This document shows, in pieces, positions 1-64,000 of a stretch of 64,000 nt of DNA. How positions within the stretch are numbered: position 1 is the first letter of the stretch; every line of letters starts with the position of its first letter. The notes under the pieces were generated by a model. It worked only from the letters and a program-made list of their open reading frames with translations, had not been told where the DNA came from and did no database searches. Where the stretch lies: the NCBI GenBank assembly GCA_051294905.1, contig CM119375.1:10912001-10976000 (forward strand). Direction: 5' to 3'. Both the position numbers and the translations under genes were made by a program. Source of the stretch: Botryllus schlosseri. Its lineage: Eukaryota.

Positions 1-156
1 ACGGAGAAGTCGCAGGCGAGGATCAATTCCGTTTTCGACCAGCTGGGCGACACGGAGTTTTTGGAAAAGTTGTTCGAACCCGGCGGGCCGTACGCCGATT
101 CGCTTAAGAAAATGGCCGGCAGCATCAACGATCTAATAGAGGACGGGGTGTTGTGA
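1..156 (+). CDS. TNFAIP8: C-terminal fragment of a TNFAIP8/TIPE-family protein (gene starts before the window)
   Basis: Frame 1 reads TEKSQARINSVFDQLGDTEFLEKLFEPGGPYADSLKKMAGSINDLIEDGVL* (TGA 154-156). This aligns with the remembered vertebrate TNFAIP8 C-terminus ([51 protein letters not shown]). GC-rich, codon-like composition. Paralog not resolved. Confidence 0.85.
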   Translation, partial: TEKSQARINSVFDQLGDTEFLEKLFEPGGPYADSLKKMAGSINDLIEDGVL

Positions 157-1774
157 TGCTCTCCATGCGAGGTACTCTATTTCGTACGTTTTTAAGTGCT
201 GAAAGCTGGCCGCCGAGTCAAAGAGGATCACGCCCCGGGATCGTGATGTGTCCAGATGAACTATGAATTTGAGATGTCGTACGGAAGCGATGTGGAATCG
301 CTATTCCATGTCGTCCGCAGTGGTCTTTGAGGTGTATAACCGGGGTTGCCTATGCGTTTGCCTATGTGTTTTCCTTGGCGAACGTCTGAAGACTTGTTTA
401 CTTTATTGCTCCGTAACCGTTCTCGCCTGGGCTGGTGGATGGACGTATGCGTTGTGGTTCCATTCCAGCAGCAAATCGGCCCGTGCAATCAACTGTTACT
501 TTTTCAGCGACTTCAGTAACTCTTTGAATATATGTTTTTTTCGTGATACTCTAGATAAAATCCAAATTAGGCGCGTAGTGGGTTGTCGATAGCGATTTCT
601 CTTTGAAAGATTTAAAAACCTACGCCCAATTCTGTCAGTACTGAGTTACGAATATGTGGTCGATGCATTGTGTAGTCGTATGCAGTCTGTTAGATGTTCT
701 TCAAGAAGACAATGAGGCCCCATTTATGTTTTGTTGTATCTACGCGCCTGGTCATCTATATTTATTAAAACCAGCTCGTAATTAGTGTTTTTACAGTGTT
801 TCGCTTTCCTGTGACCATACTACCTTGGTATCCATACCAGCCATATCTGTATACCATGGTCTTGATATTCGAATAAGCATTACGGCAACAGTCTAACCCA
901 TGTCATGAGATTTTACTAGAACTAGTTAGCTAGTGGACTCGTATAGAAACCAGCATATGGCGGTAATCTCGGATGAACTATACGGTCTCGAATGCCGGAA
1001 GCTCTATTGCCAATAGACTAATGGGCAGTATGAACGTTCGTTTGTCACTTTACTCGCGTGTTCTCTCCTTCACCACACCACCTATATATCCATTGGAGCA
1101 AACTTCCATAGAATGCATTGTCAGTAAATGTTTGATCGCCATGATTTTGAAAGATATCACCTGGGAGATCTAGAGTTCTAGATATCCCTGGATATCACTA
1201 ACAGCACCCGAATGCCGAATTTGTATCTGAATTGAGTGTTACACTTTTTTCGCACAACTGCACTATAAAACTTGACATGTGGGCATAATATACATCTAGC
1301 GAAATTATCGTTCCTTTCCTGCCATCATCTCTTATCTGGCGCATGGTAAACTTGGTGAGATCACTGCACGAATCGGTGGTTGTTTGCATGTCGGTGTGCT
1401 GTCACCAACCTCCAGTGTAACTGTTCCGGTTACGCTCGCATATATTCTTCCGTGTGTGAGCAAGATGGAATTGCAATACTGCTTTTAATGGTTTAGTCAT
1501 TCAGTGGTTTCTGCTGTATAGCATATGCTGAAACGCTGTTTATCGAAAAAACGCTGTTTATCGAAAAACTCATGTTGGCAACTCTGCTTTGTCCTGTGAT
1601 GTAGTCGCCATTTTATATCTTATTTCAAGGACGCCTTTTATAGCGGCAGTGTCATGTCATCGTTGGATGTTTATTCGTTGCCTTGATGGACTACGAAATA
1701 TACTGATGTTTTCTTCGCGATGAATTGGTTTTATTTTGTGTTCCGGCGGTATGAAAAGTAGGGAGCGTCTAGTT

Positions 1775-2960
1775 CAGGGGTCTCCAACACGCGGCCCGCG
1801 GGCCGCATGCGGCCCGCGAGGTCCTATTTTGCGGCCCGCGACCTGATTTGAAAAAAATTCAGAAAAACGCTTAGTAAATCATGTTGAAACGCTAAAATTG
1901 ATTTCAGTTGAAACATAATGTTGTTGTTTTTCAAAGTGAGCCATTCTATGTGCCCACTATCACTATTACTCACTAGTTGATACGGCTTCGGCATGGTAAT
2001 ATCATTCCATGGATGAAGAATTTGCTGGTACGAATGGGCATATTGCCTTGACGTGCAATGGCCCACCACTGCCAAGACCGAGACGCCTGCAAAACGACTT
2101 CGGGCGCTCCAAAAGACCATGCTTTACGAGGAGATAGTTGTCTAGCAAGTAGGCCTACCGTGTATAGCTAACCCCAATATTGATTCTTCAATCCATGGGT
2201 GGCCAATCTGCAGCAGTAGAAGGGAAATTATGCGGCTGTCGACACTTGTAATAACAACCCTAAGTTTTCACAGATACCCCCTGCATCAGCTGTATCTGGG
2301 AATCTGATCACATTGGCCGAGAAAAAATAAATATTTTATAGTAATATGTGAAACTATACTAATATTTATTGACGAAATTCACTCATGAACATGAAAAATT
2401 TTTCGCGCTTCGCGCGACTACAGATTGGTTCTCTGTGGCTCTTTACAACATAACTACTAACGATTTGGTGCGCATAGTAAGCCGATATGTGCATATAGAT
2501 TAGTTCGGAGTGTACCGGCAATGGACATGGACATGATAACGTGGGTATTTGGCCCCAGCTAGTTTATCACGACTAACCACCGGTATGCGGCCGCAGGCTA
2601 CATGAGTACGCGAAATGCGGCCGTGAATTACAAAAATGTTGGCCACCCCTGTTTTAGCGGCTAAAGAGTGTTGTCATTGTCAGGTATCGTGTACAGCTCA
2701 TATAGTCCAAAATATAATGACATTGATGATCATGATACTTTTTGTTGTATTTGTGTTTGTTCAATAAAATATTAGTTCTTTTGTGGTGACTATAACCGTC
2801 GCCTATGTTAGAAAGCACAGCGTTGTAATAACGTAGAGTTATCAGACGTGATTGTTGAACTGCGTTGCCTACTTTTATATCGATATTGATGTCATGCGGC
2901 CCGCGGCCTCCAGGAATTTGGAAAAGTGGCCCGCGACCTATTTTGAGTTGGCGACCCCTG
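1775..2960. mobile_element. Non-autonomous hAT (Charlie/Buster-like) element
   Basis: Left end caggggtctccaac with gcggcccgcg subterminal repeats; right end gttggcgacccctg. Left flank gtctagtt; ctctagtt occurs 2 nt after the right end (imperfect TSD). Interior homologous to 8839-9515. Confidence 0.75.
2194..2651. mobile_element. Older hAT-type element nested in the 1775-2960 element
   Basis: Ends catgggtggccaa / ttggccacccctg. The segment is absent from the homologous copy at 8839-9515, whose empty site (ctttagtc on -) resembles both decayed flanks (cttcaatc, ttttagcg). Confidence 0.5.
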
Positions 2961-3144
2961 GACTCTAGTTAGTATGAAACCCGACCAAAAACAGTGACTG
3001 GAATTATAGGAACCGAACGATTTGGAAGCCGTCTCGGGCAATACCCCATCGCTACTGGAAATAGCTTGGTTTGTTGACTAGACCGACTCATTTGTTGGCA
3101 GGGGACGAGTGGACAACTGGACATGGGATAAACCAAACTATGTT

Positions 3145-4200
3145 TTCCTTCTCTGTGGTATTCATGGTGTTTGTCGACTACTACGGTCATTTACACCAGG
3201 CCGATATTCTTCATTTTTATTACGTAGCTGCCGTACGCACTGCCCACTTCCAGCTTTCTATAAGACACCGCCTACACCAGTGGTTCTCAACCGGGAGTCC
3301 GCGAAGCCTCAAAATAGTGTATAACCTAATTTGTATTTTATGAATTGAAAAATCACCAGGTAGTTTCGCTTCATTACTAGTAAAACTCCAGAGCTCACAT
3401 CAACAGAATGGCCGTCTGAGATAAAATATCCTACTGTGCAGACTTATTTTAATTGCTAAATTGTCAATATCCAACTGATACAAACATTTTGCTGTTTAGA
3501 GCTGTGTTCTTGGGGCTTAGGGGGGGGGGGGAAGTTGGATGAGTAAGGTCAATCACTGTGACTTCGAAATGTTTACAAAAATCCATTTTCTCTTGTGATA
3601 AACATAACAATTTTTTTCATGATAACTTCAAGATAAGCTGCTGGATAGAAATGACTAGGCTTGACGTCACATGTTCATTAAAAGAATTGCTTGTCAATTT
3701 TAGTGCCGTTGCGATCATACCCAAATGTGCCGTCGGAAGCGTTACGCGTTATTATTACATTCGCCACCACCTATATTTGTGGAAATGGATTTTCGGCACT
3801 CGTTCATATCAAATCGAAGGCGCGAATTTTCTAGACACGACCACATATTTCAAGAAGCGCAGTTGCAGAATTCGCTTTGAAATAATGGAAGTGAACCCAA
3901 TTTCTATATGAATAGTACATGATCTTATTTTCAAGAAAAGTCATTTTGTTGCTGTTTATCCACAAAGCCAACAGTTACCATTTGCACAAGACAAATGACG
4001 ATTGCATGATAATTGAGCTACATTTGAATTAATATTTCGTGGGGGTCTGCGGGGTCCGTGACGGTCCGAAAGGGGTCCGCGAAGACAAAAAGGTTGAGAA
4101 CCCTGGCCTACACGGATGACATAGCGAGGAGGAGCCTAGATAAACCTCCAATACTTTGGTAGAAATGCTGAAGTCGACATGGTTTCGTGATAGGCCGCTT
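3145..4200 (-). mobile_element. tRNA-derived SINE copy interrupted by the 3278-4105 MITE
   Basis: 3157-3277 and 4106-4180 match the SINE body and tail at 27400-27556 and 6380-6560 (ggtattcatggtgtttgtcgactact..ggtcatttacaccaggccgatatt; ggcgaggaggagcctag). Head degraded; boundaries approximate. Confidence 0.65.
3278..4105. mobile_element. hAT MITE, family A (~830-850 bp)
   Basis: TIRs cagtggttctcaacc / ggttgagaaccctg; perfect 8-bp TSD gcctacac (3270-3277, 4106-4113). Inverted copies at 52953 and 58801. Confidence 0.9.
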
Positions 4201-4620
4201 TGCCAGAGTATAGCGATAGGTTGACGCGTCTTCGTCGGTCTCATTATCAGTACATTTAATTACGCGAGATAGAAGGCTCTCGTCGCTGCATCTGTAGTTA
4301 TATTCATGGAGTTCAGCGTTGGATATCATTCTTCCAGGTGAAATGTAGGAGTACATTGAGGTAATCGCGGTGACTTGACATATTGGTGTATAGCAGGCCA
4401 TTGAAAGGTTGAATCTGGGACATCTCAAAAGTGGGAATTATCTGTTCTAATCTGAGCCAAGGAGAAATAGTGTAATCCGCCGAAAGGTCCAGGACTTTCA
4501 AGTCGTCCGTTTTGGAAGGTTGCGTTCATAGCTGTAGTCAGAATGAGCATTGGGAGCAATGATTCGTTATCAATTACTTGCCAACGCGAATCAACCATGA
4601 CGAAATGAACACATATAAAG

Positions 4621-5047
4621 CAGAGATGAGCATGGATTAGGATTAGGTTTTGAAAAAACAGGATTTGTGAAATTTTGTCGGATTTGGATTGGATTTGGAT
4701 TAGACATTTTTTTCAGAACGGATTAGGATTTGGATTGGATTTACCTATTTTCTGGGAGATTGAAATGTCGTGTGGCGAATGGCGACAAACTTTATTCAGA
4801 TCAGTTATTAATGTACTTATGGTTACTATAGGTTATCTTGAATCTAGTGAATCGTTGGCTGTGAAAAAATTTTTCGAATCCCACCTTTGCATAAATTAGT
4901 TTTTTTCTGAATTTCCAGGTGGAATCGGATTAGGATTGGACATGGACTTGAATATGAAAAAGTTATGGATTAGGATTTGGATTTGGATTTGAAGGTTCGG
5001 ATTTGGATTGGATTAGGACATAGAAATTTCAAATTCGCTCATCTCTG
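4621..5047. mobile_element. hAT MITE, family B (GGATT-rich)
   Basis: TIR cagagatgagc / gctcatctctg; perfect TSD atataaag; many ggatt(t/a) subterminal repeats. Inverted copy at 8158-8574. Confidence 0.92.
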
Positions 5048-6295
5048 ATATAAAGGCACACTGTCCGTATTGAAAATTTGGCAAGGTCCGAGCACGGCTC
5101 GTCTCCCTTGTCCTGTTACTGAATATCAACAGCTCACTAAAGCTCAGACTGGATGTGGAATACTAAACGCAAGCAAAATAAATAAATGTGTAGCATACTG
5201 TTGATTACTTTTCCATGCCATCGTAATCGTCATCTTGAAGATTTTTCTGTAATCGTCACCGCAATCCAGTAGTAGTAATCGTATTTTAATGAGGCTACGA
5301 TGATACAGTGATCGCCCCATGTTTGCTTGCAATGTCTTATTACTTATGTAAACTGCACGCATAGGTTGCCATTGCATGAAATCCTGCTTGATGCGGATTT
5401 GATATAGGAAGAATGGCGAAAGGATTATAGTGAGATACATCAAATATTTAAAGCATGAAAAAATAATTCTCATTTCAATTTGGGTTCAGATTTCAGTTCT
5501 TGTGCCAGCGCCAAATCATAGTTCGAATATCACCAGATTATCGGAAGTGGTGGCCCAAACTACCAGTTGACGATGTTAATGACCCCATCAGACAGTCTCT
5601 GGTTTGCTGATTTGCAGAACAGAAATTTACAGAAACGTCGGACAAGTACTCGAGTAGCCTAATAGGTAGTTTAAAAAGAAAAGACTTCATCGTGGGGTCG
5701 CACACTGAGAAGTTAATCGCAATTGGCTACTTTCGAAATTCCAACTAGTATGATTGCGATTAACGCACAATGATGGAACTGCAAAGAAGTGCTACAATAG
5801 GATATATATTTAGTTACTATGAAAAGGGTGTGATTCGTGCGTTTTTCACCCATTAAAGTGCGAAGTTTTCTCCCAATGCTTTCTACTTTTCAATAGCGCA
5901 AAAGTATGTGGTTTCACCGAAATAACTCTTCGAGAATAAGTAGATGTGGTTTAAACTTTAAAGCGTGGAGGCCGAGAGGCACTGGGGAGGCTAAACCACG
6001 ATGATGGATTGAGTACAAATATGTTTATGATGCCACTCGAACTTGTCGCCATTCCAGCGTGCTCTGCGGGAACACGGTGATTAAAATCATTGATCAATAT
6101 TCCTTACGAATAAGCAAGCGCAATTCTGTAAACCACGTCAGTAATGCGACGTGACGCTGGGTGCTAGACGCTGCCGATTTGAAAACATAAAATTGTGCGC
6201 CACGGGTCATCGCAGTTACAAAAATACGCAATGCACCAGTATACCACGTGTCCATGAGTGCACGATGGACGACGGTCGAACTCTGCTCACGCTTT

Positions 6296-6560
6296 GGCGA
6301 GATGGAAGAGATATGTTCCACAGCTGTAGCACTAATAGGATGGAAGTTGAGTCCGACCGCGGTCGACTCCAAATTCCTATATCGAAGTGTTGCAAAGGTT
6401 TATCTGGCCTTCTCCTCGTCATACGATCCGCGAATGACGTGTCTTACAAAACCCTGGAACGAAAGTTGGCGGTGCTGTCGGAATATTAGGATTGATAATA
6501 AGAAATATCGGCCTGGTGTAAAAATGACTAAGTCGAAATGCCATGATGACTAAAACAACA
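6296..6560 (+). mobile_element. tRNA-derived SINE, uninterrupted but diverged copy
   Basis: Begins ggcgagat; gagtccgaccgcggtcgactccaaattcc matches the tRNA-like head at 30930-31015(-). The 3' part aaatatcggcctggtgtaaa..tgac..agtcga matches the SINE tail at 27400-27470(-). Confidence 0.65.
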
Positions 6561-6643
6561 CTTGCTCACGCAGTCACTCTGTGCGTATCCCGGAAACGTG
6601 AATTGTAATGCAGCAATGCTGGTCGGATTATTCCATCTGTAAC

Positions 6644-7155
6644 TAGGGCAGGGCAAATTCGAGTACCTGGGTGATTCGATTCTGTATCATGTATTATGCT
6701 TCGAGTCGAGTCGAATTATTGACTATCGCTCATTATTACGTCATAACAGAATGAAAGATGTCCAAGTTCAAATATGTATATTTTATGTCATCACAAAGAA
6801 TATAATGCCTGTTATGCATCACACTAAAGATACTTGGGTACTTTTTCGGCCATACCGATTTCGTTGCACTTCGTGACAATGTTGTGGGATGATCAGGACT
6901 TCGGAAATGTGTTATGTCACGTAAAGTTCGTGGCTTTGTACTATATGTTTCGTATGTTGCGATGGACTTTGGTTTGAAGGCTTCCTGAGTGGAAAATAGT
7001 ATCGAAACTATAATTTTCGTTGATAAATTAACATGCAGTGGCGAGGAGCGTAGAATTTCAGTACTCGAAAAAATTGTCTTTTACTACTCGACTCGAATCA
7101 TTAAAATTAATTCTCGATTCAGATTCGAGTACTCGAATCATTGTGCACAGCCCTA
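6644..7155. mobile_element. hAT MITE (TAGGG termini, CTCGA/TCGAG repeats)
   Basis: Ends tagggcagggcaaattcgagtac / gtactcgaatcattgtgcacagcccta; TSD tctgtaac / tccgtaac (7 of 8). Confidence 0.8.
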
Positions 7156-8157
7156 TCCGTAACCCAGCACGAGGAATGAAGATATATGTGAGGATGTATG
7201 AGAGGCCCGATACAGGCTATCAAAATACTATAATATATAACAGTAGTCGGGAACCTATGGCTCTTTTGGGTACAAGATAGGGCTCTTCAACATTTTTTTT
7301 AATTTGTAACTAATACATCAAGATTGCAGCAAATTGTTAGTGAATCTTCATAACGGCCTGAATATTTATTCTCGTGGCAGCAAAAAAATATCTTTGACAG
7401 TTCAAGGCAATGCGGTATCCAGGGTTAGGGGCTCGTATTCCCCTTTTCTAAATCTTCAAATTTATGATGCTGTCGCGCCGGCGACTAACATCACTCGCGA
7501 ATTCGATGTACCCGACATCGCTCGCCTTGAAATCTTGGTTGATTGATCAACGAGAATATCGGACGTAGCGACGCTTGTATGATAATGCAGTTTTCAAATA
7601 CGTATTTTCTCCCTGATGTACGCCGAGAAATGAACTGCCTTGGAGGTGACATTCACAATTAGAAATTCAAATTCAAAACAAAGCCATAGCTATCCAATAT
7701 CCATGTTCTTGATTGGTAAGTAGCTGGCTAATACCGCGGTTAAAATGTAGGTAGGTGTGTAGCGCAACGTTTTGTTAGCCGAATGCTGAAGAAGTCGATC
7801 AATATTTAGATATTCGGAATCAGTGGAACAATAACATTTGATTAATATCAGAGATTACGAATTCTAAGCTATTTACGATGAGTTGCGCTATCACTAGTGA
7901 GGCTTGGCCTGTCTATGCCTTTCCTTTCGCGCATCACTTCGAGCAGAATTTGAAAATGCCTTGATTTTGGAAGTAAAAATGTTCAAAATCGAGTCATTCA
8001 CAAACATCCATAGAAAATACAAATAAAATATTGAAGGTTTCAAGTTGTGTACTGGTGTAGTGAGTAGTGACCCTGTTTGGCTCCACCAACGCATGTGAGC
8101 AGAAAAAATATGGTGCACACTACAAATCCCTTGTATTGGTCTCTTTGTGCTACCAAG

Positions 8158-8574
8158 CAGAGATGAGCGGATTTGAAATTTCTATGTCCTAATCCGATCC
8201 AAATCCGAACCTTCAAATCCAAATCCAAATCCTAATCCATAACTTTTTCATATTCAAGTCCATGTCCAATCTTAATCCGATTTTAACTGGAAATTCAGAA
8301 AAAATACTAATTTCTGCAAGGGAGGGATTCTTTCACAACCAACCATTCACTTGATTCAAGATAACTTAGTAACCGTAAGTACATTAATAACTGATCTGAA
8401 TAAAGTTTGTCGCCACTTGCCACACGACATTTCAATCTCCCAGAAAATAGGTAAATCCAATCCAAATCCTAATCGGTTCTGAAAAAAATGTCTAATCCAA
8501 ATCCAATCCAAATCCGACAAAATTTCACAAATCCTGTTTTTTCAAAACCTAATCCTAATCCATGCTCATCTCTG
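8158..8574. mobile_element. hAT MITE, family B, inverted copy
   Basis: Same cagagatgagc TIR; perfect TSD ctaccaag; interior is the reverse complement of 4621-5047. Confidence 0.92.
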
Positions 8575-8838
8575 CTACCAAGTACCAGTACGATACGAAT
8601 TTTCAATTGTGACGTTACAAGCTGGTTGACATTTATGGCTCTTTGGGAGTTAAAATTGAAAATATTGGGTCTATATGGCTCTTCGGTCGAAAACTGTTCC
8701 AGACCCCAGATATATAACTCGAAGTCATATAAAATGCCTCGCGTCACGAGCAGTTTTGTAATCAAGAAAGTGACGCTATGTCATGAAAAAATTGCGACGC
8801 GAGTCGGGTTAAAGTTGAGTCATGACTCTATTCAATTC

Positions 8839-9515
8839 CAGGCGCCGCCAACTCATAGCGGGTCGCAGGCCCCTTTTCAAATGTCGTAGAGGCCGCGGGC
8901 CGCATAAATTCAATATCGAGATAAAATAGGCCGCACAGTTTAAAAACCATGTTTATATAACGTTATGACAGTACAGCACTGTGCCCTCTAACAATGGGCG
9001 ACGGGCATGTTACCACAAAATACATAGTATTTTATGAAACACAAATAGGCCTACGTCGAAAAACATAACGATCATCACTTTCAGTCAATTTTGAACTCTG
9101 AGTTGCGCACGATACCGGACAACACATTTCTACGACTAAAGAATCGATTTGAGGGTTATAGCTAGACACGGTATGCCTACTTGCTGGAAAACTATCTTCT
9201 CGCAGATCTTGATCTCATGGGGAAGGCTCAAGTCGTATTCTAAGTGTCTGGGTCTTGGCAATATCTGGGCCATATCGCACGTCAAGGAAATATGCCCATT
9301 AATATCACTTAATTCTTCTGTGAAATGCTATTACCATCGCCGAAGCCGTATCAGCTAGTGAGGAATGTTGATGTTGCGTTGGACACAGGAGAATAGCTTA
9401 TTTCGATCAACAACAACAATGTTTTCAAACTGACATCAATATCATCATTTCAAAATGCTTCATTCTAAGCGTTCTTCCGAAATCTCAAATCAAGTCCCGG
9501 GCCGTAAAATATGAC
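8839..9515. mobile_element. Degenerate inverted copy of the 1775-2960 hAT element
   Basis: 8839-8930 matches rc of 2880-2960; 9130-9515 matches rc of 1830-2190 (e.g. ctcactag.tgatacggcttcggc). One terminus is lost. Confidence 0.7.
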
Positions 9516-10417
9516 CGTTACAAACTTGCCTACGACCAAACGATATAATCGGCTGAGCGCATATTCGAATCTAGCCGTCTATGCAGATGCGTGAAATATA
9601 TATCCATCCAGATCATGATATGGCAACTTTTTACTTCAAACGATCCTGTTTCTCTTTTCATTGTTTATGATTTGGCGATGTGAAGGTGGATTCTCTCTTA
9701 CTATCGTCAAGGGAGGCGTCTGGAAAACTTACGAAACTCATACATTAGTTATCCACGCCCGTTTGGGATGAATTGATCAACATATTTGTTTAGCTATTTC
9801 AGTTCCGAATTGGCAGAATTCCACACCAGACAATGCAGCTTCCACAGGGCAATACCACTTTCCGGTAATGTCGTTTTTCGTGTTCGTCTCATATCCTTAA
9901 CAATGGAGGAACTTTAGGTTGGCCAATTCAACTGAAGTGGATTTGACAGAGAAACAGATACGGCATCACAGTGCTTTTCAACCTTTAGGATGGCACGCAC
10001 TTCTGCGGATGGAAAAACTGCAGTGCGGACGACAAACGTGGAGCGGATGAGTGCGTATGCAGATTGTGCATATTTTTTACTTTTCTGACGTGGAATAATT
10101 CAAATAAACGTAATAGCTCTCTAACTTCTGCACAGCTAATCGAAGCTTTCACAATAATTTTGTCTCGCACGAGCAGCAGCAGGAGTGAATAAATATTAGC
10201 TCACTATTATTATATTCTTTATTCACAATAACACTGGTAAATACACACATATTGACGTATACTATCAAGATTTCAGTAGTACAGTCAAATTATTATTCCT
10301 ATGCAATACATGTAGATTACAGATTATTGAATTATTATTATTATTTCGCACTAAAAAGTCTGATTCGAGAGCAGATAAAGACCTGACCATCCAATGATCT
10401 AAGCACTAGAAGTTATT

Positions 10418-10762
10418 GTGCAAAACCCCACAATTAATTTGGCCGAAAAAGGGTTTAGTGAACTAATATTTGACTTCAAAGTGAGGGTAAGGAGTTGTCT
10501 TCTTGATGATATACTTGATGGCCCAATGCGGGGAGCTTTGGAGCAAGAAGGTGTGCCTATAGCCGGCCTGGAAATGTCAGAAATATTCAGCAGCAATCGA
10601 GTCATTGATGAACCGGAAGCCTACTTGTTGGAAATTTTGAATGACTTATGTGCGGATGATTTTACAAAAAATGTAAGTGCTCATTATTTTCAAAAGGTTA
10701 AAAAGCACTGGCGTGTTATCAAATGTGATGACCGAACAACACAACATTGGACGAACTCATAA
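10418..10762 (+). pseudogene. Possible death-fold (DED-like) coding fragment; orphan exon or pseudogene
   Basis: ORF FSELIFDFKVRVRSCLLDDILD...EMSEIFSSNRVIDEPEAYLLEILNDLCADDFTKNV has the hydrophobic spacing of a death effector domain. No ATG start (ORF opens at GTG) and no clear partner exons. Confidence 0.25.
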
Positions 10763-11475
10763 TATAATGGGCGATAGAAGCGTCTTCGCGCATCTCGAGC
10801 TCGTCACCGCCGCGACTACAATTACCTGGTATCATTACCCTTCGAAAGACACTTACCAGAAATGAACGCTTATAAAATCGACGGTAATATGAGCAGATAA
10901 ACTATGATGTAACACCTGAGCTTTTGAGACTCGGTATCGCGGGTGAAAAGATTTTGAGAGCTGAATTCGAAAGTTTTCTGTACGAATAAGACTGTTCGCG
11001 TTACGGTTTTCGGCAAGATGCGAGATACCATCATCATCATGATCAATATTTTATTAAATATTTTTATCATATCAAAACATCACAAGATTGCGATATAATG
11101 AAAAGCTAGGAGGCTGCTGAAACGATTTGGAGTAGTCGTTTAATCGGACACCAACCTGGGTATGACACGGATCGGCACAGGTAGGCTACCACACGTTAGA
11201 CATTCAAACAACAACATACAGTGTTAAAACAGTAAAATAGACGAGTATCGTTAATACTGCAGTATTATAAAAATTAAACGCCTCTACACATACGTTTTAA
11301 ACGTTGTTCACGCCTTTTCTTACTAAAAGCCCGATGGGACCTCCACTATTGATACTCGTCTTTTACAGTCTCTTCGTTCTGGCGAGCGAGACCAATATTG
11401 TTACGTGTGTCGATGTGGTCGATTGAGATCACAGCTAGAGCGGACGATCTGGCCACTGGATTATGGTGTCCTCTG

Positions 11476-14400
11476 CAGAGATGGAAGTCGGGCCGGGCTT
11501 TTCGGGTTCGGGCCGGGTTCGGGCCGGGTTCGGGCCGGGTTCGGGCCCAAAGTTATAAAAATTATCGGGCTTGAATCGGGCCGAATAGTCACTACGAAAA
11601 GCATTGACTTCATATACAAATTTGATTTGCAATTTTGATCGAAAGTGGCACAACTACATATAAGATACACCAATACCGTATCACGTAAGTATGGCAATAT
11701 CTGTGAATAAACTTTATACGAAGTACGAACCCAGATAAACTTCATTATAAGACGGCCCGAAGACTATGATTGTAATGAAACAATGTCAGCTAAATAGTAA
11801 ACAAGCGTCCCAAATACGCCAAACATTGATCATTGTTCAGGCCACATTGTGACGAAAACATGAATTACGGATGGATGGATAACCATGCTGGAGCCTGGAT
11901 TACTACCAATTTAGTTTTATTTTCGATGAGGCATGCTGATCTGAACAGCTAGAAGCAGGTGATGAGACGACGGCTTCCGTTGTGGCACAGCAGGATTGAT
12001 CGATAGATGTGTTAAGGCGGTGTTAATATTTATTAAAGAAAGCTTTTAGATGCGCCATAGTCAGGGGCGTAGCCAGCCGAGATAAAAAGGGGGTAGAACT
12101 GAATAAAGGGGGCAGAATGAGCCTCTATGCGTCATACCTTTAGCGATAGCGACTTCTGTATTCCGTACGCTTTTGACAGCGTAACTAATTGGCGGATCTA
12201 ATTACTGAAAGCGAGTTAGCAATCAACAGCTTGCACGGGATCGTGTTAGCAATCAACAACTTGCACGGGGATCATGTTACGATGCGCATGCGCTCATCCC
12301 GTGACAGTGCAGGAGATCTTATTTGTATTCAAATAAGTAATCGACCTTGAAACAATACCAGAACAACATTTCACGACGAACAATCTATACAGCGCAGAAT
12401 CTGTTATATCTTCATGAATTTTGACATGACTCAATTCGCGTGTAAGAGTAACGTCTTCTCGGCGTTTTAATTCCATTCATTTCGAACATGGCGCATATAC
12501 TAATTGTACCGGCGTGTGAATAATGACTTATTCGCAAAGCGAGGGAATCTCAAACAAGTTTCGGCGCGGCTATTGAAGGCTGAATGCGTCCTGGTGGGAT
12601 ACCGATCACGAAAGGCATAATCTAGTATGACGTATACATGGTCATTGAGGTCAAGACAAGGCACAACAATGGCGTCAAAAATATAATGCGAATCGACAAT
12701 GAAAGTCGTAGCACGGCGTTGTCAGCCTACTAATGCTGTAATTGGTGTCACGCCGGAAATTTTGACCGGAATAGTTTCATGCGGTGTTTGCAAACTAGTA
12801 TTAAAATACGATTGCCAAAAAACAGGGTCGTCCCATATCAAGCGCCATTCCGAACATTGCAAGCCTGGGCCTCATGGAAAAAAGAAGCAGCAGCTAATGT
12901 TACAGTTTGCAAATAAAACGCTTAGACTAAGCGAATCTGAAAAGCTGGACATAAAAACTGCTGAATTGGAGTTTTGCGTTCGTGGCTATCATGCCTTTCA
13001 TTCAGTTGAAAATGACGGCCTGATCAAGCTATTACAGCAATTTGTGAACATGTCCGCGACGCATGGACGTTTTAATGTATCAGACGTGATATATGGACGT
13101 AAAACTATATCGTTATATTGCAAGGAAAAAGCTGCAGTAATAAGGGAAAGGATAACAGAGGTTTTAGTTGAACCACAGTTAGCCGAAGCCGTCGCAGTAA
13201 CGTTGGACTTGTGGACGGACGAATACAAGCATACGTCATACCTAGACGTACACGTCTTCTGGATTGATAAGTCCTTTGAAATGAAACATCAAGTTTTGGC
13301 GGTACGTCATTTTGGGACTGAACGTCACACTGCTGAAAATATTTCACAGGCTATACAGACTATATTATATTGGCTGAATATGCTATTGATGCTTCAAACA
13401 TTACGGCAACTACCGACCACGGTGCAAATGTGGTCGCTGCCTTTCGAGTAGGAATGTTGGAAACGTCCGCACGCCTTGACTGTATGGCACATAGGCTACA
13501 CACTTGCTTCTCAACCATGTGGTCACGGGTATGCACTTCACAGTCAGAATTGCTCGATTACGATAACAATGCATCTTCTCTGGTAAAGTATTGTAATCAA
13601 GCCTCCGGTGTGCAGGAACAACTGCCCGTGTCGTTGAAAAAAGGCTCGTCAACTCGGAGATGGCAAGGCTATATTGATAGAGCATATTCCATCAACGAAA
13701 GTTATGAAGCTTTGGTGCGCATTCTTTCAGAACCACACAGAGACCGCATGCAGCTCATAGCATCTGTTAATCGAAGAATGAACGCGGAAATTTTACAATT
13801 CATGAAACCATTCGGCGATATATTTGATGTTATGCAATTTAATTCCAAACCAACGATAGGCTACGCCGTGCTAGCGTATTATAAGGCGTTTGAACTTGCA
13901 AAACCTTGCCAGAATGACCATCCCGTTATCAAGGCCATGAAGACAGAACTTAGACAACTTTTGGACACAGTATATTTTGAATCTTCGCTGAAGGCCCATC
14001 ACTGGCTAGCTACCTTTCTTGATCCAAATTTCAAACGATTTGAATTTCTGCCACTTATCAGTAATGAAGAGGTCTCATTCAAGATAAGATTGCTCTCGGA
14101 CATTGATAAATGGGTAATTGAACACATGGAAAAGGTTGCCGATTATAGCCCAGGCAATCAAGACTATGTTCGATCAGAAGCAAGAGAAATGCGACCAATC
14201 GAACTTGATGATCCATTCTCCCAATTTCGCGACGGTCTTGACAGACATTCCGCTCCAAGCCTCGCTTCGTCTGACAGTATCAAGCGAAACTTACTCCAGG
14301 AACTTCAACGGTACAAGGAATACCAAAATGCATCATCGCACCCCAATCCGCTGGACTTCTGGAGAAAATATGAACGGGACTTTCCAACGCTCTCCAGGGT

Positions 14401-15892
14401 GGCTAGAAAGATGTTTGCAGCCCAGTGCTCAAGTGCGCAATCCGAAAGAGATTTTTCATCGTGCGGTCTGACCTTGTCCCAGAGACGAACCCGACTGTCT
14501 CCAGTAACTGTTGAGGCTATTGAAATAATCAATTCTTCGTATAACGTGTGAATGCAACGCCCTTTGTATGGATGAAAGTTGAATTGTATTTTGAACACAC
14601 TATTTTTTCTCATCTTGGCCAATTTCATTCCTTTATTTCTTTAATTTAGTTTGGTATTGAACCATTTAACCCCTTTGAAGTCTGCGTCTATAAATAGACA
14701 TGGATCTCAAGCCCAAGCGTCGGTAGCAAATTTCTCCGTGTGTATACGTGCTAGTTGGCCAAGGTTAGATTTTATTGAAAGTCAGCAGTCTTCTGATTTA
14801 ATTATCATAATATTTCCAATGCGTAGAGGCCGGCCAATTTATGTTGTTTTCAGTATAAACAATGGCCGCAAGTAGCTTATAGATAGAGAGTGCCATTAGA
14901 GTGGATGTTGTTTTGTCTGACAATGGTCTCACAATGTCTAACAATGCTTTCTGTTCTATCACCAAAAAGTCTAATTTGATTCTTGACTTGAACACGAATC
15001 CTGTTGTTATGAACATTTCATATTGTGAGCGTCATGTATGTACATAGTTTTTAGGCAATTCATTCAAATTTTGTTCATATCTGTTATATGATTTGTGTCC
15101 AATGACTGTATCGTTGCAGGCAAGGTAGCTACAAGCCGTCGACATTGCGTAGGCATCGCGTAATCACTATTTCAAGAAGTGTTCACTCAGCCGTGATTAC
15201 TCGGCATCGCATCGAGATATCAGGCCTACCGAAATTCTGTAAACCGAGGTCATAATTCCACACACTATTTCGAGACGAATAACGGTAAAGAAATCATTGA
15301 TGTTTTGTTGAGAAGAGAAGATCATTATCTTTTCAAATAGCAACATGTTTAATGCCGCAGAACAGTTTATCAGGGTTCATCAGCAGTTATAAAAACAGAA
15401 TTGTTGAGGAAAACTTAATATTTTCGCTTTCAACAGCCAATAGCCCTATGATACACCTTGCGGATAGCTTTTTCGATGGCATAATACTGTAGAGGGCGAT
15501 CTCCTTGTTTCTATGATACCAAAGACGCCACGATCGAGCATGCAGAAGCGACTAAATCTCAATTATAGTGAACCGACTAAAATTCAGGGTAAAGTTGCAG
15601 ACTAAGTTAACAGTGGGGCTGTTTTCAGCGTATTCTCATTCAGATATATTAAGCTCTCTTGCCATATGCAAGATTGCTATCGAAAGAAAACAAAGTTAGA
15701 GCATTGAAATGCTCGAAATTTGAATCGTATATCAGCTTATTTGCTCGCAACAGTTGAAAATTGCTATTTGAACTTGGTTTCGGGCCGAAACGGGCTCAAA
15801 ACTCAACCGTCGGGTTCGGGCCGGGTTCGGGCTGAACTTGTCGGGTTCGGGCCGGGTTCGGGTCCGGCTCACCCGGCCCGCTTCCATCTCTG
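11476..15892 (+). mobile_element. Full-length (4417 bp) hAT transposon, Ac/hobo/Hermes-like
   Basis: TIRs cagagatggaag(t)cgggccggg at both ends; gggttcgggcc subterminal arrays; perfect TSD gtcctctg (11468-11475, 15893-15900); internal transposase. Confidence 0.97.
12699..14551 (+). pseudogene. hAT transposase with a single frameshift at 13362-13371
   Basis: BED-type zinc finger (CGVC...IKRHSEHC); catalytic TLDLWTD and TTDHGANVV; CMAH (CxxH); STRRW; hATC dimerisation region (PLDFW...FPTLSRVARKMF...SSAQSERDFS). Removing one copy of the tandem atatt joins ORF 12699 to ORF 13370 in frame (..QTILAEYAID..). Confidence 0.93.
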
Positions 15893-16155
15893 GTCCTCTG
15901 TTCACTCTTAGCTGGATCGGGGTGATTTTGTCGACTGTATTCGGGATCCAAACGAGCAGAACATGCTTGATAAAGAACGGATAATGTCAGACACTACCAG
16001 TTGCTAACATAGCCCGAGGCTAGCTACTGATCATATATAGCCGACACTGCAGCATGTATTCCGTATCGTTGATATTGCAGAGATGTCGCCAGCATCCTCC
16101 AACCTTCACTAATGTTAGGAGTTCGTACAGCAGTCGCTAATCTAAATACACAGGC

Positions 16156-18234
16156 ATGGAAGATAGATCAGCAGAATTGAGGAAGCGCAAAAAACAAAAT
16201 GATGATTGCATCTCTGACGACGAATCAACGAGGCTTATTAGTACCGACGGTAATACTCCGAAGTCGACCTTTAGTTACGAACCTCTTCTTAAACTCATTC
16301 CATATCGACACATTGTGATATTTGCATCCGCGATGTTGATATACTCCAACGTCAACCATGGACAATTTCTACATGACGACATTGTGGCTATTGTAAGAAA
16401 TCGGGATGTCGTCGGTAACACATCGCTAACTAATTTATTCAAAAACGATTTCTGGGGCACCTACATCGTCAACAAGAAGAGTCACAAATCATACAGACCG
16501 CTGTGCGTATTGACGTTTAGACTGAATTACTACCTTCACGGATTGCAACCGCTTTACTTCCATCTTGTCAACTGCTTGACACATGCCTTGGTATCGGTAC
16601 TCACATCGGTGGTAAGTCACAAGGTGATATATTGCAGATACGAAGACCGCGGAAAAAATCTCGCCTTTCTTGTGGGCTTGGTATTCGCCACTCATCCAAT
16701 TCATACAGAAGCAGTCGCGAATATTGTCGGCAGAGCTGAATTGCTGTCGGCGTTGTTTTTCCTGGTGGCTGTGCTTTTGCATAACATCAGTATCAAATGC
16801 GATTCCAGAATAGTTGAAGTCGTAACATTATCTATGTCTGTTTTAACCGCTGGATGTGCAATGTTAATGAAAGAGAGTGGTATCACAGTTTTCGGTTTGA
16901 TGTTTGTGATAGACGCGTTCAACGTGTATGCAACTTTCAATGTCAGCAAAATGTGCGCCACAGTTTGGAAAATATTCAGGGTTGTGATGATCATGGCAGC
17001 GATGTCATCGATTCTGTTCTTACGGTTTTACGCAATGGGTTGGACAAAACCGACGTTTTCATCGGCGGACAACCCAGCTTCGAAAAGTCCGTTTTTAAAA
17101 ACACGCTTTCTTACCTACTCATACATCAGCTGGGTCAATTTTAAACTACTATTGATGCCAATTAATCTCCTCTACGATTATTCGTATGATACCGTCCCGT
17201 TGGTTGACTGTTTCAGCGATTATCGCAGCATCGCAACGCTCGCATTTTTCACCACCTCGTTTCTTGTTGTTCTCAAAATTTGTCGGAAATGTCTGTTATA
17301 TGAATTTCTTACGCCAGAAGCATGGGGTATGTTATTGCTCATTTTACCGTACATTCCGTGCTCGAACATATTTTTTCCTGTTGGGTTCGTCGTCGCTGAG
17401 CGAACGCTGTATTTGCCGAGTATAGGATTCTCGATTTTGATGGTATGTTTTATAAAAAATTACATCGAAGTTAAATCTCGTTCGGCATCGCACATTTTAC
17501 TCATCGCACTGTTGGCGTTCTACGCCGCAAAAACCTGGGAAAGAAATAAGGTTTGGCAAACGAAGGAAGCCTTGTTCAAATCCGGCATGGAATCCGCCCC
17601 TGATAATCCGAAGATTCGTTACAACTGGGCGAATTACCTCCGAGAAACCCACCGCTACGAAGAAGCGGTCATACATTACGAGGAGGTACTGAAATTACAA
17701 CCGGATTATCCCGGAGCGCTGAATAATCTTGCGGTCATACTCGAGAAAAACGATTCTACGCTAGAGCGAGCCAGGGAGATGTACACTCGTTTGATTCTTA
17801 TCGTGCCGGACCGGGCCGAAGCGTACATGAATTTAGCTTCGATTTTTAACCGCACCAAAGATTATGAGAAGGCAGCGGATATCTATTTGAAGATGATGAG
17901 TCGACATATGTACCCTATTCTGCCGACCATATCTCTTGCCGAGACTCTCGTGGAGAACAATTCGCTGGACAGTGCGGAATCCGCAATAAGTAATCTGCTC
18001 TTTCAGTTTTGTCACGCCAGGAGAGACGAGCGTGTCTTGGGCCTTTTGGCAGAGCGTCGCGCGGCGCTTAAGCTCAATAACAATCGTCAAAGCAAGCAGT
18101 GTTTTGACGAGAAGGCACTTTTCACGCGGGCTCTGTTACTGTACGCGCGCATACTACATTCCAAAGGTCTCTTCGAAGAATCTGAAACTATGACGCAATC
18201 TGTTTTGAAAGTACGGAAGCAGATGGAGGGATGA
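16156..18234 (+). CDS. TMTC1: Intronless TMTC-family protein O-mannosyltransferase (multi-TM + DUF1736 + TPRs), most like TMTC1
   Basis: 692-aa ORF with FLHDD, NDFWG, SHKSYRPL, HPIHTEAVANIVGRAELL, DNPAS..TRFLTYSY and VVAERTLYLPS motifs, then TPRs. AATAAA at 18248. Paralog assignment tentative. Confidence 0.9.
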   Translation: MEDRSAELRKRKKQNDDCISDDESTRLISTDGNTPKSTFSYEPLLKLIPYRHIVIFASAMLIYSNVNHGQFLHDDIVAIVRNRDVVGNTSLTNLFKNDFWGTYIVNKKSHKSYRPLCVLTFRLNYYLHGLQPLYFHLVNCLTHALVSVLTSVVSHKVIYCRYEDRGKNLAFLVGLVFATHPIHTEAVANIVGRAELLSALFFLVAVLLHNISIKCDSRIVEVVTLSMSVLTAGCAMLMKESGITVFGLMFVIDAFNVYATFNVSKMCATVWKIFRVVMIMAAMSSILFLRFYAMGWTKPTFSSADNPASKSPFLKTRFLTYSYISWVNFKLLLMPINLLYDYSYDTVPLVDCFSDYRSIATLAFFTTSFLVVLKICRKCLLYEFLTPEAWGMLLLILPYIPCSNIFFPVGFVVAERTLYLPSIGFSILMVCFIKNYIEVKSRSASHILLIALLAFYAAKTWERNKVWQTKEALFKSGMESAPDNPKIRYNWANYLRETHRYEEAVIHYEEVLKLQPDYPGALNNLAVILEKNDSTLERAREMYTRLILIVPDRAEAYMNLASIFNRTKDYEKAADIYLKMMSRHMYPILPTISLAETLVENNSLDSAESAISNLLFQFCHARRDERVLGLLAERRAALKLNNNRQSKQCFDEKALFTRALLLYARILHSKGLFEESETMTQSVLKVRKQMEG

Positions 18235-18247
18235 TATTGGTGATAGT

Positions 18248-18253
18248 AATAAA
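18248..18253 (+). promoter_or_regulatory. Candidate polyadenylation signal of the TMTC gene
   Basis: AATAAA 13 nt after the stop codon. Confidence 0.45.
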
Positions 18254-18362
18254 CATATAGAATACATCAGAATGCGTAAGCGAAGATGCTTTCCCCCTCT
18301 TCTCTGTTTTTAAATTTGGTATTTTATATTGTTGGTTTCGTAAAATTGTCTGCCCCAAATAC

Positions 18363-18571
18363 CAGGGGTGTCAAACATACCACCCGGCCTGCCAGGCGAT
18401 TTCATCGGGCCCCGCAGCAATTCTGAGTAAATGAAAAAATTGTTGTATTGTCCGGCATTTTTCTAACAAAAGTCGAGATTTTTACCAAATAATTCGACGT
18501 GAGAAATCCCGACATCGAATGTCCGTGGAGCAGTGTTTAGTTTTGATTCAGGTCACCATTAGGAACTAGTC
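18363..18571. mobile_element. Left end of a hAT element (caggggtgtcaaac), interrupted; right end not found
   Basis: Terminus caggggtgtcaaacatac..ccggcc..gatttcat; similar terminus at 39730. Confidence 0.5.
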
Positions 18572-20348
18572 CAGTGGTTCCCAACGTGGGCGATATCACC
18601 CCCCAGGGGCAATTTGGCGGTCTAGGGGGGCGATATGGGGGCGAAAACGGACGAAGGGGGCGATAGGGGGCGAAAACAACGAAGGGGGCGATGGCGCGTT
18701 AAGACGGCTATATTGGAGTCGGGACCGTAACTACCGCACCCCAAACCCCCAATTGGGGGCAAAAAAATCTTTCGTGAATTAACAAAAATTGTAGTGTAAT
18801 TTTTTAGAAATTCATGGAACTTTTTCCAAAAATTTTCGCCCTCGGCGCGATTTTATATTTTCATATATTTTGACTTTGGAGTACCCGTCCCCCAACAAAA
18901 ATACACATGATTTATGGAAATGGGAGACTTCGGCGTCAGCCATTATTGCGCCACGACGCACCAAGACATATGAAGTTAGAGGTCATGTAACATGCGACTC
19001 CGAGAAGTGTGCCAGAACAATCAGCAGCGAGAAGACCTTGGCCGAAAAGGAATGCCCTTGTGCTGACCGAAAACTTCGATATGTATACTTATACATATAT
19101 GTTTAATTGTCCAAATGTGCCTCAATGGCTGGCGTCGAATGTTCCTGTCCTGGCGACCTTAACCCTATCAGGACAAATGCCATCCGGGAAAGAAAAAATT
19201 ATTTGCCAGTTAAGAAATACCAATTTGAAATCAACTGCGTCTTTTAGTTTGGTACGTTTTGACGATTTCCATATCTGCTGACATACCAGATATAGGAGGT
19301 CACGAGATAGCAGTGGTGGCTTTTGGGGTGGGCGAGGTGGGCGGTCGCCCGCCCCCCCTCCTGGTCGAGGGGGCCCCTATTTGGATTTGGCGCTTTTTTA
19401 AAGGAGAATGACGAAGAAACATGGAAATCCTTGCACCAAGCAAGAATATGATTCCGTACAGATGTGTCAATCATCATCACATCACTGCATTTGTAAGAAA
19501 CGTCCCGTATCCCGATAATCATCACGTCTCTGCATGCGGTAGAATTACTTAGTTTTGATGTAGTCTATACTTGCACACATGCAAAATAGACATGGCTGAA
19601 TCCAGCACCTGGACAAACCTTTTGCGGTGGTGAAAGATAGATAATAATAACCGATGCGAAAGGGGGGTCTGGGGGGCGGAGCCCCCTAGAAGTTACGGAT
19701 AGATACTTATAGGCGGCCCCCCGGTAAGTCTCGCCCAGCCCCCCCCCCCCACTCCGTTGGTAGGGCCAACACTGCGAGATAGCATCATGTAACGAAGTCA
19801 ATATAACAAAGATTCCACCTAATTTCGTGGCAAAGCGAACAACGTGATGGGGGTCGGTTTATCACCCTATGGGAGCCCAAGACCAAAGTTTTTTGGTGAC
19901 CTGACGAAGTGCTGTTTCATTCCTGCCAACGGGTATACGGCCGAAGATGTTTAATTATTATTTAAGGGTGCCCTAACTTTTCCAACACACCACACTCAGA
20001 TCTACCGGTAAATCTGATTACGTGAGCAGAAAGAGGAAAAAAATTGATAGCAATATATATGCAATTCCCGACCATATTGACCGATTCAAACATGAATTAT
20101 ATAAATTTGTGGCACTTCGCGCGTTTAGGTGAAATACGGTGACTTACCAAACAGTACATGAAATAGGGTATAGCTGATATGAAGCGAAAAAAAACACTGG
20201 CTGACAGGGGGTCGGAGGTGGTTTATCACCCTATCGGGCCAAAAGGGGGGTGACGAAGTGCTGTTTTTCGGTTCCCAATATTTGGGGGGCGATGATCGGT
20301 GTGGACTTCAAAAGGGGGCGATGAGTCGAAAAAGGTTGGGAACCACTG
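18572..20348. mobile_element. Non-autonomous hAT (1777 bp, GGGGGCGA subterminal repeats)
   Basis: Perfect TIR cagtggttcccaac / gttgggaaccactg; perfect TSD aactagtc; gggggcga repeated at both ends. Confidence 0.93.
19311..19774. mobile_element. GC-rich MITE nested in the 18572-20348 element
   Basis: Ends cagtggtggc / gccaacactg; perfect 8-bp TSD cgagatag. Absent from the homologous segment near 43580. Confidence 0.88.
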
Positions 20349-21218
20349 AACTAGTCCATGACATTGAAGTCAAATTCTGTGAAGGAAAAAGAATTCAACT
20401 CAGATTAGAGTTTTCTGAGTAGGTCGACCAAAGTAGTTATTTACAGAGGAGCTTCTTGGAGGTACAGAACTTCAATATACAATTAAATAGTATATTCATA
20501 TTGAAATGAACCCGAATATTTTCGGCTGACACTCGTCAGGGGTAATCGTCAGCAACTAGTAGAGAATTGGAAAGAACATTGTATATCAACAATCGTATCA
20601 CAAAATATGACGTCACCAGCATGAAATTTCGAATGAGAGAGCGTTCAATGTACTATTTTTAGGTGATACACGAACTCCTTTTGTTGACAGAGTTTTGGTT
20701 GGTGTATTTTGATAAAAGTTGATTCATTTCAATATGAATATACTATTTAATTATTTACAGAGGTGGAAATGCAATGCGAAACCATTTTACATATAGTATG
20801 TATGGGTACTACCCATTGGGTAAGTTTATACATGGAAGTGGAAGGTACATGGTGAATAATAGTTTGAAAAAGAATATAGTTCAAATATCCTTGATCGCAC
20901 CGCTGTATATCTTATTGTGACCCAAAAGTTCCCAGCCTCGGCTCCAGGGAAACCTGAATGGGTATCTATAGCCTATAATAATAATGGAGCAACGTTTGCG
21001 TTTACAGTCAACTATTGTATTGCTCAAAACGAATAAGCAGGGGCAGGGCGGTTTACGCGGGATCACGGCTAAAACAAGGGTAGCATAGAAATACGCCAAC
21101 TTGTATTAGTATTGTCATTAGTACCAACGTTTTAGTAATTTATAACTGTATTTAATCGGCTAATCCTCGTATTTTAGTCAATTCCATTGTTTGCGAAATA
21201 AGTCGTTGCTAGAAAATA

Positions 21219-24200
21219 CCCAGCAAACACCCGATCTCCCACGGACTTACGGGTACGTCCACAATTGTGCCCAGTCGTCCCACGTCCCACTTTTAGTGAC
21301 TGAGGACTTGCTCAGTAGGTCACAAATTGACGTCCAATTATGTAACTCCAAGAGACCCCCAGAGGAAGTAACTTTAAGAGTGCTCCTATGCCAGTCACCA
21401 ATGACCATTCCAGTGGATGTCATAATAGTGTGATGCCTGGATGCCACCAACACAGGAGTTGATTTGGATGTCCTTACTGGGAAATCGTTTCTATGAACTC
21501 AAATGTGCATTATTCTGCAGTCAATGCTGAATAAGTTGTGTTGAATACAGTCATGATACAAGTGAAATCTAGTGGAGTGAAGCCGTGAATGTTGATATGG
21601 TGTGACTTTCTCATCGCGTGGAACTTCACAAGCCCGGCTGTCGATCATTGCGGTCGCACAGTGCTAAAGAGGCTCGATATAATGTGCGATACAGAGACAC
21701 AGTGGCTTATTTTATTGTGACATTACTGGGTCGAAAATGCCCACATCAGGGGCAAATACTCGTAATGCATGTGAAATATTCCGATATCAGAACTTGATAA
21801 TCGTCATGATGGGATTGTGATGACTATTCCAATCACGGAACAACGCAGTAAGCAATCCTCTCGGCTATTTCGATAATGGAGTCGAACACGCCTGTTGCTT
21901 CAGATTCATCCAACCATAAAACCAGAAGCCTGCCTTCTTCTATTTGGCGAGCATCGCGCATGCGCCGCGCGTGTAATTCAATTTGATCACCGTATGTAGC
22001 AATGGCGGAGGGACGAATTATCACAGTAATGGTTTAGTTCATAATTGGAAACGTTAACAGCGTGGACTGTGAGATGTCTCTATCATGAGTACCGGAAGGG
22101 CAGGGAGCTTGGTTTTTGAGTGCTATATTTAATAAACAGCAATAGTCTCGATCATCATGAACTGCTGATGCGATATAATGAATTCGATTATATGATTATA
22201 GTGACACGGCTGTAATATCACCTACAGACGGAATTGATCGACCCGCTGCTAATCGGTAACTCATGCAAGCCGATAATTCTTGTAGTAGGCTACATTTGAT
22301 ACTATATGATAATGTATTGATCATAGAAGTCTGATTTATTGTGCTCTGTTCCATAATGTCTCACAAGCAATAACTTGCCATTTCATGTGCATCCTGTGAA
22401 AAGTTTTACAAGGATTTCCTAGGGCTGCAGGACCCAATCAGCAAACCAGATGCCGCATAAAGTAATGTACTGGTATTTTATAACATATCGGTATATTATA
22501 CTGAATTTTGAAATGTTATGTATAGGCTTACAGAAATGTGGAATGTTCCTTTATGGAATGTGAGATTGCTGAATTTGTGGATGCATGAAGATTGTAGCAT
22601 CACATTAACATCCATTTTCGTATTTTTGTGTCCACAACAGTATATAACCATAACCATCTAGATAATAGCGTTAATAAAATAATTGAGGCTTTCAGTGTAC
22701 ATGTAAGAATTTTTGGCAATATTGGTTTATATTTAGGGTATTTTAGGAACAACATTATAATAGTTTGTTAGCCCATCTTTAACCTCGCTCTAATCAAAGG
22801 ATACTCAAACACTAAACCAATTATAAACTCTATAAACTTAACATGTTCATGGCCTGGTGCAGACGGGTTGTTGGCAATGTTACCGCAATGTTGGCACGGC
22901 CTCCGTGCATACTTTTATTGCTTGATTATAACTTTCGATATTAGTATATATATACACGGAAACATTGCCTACATTGCAGCAGTATCAAAAAAGTAGGCTA
23001 TGGATGGGCCCTAAGGAAGGCTCATTGCTCATGGTCATCTTGCCGTCGATAAGAAAACACAACCTTATTATCAATGGATTCTTACTATATATGGATGGGA
23101 CATATCTGTGTTTATGTATACAAAGTTACTTCATTTCTACCAGGAGACTAGATATTGAACAGGCAATGTTATGTAGTTCTAAACTTCAGAGGAAGGCGCC
23201 GCAGTGGTGCATTGTTCATGGATCAAGATGTTAAATTATGTAAGTTGAAGTTACGAACTATATATGATGATTTATGATATTTCATTAATTAGCAATTTAT
23301 TACCCTGAAAAAAGTGCCATCGATGATGCGGAAATATACAATTGACGGTGGTTCGCAATCGGGCTGCTAAAACGTGCTGGGTGGAACTATAATTTTATTA
23401 TAAACTGCATTGTTATAGTGGCACAGAGCGTGTAATTTCAGTAGGCTGTCTTGAAAATAGTCGCATACTTGGCTCGAATCATAAGAAATAAGAATTGATA
23501 CTCGTTCGAGATTTGAGTAACCATACCAATGTGCTCAGCCCTACTGATTATTCATTGTAGTGAGTAGAATGTGCGAATGGTCCAGCTTGAACTTCATTGT
23601 CTTTTTTTTTACAGGATATTCTAGATTCCTCGCTTGGCTTCTTGACAAATGGCTTCACTACAAACATTATAATATCTTTGATTATTTAGATCGGCAATGT
23701 CTTCAATTGATAGTGTTCAACAACGTCAAGAACACTGTACAAAGTATGTCTTGATGACTGGAACCAAAAACGTTCGGAAGAACTACTGCCACATGGAACA
23801 AGCGTTGCTGTAAAATCGGTGCTGCGTCATCCTCAGGAAAAAGTCAAAAGGTATAAAACATTGAATACACTTCATGGAAACCAGAGGCTGTGAAAGTAAT
23901 CATCTTTTGAACTGAAGTAGATGTAATGTTATGGATTTATACACACCTAGAGGTAACAACTTTAAAGTTGCGTTAGATCTACTCGAAATGGAAGTAGATA
24001 ATGCACTTCTGGAAAGTATACAAATAATAAGTTTGAAAAAGTAGATTTGGTCGAGGTGTTGCGTAGGCATTCTTAGCGTTTAATCATAGTTGGTGGTCAA
24101 AGTACATATTGTTTGCACCGGAGTTTGAATAGTTGCAACGCCTTGAATTTCTACTGTACAATTAGCCTTTTACCAGGCTTGTAAAATTCACTTCAAAATG

Positions 24201-26707
24201 AAGTAAAAAGTTCTAAAAGAAGATTTTGTGCTCTATTCTATCCCAGGGGTTCTTGAACAGGGCCCGTAGACCCTTTTGTGGTACGATATGCATCGTGGAA
24301 TTAGACCTATATGCTGTGGTTCTCGTGCTATGCGCAATTTTATGTGAATTGACTATCTGATTTTAATATAGGTACCATCAGAAATTGTGTTGAAAATAAA
24401 TTTTGGGCTGCTAGAAATCTTATGAGTAGCATGAAGTGTGCGATCGCTAAGGCTAAGAATCAATGCTATTACTATGGCTAAAGTTGTTGATATGTTCCAA
24501 TAATAATCGAAGCCAACATCTAATTCTGAATTAATTTGACTTTGGTAATGACAGTAGCAACAGCCTACTTATCACGACTATATCAAAACCCGGATTAGGC
24601 TACACCGCTCAAATGCTCTGATACCAGATCAAATTTCAGTAGATTTTAAAATACAACTGTGACACGTCAAAGGTCCACCAACTGAAATAGTATAACCCAG
24701 AGTTTGATGATGTCATGATGCATCCTATTGCATCATCTCTATAACTCATTATTTTAACAAATTATGCCCAGCACAAAAATAATTTTATTGAAATATTCAA
24801 AACTGTGATTTTTTTTCGTGTCAAACGTGAATAATACAATAGTAAATTATATTCTCGAGATGTTTGTGGAATGCCTGTCTGCAAGCTCCCGTCAAATAAG
24901 GCCTACATGGAAATTCTACATTGAATATCCCTATCTTGCTGCGTCGTCAAAAATCCGGAAATTGACCTGCGACCACATTTGAATTTGAAGCCTCTGCTCT
25001 ATATGATGTGACAACATTATGAACAAGGAAAAGTTGAAATATCTATCTCGTATGCGAATTCGAAGAAAATGAATACCGGCTCTACATCATATCGAAGAAT
25101 GTTTTTTAGATTTAAGATAATTCCTATTTTATTGTACTTTGAGACAATACATTTGTCATTCACACGATCGTGCGTAGCTACGTCCTACATGTGCCGTGTT
25201 CTGCGATATGACGACTCTATATTTTTAGGCCTCGCAGTGGTACATAGAATCGGAATTCTAATTCTTGTTGAATACAATTTATGTACCCTAAAAGATCATC
25301 TGTTTCGACTTATCGTTGCTCTATTCAGATTCGTGGCAAGCCCTAGTTGTAGTAGGTGATAAGTTCCAAATAAAGGTGGTCAAAGTATTCATCGTTAGTA
25401 CCGTACTAAATAGTATAAATAGCGATTTACAAGACATCAAACTACTTCCAAGTGTCGACATGGTCAAAATATGGAGACTTGAGGAATGTCGTAGTTGTAT
25501 GCTTTTAAACAGAGATAAGGAAAGCAATCATGTTCAGCACTCAATCAGAAATATTTGTAGCGTCAGTCGTCTAGTACAAGTAAGAGTAACGCAATGTATT
25601 TCTACTCGGGTTCAAGCACTCAAGCAGCGATATACATGGCTTATCAAAACTATTTTAGGTAAAGTAGAAGTTCTGGAAAGTACTGAAGTATGTACTTGAG
25701 GTGTTTCCACAATATAATTTGATTGACGGGTTTCATACTCTGTATCACAACGTCAGAAGCTCCCGTACTCGAGTAGACATTGTAGTATCGTCATAAATTA
25801 TCACTCAGCACAAGTAGAAGTAGCGGATCACAATTAATGCATGAGGGAATAGAAATTGAAGCAGCTCTGACGCAAATTTCATGTGCTATGTCAGCAGAGT
25901 GGCTCTACAAATGATTTGCTGACATTGTTGTATATGTTTCAGGCAAAACAAAGACCAAGAAGAAAACTGTTGTTGCAACCAAGTTTATTGCGAATACGCA
26001 CTCGCGCTTTTAACATGATGCGGTGCAAATGATGCATCGTTTTATAATATGCAATGTAAATTTTACTTATGATTGCTCCATCCTTTTCCCTGTTTTAGTT
26101 GTATTAGCAGTTGTACTTTTTCAAAGTCATGTGACACGTTTATTTCTAATTTCATGATGCACTTCAATTGAAATGTTCGTAATGGTAATATAAAATTGAC
26201 TTAGAACTTGCTGTTATATGCAAAATCCCACTGACACATTTATTCGTAGTGATTTCCTGATCGATTTTTCACGTAAGCCTGAACTTTGTTTACCAGTAAT
26301 AGTTCATTAGTTAATGTTGTACTTGTATTTTGCAATTGTCGTTTTACAGTAACCCAATATAAACAGTTCGTTAGTTTATATGATGTTGAATTCCATGTAA
26401 TTGCACCAGGTTAGGAGGGGGGTCCTGATATGGTAATCCTGAGGAATAGAACAGAACAGGTGATAAATGACATATCCATAGGGAGTCACGTCGCGTCCAC
26501 AGTAGGTCTGACGCATCCATAGAGAGTCATGTCACGTTCACAGCAGATCCAATGAGTCCATCTGGAGTCGCTCCACGTCCACAGTAGACCAACTCAGGAA
26601 GTGTTTAGGACGCTTCTAGTAGTCGACAAATTCACTCCAGGGAAGTAACACTGGGCGTCCTGCGTCTTTTCCGCAGGAAGTCAACTGGACATCGGGTGTT
26701 TGCTGGG
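21219..26707 (+). mobile_element. 5.5-kb CACTA/EnSpm (CMC)-type transposon relic
   Basis: 17-bp perfect TIR cccagcaaacacccgat; TA on both sides; arrays of short (cacgtcc/ggacg-like) subterminal repeats at 21240-21480 and 26470-26690; decayed transposase-like motifs inside. Confidence 0.75.
21600..25330 (+). pseudogene. Heavily decayed animal-type EnSpm transposase remnants
   Basis: Ordered motif traces across frames: DGI (21808); Q*AIL where QxWPIL is expected (21846-21860); KPAFFYL (21926); YN..FDDV (~24690); DNSYFIVL..FMYPKRSS (~25100-25300). Many stops and frameshifts; boundaries approximate. Confidence 0.4.
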
Positions 26708-27377
26708 TAGCTACATGATCTGTAGGACTATTATGTATAGCCTTGATCTTGGATAATAAAGCATTCGAGTGAAAACAAAGGTATGGATTTGGAGGTAACT
26801 TATTGGAATTATTTGACTGGTGCGGCCTGCGAGAGAACAAAAGGTTTGAATCCGGCATGCGACCCAAGTTGACTTTGACACCCATGCCCTATGCTATTCT
26901 CTTTCGTCCGCTATTATATGCATCCTATATAGCAGGGGTCGGGAATCTTTTTCGTCCTATATGTTCCATTTTAACGCCCAAAGAGGCATGCATGTTAATC
27001 ATCTGGTACACCATAATTGAAAATTCACGAGGTCATGATAGCACTAATTGGAACTCACTGGGAGTCGTCGTGTGCGTCGTATTTTCTTTGTAAAAACTCA
27101 TACTAATCATGCTGGTTGCATCTGATCATGCGAAACGTGAGTTACGTGGATCTTTTACAAGTTGCAATCTTTTTAATTGTATTACAGTGGCAGGCATATG
27201 ATTTTGCGAAGCTGCAGACAATCATTATTTGGATTTCCAACGGATGTAGACAACAGTGAAATATGAATCTATTATTTTCACAAAATGGGGGTTCCAAAAC
27301 CGAACCCCTGACCTGCATACGCCACTGTATTGACCTCTCAGATACAAAAATTATTGGGCCGATATTGCGGCTAGTGA

Positions 27378-27556
27378 GACACGGTTTTGTTTGTTTGTTT
27401 GTTTTTGGGGTATTCATGGTGTTTGTCGACTACTATGGTCATTTACACCAGGCCGATATTTTTTTTATTTTCCGTAACTGCCGAGTTATAGCACGGCCCA
27501 CCTCTAGGCTTTTCTAAGACACCGCTGACGCGGATGAGGTGGCGAGGAGGAGCCTA
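27378..27556 (-). mobile_element. 3' half and (AAAC)n tail of a SINE split by the Harbinger insertion
   Basis: gttttgtttgtttgtttgtttttggggtattcatgg...ggcgaggaggagccta; homologous to 3157-3277, 4106-4140 and 6400-6560. Confidence 0.7.
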
Positions 27557-28778
27557 GGTGGGTTTCAAATAGTCGACTTAGGCCCGTCGTCGGGCTTAAG
27601 CTAAACCCCTCAGGCTGAAGTCGGTTTCAAAACTGTGACTTGAGGGGATTTCCCCTCCAGCGTGCGCTTTGTTAAGACAGATATCCAAGCCAGCTAGGGG
27701 GTAGGCTGAAGTCAACAGTGCTGATAACTGTTGTGCTGTTTGTTGAAGGATACTGGCCGTTCTTCTGATGTATAGCTTGGCAAATCAGATTAGATCATTT
27801 TATATTGATGTCAGGCAGTTTGGAACAATGTTTATATCACAAACGTGACAAGTTGGTATCATATATACCGTTATAGTGGGATTTACAGTGGAATGCTGCA
27901 GGGGTCTTCGTATACTGAACGGATTTCAATTCAAATGGACAGCCAGACCCCTGAGGCACACAGGACACATCAGCACTTCTTCCATAACCGCACCATATAG
28001 TATCAAGCAATGTTCCCCATGACCACCATAACCCGCGTTCGCTGGCTCCAATCGATTCGGTTACGAATATGATATGACTATGGTTACGAGACACGGGAAG
28101 TGATATTTGGGGTAAGGCGTAAAGGTGCCTAGCGTTGGACTTGCGAATCCCGCCCATTTTGGCAAAGAAAGGTCAGCGATAAGAATCCGCTACGGGTAAT
28201 GATGCTGATCAGTGGTCATGGGGAACATCAGTTAATATAGTGCATGTATCGAAGAAGCCCCAAGATGAGATTTTAGGTTGCGGCAGATCAACAGATCCTT
28301 TATTGATAGCCTACATGCTACGTCAACTCATCATTATAGTTTTCTCGACTGGTTACGTCTTTTAACTTAGGCACGTTGACGTTTTGACAGTTTGGCTTTG
28401 CTGTGGTTATAGCCAAAAAGTGAACACACGACGCATCACCAGAAAATGGAAAATATGTATCATGCTCATTTTGTTGAGCCTAATCAATGTTGCACCACTT
28501 GCACGCAACTGTGATTGATTGCAGGGTTCCCCTCAATATCCATTTTCGCTCCACCCCTATGAGCATTGTCATAAATATGTTTAACTGCTACTTTCTAGAA
28601 TAGTGCCGACTACATGGAACTTTGATCAATATGTGTCTATTCAACCAGCATTGTATTGATATTCCGTTCACTGCACGCGCACCGAATTTCAGCATACTGG
28701 ATAAAGATCCAGAAGTTTCGGAAAGAAAAATGACATGACTTTGCATGAAGTTGTTAGTGAATTGCTATAGATGTGAAG

Positions 28779-28953
28779 CAATGTTCCCTCTAATTTTTGA
28801 CGAGTCTGTGCGTACACTCAAGAACTCACTACGCAGACCCTCGAAAAACAGTGCGTAACGACTAAAAAAGGGTCATGACTTCAGATTTTCTGTGTGCATA
28901 AACCGTGTCAGCACTGCGCATTTGCGCATGTATGCAGCTTAAAGGGGCCATTG
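28779..28953. mobile_element. hAT-class MITE, family C (175 bp), nested in the Harbinger relic
   Basis: Ends caatgttccctctaa / ttaaaggggccattg; perfect TSD atgtgaag. Relatives at 31710 and 55104. Confidence 0.88.
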
Positions 28954-29560
28954 ATGTGAAGTGATATATGCCAATAATATTCAAAGTGCAGTACATGCTA
29001 ACGCTTCAGTAATCCAAATGTTTTGAGATATATGTCAATTCAACATTGATTTTCACAGATTTGCTACCCAGTCATAGTATCGACATAGCAGCATAATCAG
29101 TCCATGTAAAAATTATTATATAGCTGTGCAATGTGCCACCAGAGTGAGCTGCAGGCTGTGAAACAAATGATAGCACCATTCTTTTGGAACACAGAGAAAA
29201 TCAAACGAGCAGTGATGTGCCAAGCCATCAAATAGGTATTTATCTATCTATCCGTATATGTGAGTGTGAATGCGCATACCAATATCCGGTTCCTTTTATA
29301 TTAAGGTTTTTCTGAAAGCACTTTGCTCGAGCTTTATCCAGTTCCTCGCACCATGATACCAACACTGGGCTGTAAGTATGTCATTTCCATTCATATTTAT
29401 ACCATGCTTGATAAGTTGTTTTGTAATAGATGCTGACCCATCTGATGTGCCAACTTATGGAGTAGCAGTTGGGAGCTGCATCTGCTAGTTGTTTGGGCAA
29501 CATTTCCAACCAGATCAAGGTAAGTTTGCATTCATTACTAGGCCATCAATTGTCTGTTTG

Positions 29561-29638
29561 TTATCTCATTATTATTGCTATTAATTATTATCTCATTATT
29601 ATTGCTATTAATTATTATCTCATTATTATTGCTATTAA
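29561..29638. repeat. 27-bp tandem repeat, ~3 copies
   Basis: ttatctcattattattgctattaatta repeated. Confidence 0.9.
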
Positions 29639-30142
29639 CATTTGTATAGTTTGCTGATGCTATGTATTACAATAGACTATTGAGTTTTGTATGGATAGCA
29701 ACAGTATAAAATTTAAAAAATCCGTTCGAAATTTATCAGTTATATCTCTACCAACAGCTCACCGAAGTCCAGGCCCGAAGTCAACTATGAAGCAGCGAAG
29801 ATTTGAAAATCAGTGATAAAGCAGAAGAGAATGAAACAAGTTGAGCATGGTCTCAACGTTAATAATTATAGAAGATGCTGAACAACATTAATTTGACGCT
29901 AGCCGAATCTAGAGTCAAAACATGTCTTTTGTACATTTGATTCAATTTTGTTCAGCCGTTCATGTTCGCCTGCTCCAGTTTTCCAAGCCCCTTGCAATAA
30001 CTTCGCTATCTTGTGTCCAAATTTATGAACTTGAACTTACTTAAAGCCATAATGCACATTTTACCTCATTTTAACGTGTCACAAGAAATAAAGCACCAGT
30101 ATGTTTTGGAATGTAATCAAATGTATTGCAAAAATCTCTAGA

Positions 30143-30840
30143 TCATGCGTTGTCGTGCAGATTTCTCTGTAGGAGTCGATACTGTGGGAGTGCGGTCAAC
30201 GCTTCCAGTTGCAGTATGTCATCAAATTCAGCTCCATCTGCCTTGTCAGCATTGCTATGATTGTAAAGGCAGAAGCAGGCTATTGTCATATCGATATTCT
30301 GAGGTTCTTCCTTGAATATAGCCAATGTGCGAGATATTTTCTTCAACACAAAGCACTGCGCTCTGCCAGAGGGTAACGATATGCATGAAAACAATAGTGA
30401 CTTTTTTCGGTCAAAGTTCTTGGGCATAATAGTGGCGTGAGTAATAAGTCCTCAGTGGATATTCAGCATCTCCAAGAGCATAATCTTCATCAATTAATAT
30501 GCCAAAATGCTGGGCAGTTGTGTCTTCAAAAATCGGTATCACATCACAGCCGCACTATTTCTTCGAATACTTTGCGATAACGTGCTGATCATTTGCCAGA
30601 TACTTCCTCGGGGTTCCGTTCTGATCATCCGTCCGTAAATTTCAACAACTCAAGCAATTCCGTATTCCTTCACCGCATCGCTACCATACTATACGACATC
30701 AGCAAGCAACTCAAAACAATAACAACTGGCCTCGGTTCCGTGTTGAACTCGCTACAGCGACGAAGTAGACAGTAATTACTCGCAACTAACGGACTTGGCC
30801 GAGCGCGGCGCCAAATTGACATTTGAAACCGAATTAAGAC
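30143..30840 (-). pseudogene. Harbinger (DDE_Tnp_4/HARBI1-like) transposase remnant
   Basis: Minus-strand traces in the expected order: GFKCQFGAALG (GFPxxxGAIDG-like); YALGDAEYPLRTY (GDxAYPL motif); RAQCFVLKKISRTL..EPQNIDMTIACFCLYN (AFGILKxRFRIL..ACxxLHN-like). Confidence 0.6.
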
Positions 30841-30921
30841 CGCCGACGTCTGGCGTCTTGAGCAAGTCAATCACTGGCCTTAAGCCAGGTCTAAATTAAG
30901 ACAACTTTTTGAAACCCACCC

Positions 30922-31015
30922 TTAGGTATCGGAATTCGGAAGTCGACCTCGGTCGGACTCGAACCCGCACCCATTGCTGTTGCAGCCGCGGATTATACCA
31001 CTGCGCTATCTCGCC
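30922..31015 (-). mobile_element. tRNA(Cys)-like head of the split SINE (Pol III A and B boxes)
   Basis: Minus strand GGCGAGATAGCGCAGTGGTATAATCCGCGGCTGCAACAGCAATGGGTGCGGGTTCGAGTCC: A box TAGCGCAGTGG (30998-31008), B box GGTTCGAGTCC (30955-30965), GCA at the anticodon position. Acceptor stem does not close. Confidence 0.7.
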
Positions 31016-31709
31016 ACAGAGTGAGACACGGTACTAGCTGAAATACTGACTAACCTACGGATAGATGTCCAACACGTGATTTAACAGTTGAGTACCGCGA
31101 CGGTGCTGCCGATTTGTGGTCGGTCGATTGATTGACCGTAAAAATACAGTTATGTTTGGTTTGAAGAGGACGCGGAGAACAGGCTATTTAGTGGTACAGT
31201 ACATCTAGCAATTGTCGCGGCTATCAAAGCATTAATATCAGTAGAATATTTGATGAGCAAAAGAAGTCATGAGATTCACTCATTCAACGTTTCAATGTTA
31301 TCATTTTGTTTCAATATTGACCGTCATTTTTCAGCTAAGGCTTCCTTAAAACGGTTTGATTTGTATAATCAAAATCATATATAGGTTTTGATATAAATTG
31401 ATAAAAAGAAGAAGTTTTCATAATCTAGATATTATTAATATGGAGACAGTCGATTGGGAATTACTGACTGAGGATATCATCCATGAGTTACTAGGTAGAT
31501 ACGGATGATAAATCAGCAGCACTACTCTAATGTGTTCGGAAAGAAGCAAAACTTGTCGTTTTATTGCACCGGGACATACCTCGGATAAAAGCAAACCATG
31601 TTGTAATACTACACCCGGACAAATTATGGAGGTACTGCCAGGGGTTTGCAACATCCCTAATAGACACCACAATATTTCGACAATGATATCTTCTACCAGG
31701 GATGGCCAA

Positions 31710-31902
31710 CAATGTTCCTTCTAATTTTTCACGAGTCTGCGCGAACTCACCAACTCACCGCGTGGTTCCTTGGACAACAGCGCGTTACGACTAAAAATGG
31801 TAATCACTTCGGCTTTCCGGTGCGCGGCATAGATTTTCCTGTGCGCGGCGACTTTGTCAGCAGTGCGCGGCCGCGCACGCACGCAGCTTAGCATGGACAT
31901 TG
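31710..31902. mobile_element. hAT-class MITE, family C
   Basis: Ends caatgttccttctaa / ttagcatggacattg; TSD atggccaa / gtggccaa. Confidence 0.82.
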
Positions 31903-32241
31903 GTGGCCAACCTGCTGTTGTATAAGGAGATGTGTGTGGCCGTCGACACGTAATCCAATTTGTATGCCGTCGACATGCAAATTGAATTCAAAAATTGACT
32001 CCCGGATTTTTGAGAAATTTTAATTATTCTCGAAATTTTCATCGCGCTAGCCGCGATTAAATGCGACTAATTTTTTTGATTTCAATATAGGAGCCTTGCA
32101 TTCTGAGCCCCACAATACTGATGCGAACAGCAGAGGAAAATGATGCTCCCCATACAGAAATACCAACATGGAATCGCTTTTTCCTCACGAAAGAAATTTG
32201 TTTCTGCATGGTACGTTTAAGCGATTCCAATATCTTTCCAC

Positions 32242-33207
32242 TAGGGATGGTTTGAACCTCTGAAAGGTTCAGGTTCGTGTGAACTCGAACCTTTTAGAAA
32301 GGTTCTGTGTGAACGCGAACGTGAACCTCATGACGTCACGTGACATCATGTTGCTAATTCCAACCCTACATTTCAGTGACTTGATATATTGATGTACACG
32401 ATACCTGTAGCGACAACTCGGGCTAAATTATGCCACACTTCTGAAGTACATACTGACGTTTTAACAGTCGCCAAAAGTAGGCTACTAACTGGAGCAATCA
32501 AATGATATAATAATCCCACAAAATCAATATCCCGTCCCTTTGCCAACAATTTTGACGAGGTCTTGCCAGGCATATCTAGATATCCCTGGTCTGAGTATTG
32601 CTACGCTGATATTGAGCAGAGTGTAAAACCGGTTTCTGTACTTTCTGCCGATATTATCCCATTAACAAGTTATATAGGAGTAGCCAACACCCCGATCACA
32701 CGGATTTGGTTTTTATGACACAATAAACATATCAAATCAAGATGGACCTCATGCCCCTACTAGATTTTTTTTAGACAACGATGTATTCTTTACATAAATT
32801 TCATTGATTGGTATAAGTATAATTCGCTGACTATAGCGACATGTAGCGTATTTCGCTCTTGATGTTGTATGGTTGCGGGTTAAGCTTACAGCAGAGTTCT
32901 TTCACAAACGGAAAACAGAATATTTCTACCAAACTTTTTTAACAAAGCAAGTAAAATGTTTAAGATTTTCAAGGTGGATGCTCGTTTAGTGTTAATTTTT
33001 TATGCTGCCAGCGCCATGCATAGTGTGACTCGCAGTTGAAATGCAAATAATTTAAACCAAAAATGTTATAATTACGTGAAAAATTGTATATATATGAAAA
33101 GGTTCACAGTGCAGAACCTGCAACGGTTCGTTTGTGAGCATGAACCTCTAAAATTCCGAGGTTCACACACAGAACGCGAACGTGAACGCACGTTCACACC
33201 ATCTCTA
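32242..33207. mobile_element. hAT MITE (GAAC/GTTC subterminal repeats)
   Basis: TIR tagggatggtttgaac / rc tagagatggtgtgaac; TSD ctttccac / ctttccgc. Confidence 0.85.
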
Positions 33208-34068
33208 CTTTCCGCTATACCGACAATCCTGATGGGAGGCCAAGAAATACCAGCATGCATCAAAGTGACTAATAACAATTGGCCCACCCCAAGATGCATC
33301 ATCATTTATAACTTGCCCTAAAATTTCGAAAACACCAGCTTCATCAACTCTACCGGTGAATCTGATCACATGAGAAAGGATAAATGTTTGATAGTAATAT
33401 GTGAAACTAATAATATTAATGATGAAAGTGAACCGTGAAGGCTGAGCATCTATTTGACCCTGTCGTCGATATTTTTTTAATCACACTCCGGCAATGCATA
33501 GAAGTTTGCTATCAAGGATTTTCTGGAAATAGCGGTGCAATACATAAGTCAGCTGATTCCAAGTCCATACAAAACATCGAAGTGAACAAACAGAAAGTCA
33601 CTTTCGTGCACTATAAATTTAGAATCCTTTCCTGATCCGGCTCCGGCAGTTGGGCAAATATGTGAATACGGATCCAATCGGGTTTGAGAAAAAAATGCGC
33701 AAATCCTGATCGTCTACATCTCTAAAGCCGATATGAATCATTAGATTGGACCCGAGTATACCGGAAATGGACAATTGGACATGGACAGGTTAACATGGAG
33801 ATTTGGCGTCCAATTATTTCAACGACTATGCACTGAAATGCGGCCGCGCATCTGAAAATGAGATATGTAGTGCATGTCGGGATTGTCAACAAATATCGTG
33901 TTTCGTGTAGTGTAGGCCAATATGCAATGTATATATTCAATGTTGACTATATATATTGAGAAAAACTGAAGAAAGGAAAATAATGAAGGTCAGAATCAAT
34001 TTTAGGATTATATAGCCTACGTTTGCGTAATGTGTAGGAGCCTATAGTCGACGATTGGTATAACGTGG

Positions 34069-35217
34069 CAGACTTGGACAACTAGATAATTGTAGTTGTC
34101 TAATTTCACTAAATTATAGAGCGAAATGCCAGTAATCTAATTCTAATCTAATTTGTGAAATGCTCTTATGACTTATGCTCTAGTCCAAATTCTAATCTAA
34201 TTTGTAACTTGTTCCTATGCTCTAATTTTAATTCTAATCGAATTTATTGTTTTCCTGAAAATGCCTCTTTGTCCGAGGCATTTTGCAGCGAATTAATATG
34301 AATATCCCTCTCGCGTAAGAAAATCCAGTGCCAAACCGCCGTCGCATTACTTACAGCAATGTACATTGTACCGGCATGGTAGTGCTTGTGACGAAAAATA
34401 GCCATGTTGGCATAGTAGCTAATCTGCGAACAACATTCTAGTTTCGATCACAAGTGGAAGTGGAAATATATTTCGAAGCAGAGAGTAAGAGCATGGACTG
34501 CGGTGTTTTGAGTTGCTGGTGAAGAGAAAATCGTTTTCCTCATCTCAAGTTTTTTAAAACTTTACGTTAGTACAACGCCATGCTCACTTACGTAGGCGAT
34601 GGTCATGGTTATAACAAGAAGAAGTAATATTTTATTGAGTAGTACAAATACAACAAGAAATATCATGAACTTCATTATATTTTGAGCTATGAGCTGCGTA
34701 CGCTGCCTGACCATCAGTGACCACGCTTTCAAATCAATTTCAGCGTTTCAAATGCTTTACTTCGCGTTCTTCCAAAATCACAAATCATATCACCGGGCAC
34801 ATGTGGCCCGCGTGTTGGTGGCCTCTGGTATGGTGCAGAAGGAGCCAAGCTTGGTGTAAAGACGTTAACCGTTCTCATGTTCATGGGAATGCACTGTGAT
34901 TCGATATGAACTGAGCTTGATTTTGGCTGTAATTATATTTCTCATTCTAAATTTCATTCATTGTCAAAGTTTTTGAGAATTCAGTGATTCTAATTCTAAT
35001 TCTAATCTAATTTGTAAAAGAACCGAGTAGCACTAATTCTACTTCTAATCTAACTTGTAAAAAGCTGTGTAGCTCTAATTCTAATTCTAAATCTAATTTG
35101 GAGAAATTGTGTAGCTCTAATTCTAATTCCAATCTAATCTGGAAAAAAATGTTCCGCTCTAATTCTAATTCTAATCTAATTTGGAAAAGCTGAAAATTTT
35201 CTAGTTGTCCAAGTCTG
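34069..35217. mobile_element. hAT MITE (TCTAAT subterminal repeats)
   Basis: 17-bp perfect TIR cagacttggacaactag; perfect TSD taacgtgg. Confidence 0.93.
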
Positions 35218-35860
35218 TAACGTGGCACATTGGTTTGGATTAAGGATCTTTATTCGACCTTGCAATTTCTAATTCCCTAATATAGAACTCGCATATATGT
35301 TTCAGGAGAAACAATAAGGAATTACCGAAGTAGCAGGGTGAAGTAGTGGGGCATGTATTTGCCTATGCTGTAACTGACGATCTGGAATGAAGAATGCCCC
35401 ACAAACTATTTTTTTCTTATTTCCACTTGACACCGACTTGGATCGTCATGGTTCGCAATCTTTCATAGGTTGCGTATCACTGTCCCGAGGCTTCCAGAAC
35501 AATTCTATTTCTGTATGTGTAGCATATCATTATATACATCTCATAAACAACTTCAACATGACTTTCTTTCAACACCACTTCCAATTACGGAATAAGGGAT
35601 GATTGCAATTATATGCTCATGACGCCGGTGACGTGGCATCCTTGCAGTATTTACTTGTGACGAAGTGGCACTACTAGAATTTTTATGGATGTAGTACTCA
35701 ATGCCAGTCTATTTTGAGCGAAAGTGATATTGCCTCAGGCACGTCCTTATCCTCACTCACTCGCATGCGAAGACTGTGACCTCATGCATAAATAGAAGAG
35801 GTTTGACCGCGACCCTACAGAGACCAACTACAGATAAGGCAACAAGACTTGCCCATTATC

Positions 35861-38800
35861 ATGGCTCCTGTTTGGATATTTATGGTTTTACTCGTGGCGT
35901 TGTCATCGGTAGAATGCAAAAACACAACTGAAGAGGAGATCACGTGTTCGGCTCGGCTTACACTGAAATATGGAGAGTGTCCAGACGGTAGGTTAGAATT
36001 TTTTAAGTCGTGAGGTTGTGTTCATATTCGATATTATCCCAAGATTTGTTTTCGGGATTTTTGCGATCAAACCAAAGCAAACAGAACGCTATCAGGAACG
36101 TGAGCCTTTCTACGGTCAGACTAGGCCGCTGCATTTCGCCACATCTGCTGCTTTGTCTATCGGTTCTGATATTGATGATTTGCATACAGTGACTTCAAAA
36201 TACGTGCGATGCCTAAATGCCTGCAACGGTAAAGAAATCACTGCAAAAGATGAGTGCGATCAGGCTCCGGAGTGCTGCTTCGTGGCAGATACGTGCGTTT
36301 TCCGGAGAAGTAACGAATCTGTAATGGACTTTTTTCTTACTCTATCTATATCTCTGCGACGTCTACAGAAGTAACTCGATTCAACAAGCATGCCGCCAAA
36401 AAGCGAGAGGAAAGGCTCTTCGAAGAGTTGGAGCAGAAATTTAACATAACTGCGCCCCAGCGTGACTCTGACGGAGCGAGAAGTTTGCAAATGTTCCCAG
36501 GTACGATGCTCTGTTTGGTCGCATTGTTGTGCAGTGGAGCGATTACTGCATCATGCAATCCATTGCGATTAAAATCACTTACGAAAGTGGGTGTCTGATT
36601 CCAAAGACTACTCCAAGTTATTTCGACACCTTCCTATCTTTTTATTGTATCGCAATTTTGTGGTGCATTGAACTGATAAATATAGCTACTAAACTGAACC
36701 GAACCGAAGCTCGCGATTTAGATGAAAATACAGTCTCGCAGTTGGCAGTAAAGTCGGTTCCGATTAACTGGCAATGTAATCACGATTATCCGCAATTAGA
36801 TTAATTTTGTGAGTCTTGAAAACGATTAAATCACTATTTTCCCATGTATTATGTATACTACTGTACAACACCTACAGTACACGTAGGCCTTCGCACATGG
36901 TCATTGCACAAATGCACATGCACATGCACAACGCACATGACCAATGAGCATGAGCATGCGAAACTCGGGTATTTGGGTTCGGGTTAGACTTACGTTTGAG
37001 TTAGGGTTAGTTTTAGTGATATAAAGACACATACTCAACTGTTTCATGCTGAAATGACGCTGTCTAATGATCAACTGCCGTTCATCACCGCGCCATTGCT
37101 GCTGAAACGTCGCGCAATCATTATCCAATGCCTACCGCAACGATTATTATCAAATGACCTCCGCCGTATCGTTGCTGACACTTGACGCAAATCTGGAATG
37201 GATACACGTCACAACGTCACATATCAGGCCTTACAGTTTGTGCCGAGCAAATTGTAATGTATTGCATATTTCCATATGATTCAAATATACAGTGTGTTTC
37301 ACTGCCAATCATTAAAGCTCTTGTGCCCACGAACAGGGTTTCCTATGCCGCCCGGTTTAATGGATGATAGCGCGCCAATGTTCGGAGGCATTGGCCTACC
37401 CGCTTCGCCGCCTGCTTGTCAGCCATTTCCATTCAACTGCCCGAGCGTTTCACTGCAGCAAATTATAACACCGCCGATAGACATTCCGTATTGTCTAAGG
37501 TAAGCAATCAACATATATAGAGATGGAGTAAGCTCTAAAAGCGAAGCGTCAGTACGGCCTGTTCTAAATGTGTGCCTTGATGCTTACGTCACATATTAAC
37601 AGTGACATTTGTGCTCATATTGTGCTCACCTGTGCTGAAAACACATCAATTCATTTATACAATGACTCTGTCATTCGGGTGATTCGAGAACTGGAGTAAT
37701 TAGGGTTTCCATATGTCCGGAATTTCCCACACATGTCCGAAATTTCACTGTAAAAATTACGTCCGGGAGGGAATTCTAAAATATGCCTAAATGTCCGGAA
37801 TTTTGTAGGCTTGAAGTAGGCTCAAATTTTTTTCATAAATCACCATAAACAATCTTATTTTTAAGCAGATTTATGCGATTTGAAATTTTTCTCGCGGTTT
37901 AGTGAAACGTTTATTGATATTCCGGGTATCGCGAAGGTGTTGGACGTTATCAGCTTCCAAAATAGACCGTGAGTAAGTCTGGGCAAGCTGACCTTTTTTA
38001 GTAATCAGCCTATCAATTTTTGAGCTTGACCAGTTGACCACGTAACATTTCCAAATTGGAAAGGAGGTCGGCGAACATAAAAGGTTGAAAACCACCTGGT
38101 GTACAACCGGATGGTACATTTTATAGTAATATACAGAGGTGGTCAGTAACGAAGTACTTCTACTTTTTAGAAGTACTCAAGTAGTTTTCCTCTACTTCTG
38201 GTACGTACTCAAGTAGATCTGATTTTCCCTACTTCTACTTCTACTTCGTAATATTTTGTGATCTACTTACTTACTTTTCGCTACTTTCAGTTTGTCAAGT
38301 AGAAGTAGTTTAATCCCCAATACGAAACATAGCCCGACGAGTTTGGGGGCTGTTTCACGGAGTACCATCATTTATCATTCATAAAAGTCAATTAAAGCCC
38401 AGAAATTTTGTTGCGCTTCGCGCATTGTAGTTAGAGTGACATATAGGTTTTCACGAAAATGTCAGTGAATATAACTTAGATACCGGTTTGCTTATGGTTC
38501 CGCTCACACCGCATTGTCGCCCATATCAAATATTTCATCACAGTAGATATGACCCACCATAACGTTTGAAACTACCGTTTCGCAATCTATCAATTAGGCT
38601 ACCTATCCTATCCTATCGTTATCTAGCTGCCCACGATGCGTCCAGCTAATCTGGAAAAACCGTCTTTTTGGAATGTTACACCTGTTTTAGCAGATCATCT
38701 TTGAAGCTTTATGGACAAAAGACATGAAATATATTTGCCACTTTTTATAAGTGGTATTTGTATTTCACTTTCAATTCCGAGTATGAGGGTATCATACTTT

Positions 38801-41800
38801 GAGTTATAATTGCCTTCAATTGTCTGCAGAACATACATGTTGAAGCATAAAAGCAAGCAGCAATGCCTCTATTTTCCGAAAATAAAGCTACACTTATTAA
38901 AAATTTTACTATCGACCATATTTGTTATTAACGTATACCAATGCCTTTATTTTCCTACAATAAAGCTACACTAATTAAAAAATTTACTATCGACCATATT
39001 TGTTATTAACGTACTAATCACGCAAAGTGTTGAAATCGTATCCGATACAACTTCTCCGTATTGCTCTTTGCCTAAACTTGGGGCCTTATAATATGGGGTA
39101 GGGCTCCATGCCATGATATTCTCTAAAACGGGGACTTATAGTAAACAAAGGGTTAGTATCGCATTTTCATATCAATACTATAATTTGCATCCCATGATGC
39201 GAAAGAATGCTTATTCTGTCGAAAATTGATACCTCCTTAGATGCATCAACATGAATCAAGCTCTCTGCACCTTCCGCATAGCTCAATTTGCAGCTTTAGA
39301 CAGTCCCTGCGAACGAATTAACACTCTTTTCAAAACTACTTACTTACTTGAGTAGATTTAAAGTCAGTAAATTCTGCTTCTACTTCAAGTAGTTTTAGGT
39401 GGCTTACGGAAGAAGAACTTCTACTCGTACTTGAGTAGATTTTTTCGTCGCTACTTCTACTTCTACTTGAGTAACTTTCTTGACTACTTTGACCACCTCT
39501 GGATGGAATAACCAATATTATTTACAGAATTCATTCACAAAATTTAGCAACCAGATGCACAATTGCACAATGCACATAGTAAGGCCCCAAGAAGTTGCAT
39601 CGATTAAACTCTGTGGTGGGCCCAAGATCGGTGCAGTCCTGGACGGACGGGGGCTAAAAATGTTGTTTTGGACCTGGTTACAACACACAACCAGATAAAC
39701 GCACCGACCTAACACGGCTAACAGTACAGCAGGGCTGTCAAACATACGACCAGCGGACCTCCAGCCGATTTCATTCGGCCCCTGAAGAAATCTGTTGCAG
39801 ACCCAAGCTATCACCAGAGCTCACATTAGAGATTGCCCAATTCAGAACCTATGTTCAACTCCACTCCTGTATGCAGTCGATAGGCGAAGCTTTGCTAGTG
39901 TGACGTCATATTGATGGACACTGTGTTTATAACTCATTACAAAATCCGCTAGTAGGCGCTTAAGAGTGTTCGGAATACCACAAAAATATGGCAACACTAA
40001 TTTTAATATACCTTTCGTTTGAGTCAGCAGTGGCGTAGCAGCCACTTGGCGATTCTGGCTCTGCGCCAGGGGCGGCAAAATGTGTGATCATCTTTTTTCT
40101 TTTCTTTTTATTCAACACAAGTTTTCCAGTAAATATAAATGAAAAGATTGATATTATTTCACAATTTGAGCGGTATTTTCAACGAAAGTCTGGGGCGGCA
40201 GCATATGCTTCTACGCCTCTGAGTCAGTCAAGCCGTTCATTGGATGTTTTATTGCGAATTTTAGGGAATATTGTTCGCAAAACGACCAGGCCCTTGAAAA
40301 TGACATGGAAAAGTGCCTAATGCATCCCGGGTGCTACTTTGATCGCGAGTTACACATCTTGCGTCAGTCATTCGGGCACCAGGTCTTGCCAAGAGTTCCG
40401 GTGTGTCACCTGGCCATACGAAATCACAAATTCCTGCAGAGAACAGAGAAGGCGACTAGACAGGTAAATATCAGCACGATCCTTGGTCCCATTTACCTCG
40501 TCTGATTTCCACTCTTTACTTGCAGTTGGGTAAATGGAATCCTGCCTTGACGCAATGCATTTTGACTCAATATGCAGAAGAGATTTACGATTCTCCAAAA
40601 GGTTGCGATATGAATGACGTCATAGAGCATTTTGGATACCTTCCTAAGATGGCGGGATGGAATGGTGAGTGAGCAACTGAGCAAGGTGGAAGCGGAACAA
40701 AGTTATGCCTATAATTTCAAATTGGTAACATTACCGTTTGTCAATCTCTATAGTAATCCCATGTATTGATGACATAACATGGCACCTAATACCATATCTG
40801 TTGATCGTCATCGTCATGATTTTATATGCAACAGTCATTCCTGAGTTATTAAATCGGCATCTTTTCATACTTATCTAAATCTCCTCACGGGTATTTCGTT
40901 GCTATTTTTATCAGGAATTCAAGAGAAAGAATGCTTTCTAATAAACGGATGCTGGAGTCAATCGAGGGGATGCTTTTACCCGATGAAAATGTCCGAGCTT
41001 TTTATCAAGTCAGGTCAAAGCATCGCCGCTTCAAAAGATATGCTGAGATCTACTAGACAAAGATACGGCATGCCGAAATGCCAAAACTTCGACGCTTCGA
41101 CTCCAAAAAAGTTTTTGAAAAGTTACCACAATTGTCTCTCGTCAGGGTGCGCATTAGATCCTGCTGTCAGCGATAAAATGTACTATTACAATCTGTGGAA
41201 TCTGACGAATTCCCTGCCCCCGCAACTGCAATATCTAAGTTGGGTTGATATAGCTAACAGCAAAATGAGGGCAGATAATTACGAAGCAACTCTCAACAGC
41301 TATCGCCGAATGTCCGTAACTGATCAAAGTGCTTTGCTGGTTAATTCATTGGGATCTGTATCAAACACCCGTGTAACTAATTTAATATCATCCATCAATA
41401 CTGCTAATTTGTTCAATCCACTAACATTCCAGTTGTCTGGTATCTCATCTAACCTGAACAATGGTATTAAACTGCCGTTCGGCTTTAATGCCCAAACCTC
41501 AATGCAGCCTGTCGTAAAAAGTGTCGGCCCTGATCTTTGCCCATACCGACAGGTTCACATGTACAATTTCCCCACATTGAAAGGAAGGTTCACGGGATGC
41601 TGTGAACGAAATCTATGCTATCTTCCCAAAAACTATCAAGCTTTACAAAGATCTGGCATGTCAAACTATTTCTCAAACTGGGGCCAATGGTCCATGTGCA
41701 GTAAATCTTGCGACTCTGGCAAAACATCACGCACCAGAGTGTGTATAGGCTCGCGATTCAAAGATTGCCACGGAGTATACGAGGAATCGAATTCGTGTAA

Positions 41801-42308
41801 CACTTATCCATGCCCGGAATGGACACAATGGGGCTCATATATCCCATGCAGCGTTTCATGCGGTGGAGGCACCACTTTTCGAACTAGGAAATGTACTGGC
41901 AAAGGGTGTGTTGGGCCGAGAAGACAGGATGTCAACTGTAATACTGGAAGATGCCCACAATTTTCCAACTGGCTTCAGTGGAGTCCCTGTACTGTGACGT
42001 GCGGTGTCGGAACTAGGCTGAGAACACGGAAATGTATACATCCCGGTTCTTATAAATGCCCCGATAAGGATCCCATCGAAGAAAAGGGCTGCAGAGCGTT
42101 CTGTGGAAAAATCGTGTGGGGCGCATGGTCAAATTGTGATGACAGCACGTGCAAGAGGACAAGGGTACCGAAATGTAGATATGAAAACGGAGAAGGCCAT
42201 TGTCAAAATGTTCCATCGATCCAGACCAAATGGTGTGAAAAGGTACCCTGTTACTGCAGACGATATCCAACATACGGATTTTGCCAATCATGGAATAGAG
42301 CGCGTTGA
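35861..42308 (+). CDS. Secreted 757-aa protein with trefoil-like Cys motifs and 3-4 thrombospondin type-1 repeats. Exons 35861-35987, 36190-36309, 36369-36500, 37337-37499, 40265-40463, 40526-40664, 40915-42308
   Basis: Signal peptide MAPVWIFMVLLVALSSVEC. All six introns are GT-AG with consistent phases (1,1,1,2,0,1), summing to 2274 nt. TSP1 motifs WGQWSMCSKSC, WTQW..CSVSCGGG, WLQWSPCTVTCG. Trefoil-like ECCF..C and GIQEKEC..GCW..GCFYP. TSP1 call is strong; upstream exon linkage is manual. Confidence 0.8.
36590..36700. repeat. Dispersed repeat, second copy at ~45935-46040
   Basis: gtgggtgtctgatt(c/t)..aaagac.actccaagt..ttt.gacaccttcctatcttt occurs at both sites. Confidence 0.7.
38134..39501. 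mobile_element. Non-autonomous TIR element, family D (CTACTT/AAGTAG subterminal repeats)
   Basis: Ends cagaggtggtcagtaac / actactttgaccacctctg. Inverted copy at ~62400-63683; decayed copies at ~52750-55085 and ~58457-60110. TSD not preserved; probably hAT. Confidence 0.8.
38879..39012. repeat. Local tandem duplication (~78-bp period)
   Basis: aataaagctacact.attaaaaa.tttactatcgaccatatttgttattaacgta occurs twice. Confidence 0.85.
40028..40221. mobile_element. 194-bp MITE with a 6-bp TSD (superfamily unassigned)
   Basis: Ends cagtggcgtag / ctacgcctctg; agtcag on both sides (40022-40027, 40222-40227). Confidence 0.75.
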
Positions 42309-42727
42309 ATGGGTTAATATTATAATTTTGTATTATCTATATCACTTATTACATAAAAGACTGGTTACACTGAGTGGTGGTGTCATGATAAAGCTAATAG
42401 TCTCGAAAGGATATTACGCCGTTGGTATTGGTGTAGCTCAACGATTCTGGGTTGGTTGTAATATATCCACACATTTACATGTGCGCCCGAATGGTGTGCT
42501 AAAGTAATGAGTCTTTGAGGGTGTAAACTGTTTTTCACCTTCGCGCTTGTTCGTCAGTATATCTGTGACGCTTACACCGTCAGGTGAATCTATCTCATGC
42601 AGACTTATCAGTCGGGCTGGTCATGGTCACAAGGGTTCTATTAGCATATATTATCTAGTATATAGAGTAGAGTATCAGATCTAAAGATTCGTCTTGAGTA
42701 TGAGAGTGAGAGTCGATCTCTTCAAGG

Positions 42728-45634
42728 CAGACCTGGGCAAAGTGCGGCCCGCAGGCCAAATTCGGCCCGCGAAGCTACTGAGTGGCCCGCGCAAAGTTGC
42801 TTGGACTTAAAAACATAAACCTATTTTCTAATGTTGCTGCGTGGACTAAAACCCAAGGCTGTATAAACTGAACCGTAAATTCGTTTGCTTTTAAGCCTGT
42901 TCATTACAATGCCGCGATTACCAAGCCTACGTATTAGTGCGTACCTCATTCACGTAATCCAGGTTCGAAATAAAGTTAATGTAGCAAATTATGCCGTAAT
43001 AATTAAAGTCACAAGAAGTCACCAAAACTTCGTCACCACGCATTACGCTGCCCGTGCTTCAAATCTTTTCGTGATAAGTTTACAAATCCCTAATTCGTTA
43101 AACAAGTCAATCAGTGCCCGTGATTACGGTGAGTCTTCATCACCCATAAATGATTAACGGGCATGTCAAAAATTCAAGCAGCCATTTTTCTATATTATTG
43201 GATATTGGGCCATTACCGCGCCACGGCCCACCAAGACATACAATCAAGTTTTAGGCCATATAACATGCGACTCCAAGAAGTGTGCCAGAACGATCGGTAG
43301 CGAGAAAAGCTTGGGCGAAAAGGTCTATGCCCTTATGCAGACCGAAAACTTCGTTATATAGGCTATACAAAATAAATATAGGTTTAATTGTCCATAGGCT
43401 CCTGAATGACTGGCGCCGAATGTTCCTGTCTTTGCAATCTGAACCTCACGAGACAATTACCATCCCGCTGGGGAAAATTTTATGCCAGTGAAGAAATACC
43501 AATTTGAAATCGTGTGCGTCTCTTAGTTTAGAAGCCTACGTTTGGGCGATTCTATATTTTTTGATATAGCAGACTGGAAGTCACGAAATAACACCATAAC
43601 GAAGTCATATCAACGGGTACGCCCGCCCGAAGATGTTTAATCAATATTTACGGGCCCTCCCGTTTTCAAGACACTTCACTCAGCTCAACCGGTAAATCTA
43701 ATTAGGTGAGTAGAGAGGACAATAAATTGATAGCATAATATATATGCATTATGCAATCACCGATCTGATTGACCGATTTTATCATAAATTCTCGAAAATT
43801 TTCGCGCCTCGCTTTCGCTCGGCTCACAATACAGTACAGATAATTTCGTGACAAACGCGAACAACGTGATGGGTGCCTGACGAGGTGCTGTTTAATTATT
43901 ATTGAGTGGTCCTACCTTTTCAAACACACCTCACTCAGCTCTACCGGCAAATCTGATTACGTCAGCAGAGAGAAGATAAAAATTGATAACAAATACGCAA
44001 TTCCCGATCATACTGACTGATGAAATCATAAATTTTCCGCGCTTCGCGCGCTTAGGCGACAAAAACTGATTCACTAAACAAAGTCCCAAAGTCCAAGATG
44101 AATAGTGGTAAACAGTGTATCGCCGGAGAAGGGGGTCTGGGGGGCGAAGCCCCCCAGAAGTCCGGTCTATAACCCTATGGGGGGGCCAAGACCAAAGTTT
44201 TTTTTGGGGGCTGACGAAGTGCTGTTACGGCCCTCGACATACATTCGGTCAAGGGTGAGCGAATTGCCGAAGAACTGCAAGCTTCGCTCAACAATCGCCA
44301 AGCTGCACAATGCACATCGCTCGGAAGGCAGCGACCACGACAATAAGCTGTGGGGTGTCCCAAATACTCCTACATTTTAATATCCTGATAGAAAAAACGC
44401 GGATGGGGGTTTAAAGAGGGTTCAAAATGTATCATGTTTAACATTGTTTCGAAATATGACGGCAAATAAATAGTCTTTTTTGGTAATTAGGGTAGAGTGG
44501 GGTAAAACGCACAGGCGAGGTAAGACGCCCACCATCAATATCACAGAACAAAACGAGCATTGAATGCGTCACAGTATCGCAAATATCGCCTAATGGTCAG
44601 ACGAAACTGTCACTTTGATTTCCACACCTGGATGAAGATTTGTAATGTTTTATGAGATTTTATGACTTTTACACATATTCTTACCAAAAGATAGCCTTTT
44701 ACAATCAAGTGAAATGTCATATTTAACGGATGCTACAGATACTTTTCCGGTTCAATTTATGCTTTCACTACGCGTAGTTGGATTTAAGCCACAGTCCGAA
44801 GGTGAATTTACAGAAAAACCACCTGGTAGCTTATCCACAAACAATGGCGACCTTGAGGCTAAAACGCCTACCCCATCTGTGGGGTAAAACGCCCCACCCC
44901 TCAAGTCCAGTAAATGTGGACTGAGTAGTCGTTTATGGGTTCATCAAGAATGCTTTCTCGGAGAACGTCACTCCCATCAAAATTGCTATTCAGATGTGGA
45001 ATATAGGCTATTCCTCCGACTAAACAAGATACATCTCAATAACTTCCGACTTGTTTTTGACTTTCATAATCAGTTGGCATTTCTGGGTGAAATTTGTTTT
45101 TAAAATATCCGGTACGCCATGATGAGGCGGAGAACCATGTATAGGGATTAAATATTTATCGGTTACTGAGTGGTATGCTATATTTAATAGGGTATAATGA
45201 GGTAAAAGCCATTGGGGGCGTTTTGCCCCACCCCTGAAACAAAACGTCAAATTGGTGGACATCGATGAATGATAATTTTACATATGATAATTGATACTTG
45301 GACTTTCCATACGATCGTGGTAGAGTGGGGACGATATCTCACGCGCAAATTCCGAAATTTAACCCGTTTCGACCAGTTTGGTGGATATTATGACGTTTCC
45401 CGCTTAGGGTAGGCGCGCTGCCCCACTCTACCCTAACTGTCACTTTCTCATTCCGTAATAGGCCTATATCAACACATCCACTGAGCAGCATTTGTTAGCA
45501 GTGTGATTCACTGCTTTCAATTTAGAAGTAAAATTAATACGTTGCAGGATACAGCTAAGATTTTTGACTCGGCCCGCCAACGTATTTTCTGCTTCTTATT
45601 TGACCCGCGAAGAAAAATAATTGGCCACGCCCTG
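42728..45634. mobile_element. Non-autonomous hAT (2907 bp)
   Basis: Ends cagacctgggcaa with gcggcccgc repeats / ttggccacgccctg; perfect TSD cttcaagg. Confidence 0.85.
44490..45433. mobile_element. TA-TSD MITE (Tc1/mariner/pogo-like by TSD) nested in 42728-45634
   Basis: TIR gggtagagtgggg / ccccactctaccc flanked by TA; internal ggggtaaaacgccc-type repeats. Confidence 0.8.
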
Positions 45635-47813
45635 CTTCAAGGAATACCACGTGTGACTGTCATCATCGTCCTTGTGCCAAAGAAAATTTACAGATTGAAC
45701 TTTTTCAAGTCATAATTATACTGATACTCGCATACTTGAATTGAATCACGCAGACAGGTCTCGGTTTTGCTTGCCCAACCCTACGTAGGCTGTCTGGCTC
45801 GACTCACCTTTATTCTGGGCTTCTATATACACCGCATTCAGAGTCGATGAGCAACCGTGGTTTCGACATATTGAATCCACCTACTTATCATTCTGCGTGC
45901 ATGGCATATGTTTACATCGTCCAGCTAGGCCCAGGTGGGTGTCTGATTCTAAAGACCACTCCAAGTCGTTTTGACACCTTCCTATCTTTTCATTGGATCG
46001 CCATCTTGCAGTGCTTTTGAAATTAAACTGAACTGAACTCGGAGTTTTATTGCGTCATCGCTGCCGTTTTTATGTTCCTGCTAAACAGTAATTGGGATGA
46101 ATGAACTGACGTAAATTCGAATATCCAATCCAGATCAACTCTATAGCACTTTGTACAAACAACGATACTTTAACAATGGCGCTGAACAAATCCACAAATC
46201 TTATATAAAATATACTCGCGGTGTCGAAGACTATCGTCAAGTGTCTTTCTCTCGGATTCTGTGCATTGTTACTGCGACTACGTATGTGATACACCATAAA
46301 ATATAGTTGCGATTACATCGATCTTGTCAGTGGGATTATTTACTTTTAGGGCTGGGACCGAATTGCGATTTAGGTAGTTTGAATATGGACAGACCCATAA
46401 TGAGATCAGGAGTTCGCGTGCTGCGGATTGTGAAATAGGTAAACAGAGTAGGCTACTATGACATAGAGAGGTACTGAAATGGTTTGTAGCAGACTCTAAT
46501 GTAGGCTATATTTGACACAGTAAAGGTTAAGAATCTTATGTCTATGTTGCTCTTGAGTTCTGCAGTCAATTACCGAAACACGCTCGCTGCAACCAAACAC
46601 TGACTGATACAGGGGTCTGGGTTGAGCGAAGATATATGTCAGCTCGCTACGGCCAGCGAAGTGTGAAGTCTCGAGTTCCGTATGCGATGCGTCCTCATTA
46701 GGTTTTTGCTCGATTTTAGTGCATAGTCAGAGTGGCTTACCTCTGACCCCCTACAGCTCTCGGTACTGCTGTAGACTGTGGACTGTGGTGCTATTGATTT
46801 CTCCATTCGGTGATCTAAAGCGTTGCGTTTGACCTAGAGCTAGAGCAATTGCTGAGCTATAGATAGTGGTATATTGTCGCTGTGTAGTTGGGCTTAGGGT
46901 TTTACCCTAAACTGAATTCAGTTTTACAGGCATTTTGATTTTAGAAATGCACAGTCGCGTTACCGAATACCCCTCATAAATCATGTTATGGCCATATGGA
47001 CAAATATGAATCATATTATAGATAGATTGATATCCATTGGATATCTTTTGCGTCCTTGTCAAGGGTGAAATTTGAGGCACATGGGGATAAAATTTTAGGG
47101 AGGACTCTTCATTAGATGCTGTATAGGAATACTAGAATAGAATGATCTAATACAGGGGTTTTCAAGCTTTTTGCTCTTCATGGCCTCATTTCGATCACAT
47201 ATTTATAGTGTATAGGCCATTCTAGTGCCTAGTGGACAGTCGTAATGGCAGTGGCTCACCTGGGCGCCAAATATCACTGTTGAATTGGCTACCTACAGGG
47301 GGACTTCGCATCGCTGACGACAGCCCATGTGGCCCTTATGGAATCTCGGTTTATTTTTTGAAATAAATCCTGCGTGATGAGAGCTTTTCTGCGTTAAATA
47401 ATTGAGTAATTGCCAGACTGAAATTAGTGGTTGTTTTCGGCAATAAGTTGCGCGTGACATTAGGGTTTCTTCCGTAGAATAATTAATGAATTAATTGGAA
47501 AGTTGCGCGTGACGTTTGCCACCAATTCCACTCTGGAGTAATTGTACAGAAAATTCTGCGTGACGTTGCCACCAATTCTACTCTGGCCATGTGGTGTTCT
47601 GTGCCATCTGCCCATCACTGTTTTCTTGTGAAATAACTTGTGCAAAAAAGTTTCTATTTGTAGAGAAGAAACCTCGGTTTACTATGGGCACTGAAATCGC
47701 CAATATTAATGTTTTGAAAGTCATTGTCATATTGTACAGCACATCGCCAATCATACTTAGGCAATTATCGCTATTGCTCGTGTCGCACCATGACTAGAGC
47801 TTTCAGCAGCCGG

Positions 47814-50800
47814 ATGAAGATGAAGTTATCCGTAGCTCTTTTGTGTCTCACTACTCTTCATCATATGGAAGCAGCGCCTACCAACACTAAAGGTACGGTG
47901 ACATATTTTGATGAAATAGAAATTCCTGCTTAGTCATATTACCAAGTGTGGTAGATTTTATGACAATAATGAAGTGAGAGAAGCGACTTTTGGATTCGGA
48001 GAACCCTCTGTGCTCTATCCAAGCTTGACTTATTTTGAATGCAATCGCATGTTATTATTTACTGTGTCAGCTGTTGTTCACTGTCTTCACAACCTAAATC
48101 TTTTAAAGTCACCATTCGCCATACTAGATTATGCTAGTATGCCCCTAAGATTCAGTCATCAATAGTGCACCAGAAAATTATTTGTCATTCGCTTTCCCTC
48201 CTTGTGAGTAAGTCAATATTCACATATCTACTGAATTGAATAAATCTATCTAAATCTATATTTTACTATAGGTACCGTAACTCGCATGCATATAGAGACG
48301 CTTACAGGAGCAAGATTATCTGTTCCTTGTTGCATTGATATTTGTACATCGATTTAACCTGATTAATCTATTAGAATTCACAACATTGTCTGTTTCCAAA
48401 ATAACCCTCCTCCCCCTCCCGGTTATTTCCTTCATTTTCTCTCGGCGGGCAACGCGTCTGCTATTTGGCCTCGAATTGTTTATAAAATTTGCGTCATATT
48501 GTACATTGTGAATATTTGGTATTTTTCAACTCTGATCTTTCGATACTGTTCAATTCCTGAGATCGGGATATATACTGATATGTTGCCGCTCCGTTCTTGG
48601 GATTTAAGGCAAGACAATACTTTTTCAGACAAATCCCTAGCCAGCCAATGAGAAGTGTAGTTGTCCCAAAATTTTGATTCAATGCTACCGTCTCGAATCT
48701 TGCTGTGCAGACCCTTTGCCTAAAATTTCACCAATCACCTATTTATTCATCTTCCTCTGTACCCACTCTTTGCATTATTGTATTGCGCAGGGTACATGTG
48801 AGATGTGTTTTTCTGATGTCACCATCAAGCTATTCGTTGCTTCTTCCATACCCAAGCCAGCTTTAGTTCTGGCCGTGATCAATTTGACATTAACGTGCAA
48901 ATTTTACCGTGTGTGTGTTCTTGTTCTCTGATCTCTTGTTTGAACTGCCAATGCAGGTGACCCGGGACTGTCTGGAAGTTTAAGTGACAGCAGCAACGTT
49001 ATACCGCTCACTTCACCTACGCAGTTTGTCCCAAATTCGGAGTTGAAACATCAACGACAAAATGATGCGAGTCATGCAGCGGGCGATAGATTTGATGATG
49101 GCTTAGACACTCCAGTGGACGCACAGCCAAACCGTGATCGGAATATCCCCCAACAGCCGAGGAACAATCCAAACTCGGACTACGATGATGACATTTTACA
49201 ACCCGATTCTGCAAGCAGCCTTCGAGCGAACGATGATCAAACTGCCGACAGTAGCCCGAAATTGAGTAATCCCACCCTCATATCTAACAATCCCGATATT
49301 AAAGGAAACAACAGACGTCCACAACCGGGAATTAACCCAAAGCTAGATGCTCGCAACGTCGACAATTTCCATGACTCGGCTACAGGCAAGCCCGCGATGA
49401 CACTGAAGGATTCTGCTGACGAATCAGAGTCGCAAGATACTGAAAATTTCAACGCTGAAGGACACCCATCTGATGACCAATTTAAATTTGAAGAAGGGTC
49501 ACCCGAAATCAGCCCGAAGCCGATCACTCCGTCACGTACGATTGCAGACGCAAACAACCGCGCTCTTGTTGCCAAGCAATATAGTTCCACTACTCTGATG
49601 AGCCCAACTTCGTTATCCACTACAGGTAAACCTGTAACTAATAGCAATGCAGTGGATAACAGTTATCGTCTAGATTCCGAAGCATCCAATGATGACAATA
49701 GCGAAGTGCCTATCCAACAAGATGATCTCGGGAAGAAGCAAAACGGTGATCTTAGCGAAACAACCAACGCGATCCCGCCAAACACGCTTACCTACATTTC
49801 AAATCTTGTTTCTTCTACTCTTTCACCGACTGTGAAATTATCACCAAAAAGTACCGAGGGACCTAACAACATTCCAAGCACAAGTCTGACTGTTTCTTCT
49901 TCGCCACAGTCGGACAGTGCGGAAGGGGAATTCGGAAACGATGATGAACCTGACCCAGCAAATGATCCCGCGGCTGTTGTAACGATTGCAAAATATGAGT
50001 CTCCGATAACGGCAACCGCCCCTGATCAAAATCCTGCGTCACAGAACCTCACGCTTCCAAACACGATCGGAAATGGCGGCATTCCTGGTACTACAGGTCG
50101 CGATCAATCAGCGATTGATTCTGAACTGTTGCGGAGCACAAAATCACCAGAATCAAAAAGTCTTGAAATGACAAAAGCTGGTATCGTACCGGCGGTATCA
50201 AATACTTCAGATACCCAAAATATTGATGTCGATAAATTTTCAGTCAGACCTGCGCATGAAGATGACTCGGAAGATGTCAATATTGCTACAACAGATTCAG
50301 ACTTTCAAAACGTTGTCTCTTCTACTGATACTGTCGCTGAACTTGCAACATCTTCAATCAAGCAGCAGCTTGCTTTTACCGAGGGATTGAAATCATCTCA
50401 ACCTGAGACTAGCTCGCCCAAAGTGCTTCCAGATGATACCGTTGAAGAAACTACACAATCTCTGATATTGTCCACTACAGCGTCACGAGTCACCACTTTA
50501 TCTTCGGAATCAGCCAAATCGTCAACTACAACATCCACATTGTCCACAATTACCACTTCAACTCCTGTCACCAAAAAAGGAAAGGCAAATACCAAGTCAA
50601 CCACTAGTTCAACTACGCTGTCTTCTACTTCCACGAAACTACTGTCTGCTACCAAAGAACCAAGTGTATCAAAAGATGAGAAAATAGAGCACACCAGGTG
50701 GGTTTACACTTCCCATTATCACGTTACCGTTCACACCGAGTAATATTGCTCCCCTGAGAAATGTTGCTGTGTTATAACAGGAGTTCTCAATCAATTTTAG

Positions 50801-53800
50801 CGTCAACCTCCAAATCATTTTGGGTGTTTGCGTCAAACCCTTGACAGTGAAATCTGGGGAAGATGATGACTAAAAAAAGAATCAGCTTCGCCGACCCTAA
50901 TCATGGCCCATCACTTTTGTTCCACCCCCCTGACGGCCTGATTACTGGTTGGAGACTTGAGTGCAATTATTAGTGTTTGTATAATTTGACGAGCACTGAG
51001 CATATGCAAATTGAAGACACAAGTCAAAAATAAAGACATATCTTACAATTAAGAACATTTATTGTTATTATTGTAATTTCAACATTGGCCTGCCATGGAC
51101 CTCAGATTGAAAATCAATGCGTTAGATGCTGGAGAAATATAGCAATTGAAACCTTACAGGTGCTCCTTTTAATTCATTTCAAGTACCCTTTGATGAAGAG
51201 AATCCATTACATATTTACCCCCAGACAGGTTACATTATGAAGAGCACTTGACCTTGCATCAATACATTTGTACCTGTAGATTTTGGCATGCAGCCATCTA
51301 AACTCTATTTTTGTTTTAGAAAACGGCCAGTTTTGATTACTGAAGGCGGCCGTGAGCATGAGCCTTTGTCGGATGATCAATCTGCAGAAGCAGTCAGCCA
51401 AATTGCTACTGGTGATTACCTTGCTTTCTGTACTCGTATTATCACTGTTGTACACCTATACTACCAGTATCACCACATTATATGTTTGTTTGTGCATTGA
51501 AGCAATCCTGCCCTGAGTGTGTGTGCTATTGCAACACACAATTTATCTGGTTTCGATAAGATATTATTTTTGATTGTGCTATTCCACCCCCATACAATAT
51601 CGTGATTATGATGTATAAATACTCCCGCCATGCCATATGCATATGGTCTAGATTTATCATAGCTCGTTGATTTTGTTCCCCAGGTGCTATATCATATTCA
51701 ATGTTTGAATTTTCAGATGCAAGCCAAACTTCATCAGACGAAAGTGGAAGTACTGCAAGGAATGGAGGTACAGCCATTTATGAATGCTGATATATTTTCG
51801 TTCACACCATACTTGTTTCATACTGTGAAGTGAGAAGATGGTTATCAAGTTTGATAGTGGTCATAGCAGCCACTTAATCATGAGAATACTGTGTTTGTGT
51901 TTCCATCCAATACGATTTGCATTTGCCATTGATGCGTCAACTGCTTTTTGAATGGTGATGGTCTCATACTGTCCTTCAAATCAACCACCAATGATAAGTT
52001 GACACTTCAATTGCTTAAGAAGGAACTGGTTTGAAAAGTTATGCATACGAAATATACACTCAAATACAGGATTGTAATGACTCGAGTCAATTTGTGTATT
52101 GACTAGACTCGAACCAAGTCATATGATCCCAGACTAGGATGGCTAAAACAGACATAATATTGTAGCTTCGAAGAATAGTAAAGTCCCCGCATTATAGGTA
52201 TTTCGCCTATCTGCCAAGATACTTGGAAAATGTGGTCAGAAACTGTTGCTGACGAGAATTATGATATTATGAAGGCACGCCATTCTATATCACTCGAGCA
52301 GAGTTGAAAGAAGTAGTTTGAACTGGATTGAAGTCAAAACTGAACAGTGAACACAATGACTCGGACTCGAGTCGCAACACTATGACGCTCCACTCACTGA
52401 CTTGGACTCTGTGGTGAATTGAAAATGACTCGACTTGACTCCAGTCCAAACTGTAAAATTGAGATTGATTTGTGATTATGAACGTTGTGACTTGGCACTT
52501 GGTTACAACCCTGCTCAAATAGCAATCTTTGCGTTTTATTATGACTGTGCCAATGTACTTTTCTTTACGAATGAATTAATTGAATTGCGTTGCTTAACTC
52601 TGCAGGCACTCGATAGACGTCAAACCTTTCCTAGCAATGGTTATTGGCGCACTGTAACGATCAAGACAACTTTTTCTTGCTGCATTCCGCATTTAAATTT
52701 CCCCAAAGGTCGCGAGTTATATTTTCAGTGCATGTCTTTGCTTCACAGGTACTCCAAGTAGTCAGTGCTGCTGCTAAAGTAGAAGTAGAAGTAACGCCGA
52801 TAATTTCTACTCTATTACAAGTATAAGTATTAATTTCTGAGATGTTAAGATCACTCAACGTGGGAGTAGAAAATGGGAGGTATTAAAAGTAGCCAAGTAA
52901 AAGTAGCTTCGAAAAGAATATTTGTTCGCATATTTATGGCAGGCGGCTGGATCAGTGGTTCTCAACCTGATTGTCTTCGCGGACCCCCTTTGGACCGTCT
53001 TGGAAACTCCAATTTTAGTTCAAATTTAGCTCTATTACCGTGCAACCGTCATCTGGCTTGTGCGAATATTAACTGGAGGCTAGTGCTAAACAGCAGCAAA
53101 ATGACCTTTCTTGAAATTAGCATCGTACCATTTATGTAGAAATTGGGAAGACATTTATTATTTTGAAGCGAATTCTGTGGCTGCATTTCTTGAAATACAC
53201 TGCCGTGTCTTGAGAATCAGCGCCGTCGATTTGACATGAACGAGTGCTGAAATTCTATTAATCTCCATAAAGATAGTTGCTGACGGATGCAATAATAACA
53301 CGTGATGCTTTCAACGACACATTTGGGTCTGATCGCAACATACATGGCACCAACATCATCATCATTTTATTAATATAATGCCCAGCCTAGTCATTTGTAT
53401 GTAGTAGCTCATCTTGAAGTTATTTTGGAATAGGGGTTATGGTTATGTATATCATAGGAGAAAATGTTTTTTTTTGCAAGCAGATTTATTCCGAAACCCC
53501 CAAAAAACGTGTCTAAACAGCAATATGCTTGTATCAGTAGGCTATTGGCAATTTGGTGATAAAAATGAGTTTGCGCAGTAGAATATTTTGTCTCAGACGG
53601 CCATTCTGTTTACGTGAGTGCTCAAGTTTTTGCATTTATTACGCGAAACTGCTTTGTGATTTCTCTAATTAAAAAAATATAGATATTAGGTTATCACTAA
53701 GGCAAGTTTTTGCAACTTTTACAACTTTTTTTTACAGCTTCCGACAGCTTTCTAGATACTCGAAAACTATTTACTATGATGTTTCAAGCTGTTTGGAGGG

Positions 53801-56473
53801 TTTTTATAGTGCAACTTTTCTCTATTTTTCATGCCAATTTTTACTGCAACTTTTATCGAATAATGCGTTAAAATGTAACAGAGTAATTTAAAAACATGCT
53901 ATAAACCATTTCTAGTATGGTTTTATTCTCTTTGATTTGCAAAACAAAGATCTGTATGATGGGTTAGCTGCATCTCACTGTTATCTATAACACAATGGCA
54001 GTTCAACTACCCCTGCCAAGCACGACCGTGCCCGAACAATATGGAAATAGATTGCTTTATTAATTCCGTCGTTCAAATTTGAAATAGTTTCATATTTCAC
54101 GAGCGCCCAGGCGAGACTGCCGAAAATTACATTTTCACTGAGTCACCTTTTTCAGGCTATTGCCTTTGAAAAGTCACAGAGACTGCGTTTATCTGTAATG
54201 CCTTGGGTCAAGTTCGCAGACCTAGGGAGTTCGGGATGTGTTATTTGACTTGTTTTAAGGGAAGGGGTTATCGCTATGCTGTTTGGTTTCTGGGGGAAAT
54301 TTTTCCCGCATTGCGCAATTTTCTTGGTATGTGCCGGAAAAAATGTGATTTTTGGCCGTTTCGTCAGACCGTGCGATAAATGGCAATAAAGTTGAGAAAT
54401 TTGACAGCTCTGCTGGAAGTAGGTTATACAACGGAACCTTTCGAGTATCTCATACCCTAATAATTTGACAAAAATTATAAATGCAACTTTTGTTAAAATT
54501 GAATGCATCTTTCCCGCGATTTTAGTGCAACAAAAACTTGCCCTAGCCCTTGCCCCCAACTTAGTATTGGCTTGATTTCAAAACCCAACCTAGTCTACTC
54601 TGCTTTACAGACTTGATTTCGCAAGTCAAGGATATGGTCGTGAGTACTCTAACAACAAATCTTCCAACCGTCTTGCATTGACGAAACGTTGATCTTTTCA
54701 GGGTCAGGTTGAACCGTTTTACATCGCACTGACTGTTCTGATCATGATCGCTGTTCTGGTGCCGACCTGCTGCATTTGTTGCAAGTGGTGCTCCAGGCGA
54801 AGAGGCGGAATCCGGCACAGACGTCTCAAAGTACATGCTGTAATTTTGTTGTACAACACTTCCTGTCCTGACTATTGGCTTCGGTGACCTGAACGCTTTC
54901 ATGTTATTGTCGTTCGTGGGGAGAGTCGAGAGATGATCCCAAGTAGTCCTCGATGTGCTACAAACGTAGAAGCAGAGTTTAAATCTATTCCAAAGTACAA
55001 GTACGAGAAGGAATGTCCAAAGCGTAAAAAATATGTATAGTAGCAAAAAGAAGTTTAGTACGGCACTGTTGCTGACCACCTCTAATATTAGAATGGTTAC
55101 CAGCAATGTTCCCTCTAATTTTTCATGAGACTGCGCAAACTCACTAAACTCGCTTTGCGGCCCCTCGGCCACGGCTGGACTCCCGATTTACCCGCATTTT
55201 TCCGGTAATGCGTAGTGTTGACCAACTCCCGACTTCACCGAATTTCGCAAAACTCTGACGTTAGCTGCGCCGGACTAGAGTGTTTTATCGCATTTTAATA
55301 GAATTTCTACAACAAGAGATGGTGTTGCTTCATCTGATTACGAATTACTCACTACAAATTAGTGATGTACATTTATACATCTGAAATGGTCGTCAATTTG
55401 GTCTGATGATCATCAGTGCCTTCTGCGAAAGATACAGTGATTATTTTTTTTGAACCACAAGTGGATTTTTTTGTGCATGGCACACAACACAACAATTTTT
55501 TCTTTCAAATTTCACTGGCTACGTGATAAAATTATTATGTTTGCTAAGACAACACTTCAGATCCAATTTGGCTCAATTCCAGCCAGTAGAAGCGAGATTT
55601 GGCGCGCATCATCTCTACTGACAGCCTAACAATTTTATGGGGCAGGCAGAGAAAACTTGAAATTTTATTTTCTATTTTTTATATGACAAATTCAAAATTT
55701 TCTACTGCAAGAATCTCGCTTCTACTGGTTGGAATTGAGCCAATTTTGGTATGCAGCGTTGTTTTAGCCAACATAATAATTTTATCACGTAGCCAGTGAA
55801 ATTTGAAAGAAAATATTGTTTTTGAACAGCCCTAGCGTGCACAGAGGCAACATTGGTTACCAGTAAACTCGGCACTTGGCAACCCCTAATCCTTGCCTCA
55901 AACTATTGCTACCATAACCTCTAACTTTAAACCTAACTTAACCCGAATGCACTAATTCATACACCTTCATACCAAGTGCCAAATTCACCAAATGATGAAT
56001 TCACAAAGTACCGTATAAGGGACTAACTCAATTCACGCTCGTATCATTCCAATATTTATGCATCGATTTCACATAGTAGTTATTATATTTCCGATACCAA
56101 ATTCAACAAGTGCCGAACTCAACATGCCGAATGTACTAGCCATCATTGCAACAACCCTTGAATCTGTGTAGGTGACAAACTGTATTGTTTTTACCGTTGA
56201 TTATAATCTGTGTTCAACGTGAAGTTATTTCATATCCGGCCTGAATGTTTAGCATGCTAAAAATCGGATACTCCTACACTGAATTTTCAATTCCATCTGA
56301 ATTACAGGAATACGGAAAAGAGAAGGAGTTCTTACTGAGAGAACGTGGGAAGGTAAGGACAGGCTGAGATTAGTTTTTGTTGTGATAACACTATTATTGT
56401 ATTGTTATAGGCAAGCAAATACAGCAACGACAGCGTAACACTACTTGAGGGATCTTCTGAAGACGAATTTTAA
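47814..56473 (+). CDS. ARMH4: Type I mucin-like membrane protein (742 aa) with an ARMH4/C14orf37-like TM and tail. Exons 47814-47892, 48957-50697, 51320-51411, 51717-51767, 54611-54639, 54702-54830, 56308-56352, 56411-56473
   Basis: Signal peptide MKMKLSVALLCLTTLHHMEA; S/T/D/P-rich ectodomain; TM FYIALTVLIMIAVLVPT followed by CCICC; tail RRRGGIRHRRLK...NDSVTLLEGSSEDEF*, against the remembered vertebrate ARMH4 end RRRRNGFKRHKRK...QDRVMLLADSSEDEF. GT-AG phases are consistent (2229 nt). The small middle exons are less certain. Confidence 0.72.
52067..52513. mobile_element. hAT MITE (GACTC/GAGTC repeats) in an intron
   Basis: TIR caggattgtaa / ttacaaccctg; perfect TSD ctcaaata. Confidence 0.9.
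52953..53700. mobile_element. hAT MITE family A, truncated inverted copy
   Basis: Starts cagtggttctcaacc; interior matches 58801-59647 and rc of 3278-4105; second TIR not found. Confidence 0.75.
55104..55855. mobile_element. Family C MITE enlarged by nested sequence
   Basis: Ends caatgttccctctaa / gaggcaacattg; perfect TSD gttaccag. Confidence 0.85.
55491..55820. repeat. Long inverted repeat (foldback), ~109-bp arms with a ~112-bp spacer
   Basis: 55491-55599 is the near-perfect reverse complement of 55712-55820. Confidence 0.85.
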
Positions 56474-58456
56474 ATTCCCCTCTCGGCCGGTCGAGGCTTA
56501 CACCATTAGAATCCTATCAATAGAAAATTGAAATGGTCAGCCCATAATGCATACTGAAGGATCGAGTGTGAGTGTGCAATACATCATTGAACTAAGGTTT
56601 TATTGTTGCAAGTTTCATATAAATCGTGTGTATTCGTCCATAACTGCTAGTGTTGTAATCATGATGGTAATTCAAGTGTTTTTAACGCATTTTTGCTTTT
56701 TCTGTACAGTATTCTGACCCAGTGTGCAGGCTTCAATCGATCTATTTTTTTAATGTAATCAATGTTATCAAAACGGAATACTTATTCTGTAGCACTCTTC
56801 TGTATTATCTCGCTTCCCATCAGTGTAACAGTAGTGATTATATTTGTGCATCATGTATGGAGCAACGGAATCCCGTATTTTTGGCATGGCTTTTTATTCC
56901 GTTTAAATTAACACATGTGTTATTCGTCCAAGTGCCAGCTGTACAACCGCAATTTGTTTTAGTCGTAGCTTCCACACTGTTGCCAAGTCTCAGCTTTATG
57001 CTGGCCAGAGAAGTTTAAAATGGGCAGCCTTGACTGATTAATAGAACTATTTTCTCAATGAGAAAATCAATGGATATTTTCCTTATCGCAAGCAGGTTGC
57101 ACCCTTGTTGAATGGTAGGCTACACTTCGCAGTGATGCTGGCTCTCAATTTGGGTATTGGCTATGCTGTTAATTCGTATCTAAGCCTTTCATACACGGAA
57201 TATCCGGTTTCTAAACTGGCGATATGATTCCTTTTACATTTTTCAAATATTCCTTACAAGTCAAATTTTGAAAGCAACGCGGCCTTAGCATGAAGCGTAA
57301 TAGCTCGATTGCCAGCCTGTGATGGAAAATGCACACATGTACCCTGTGGAGTACACTCATTCCACTGTACCGGGCGATTTGAAGGATTTATGTGGATTTC
57401 GTGTCCTGTTACAGACCATTTTCTGCACAGCCTGAAGCTTACTCGCAAGAGGTATTGTGTAATCACTGTGCTTCAGATAATACATTGGTGATGACCTTTT
57501 GAACAATCCATTCTTTTCAATAATCGCAGAGGTATTGAAGTCTAGGCGTACGTGTTATCACCTTTTCTGTGTTACACATTTGGACAGCATGTATATGATC
57601 TCACGGTCTATTTATTGAACAGTGGTCTCGAAATAAGAATTTGTGCCCCACAGCAAAGTTGCCACGGTCACCTGCCTGGTGTTATGTCGGGAAGAGGAAC
57701 CATGACCCGTCAAATTTCGATTCAGGCAGTGTAACATTATCGTGTTGGTTATGTCACAAACAATCCACGACGCGATGTCATTGTGGGAATTATTTTTTAC
57801 CCTCCAAAATTTTCATCCTGGATTCGCCATTGACAGCTGGTGCAACTAAAGAGAAAAATCTGCTGTCTCAAGACGCATCAATTAGGGTTTATAGGCAAAA
57901 CCGTATTTATTCTCAATTCGTCTTGCAATAACGTGACAAAATCGAGACTTCTGTTTGATCATAATTATTGCCTTTGCCACAGTTGCACATGCTGTTTTCT
58001 TTTTTTCAGTAAGCCAGTACTCTTCATATTTATAGAATTGCTTTTTAGATTTAGCCTTGTCGCTCTGTACCAAATTACTATTGAGGGTATTATTTGTACC
58101 ACATTTATCCTACGTGTCTATGGAGTCGCATTGCTTTTTAGTCGTCTTTTTGCAGTTCGCACTGTTGCTATTACCTGTTGTAAATGAGGTTCCATTATAT
58201 GAAAACGAAAGTGAATTTGTGTTGTCCGAATGCACTAGATCAGAATAAGCAAGAAGTTTGAATTCCGTGATATCGCTATTTGGAGTGGTAATGGTAGATT
58301 AATCCACTGCCATCGACAAGAGAAACCGCGGTATCAAGTCTTGTCTATAGCATGTTTCCAAGTATCTTAAGATGATCTGGGCTCCATCCCCCACGTCACT
58401 TACTGTTCTCACAATATGTTAGCAAAATAGCACGGAAAGACCCGGGAAGAAGGATC

Positions 58457-60110
58457 AGGAGGTGGTCACAGTGGTCAAGAAAGCTACTCAAGTATAGTGG
58501 CTCAAAATTCTACTCAAATGCGAGTAGAATTCTTTTTGAAGCAGCCCAAAACTACTACAAGTTGAAGTAGAATTTGTTGGCTTTGGGAACTAGTTAAGTA
58601 AGTAGGTAGTTTGAAAATCATCTAATAAATACACTCACATGGACCGCTGGATTTGTGTTGTTATATCCCTGGAGATATATTTTTTCAACAGCGCGGTGGT
58701 TCTGGACCTTTTCATGCTAGCGCACCAGCGGATACTACATTGTCGCTTCGCGCAAAAAGGCAGGTATCTGAAAATATGATAGATTGTAATTATTCTAAAC
58801 CGACGGTTCTCAACCTTTTTGTATTTACGGACCCCGCCTTTTGGACCATCACGGACCCCCGCGGATCCCCCGAAGTTTTAGTTCAAATTTAGGTCAATTA
58901 TCGTGCAATCGTGATCTGTCTTGTGAAAATGGTATCTGTAGACTAGTAATAAACAGCAACAAAGTGACTTTTCTTGAAAATAACATACCATTTATGCAGA
59001 AATTGGGTTGTCTTTTATTATTTGGAAGTGAATTTTGCAACGGCATTCTTCAAAATACGTCGTCGTGTCTTGAAAATCCTCGCCTTTGATTTGTTACTAA
59101 CGACAGTGCCGAAAATCCATTTCCGCAAAGATAGGTGATGGCGAATGTAATAATAACGCGTAACGCTTCCGACGACACATTTGGGTATGATCGCAACAAA
59201 TATGGCACTAAAATTCAGTAACATTTTTTTAATGAACAATGATTGAACATATTACGTCAAACCTGGTCATTTCTATCAGGCAGCTCATCTTGAAGTTATT
59301 ACGGAAAATAGTTATGAATATCGCAGGAGAATATGGAATTTTGTAAACATTTCGAAGTCACCGTGATTGACATTACTAATCCAACTATATATTTTTATTT
59401 TATCCACAATCCCCAACGAAATATCTCTAAACAGCAAAATAGTAGGCTTGGAAATTTAGCAATTAAAATGTGTCTGCACAGTAGCATATTTCATATGTGA
59501 CGGCCATTCTGTTGGTGTGAGTTCTGTAGTTTTACTGGTAAGGAAGCGAAACTGCTGCGTGATTTTCCTAATTTATAAAATACAATTCAGTGTATCAACA
59601 ACTTTGTAAATTTAGATGCTTCGCGGACCCCCGGTTGAGAACCACTGTTCTAAACGTTTTCATCAGCTTTATTTACTGTGATGAATACAATCTGACGATT
59701 ATTGCATATTGATGAAGCTGTCGGGCCATTATGCAGCCTGAAATTGTTCACATCGTACGCAGCCGGTATAGAAATGATATTGACGGATACTTTCGTGAAA
59801 AAGTATTGGACACTCCATGCATGCTTCGCACAAAGCACGACGAAAATTTTGGACTCTTCGCGAAAGCAGCCGCTCAATTTCTCCGTCTCGGTCTCTCTAT
59901 CTCTCTCATGATCTACCACTTGTAGCCTACTTGACAGACTGTGAATAGCGAAAAGTATGTAAGTCACATAATATGACTAGCAAGTAGACGTAAAAGTAGA
60001 TGAAAACTAGATGTACTTGAGTAGAGTACTGTAAGCAGTGGAAAACTACTTGGGTAAGTGATACCACCAAAGGAAAACTACTTGAGTACTTCGAAAGAGT
60101 AGAATCATAG
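58457..60110. mobile_element. Decayed family D copy hosting the 58801-59647 MITE
   Basis: gaggtggtca...gtggtcaagaaagctactcaagta at the left end; aaactacttgagtacttc at the right end. Boundaries approximate. Confidence 0.5.
58801..59647. mobile_element. hAT MITE family A, inverted copy
   Basis: Ends cgacggttctcaacc / ggttgagaaccactg; perfect TSD ttctaaac. Confidence 0.9.
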
Positions 60111-61576
60111 CAATTTACAACCTAGCTACGTTGTAAATTGCTATGGTAGAATTGTTCGTAACTAACCATCTCTTTGGAGGACGATCACAAGTGAGCAACT
60201 GAAAGAGCGGTTAAAGCATTAAAAGGGAGCTAGAGTTCAAGAATGAATATGGGGCGCTGATGCATTGCTGCACCTTATTTTATGTTTTGATTGAGATTCT
60301 GTTCAATAAAAACTGTCAGTCTGTGCAATGAGGGCAGGGCAGGGCATAGCAGCTACTAGGACTAGACCGATTTGGGTGTGAGATCATAACCGTTTTCCGT
60401 AACTGCTCTGTTCATCACATCGCATTGTTAATTGGGTGTCTTGAGCGGATGAAAATAATAGAACCGACGTTGTCAATAATACAATTCCTGCACATTTTAT
60501 ATCGCGAGAGTGAGATTTGTTCTGTATATTCCTTTGCAACAACATCGGCGAATTCGTTGGAGCGAAACATTGTGTGACGTATTTTATGTCAGCTGCAAAT
60601 TTCTGGCAGCAATCACCGTAGGAATCGTTTAGTTTGCAGTTGAACCGTGTGAACGGATTCAACGAGATTGTTTCTGTATGATGGGATCGTAATAATTGGA
60701 TAACTTCAACGCTGTTTATTGTCTGAAGAGAGTGGAAAAATACTGAAACTGAAAAGTAAGTAATTTATACCTATTGATTTTTTTCAATGTAAACAATAGT
60801 GTGTTCGTGTGGTGTAATTGGTGTTGGTGTTAGTGTTGTGACTGTGAGACGAGTATTGGTATGGATTCTGGTGTGAGTTGTTCAGTGTGCTGTGTACCTG
60901 GTTGCGGTATAAATAGTTGGATTGAAAATTTTCAACTTACCTACTGTGTCGAAATCGGCAGAAGTATGTGAACAACCATACTGGAAACTGTAGAGGTCCT
61001 TCTATTCTATATAAGCTATGGAACACATACCACGGATGGACGTGGTACTGGTCTGGTATGATTCCTCGAGTGAGATCATGCTCGCCTGCGGCAGGTGGCC
61101 TGCCAGTGTATCTACATCTATATATTTCTATTTCTACAATTTCTACAACATAATATTATCAATATTATGTAACTACAAAATCGGTATGTTGCTACGAATC
61201 TTGTAGATCAAGTCAATTCATGTCATAGCCAACTCTCGAATGGCATGTAAGAAGTGAGGATGAATGAACACCAGAACTCCTATGAATATTTTCACAGCGA
61301 AATGACACAATTGATTTTTATTGCACAATGGGTAATCTGTGCTCACATTTTATTGTGTGGCTTAGTTGAACTGATTGCAGTATATTGGTTTCAGTTCAAT
61401 ATAACCATTGCATTGTATATATAATCAATATCAATTCAATTTTCTTTTTGTCTGAAGACCTATTCTGTCTGGGCAGCCTTGTCCTTTTTCTTGTTCTGAA
61501 TCACATCAATTTAAAATGTTTTGTGCAATTTATCATTAATAGAAACACTCTTCTTTTTCATAGACACTCCAGAGCT

Positions 61577-61700
61577 ATGTCGTGGCTCGGTGCCCTTAAT
61601 GATAGCGTCAGCTCGTTTTCTTCAATAACTGGACAGATTGGTGGGCAGATATCCAATTTCACAAAAGAAGTTCTGACAGAGACATCAGAAGAAAACATAG
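61577..61700 (+). CDS. TRIP11: First coding exon of golgin TRIP11/GMAP-210 (gene continues beyond the window)
   Basis: MSWLGALNDSVSSFSSITGQIGGQISNFTKEVLTETSEENI matches the remembered GMAP-210 N-terminal amphipathic (ALPS-like) region MSSWLGGLGSGLGQ...GQISNFTKDMLMEGTEEV. Donor ag|gtaagt at 61701; acceptor tttttcatag just upstream of the ATG. Confidence 0.85.
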
Positions 61701-62399
61701 GTAAGTTGTTTCAATTCGTAACAATCATTTCTAATCATACAGCAACCTATTGCAAGTTCTGATAATTTCCCCCAAAGTGGAATGTTATTGAACTAGCAAA
61801 GACAGGGGCTGGCGACCTCTGAACTGCGACCAGATCTGAGAAATCTGTGTATCTCACAGCGATATCTGTCCTACGAATTTTGACAGGGATCTGCAGCCTC
61901 CCAACGCCCCGGCCTTATCCCAAAAATTGGTTTGGCTCACTGCCGTGTCAGTCCTGTCGATTTTCTAGGACTGGGATCTGTAACATCCTACAAGAAGCGA
62001 TATCGTTGCTATGAATTAGCGCAGACAGGGATTGGCGACTTGCAGGCTAGATCTGTCCCGCCAACTGTTTCGCTGTGGCCACATACAATCACACGCAGAC
62101 TCTATTTCTTGAGTTATACTCATTTTTTTGTTTTATGTGTCATAATTGTGTAACTTATTGCTTTGATGTACAAGTTTGGACAACATATATCGTTTTATGA
62201 AAGTGAAGGCTTCCTCGTCCGATCAAGTCCTACATTGAACTTTGCGACAAAGTCTTTCTTTACATCGCCATTGATATGTGACATCACAACAGTGTATACA
62301 CATCTCCCCTATTGCATTCCATCCTGGTTACAGGCTACACCAATCGACTTACACTGGACATCATTTTTTAGCTTCAGATTCAAATTTTTGTATCCGGCC

Positions 62400-63683
62400 C
62401 ACCATGGTCAAAGTAGTCAAGAAAGATTCTCAAGTAGAATTAGAAGTAGCCACGAAAAAATCTACTCAAGTATGAGTAGAAGTACTGCTTCCACAAGCAA
62501 CCTAAAACTACTTGAAGTAGAAGTAGAATTGACTTACTTTAAATCTACTCAAGTAAGTAAGTAGTTGTGAAAACGATCGTATAATTCGTTCGCATGGATT
62601 GTCAAAAGCTGCAAATTGAGCTATGCCAAAGGTGCAGAGCTTGATTCATATTGATGCATATCGGGAGGTATCCAATTTTCGACAGCATAGACATTCGTCC
62701 ACATCATTGGATGAAAATGAAAGTATTTGTATGGAAATGCGATACTAATATTCTGTTTACTCAAACAGCCAGTTTTTAGAAAATATCATGGTATGGCGCC
62801 CTCCCCCATATTATAATTCCCGTAGTTGAGTTGAAGAGAAACAAGGAGAAGTTGTATCGGATACGGTGTAAACACTTTGCGCGAGTAATAAAAAATATGA
62901 AGGTTCGCAAAAATGCCACATTGTGTAGCTTTATTTCCGGAAATTAATGGCATTACTACACTTACTTTTATACTTCAACACGTATGCTCTCCAGACAAAA
63001 GGACTGAAACTAATTAAAACTCGAAGTATGATACTGGGGATTGAAAAAGAAATAAAAATACTAGGTAGCCTACTTCTAAGCGGAAAATGTATTTCATGCT
63101 TTTAGTCCAGAAATTTTCAAAGGTGGTACCGTTTGCCAAAACAGCTCTAAAACTGTAAAAAGTCAGAGTCCACTTTTCCAGATTAGGACACGCCATGGAC
63201 TGCTAGATTACGATATGATAAGTAAATGCTCTATATTGCGAAACATCAGTTTCAGACGTTATGATGGGCCATATATAATCCGATTAAATATTTCAAATGG
63301 GCGACAATGCGGTGTGGATGGAACCTCGCAACCCATTACCTAAATTATATTCACCAATACTGATATTATACTGGCACTCCATATCCACAGTGCGCGAACC
63401 GCGACGAAATGTCTGGGCTTTACTCAACTTTTATGAAAACTAAATGTCGATACTCCATGAAAACAGCCCCAAAATTCCTCAGTCTATCTTCGTGATTGGA
63501 TGATTAATCTACTTCTACTTGACAAACTGGAAATAGCAAAAAGTAAGTAAGTAGATCACAAAATATTACAATGCAGAAGTAGAAGTAGCAGGAAATTAGA
63601 TCTACTTGAGTAAGTACACAAGTAGCGGACAACTACTTGAGTACTTCAAAAAAGTAGAAGTACTTCGTTACTGACCACCTCTG
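62400..63683. mobile_element. Family D element, inverted copy, in the TRIP11 intron
   Basis: Ends gaagtacttcgttactgaccacctctg (rc of the 38134 terminus); interior is the rc of 38340-39480. Confidence 0.8.
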
Positions 63684-64000
63684 GAAAAAGTCGACGACTC
63701 CTGAACTATAATATCTTGGATGCGACTAATGACCAGACACGGTTTACTACGCTGTATTTTTTAAACCGCAATTCAAAACATGCAAATAGAAAATTTCATG
63801 TGTGCTAAAAATGTATTGTCATATAATACCAGTGAATCCATCCTAAATCAACCATATTATGCGGATTACGGTATTTCAAACATACCATTTTTTTCAAAAT
63901 TCATTGAATACGTGGTTGATAAAATTGTCGGGTACACCCAATCTGTGGCCACTGAAGCGAAGTTATTGTAGTAAAATTTTTCATTCTTTTAGCGCCCCTC

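What the first reader, a model, noticed from the sequence alone, without database searches (positions are those of the whole stretch)
47814..56473. Invertebrate-type ARMH4/C14orf37 (UT2)-like mucin with a conserved acidic dileucine tail hidden in micro-exons
The ORF track shows only a low-complexity 566-aa ORF. Joining it to six small exons (29-129 nt) spread over ~5 kb gives a type I membrane protein ending ...RRRGGIRHRRLKEYGKEKEFLLRERGKASKYSNDSVTLLEGSSEDEF*. The last 14 residues match the vertebrate ARMH4 end as I remember it (DRVMLLADSSEDEF). The tail has two [DE]xxxL[LI] sorting motifs (EKEFLL, DSVTLL), a juxtamembrane CCICC cluster (palmitoylation candidate) and a CK2-like SSEDE site. Inference: ARMH4 may predate vertebrates, with only the TM-tail conserved.
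Basis: partly seen in the sequence, partly recalled or inferred. Interest (0 to 1): 0.72.

Follow-up and report, generated by a model that had tools for sequence, protein, structure and literature searches.

The report
Sea-squirt relative of vertebrate ARMH4
This is a real, spliced and expressed 8-exon gene for a 742-residue single-pass membrane protein, and its short inner tail ends almost exactly like mouse ARMH4, so this little-understood vertebrate signalling protein probably already existed in the common ancestor of sea squirts and vertebrates.

Summary
RNA contigs from three studies join the 566-codon ORF to six small exons (92, 51, 29, 129, 45 and 63 nt) at GT..AG borders.

The product has 742 aa:
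- a signal peptide;
- a Cys-free ectodomain of about 650 aa rich in Ser, Thr, Asp and Pro;
- one TM helix ending in CCICC;
- a tail of about 51 aa containing EKEFLL and DSVTLL and ending in SSEDEF.

A search of 1.84 billion proteins found relatives only in tunicates: Styela clava, Ciona, Clavelina and three transcript-derived proteins. All are unnamed or misnamed.
- Tails are 47-80% identical, while ectodomains are at noise level.
- Styela has the same 8 exons, the same phases and a TSP1 gene upstream.
- The terminal three-exon layout also holds in Clavelina and Ciona.

No vertebrate protein reached significance in database-wide searches. However, two papers give the mouse Armh4 tail, which ends DRVMLLADSSEDEF. 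DRVMLL is its experimentally tested endocytic motif.
- The window matches 10 of these 14 residues and one tunicate orthologue matches 12, at the same C-terminal position.
- Pairwise BLASTP gives 35.8 bits (E 3e-9).
- A tunicate-tail HMM scores mouse at 17.1 bits, against 9.0 for the best of 5,000 shuffles.

Homology to ARMH4 is probable (about 0.8) but not proven. I class it as a new member of a known kind, of moderate interest.

The parts
47814..47892 (+). Exon 1 (79 nt, ends in phase 1). It encodes the signal peptide MKMK...HHMEA followed by APTNTK. An alternative in-frame ATG lies at 47790.
   Evidence: ATG and a GTACGG donor are visible in the sequence. Styela clava has an exon 1 of the same 79 nt and the same phase. 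No reads were laid on this junction.
48957..50697 (+). Exon 2 (1741 nt, phase 1 to 2). It encodes the ectodomain: Cys-free, low in complexity, rich in Ser, Thr, Asp, Pro and Asn.
   Evidence: ORF and composition. The donor is confirmed by the 50697>51320 joint in three studies. A related species shows 60% identity and keeps the same donor (P0001).
51320..51411 (+). Exon 3 (92 nt). It starts with the conserved RKRP dibasic site, followed by a GRE(G/H)E motif.
   Evidence: Joints. The synonymous SNPs at 51407 and 51410 explain the shifted joint. The motif is conserved in P0002, P0003 and P0004.
51717..51767 (+). Exon 4 (51 nt), encoding a Ser/Thr-rich juxtamembrane stretch.
   Evidence: Joints 51411>51717 and 51767>54611.
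54611..54639 (+). Exon 5 (a 29-nt micro-exon), encoding DLISQVKDMV.
   Evidence: Joints 51767>54611 and 54639>54702 in X1, X5 and X9, plus 2 raw reads of X23.
54702..54830 (+). Exon 6 (129 nt, phase 0/0). It carries the TM helix (54717-54782), the CCICC cluster (54768-54782) and the basic stretch RRRGGIRHRRLK (54795-54830).
   Evidence: Joints and hydropathy maximum. Styela has the same 129 nt, Clavelina 117 and Ciona 132, all in phase 0. The exon is single-copy in its own genome.
56308..56352 (+). Exon 7 (a 45-nt micro-exon) encoding EYGKEKEFLLRERGK. The first acidic dileucine motif, EKEFLL, lies at 56320-56337.
   Evidence: Joints 54830>56308 and 56352>56411. The matching exon is 45, 42 and 42 nt in Styela, Clavelina and Ciona.
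56411..56473 (+). Exon 8 coding part (20 codons plus TAA). DSVTLL lies at 56429-56446 and the C-terminal SSEDEF at 56453-56470. The 3' UTR continues past 56519.
   Evidence: Joint, with contigs running past the stop. The peptide matches the mouse Armh4 end at 10 of 14 residues.

Best explanation
This is the sea-squirt orthologue of vertebrate ARMH4 (C14orf37/UT2).

Shown: it is a type I membrane protein with a fast-evolving ectodomain, acidic and rich in Ser/Thr, and a strongly conserved TM-plus-tail module that is encoded by three small terminal exons.

Inferred:
- The ectodomain is probably glycosylated.
- By analogy with mouse Armh4, the tail's [DE]xxxLL motif (DSVTLL, equivalent to mouse DRVMLL) drives clathrin/AP-2 endocytosis and so sets the level of protein at the cell surface.
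- The adjacent SSEDEF terminus is a CK2-type phospho-acidic cluster that probably tunes sorting or partner binding.
- The basic juxtamembrane stretch and the tail together form the signalling or partner-binding surface. In mammals, RICTOR binding and the dendrite phenotype both need the cytoplasmic domain.
- Tunicates carry two extras that mouse lacks: a second dileucine motif (EKEFLL) on a 42-45-nt micro-exon, and a Cys cluster at the inner end of the TM helix that is a palmitoylation candidate.
For: Gene model and expression:
- Six GT..AG joints appear in RNA contigs from three studies.
- The CDS is in frame.
- All 6 exonic variants are synonymous.

Tunicate family:
- phmmer against 1.84 billion proteins found P0002 (E 9e-39), Styela clava (4e-18), P0004 (5e-16), Ciona (3e-8), Clavelina (6e-8) and P0007 (3e-5).
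- Styela has the same 8-exon layout, with phases 0,1,2,1,1,0,0,0 and exons 1, 6, 7 and 8 of the same size.
- The last six exon phases match in Clavelina, and the last three exons match in Ciona.
- A TSP1 gene lies immediately upstream both here and in Styela.
- The tail is 47-80% identical; the ectodomain is 23-27%.

Link to ARMH4:
- The mouse sequence in PMC5253643 ends ...KVMNRRRRNGFKRHKRKQREFNSMQDRVMLLADSSEDEF.
- Its K737 and DRVMLL match the Armh4 constructs described in PMC9742329.
- The last 14 residues are identical at 10 positions for the window and 12 for P0007.
- BLASTP of the P0007 tail against the mouse tail gives 35.8 bits, E 3e-9, running from the TM helix to the C-terminus.
- A tunicate-tail HMM scores mouse at 17.1 bits (P 2.6e-7); the best of 5,000 shuffles scores 9.0.

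Function, from the literature:
- DRVMLL>AAAAAA raises surface Armh4, and the ICD is required for its effect (PMC9742329).
- RICTOR binding needs the cytoplasmic domain (PMC4235746).
Against: - No vertebrate protein reached E<=0.001 when the window tail was searched against 1.84 billion proteins. A word-indexed search with the P0007 tail found only P0007 itself.
- phmmer scores against the mouse tail are only 7-15 bits, so the similarity rests on about 40 residues.
- After correction for a whole proteome, the statistics are roughly 1e-2 to 5e-4. That is suggestive rather than overwhelming.
- Acidic-dileucine and CK2-cluster tails are short linear motifs that can arise by convergence.
- Only one vertebrate sequence (mouse) was available, so vertebrate gene structure and synteny could not be compared.
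- No Pfam family covers either tail.
- Mouse lacks the Cys cluster and the EKEFLL motif.
- Every functional statement about the tunicate protein is inferred.
Confidence: 0.77

Rival explanations
1. The gene is a tunicate-specific membrane protein with a mucin-like ectodomain. Its tail acquired an acidic-dileucine plus CK2-cluster sorting signal independently. On this reading the likeness to ARMH4 is convergence of short linear motifs, not common descent.
For: Database-wide searches return tunicates only. phmmer scores against mouse are 7-15 bits. The ectodomains cannot be aligned. The language-model look-alike search returns only generic type I tails such as syndecan, MUC1 and endomucin, all below 0.9.
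Against: Identity extends to positions the motif does not constrain: the R and V inside DRVxLL, and the terminal F. The match lies at exactly the same distance from the C-terminus, after a TM helix and an RRRR-type cluster, in proteins of similar length (742 against 775 aa) and the same topology. None of 5,000 composition-matched shuffles comes near the HMM score.
Confidence: 0.15
2. The TM-tail cassette (the last three exons) is an old mobile module shared by several otherwise unrelated type I proteins. On this reading the tunicate gene shares only that cassette with ARMH4, or is orthologous to some other vertebrate gene.
For: Only the terminal exons are conserved. They are all phase 0/0, which would allow exon shuffling.
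Against: The TM exon is single-copy in this genome. No second protein family carrying this tail appeared among 1.84 billion proteins. The whole 8-exon layout, not just the cassette, is shared with Styela.
Confidence: 0.06

Closest known systems
Vertebrate ARMH4 (C14orf37, UT2); mouse Armh4, 775 aa
   Same: Both are type I proteins with a signal peptide. Both have a long acidic, Ser/Thr-rich, low-complexity ectodomain and a single TM helix about 40-50 aa from the C-terminus. Both have a basic juxtamembrane cluster and a [DE]xxxLL motif at positions -14 to -9, and both end in SSEDEF. Overall length is similar. In both, deleting exon 2 shifts the frame: mouse KO, PMC12824181; tunicate exon 2 is 1741 or 1840 nt, both leaving a remainder of 1 on division by 3.
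   Different: Mouse has no Cys cluster at the end of the TM helix and no EKEFLL motif. Its ICD is about 12 residues shorter, roughly the size of one tunicate micro-exon. The ectodomains show no detectable similarity. The armadillo-like region drawn for Armh4 could not be assessed here.
Unnamed tunicate proteins: Styela clava LOC120325491 (XP_039247534), Ciona intestinalis LOC100181106 (H2XSQ1), Clavelina lepadiformis CAK8680210
   Same: They share the tail (E 4e-18 to 6e-8), the terminal exon layout and the intron phases. Styela also shares the upstream TSP1 neighbour. These are orthologues.
   Different: The ectodomains have diverged beyond recognition. The Ciona models are only 106-156 aa and have no long ectodomain. 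The RefSeq names for the Styela protein ('splB-like kinase', 'FLO11-like') are low-complexity artefacts.
Acidic-cluster/dileucine sorting tails, such as the [DE]xxxL[LI] signals that bind AP-2 and the CK2-phosphorylated acidic clusters of furin and the mannose-6-phosphate receptors (from general knowledge)
   Same: The motif grammar is the same: an acidic residue at -4 from LL, followed by Ser residues in a CK2 context (S-x-x-D/E).
   Different: Those are motif classes, not a family. No sequence relationship is implied.

Membership tests
ARMH4 (C14orf37/UT2) | Type I topology: N-terminal signal peptide and a single TM helix near the C-terminus | tested here: met
   The N-terminus MKMKLSVALLCLTTLHHMEA is hydrophobic. 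The only strong hydropathy peak is at aa 670-691, 51 aa from the end. The mouse TM helix ends just before K737 of 775.
ARMH4 (C14orf37/UT2) | Endocytic motif DRVMLL ([DE]xxxLL) in the ICD, at positions -14 to -9 from the C-terminus | tested here: met
   The window has DSVTLL at aa 729-734, the same offset. The orthologues have DRVTLL, DRLTLL or DAVTLL. The mouse motif and its mutant phenotype are described in PMC9742329.
ARMH4 (C14orf37/UT2) | C-terminus ...SSEDEF-COOH | tested here: met
   It is identical in the window, in five of the six tunicate orthologues, and in mouse. Clavelina ends in SSEDEL.
ARMH4 (C14orf37/UT2) | Statistically significant sequence similarity to a vertebrate ARMH4 | tested here: inconclusive
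   Pairwise BLASTP of P0007 against mouse gives 35.8 bits, E 3e-9. The HMM gives 17.1 bits, P 2.6e-7, against 9.0 bits for the best shuffle. However, phmmer gives only 12.7 bits for window against mouse, and there was no vertebrate hit in the search of 1.84 billion proteins.
ARMH4 (C14orf37/UT2) | Intron positions or synteny shared with vertebrate ARMH4 | not testable with these tools
   No vertebrate genome or ARMH4 gene model could be reached. Only the fact that deleting mouse exon 2 shifts the frame is known.
ARMH4 (C14orf37/UT2) | Armadillo-like helical region in the ectodomain (the source of the gene name) | not tested
   No Pfam domain was found in the ectodomain. The region is Cys-free and of low complexity. 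No structure was predicted.
ARMH4 (C14orf37/UT2) | The cytoplasmic domain binds RICTOR or is required for signalling | not testable with these tools
   This is known for the mammalian proteins only (PMC4235746; PMC9742329).
Tunicate LOC120325491 / LOC100181106 family | Conserved TM-tail, 8-exon layout and upstream TSP1 neighbour | tested here: met
   
Syndecan and other named type I tails (Atlas look-alikes) | A match to the Pfam domain (for example PF01034) | tested here: not met
   No such Pfam hit appeared at E<=10. All Atlas scores were below 0.9.

The most novel reading that the evidence does not exclude
ARMH4 may be a 'tail-defined' receptor. On this reading, the only part under constraint since the tunicate-vertebrate ancestor is a module of about 40 residues: the TM helix, a basic cluster, DRVxLL and the SSEDEF terminus. 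That module would act as a phospho-regulated endocytic and signalling switch, while the ectodomain evolves freely. Tunicates would retain an ancestral micro-exon that adds a second dileucine motif, plus a palmitoylatable Cys cluster, both lost in vertebrates. The unstudied SSEDEF terminus would then be as important for function as the tested dileucine motif.
Probability: 0.35. Interest if true: 0.5.

Novelty: new member of a known kind. Interest (0 to 1): 0.4.

Why it matters
ARMH4 is a poorly understood vertebrate membrane protein. Published work links it to mTORC2 and STAT3 signalling, Purkinje-cell dendrite growth, podocytes and ageing.

The literature searched here calls its intracellular domain 'conserved across vertebrates'. 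I found no paper that mentions it outside vertebrates.

Recognising tunicate orthologues does three things:
- It dates the gene to at least the tunicate-vertebrate ancestor.
- It narrows the conserved core to the TM-proximal basic stretch, the DRVxLL motif and the SSEDEF terminus. That points to the untested SSEDEF end as a target for mutagenesis.
- It offers Ciona as a simple experimental system.

It also corrects misleading database names for the tunicate proteins.

This remains a modest advance in annotation and evolution, not a new mechanism.

Tried and rejected
- Pfam scans of the tail, the large exon and seven tunicate proteins gave only sub-threshold noise: Hemotin, MLANA, WBP-1 and EphA2_TM.
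- A word-indexed homologue search with the large exon found one related-species ORF only, P0001.
- The same search with the 88-aa tail found nothing in the 48-154 aa length band.
- The same search with P0007 residues 350-437 found only P0007 itself. ARMH4 proteins longer than 765 aa fall outside that length band, and the expected score is too low in any case.
- The ESM Atlas look-alike search returned generic type I tails below 0.9, which is uninformative.
- A search of the animal's own genome for a second copy of the TM exon found none.
- The supplement of PMC9742329 holds the vertebrate alignment only as an image.
- Full-text searches for the peptide did work and yielded the mouse sequence.
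Only its last 135 residues were used.
- Intron 1 could not be checked with reads, because only one read-laying run of at most 6,000 bases was allowed.
- The X23 raw reads were too sparse to establish the strand. Read orientation was mixed, so the library is probably unstranded.
Full report
**What is in the window**

I read the flanking DNA and then laid RNA-derived contigs from three independent studies, plus one raw RNA-seq run, on 50520-56519 (runs chosen, laid).

The contigs show these joints:

| Joint | Runs |
|---|---|
| 50697>51320 | X1, X5, X9 |
| 51411>51717 | X1, X9 |
| 51767>54611 | X1, X9, plus a matching loose end in X5 |
| 54639>54702 | X1, X5, X9, and two X23 reads |
| 54830>56308 | X1, X5 |
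| 56352>56411 | X1, X5 |

All are GT..AG. The 51411>51717 joint was printed with odd ends only because the transcripts differ from the assembly at 51407 and 51410. Both positions are third-codon positions and both changes are synonymous.

Together with a first exon at 47814-47892, this gives 8 exons of 79, 1741, 92, 51, 29, 129, 45 and 63 nt. All six variants seen inside exons are synonymous, which fits a coding sequence under selection.

Intron 1 was not covered by reads. It rests on a good donor and acceptor, and on the fact that Styela clava has an exon 1 of the same 79 nt and the same phase. An in-frame ATG at 47790 could be the true start.

**The protein**

- It has a hydrophobic N-terminal signal-like segment.
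- The ectodomain of about 650 aa has no Cys or Trp. It is 15% Ser, 12% Thr, 9% Asp, 8% Pro and 7% Asn.
- There is one strong hydrophobic segment at aa 670-691, ending in CCICC.
- A basic stretch, RRRGGIRHRRLK, follows the TM helix.
- The tail then carries EKEFLL and DSVTLL and ends in SSEDEF.
- No Pfam domain matches any part.

**Relatives**

- The large exon finds only a 60%-identical genomic ORF from a related species. That ORF reads into the same donor site (P0001).
- A full HMMER search of 1.84 billion representative proteins with the last 88 aa gave six true hits. All are tunicate or from unnamed transcript assemblies: P0002 (E 9e-39), Styela clava XP_039247534 (4e-18), P0004 (5e-16), Ciona intestinalis H2XSQ1 (3e-8), Clavelina lepadiformis CAK8680210 (6e-8) and P0007 (3e-5).
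- Their database names are 'uncharacterized', 'unnamed', or low-complexity artefacts such as 'splB-like kinase' and 'FLO11-like'.
- Earlier agents in this scan had already called this genome a sea squirt. My hits agree with that.
- The last 75 aa are 47-80% identical to these proteins, whereas the ectodomains align at 23-27%, which is noise.

**Gene structure and synteny**

- The Styela gene has the same 8 exons, of 79, 1840, 107, 42, 41, 129, 45 and 63 nt. The phases (0,1,2,1,1,0,0,0) are identical to the window's.
- In Clavelina the last six exons have the same phases. In Ciona the last three exons (TM exon, a 42-nt micro-exon, and the final exon) are laid out the same way.
- The Styela gene is preceded on the same strand by a TSP1-repeat gene. 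So is the window gene, where TSP_1 domains lie at 40899-42305.
- The TM exon is single-copy in the window's own genome.

These are therefore orthologues in all three major ascidian groups. The 'hidden micro-exons' are an old, conserved feature.

**The ARMH4 link**

No vertebrate protein appeared in the database-wide searches, and no Pfam model covers the tail. I could not fetch an ARMH4 sequence from the protein tools, so I looked for it in the literature.

- Shuster, Li et al. (PMC9742329) state that the Armh4 intracellular domain is highly conserved across vertebrates. They report a six-residue endocytic motif, DRVMLL. Changing it to alanines moves the protein to the cell surface and strengthens its overexpression phenotype. 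Their ICD deletion starts at K737.
- A full-text search for that peptide found a mouse protein printed in Table 4 of PMC5253643. It ends ...IKVMNRRRRNGFKRHKRKQREFNSMQDRVMLLADSSEDEF.
- Using the residue numbers given in that table, the Lys in IKVMN is residue 737 and the protein has 775 aa.

Comparison of the tails:

- The last 14 residues of the window protein match mouse at 10 positions. P0007 matches at 12, and the other tunicates at 9-10.
- The match is at the same offset from the C-terminus in every case.
- BLASTP of the P0007 tail against the mouse tail aligns from the TM helix through the RRRR cluster to the end. It gives 35.8 bits and E 3e-9 for that single comparison.
- An HMM built only from the seven tunicate tails scores the mouse tail at 17.1 bits (P 2.6e-7). 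The best of 5,000 composition-matched shuffles scores 9.0 bits.
- Single-sequence phmmer scores are only 7-15 bits. This explains why ARMH4 could not surface in a search of 1.84 billion sequences, so that blank is not evidence against homology.

Scaled to one vertebrate proteome, these statistics come to roughly 5e-4 to 1e-2. Several coincidences add to that: exact C-terminal anchoring, the adjacent TM helix and basic cluster, the same topology, a similar length, and a low-complexity acidic Ser/Thr-rich ectodomain. Taking these together, I put homology at about 0.8.

**What differs from mouse**

- Mouse lacks the Cys cluster.
- Mouse lacks the EKEFLL motif.
- Its ICD is about 12 residues shorter, close to the size of the tunicate 42-45-nt micro-exon.

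Whether vertebrates lost that exon or tunicates gained it cannot be decided here.

**Mechanism**

Shown:
- The gene is expressed and spliced.
- The topology is type I.
- Among tunicates, only the TM-tail is conserved.

Taken from mammalian experiments:
- The dileucine motif controls endocytosis and surface level, and the ICD is required for signalling (PMC9742329).
- The cytoplasmic domain binds RICTOR (PMC4235746).
- ARMH4 runs far above its predicted mass (PMC9844829).
- A shorter form circulates in plasma, which suggests cleavage (PMC12824181).

Inferred for the tunicate protein:
- DSVTLL drives AP-2-type endocytosis.
- The two serines in SSEDEF are phosphorylated by CK2, since both have an acidic residue at +3.
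- The Cys cluster is palmitoylated.
- The ectodomain is O-glycosylated.
- The conserved RKRP site at the exon 2/3 border may be cut by a proprotein convertase.

**Novelty**

No paper in the searchable library mentions ARMH4 together with Ciona or in an invertebrate context, and the tunicate proteins carry no ARMH4 name. Orthology databases could not be consulted. I class this as a new member of a known family, of moderate interest.

Noticed in passing
window 16156-18234 (+): A single uninterrupted 692-aa ORF with a TMTC O-mannosyltransferase DUF1736 domain (E 2e-22) and TPR repeats. It looks like an intronless TMTC-like gene or a large exon of one.
   Followed up: partly
window 40899-42308 (+); L004 1-1042: A TSP1-repeat gene lies directly upstream of the ARMH4-like gene on the same strand, both here and in Styela clava. 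This is conserved microsynteny.
   Followed up: partly
window 51920-52520 and 53520-53920 (intron 4): RNA-contig depth is very high here (up to about 12,700, against about 25 on the exons), with many chimeric joints and loose ends. These look like interspersed repeats transcribed from many loci, not part of this mRNA.
   Followed up: no
window 50696-51329 (aa 607-610) and aligned positions of P0002, P0003 and P0004: A conserved H-x-R-K-R-P site followed by GRE(G/H)E sits exactly at the exon 2/3 border, about 60 aa outside the membrane. It is a candidate convertase or shedding site. Mammalian ARMH4 is reported to circulate as a shorter form.
   Followed up: partly
L006 6001-6776 (Ciona intestinalis LOC100181106): The Ciona orthologue is annotated as only 106-156 aa, with no long ectodomain, and a minus-strand gene ends about 1.5 kb upstream. 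Either Ciona has a minimal version of the protein or its 5' exons are unannotated.
   Followed up: partly
window 54561-55172 (-): A 203-aa ORF on the opposite strand overlaps exons 5 and 6 and intron 6. It has no Pfam match and is probably a chance ORF.
   Followed up: partly
P0003, P0010-P0012 (Styela clava XP_039247534-38): The first-version RefSeq names 'dual specificity protein kinase splB-like' and 'flocculation protein FLO11-like' come from low-complexity similarity. There is no kinase domain.
   Followed up: yes
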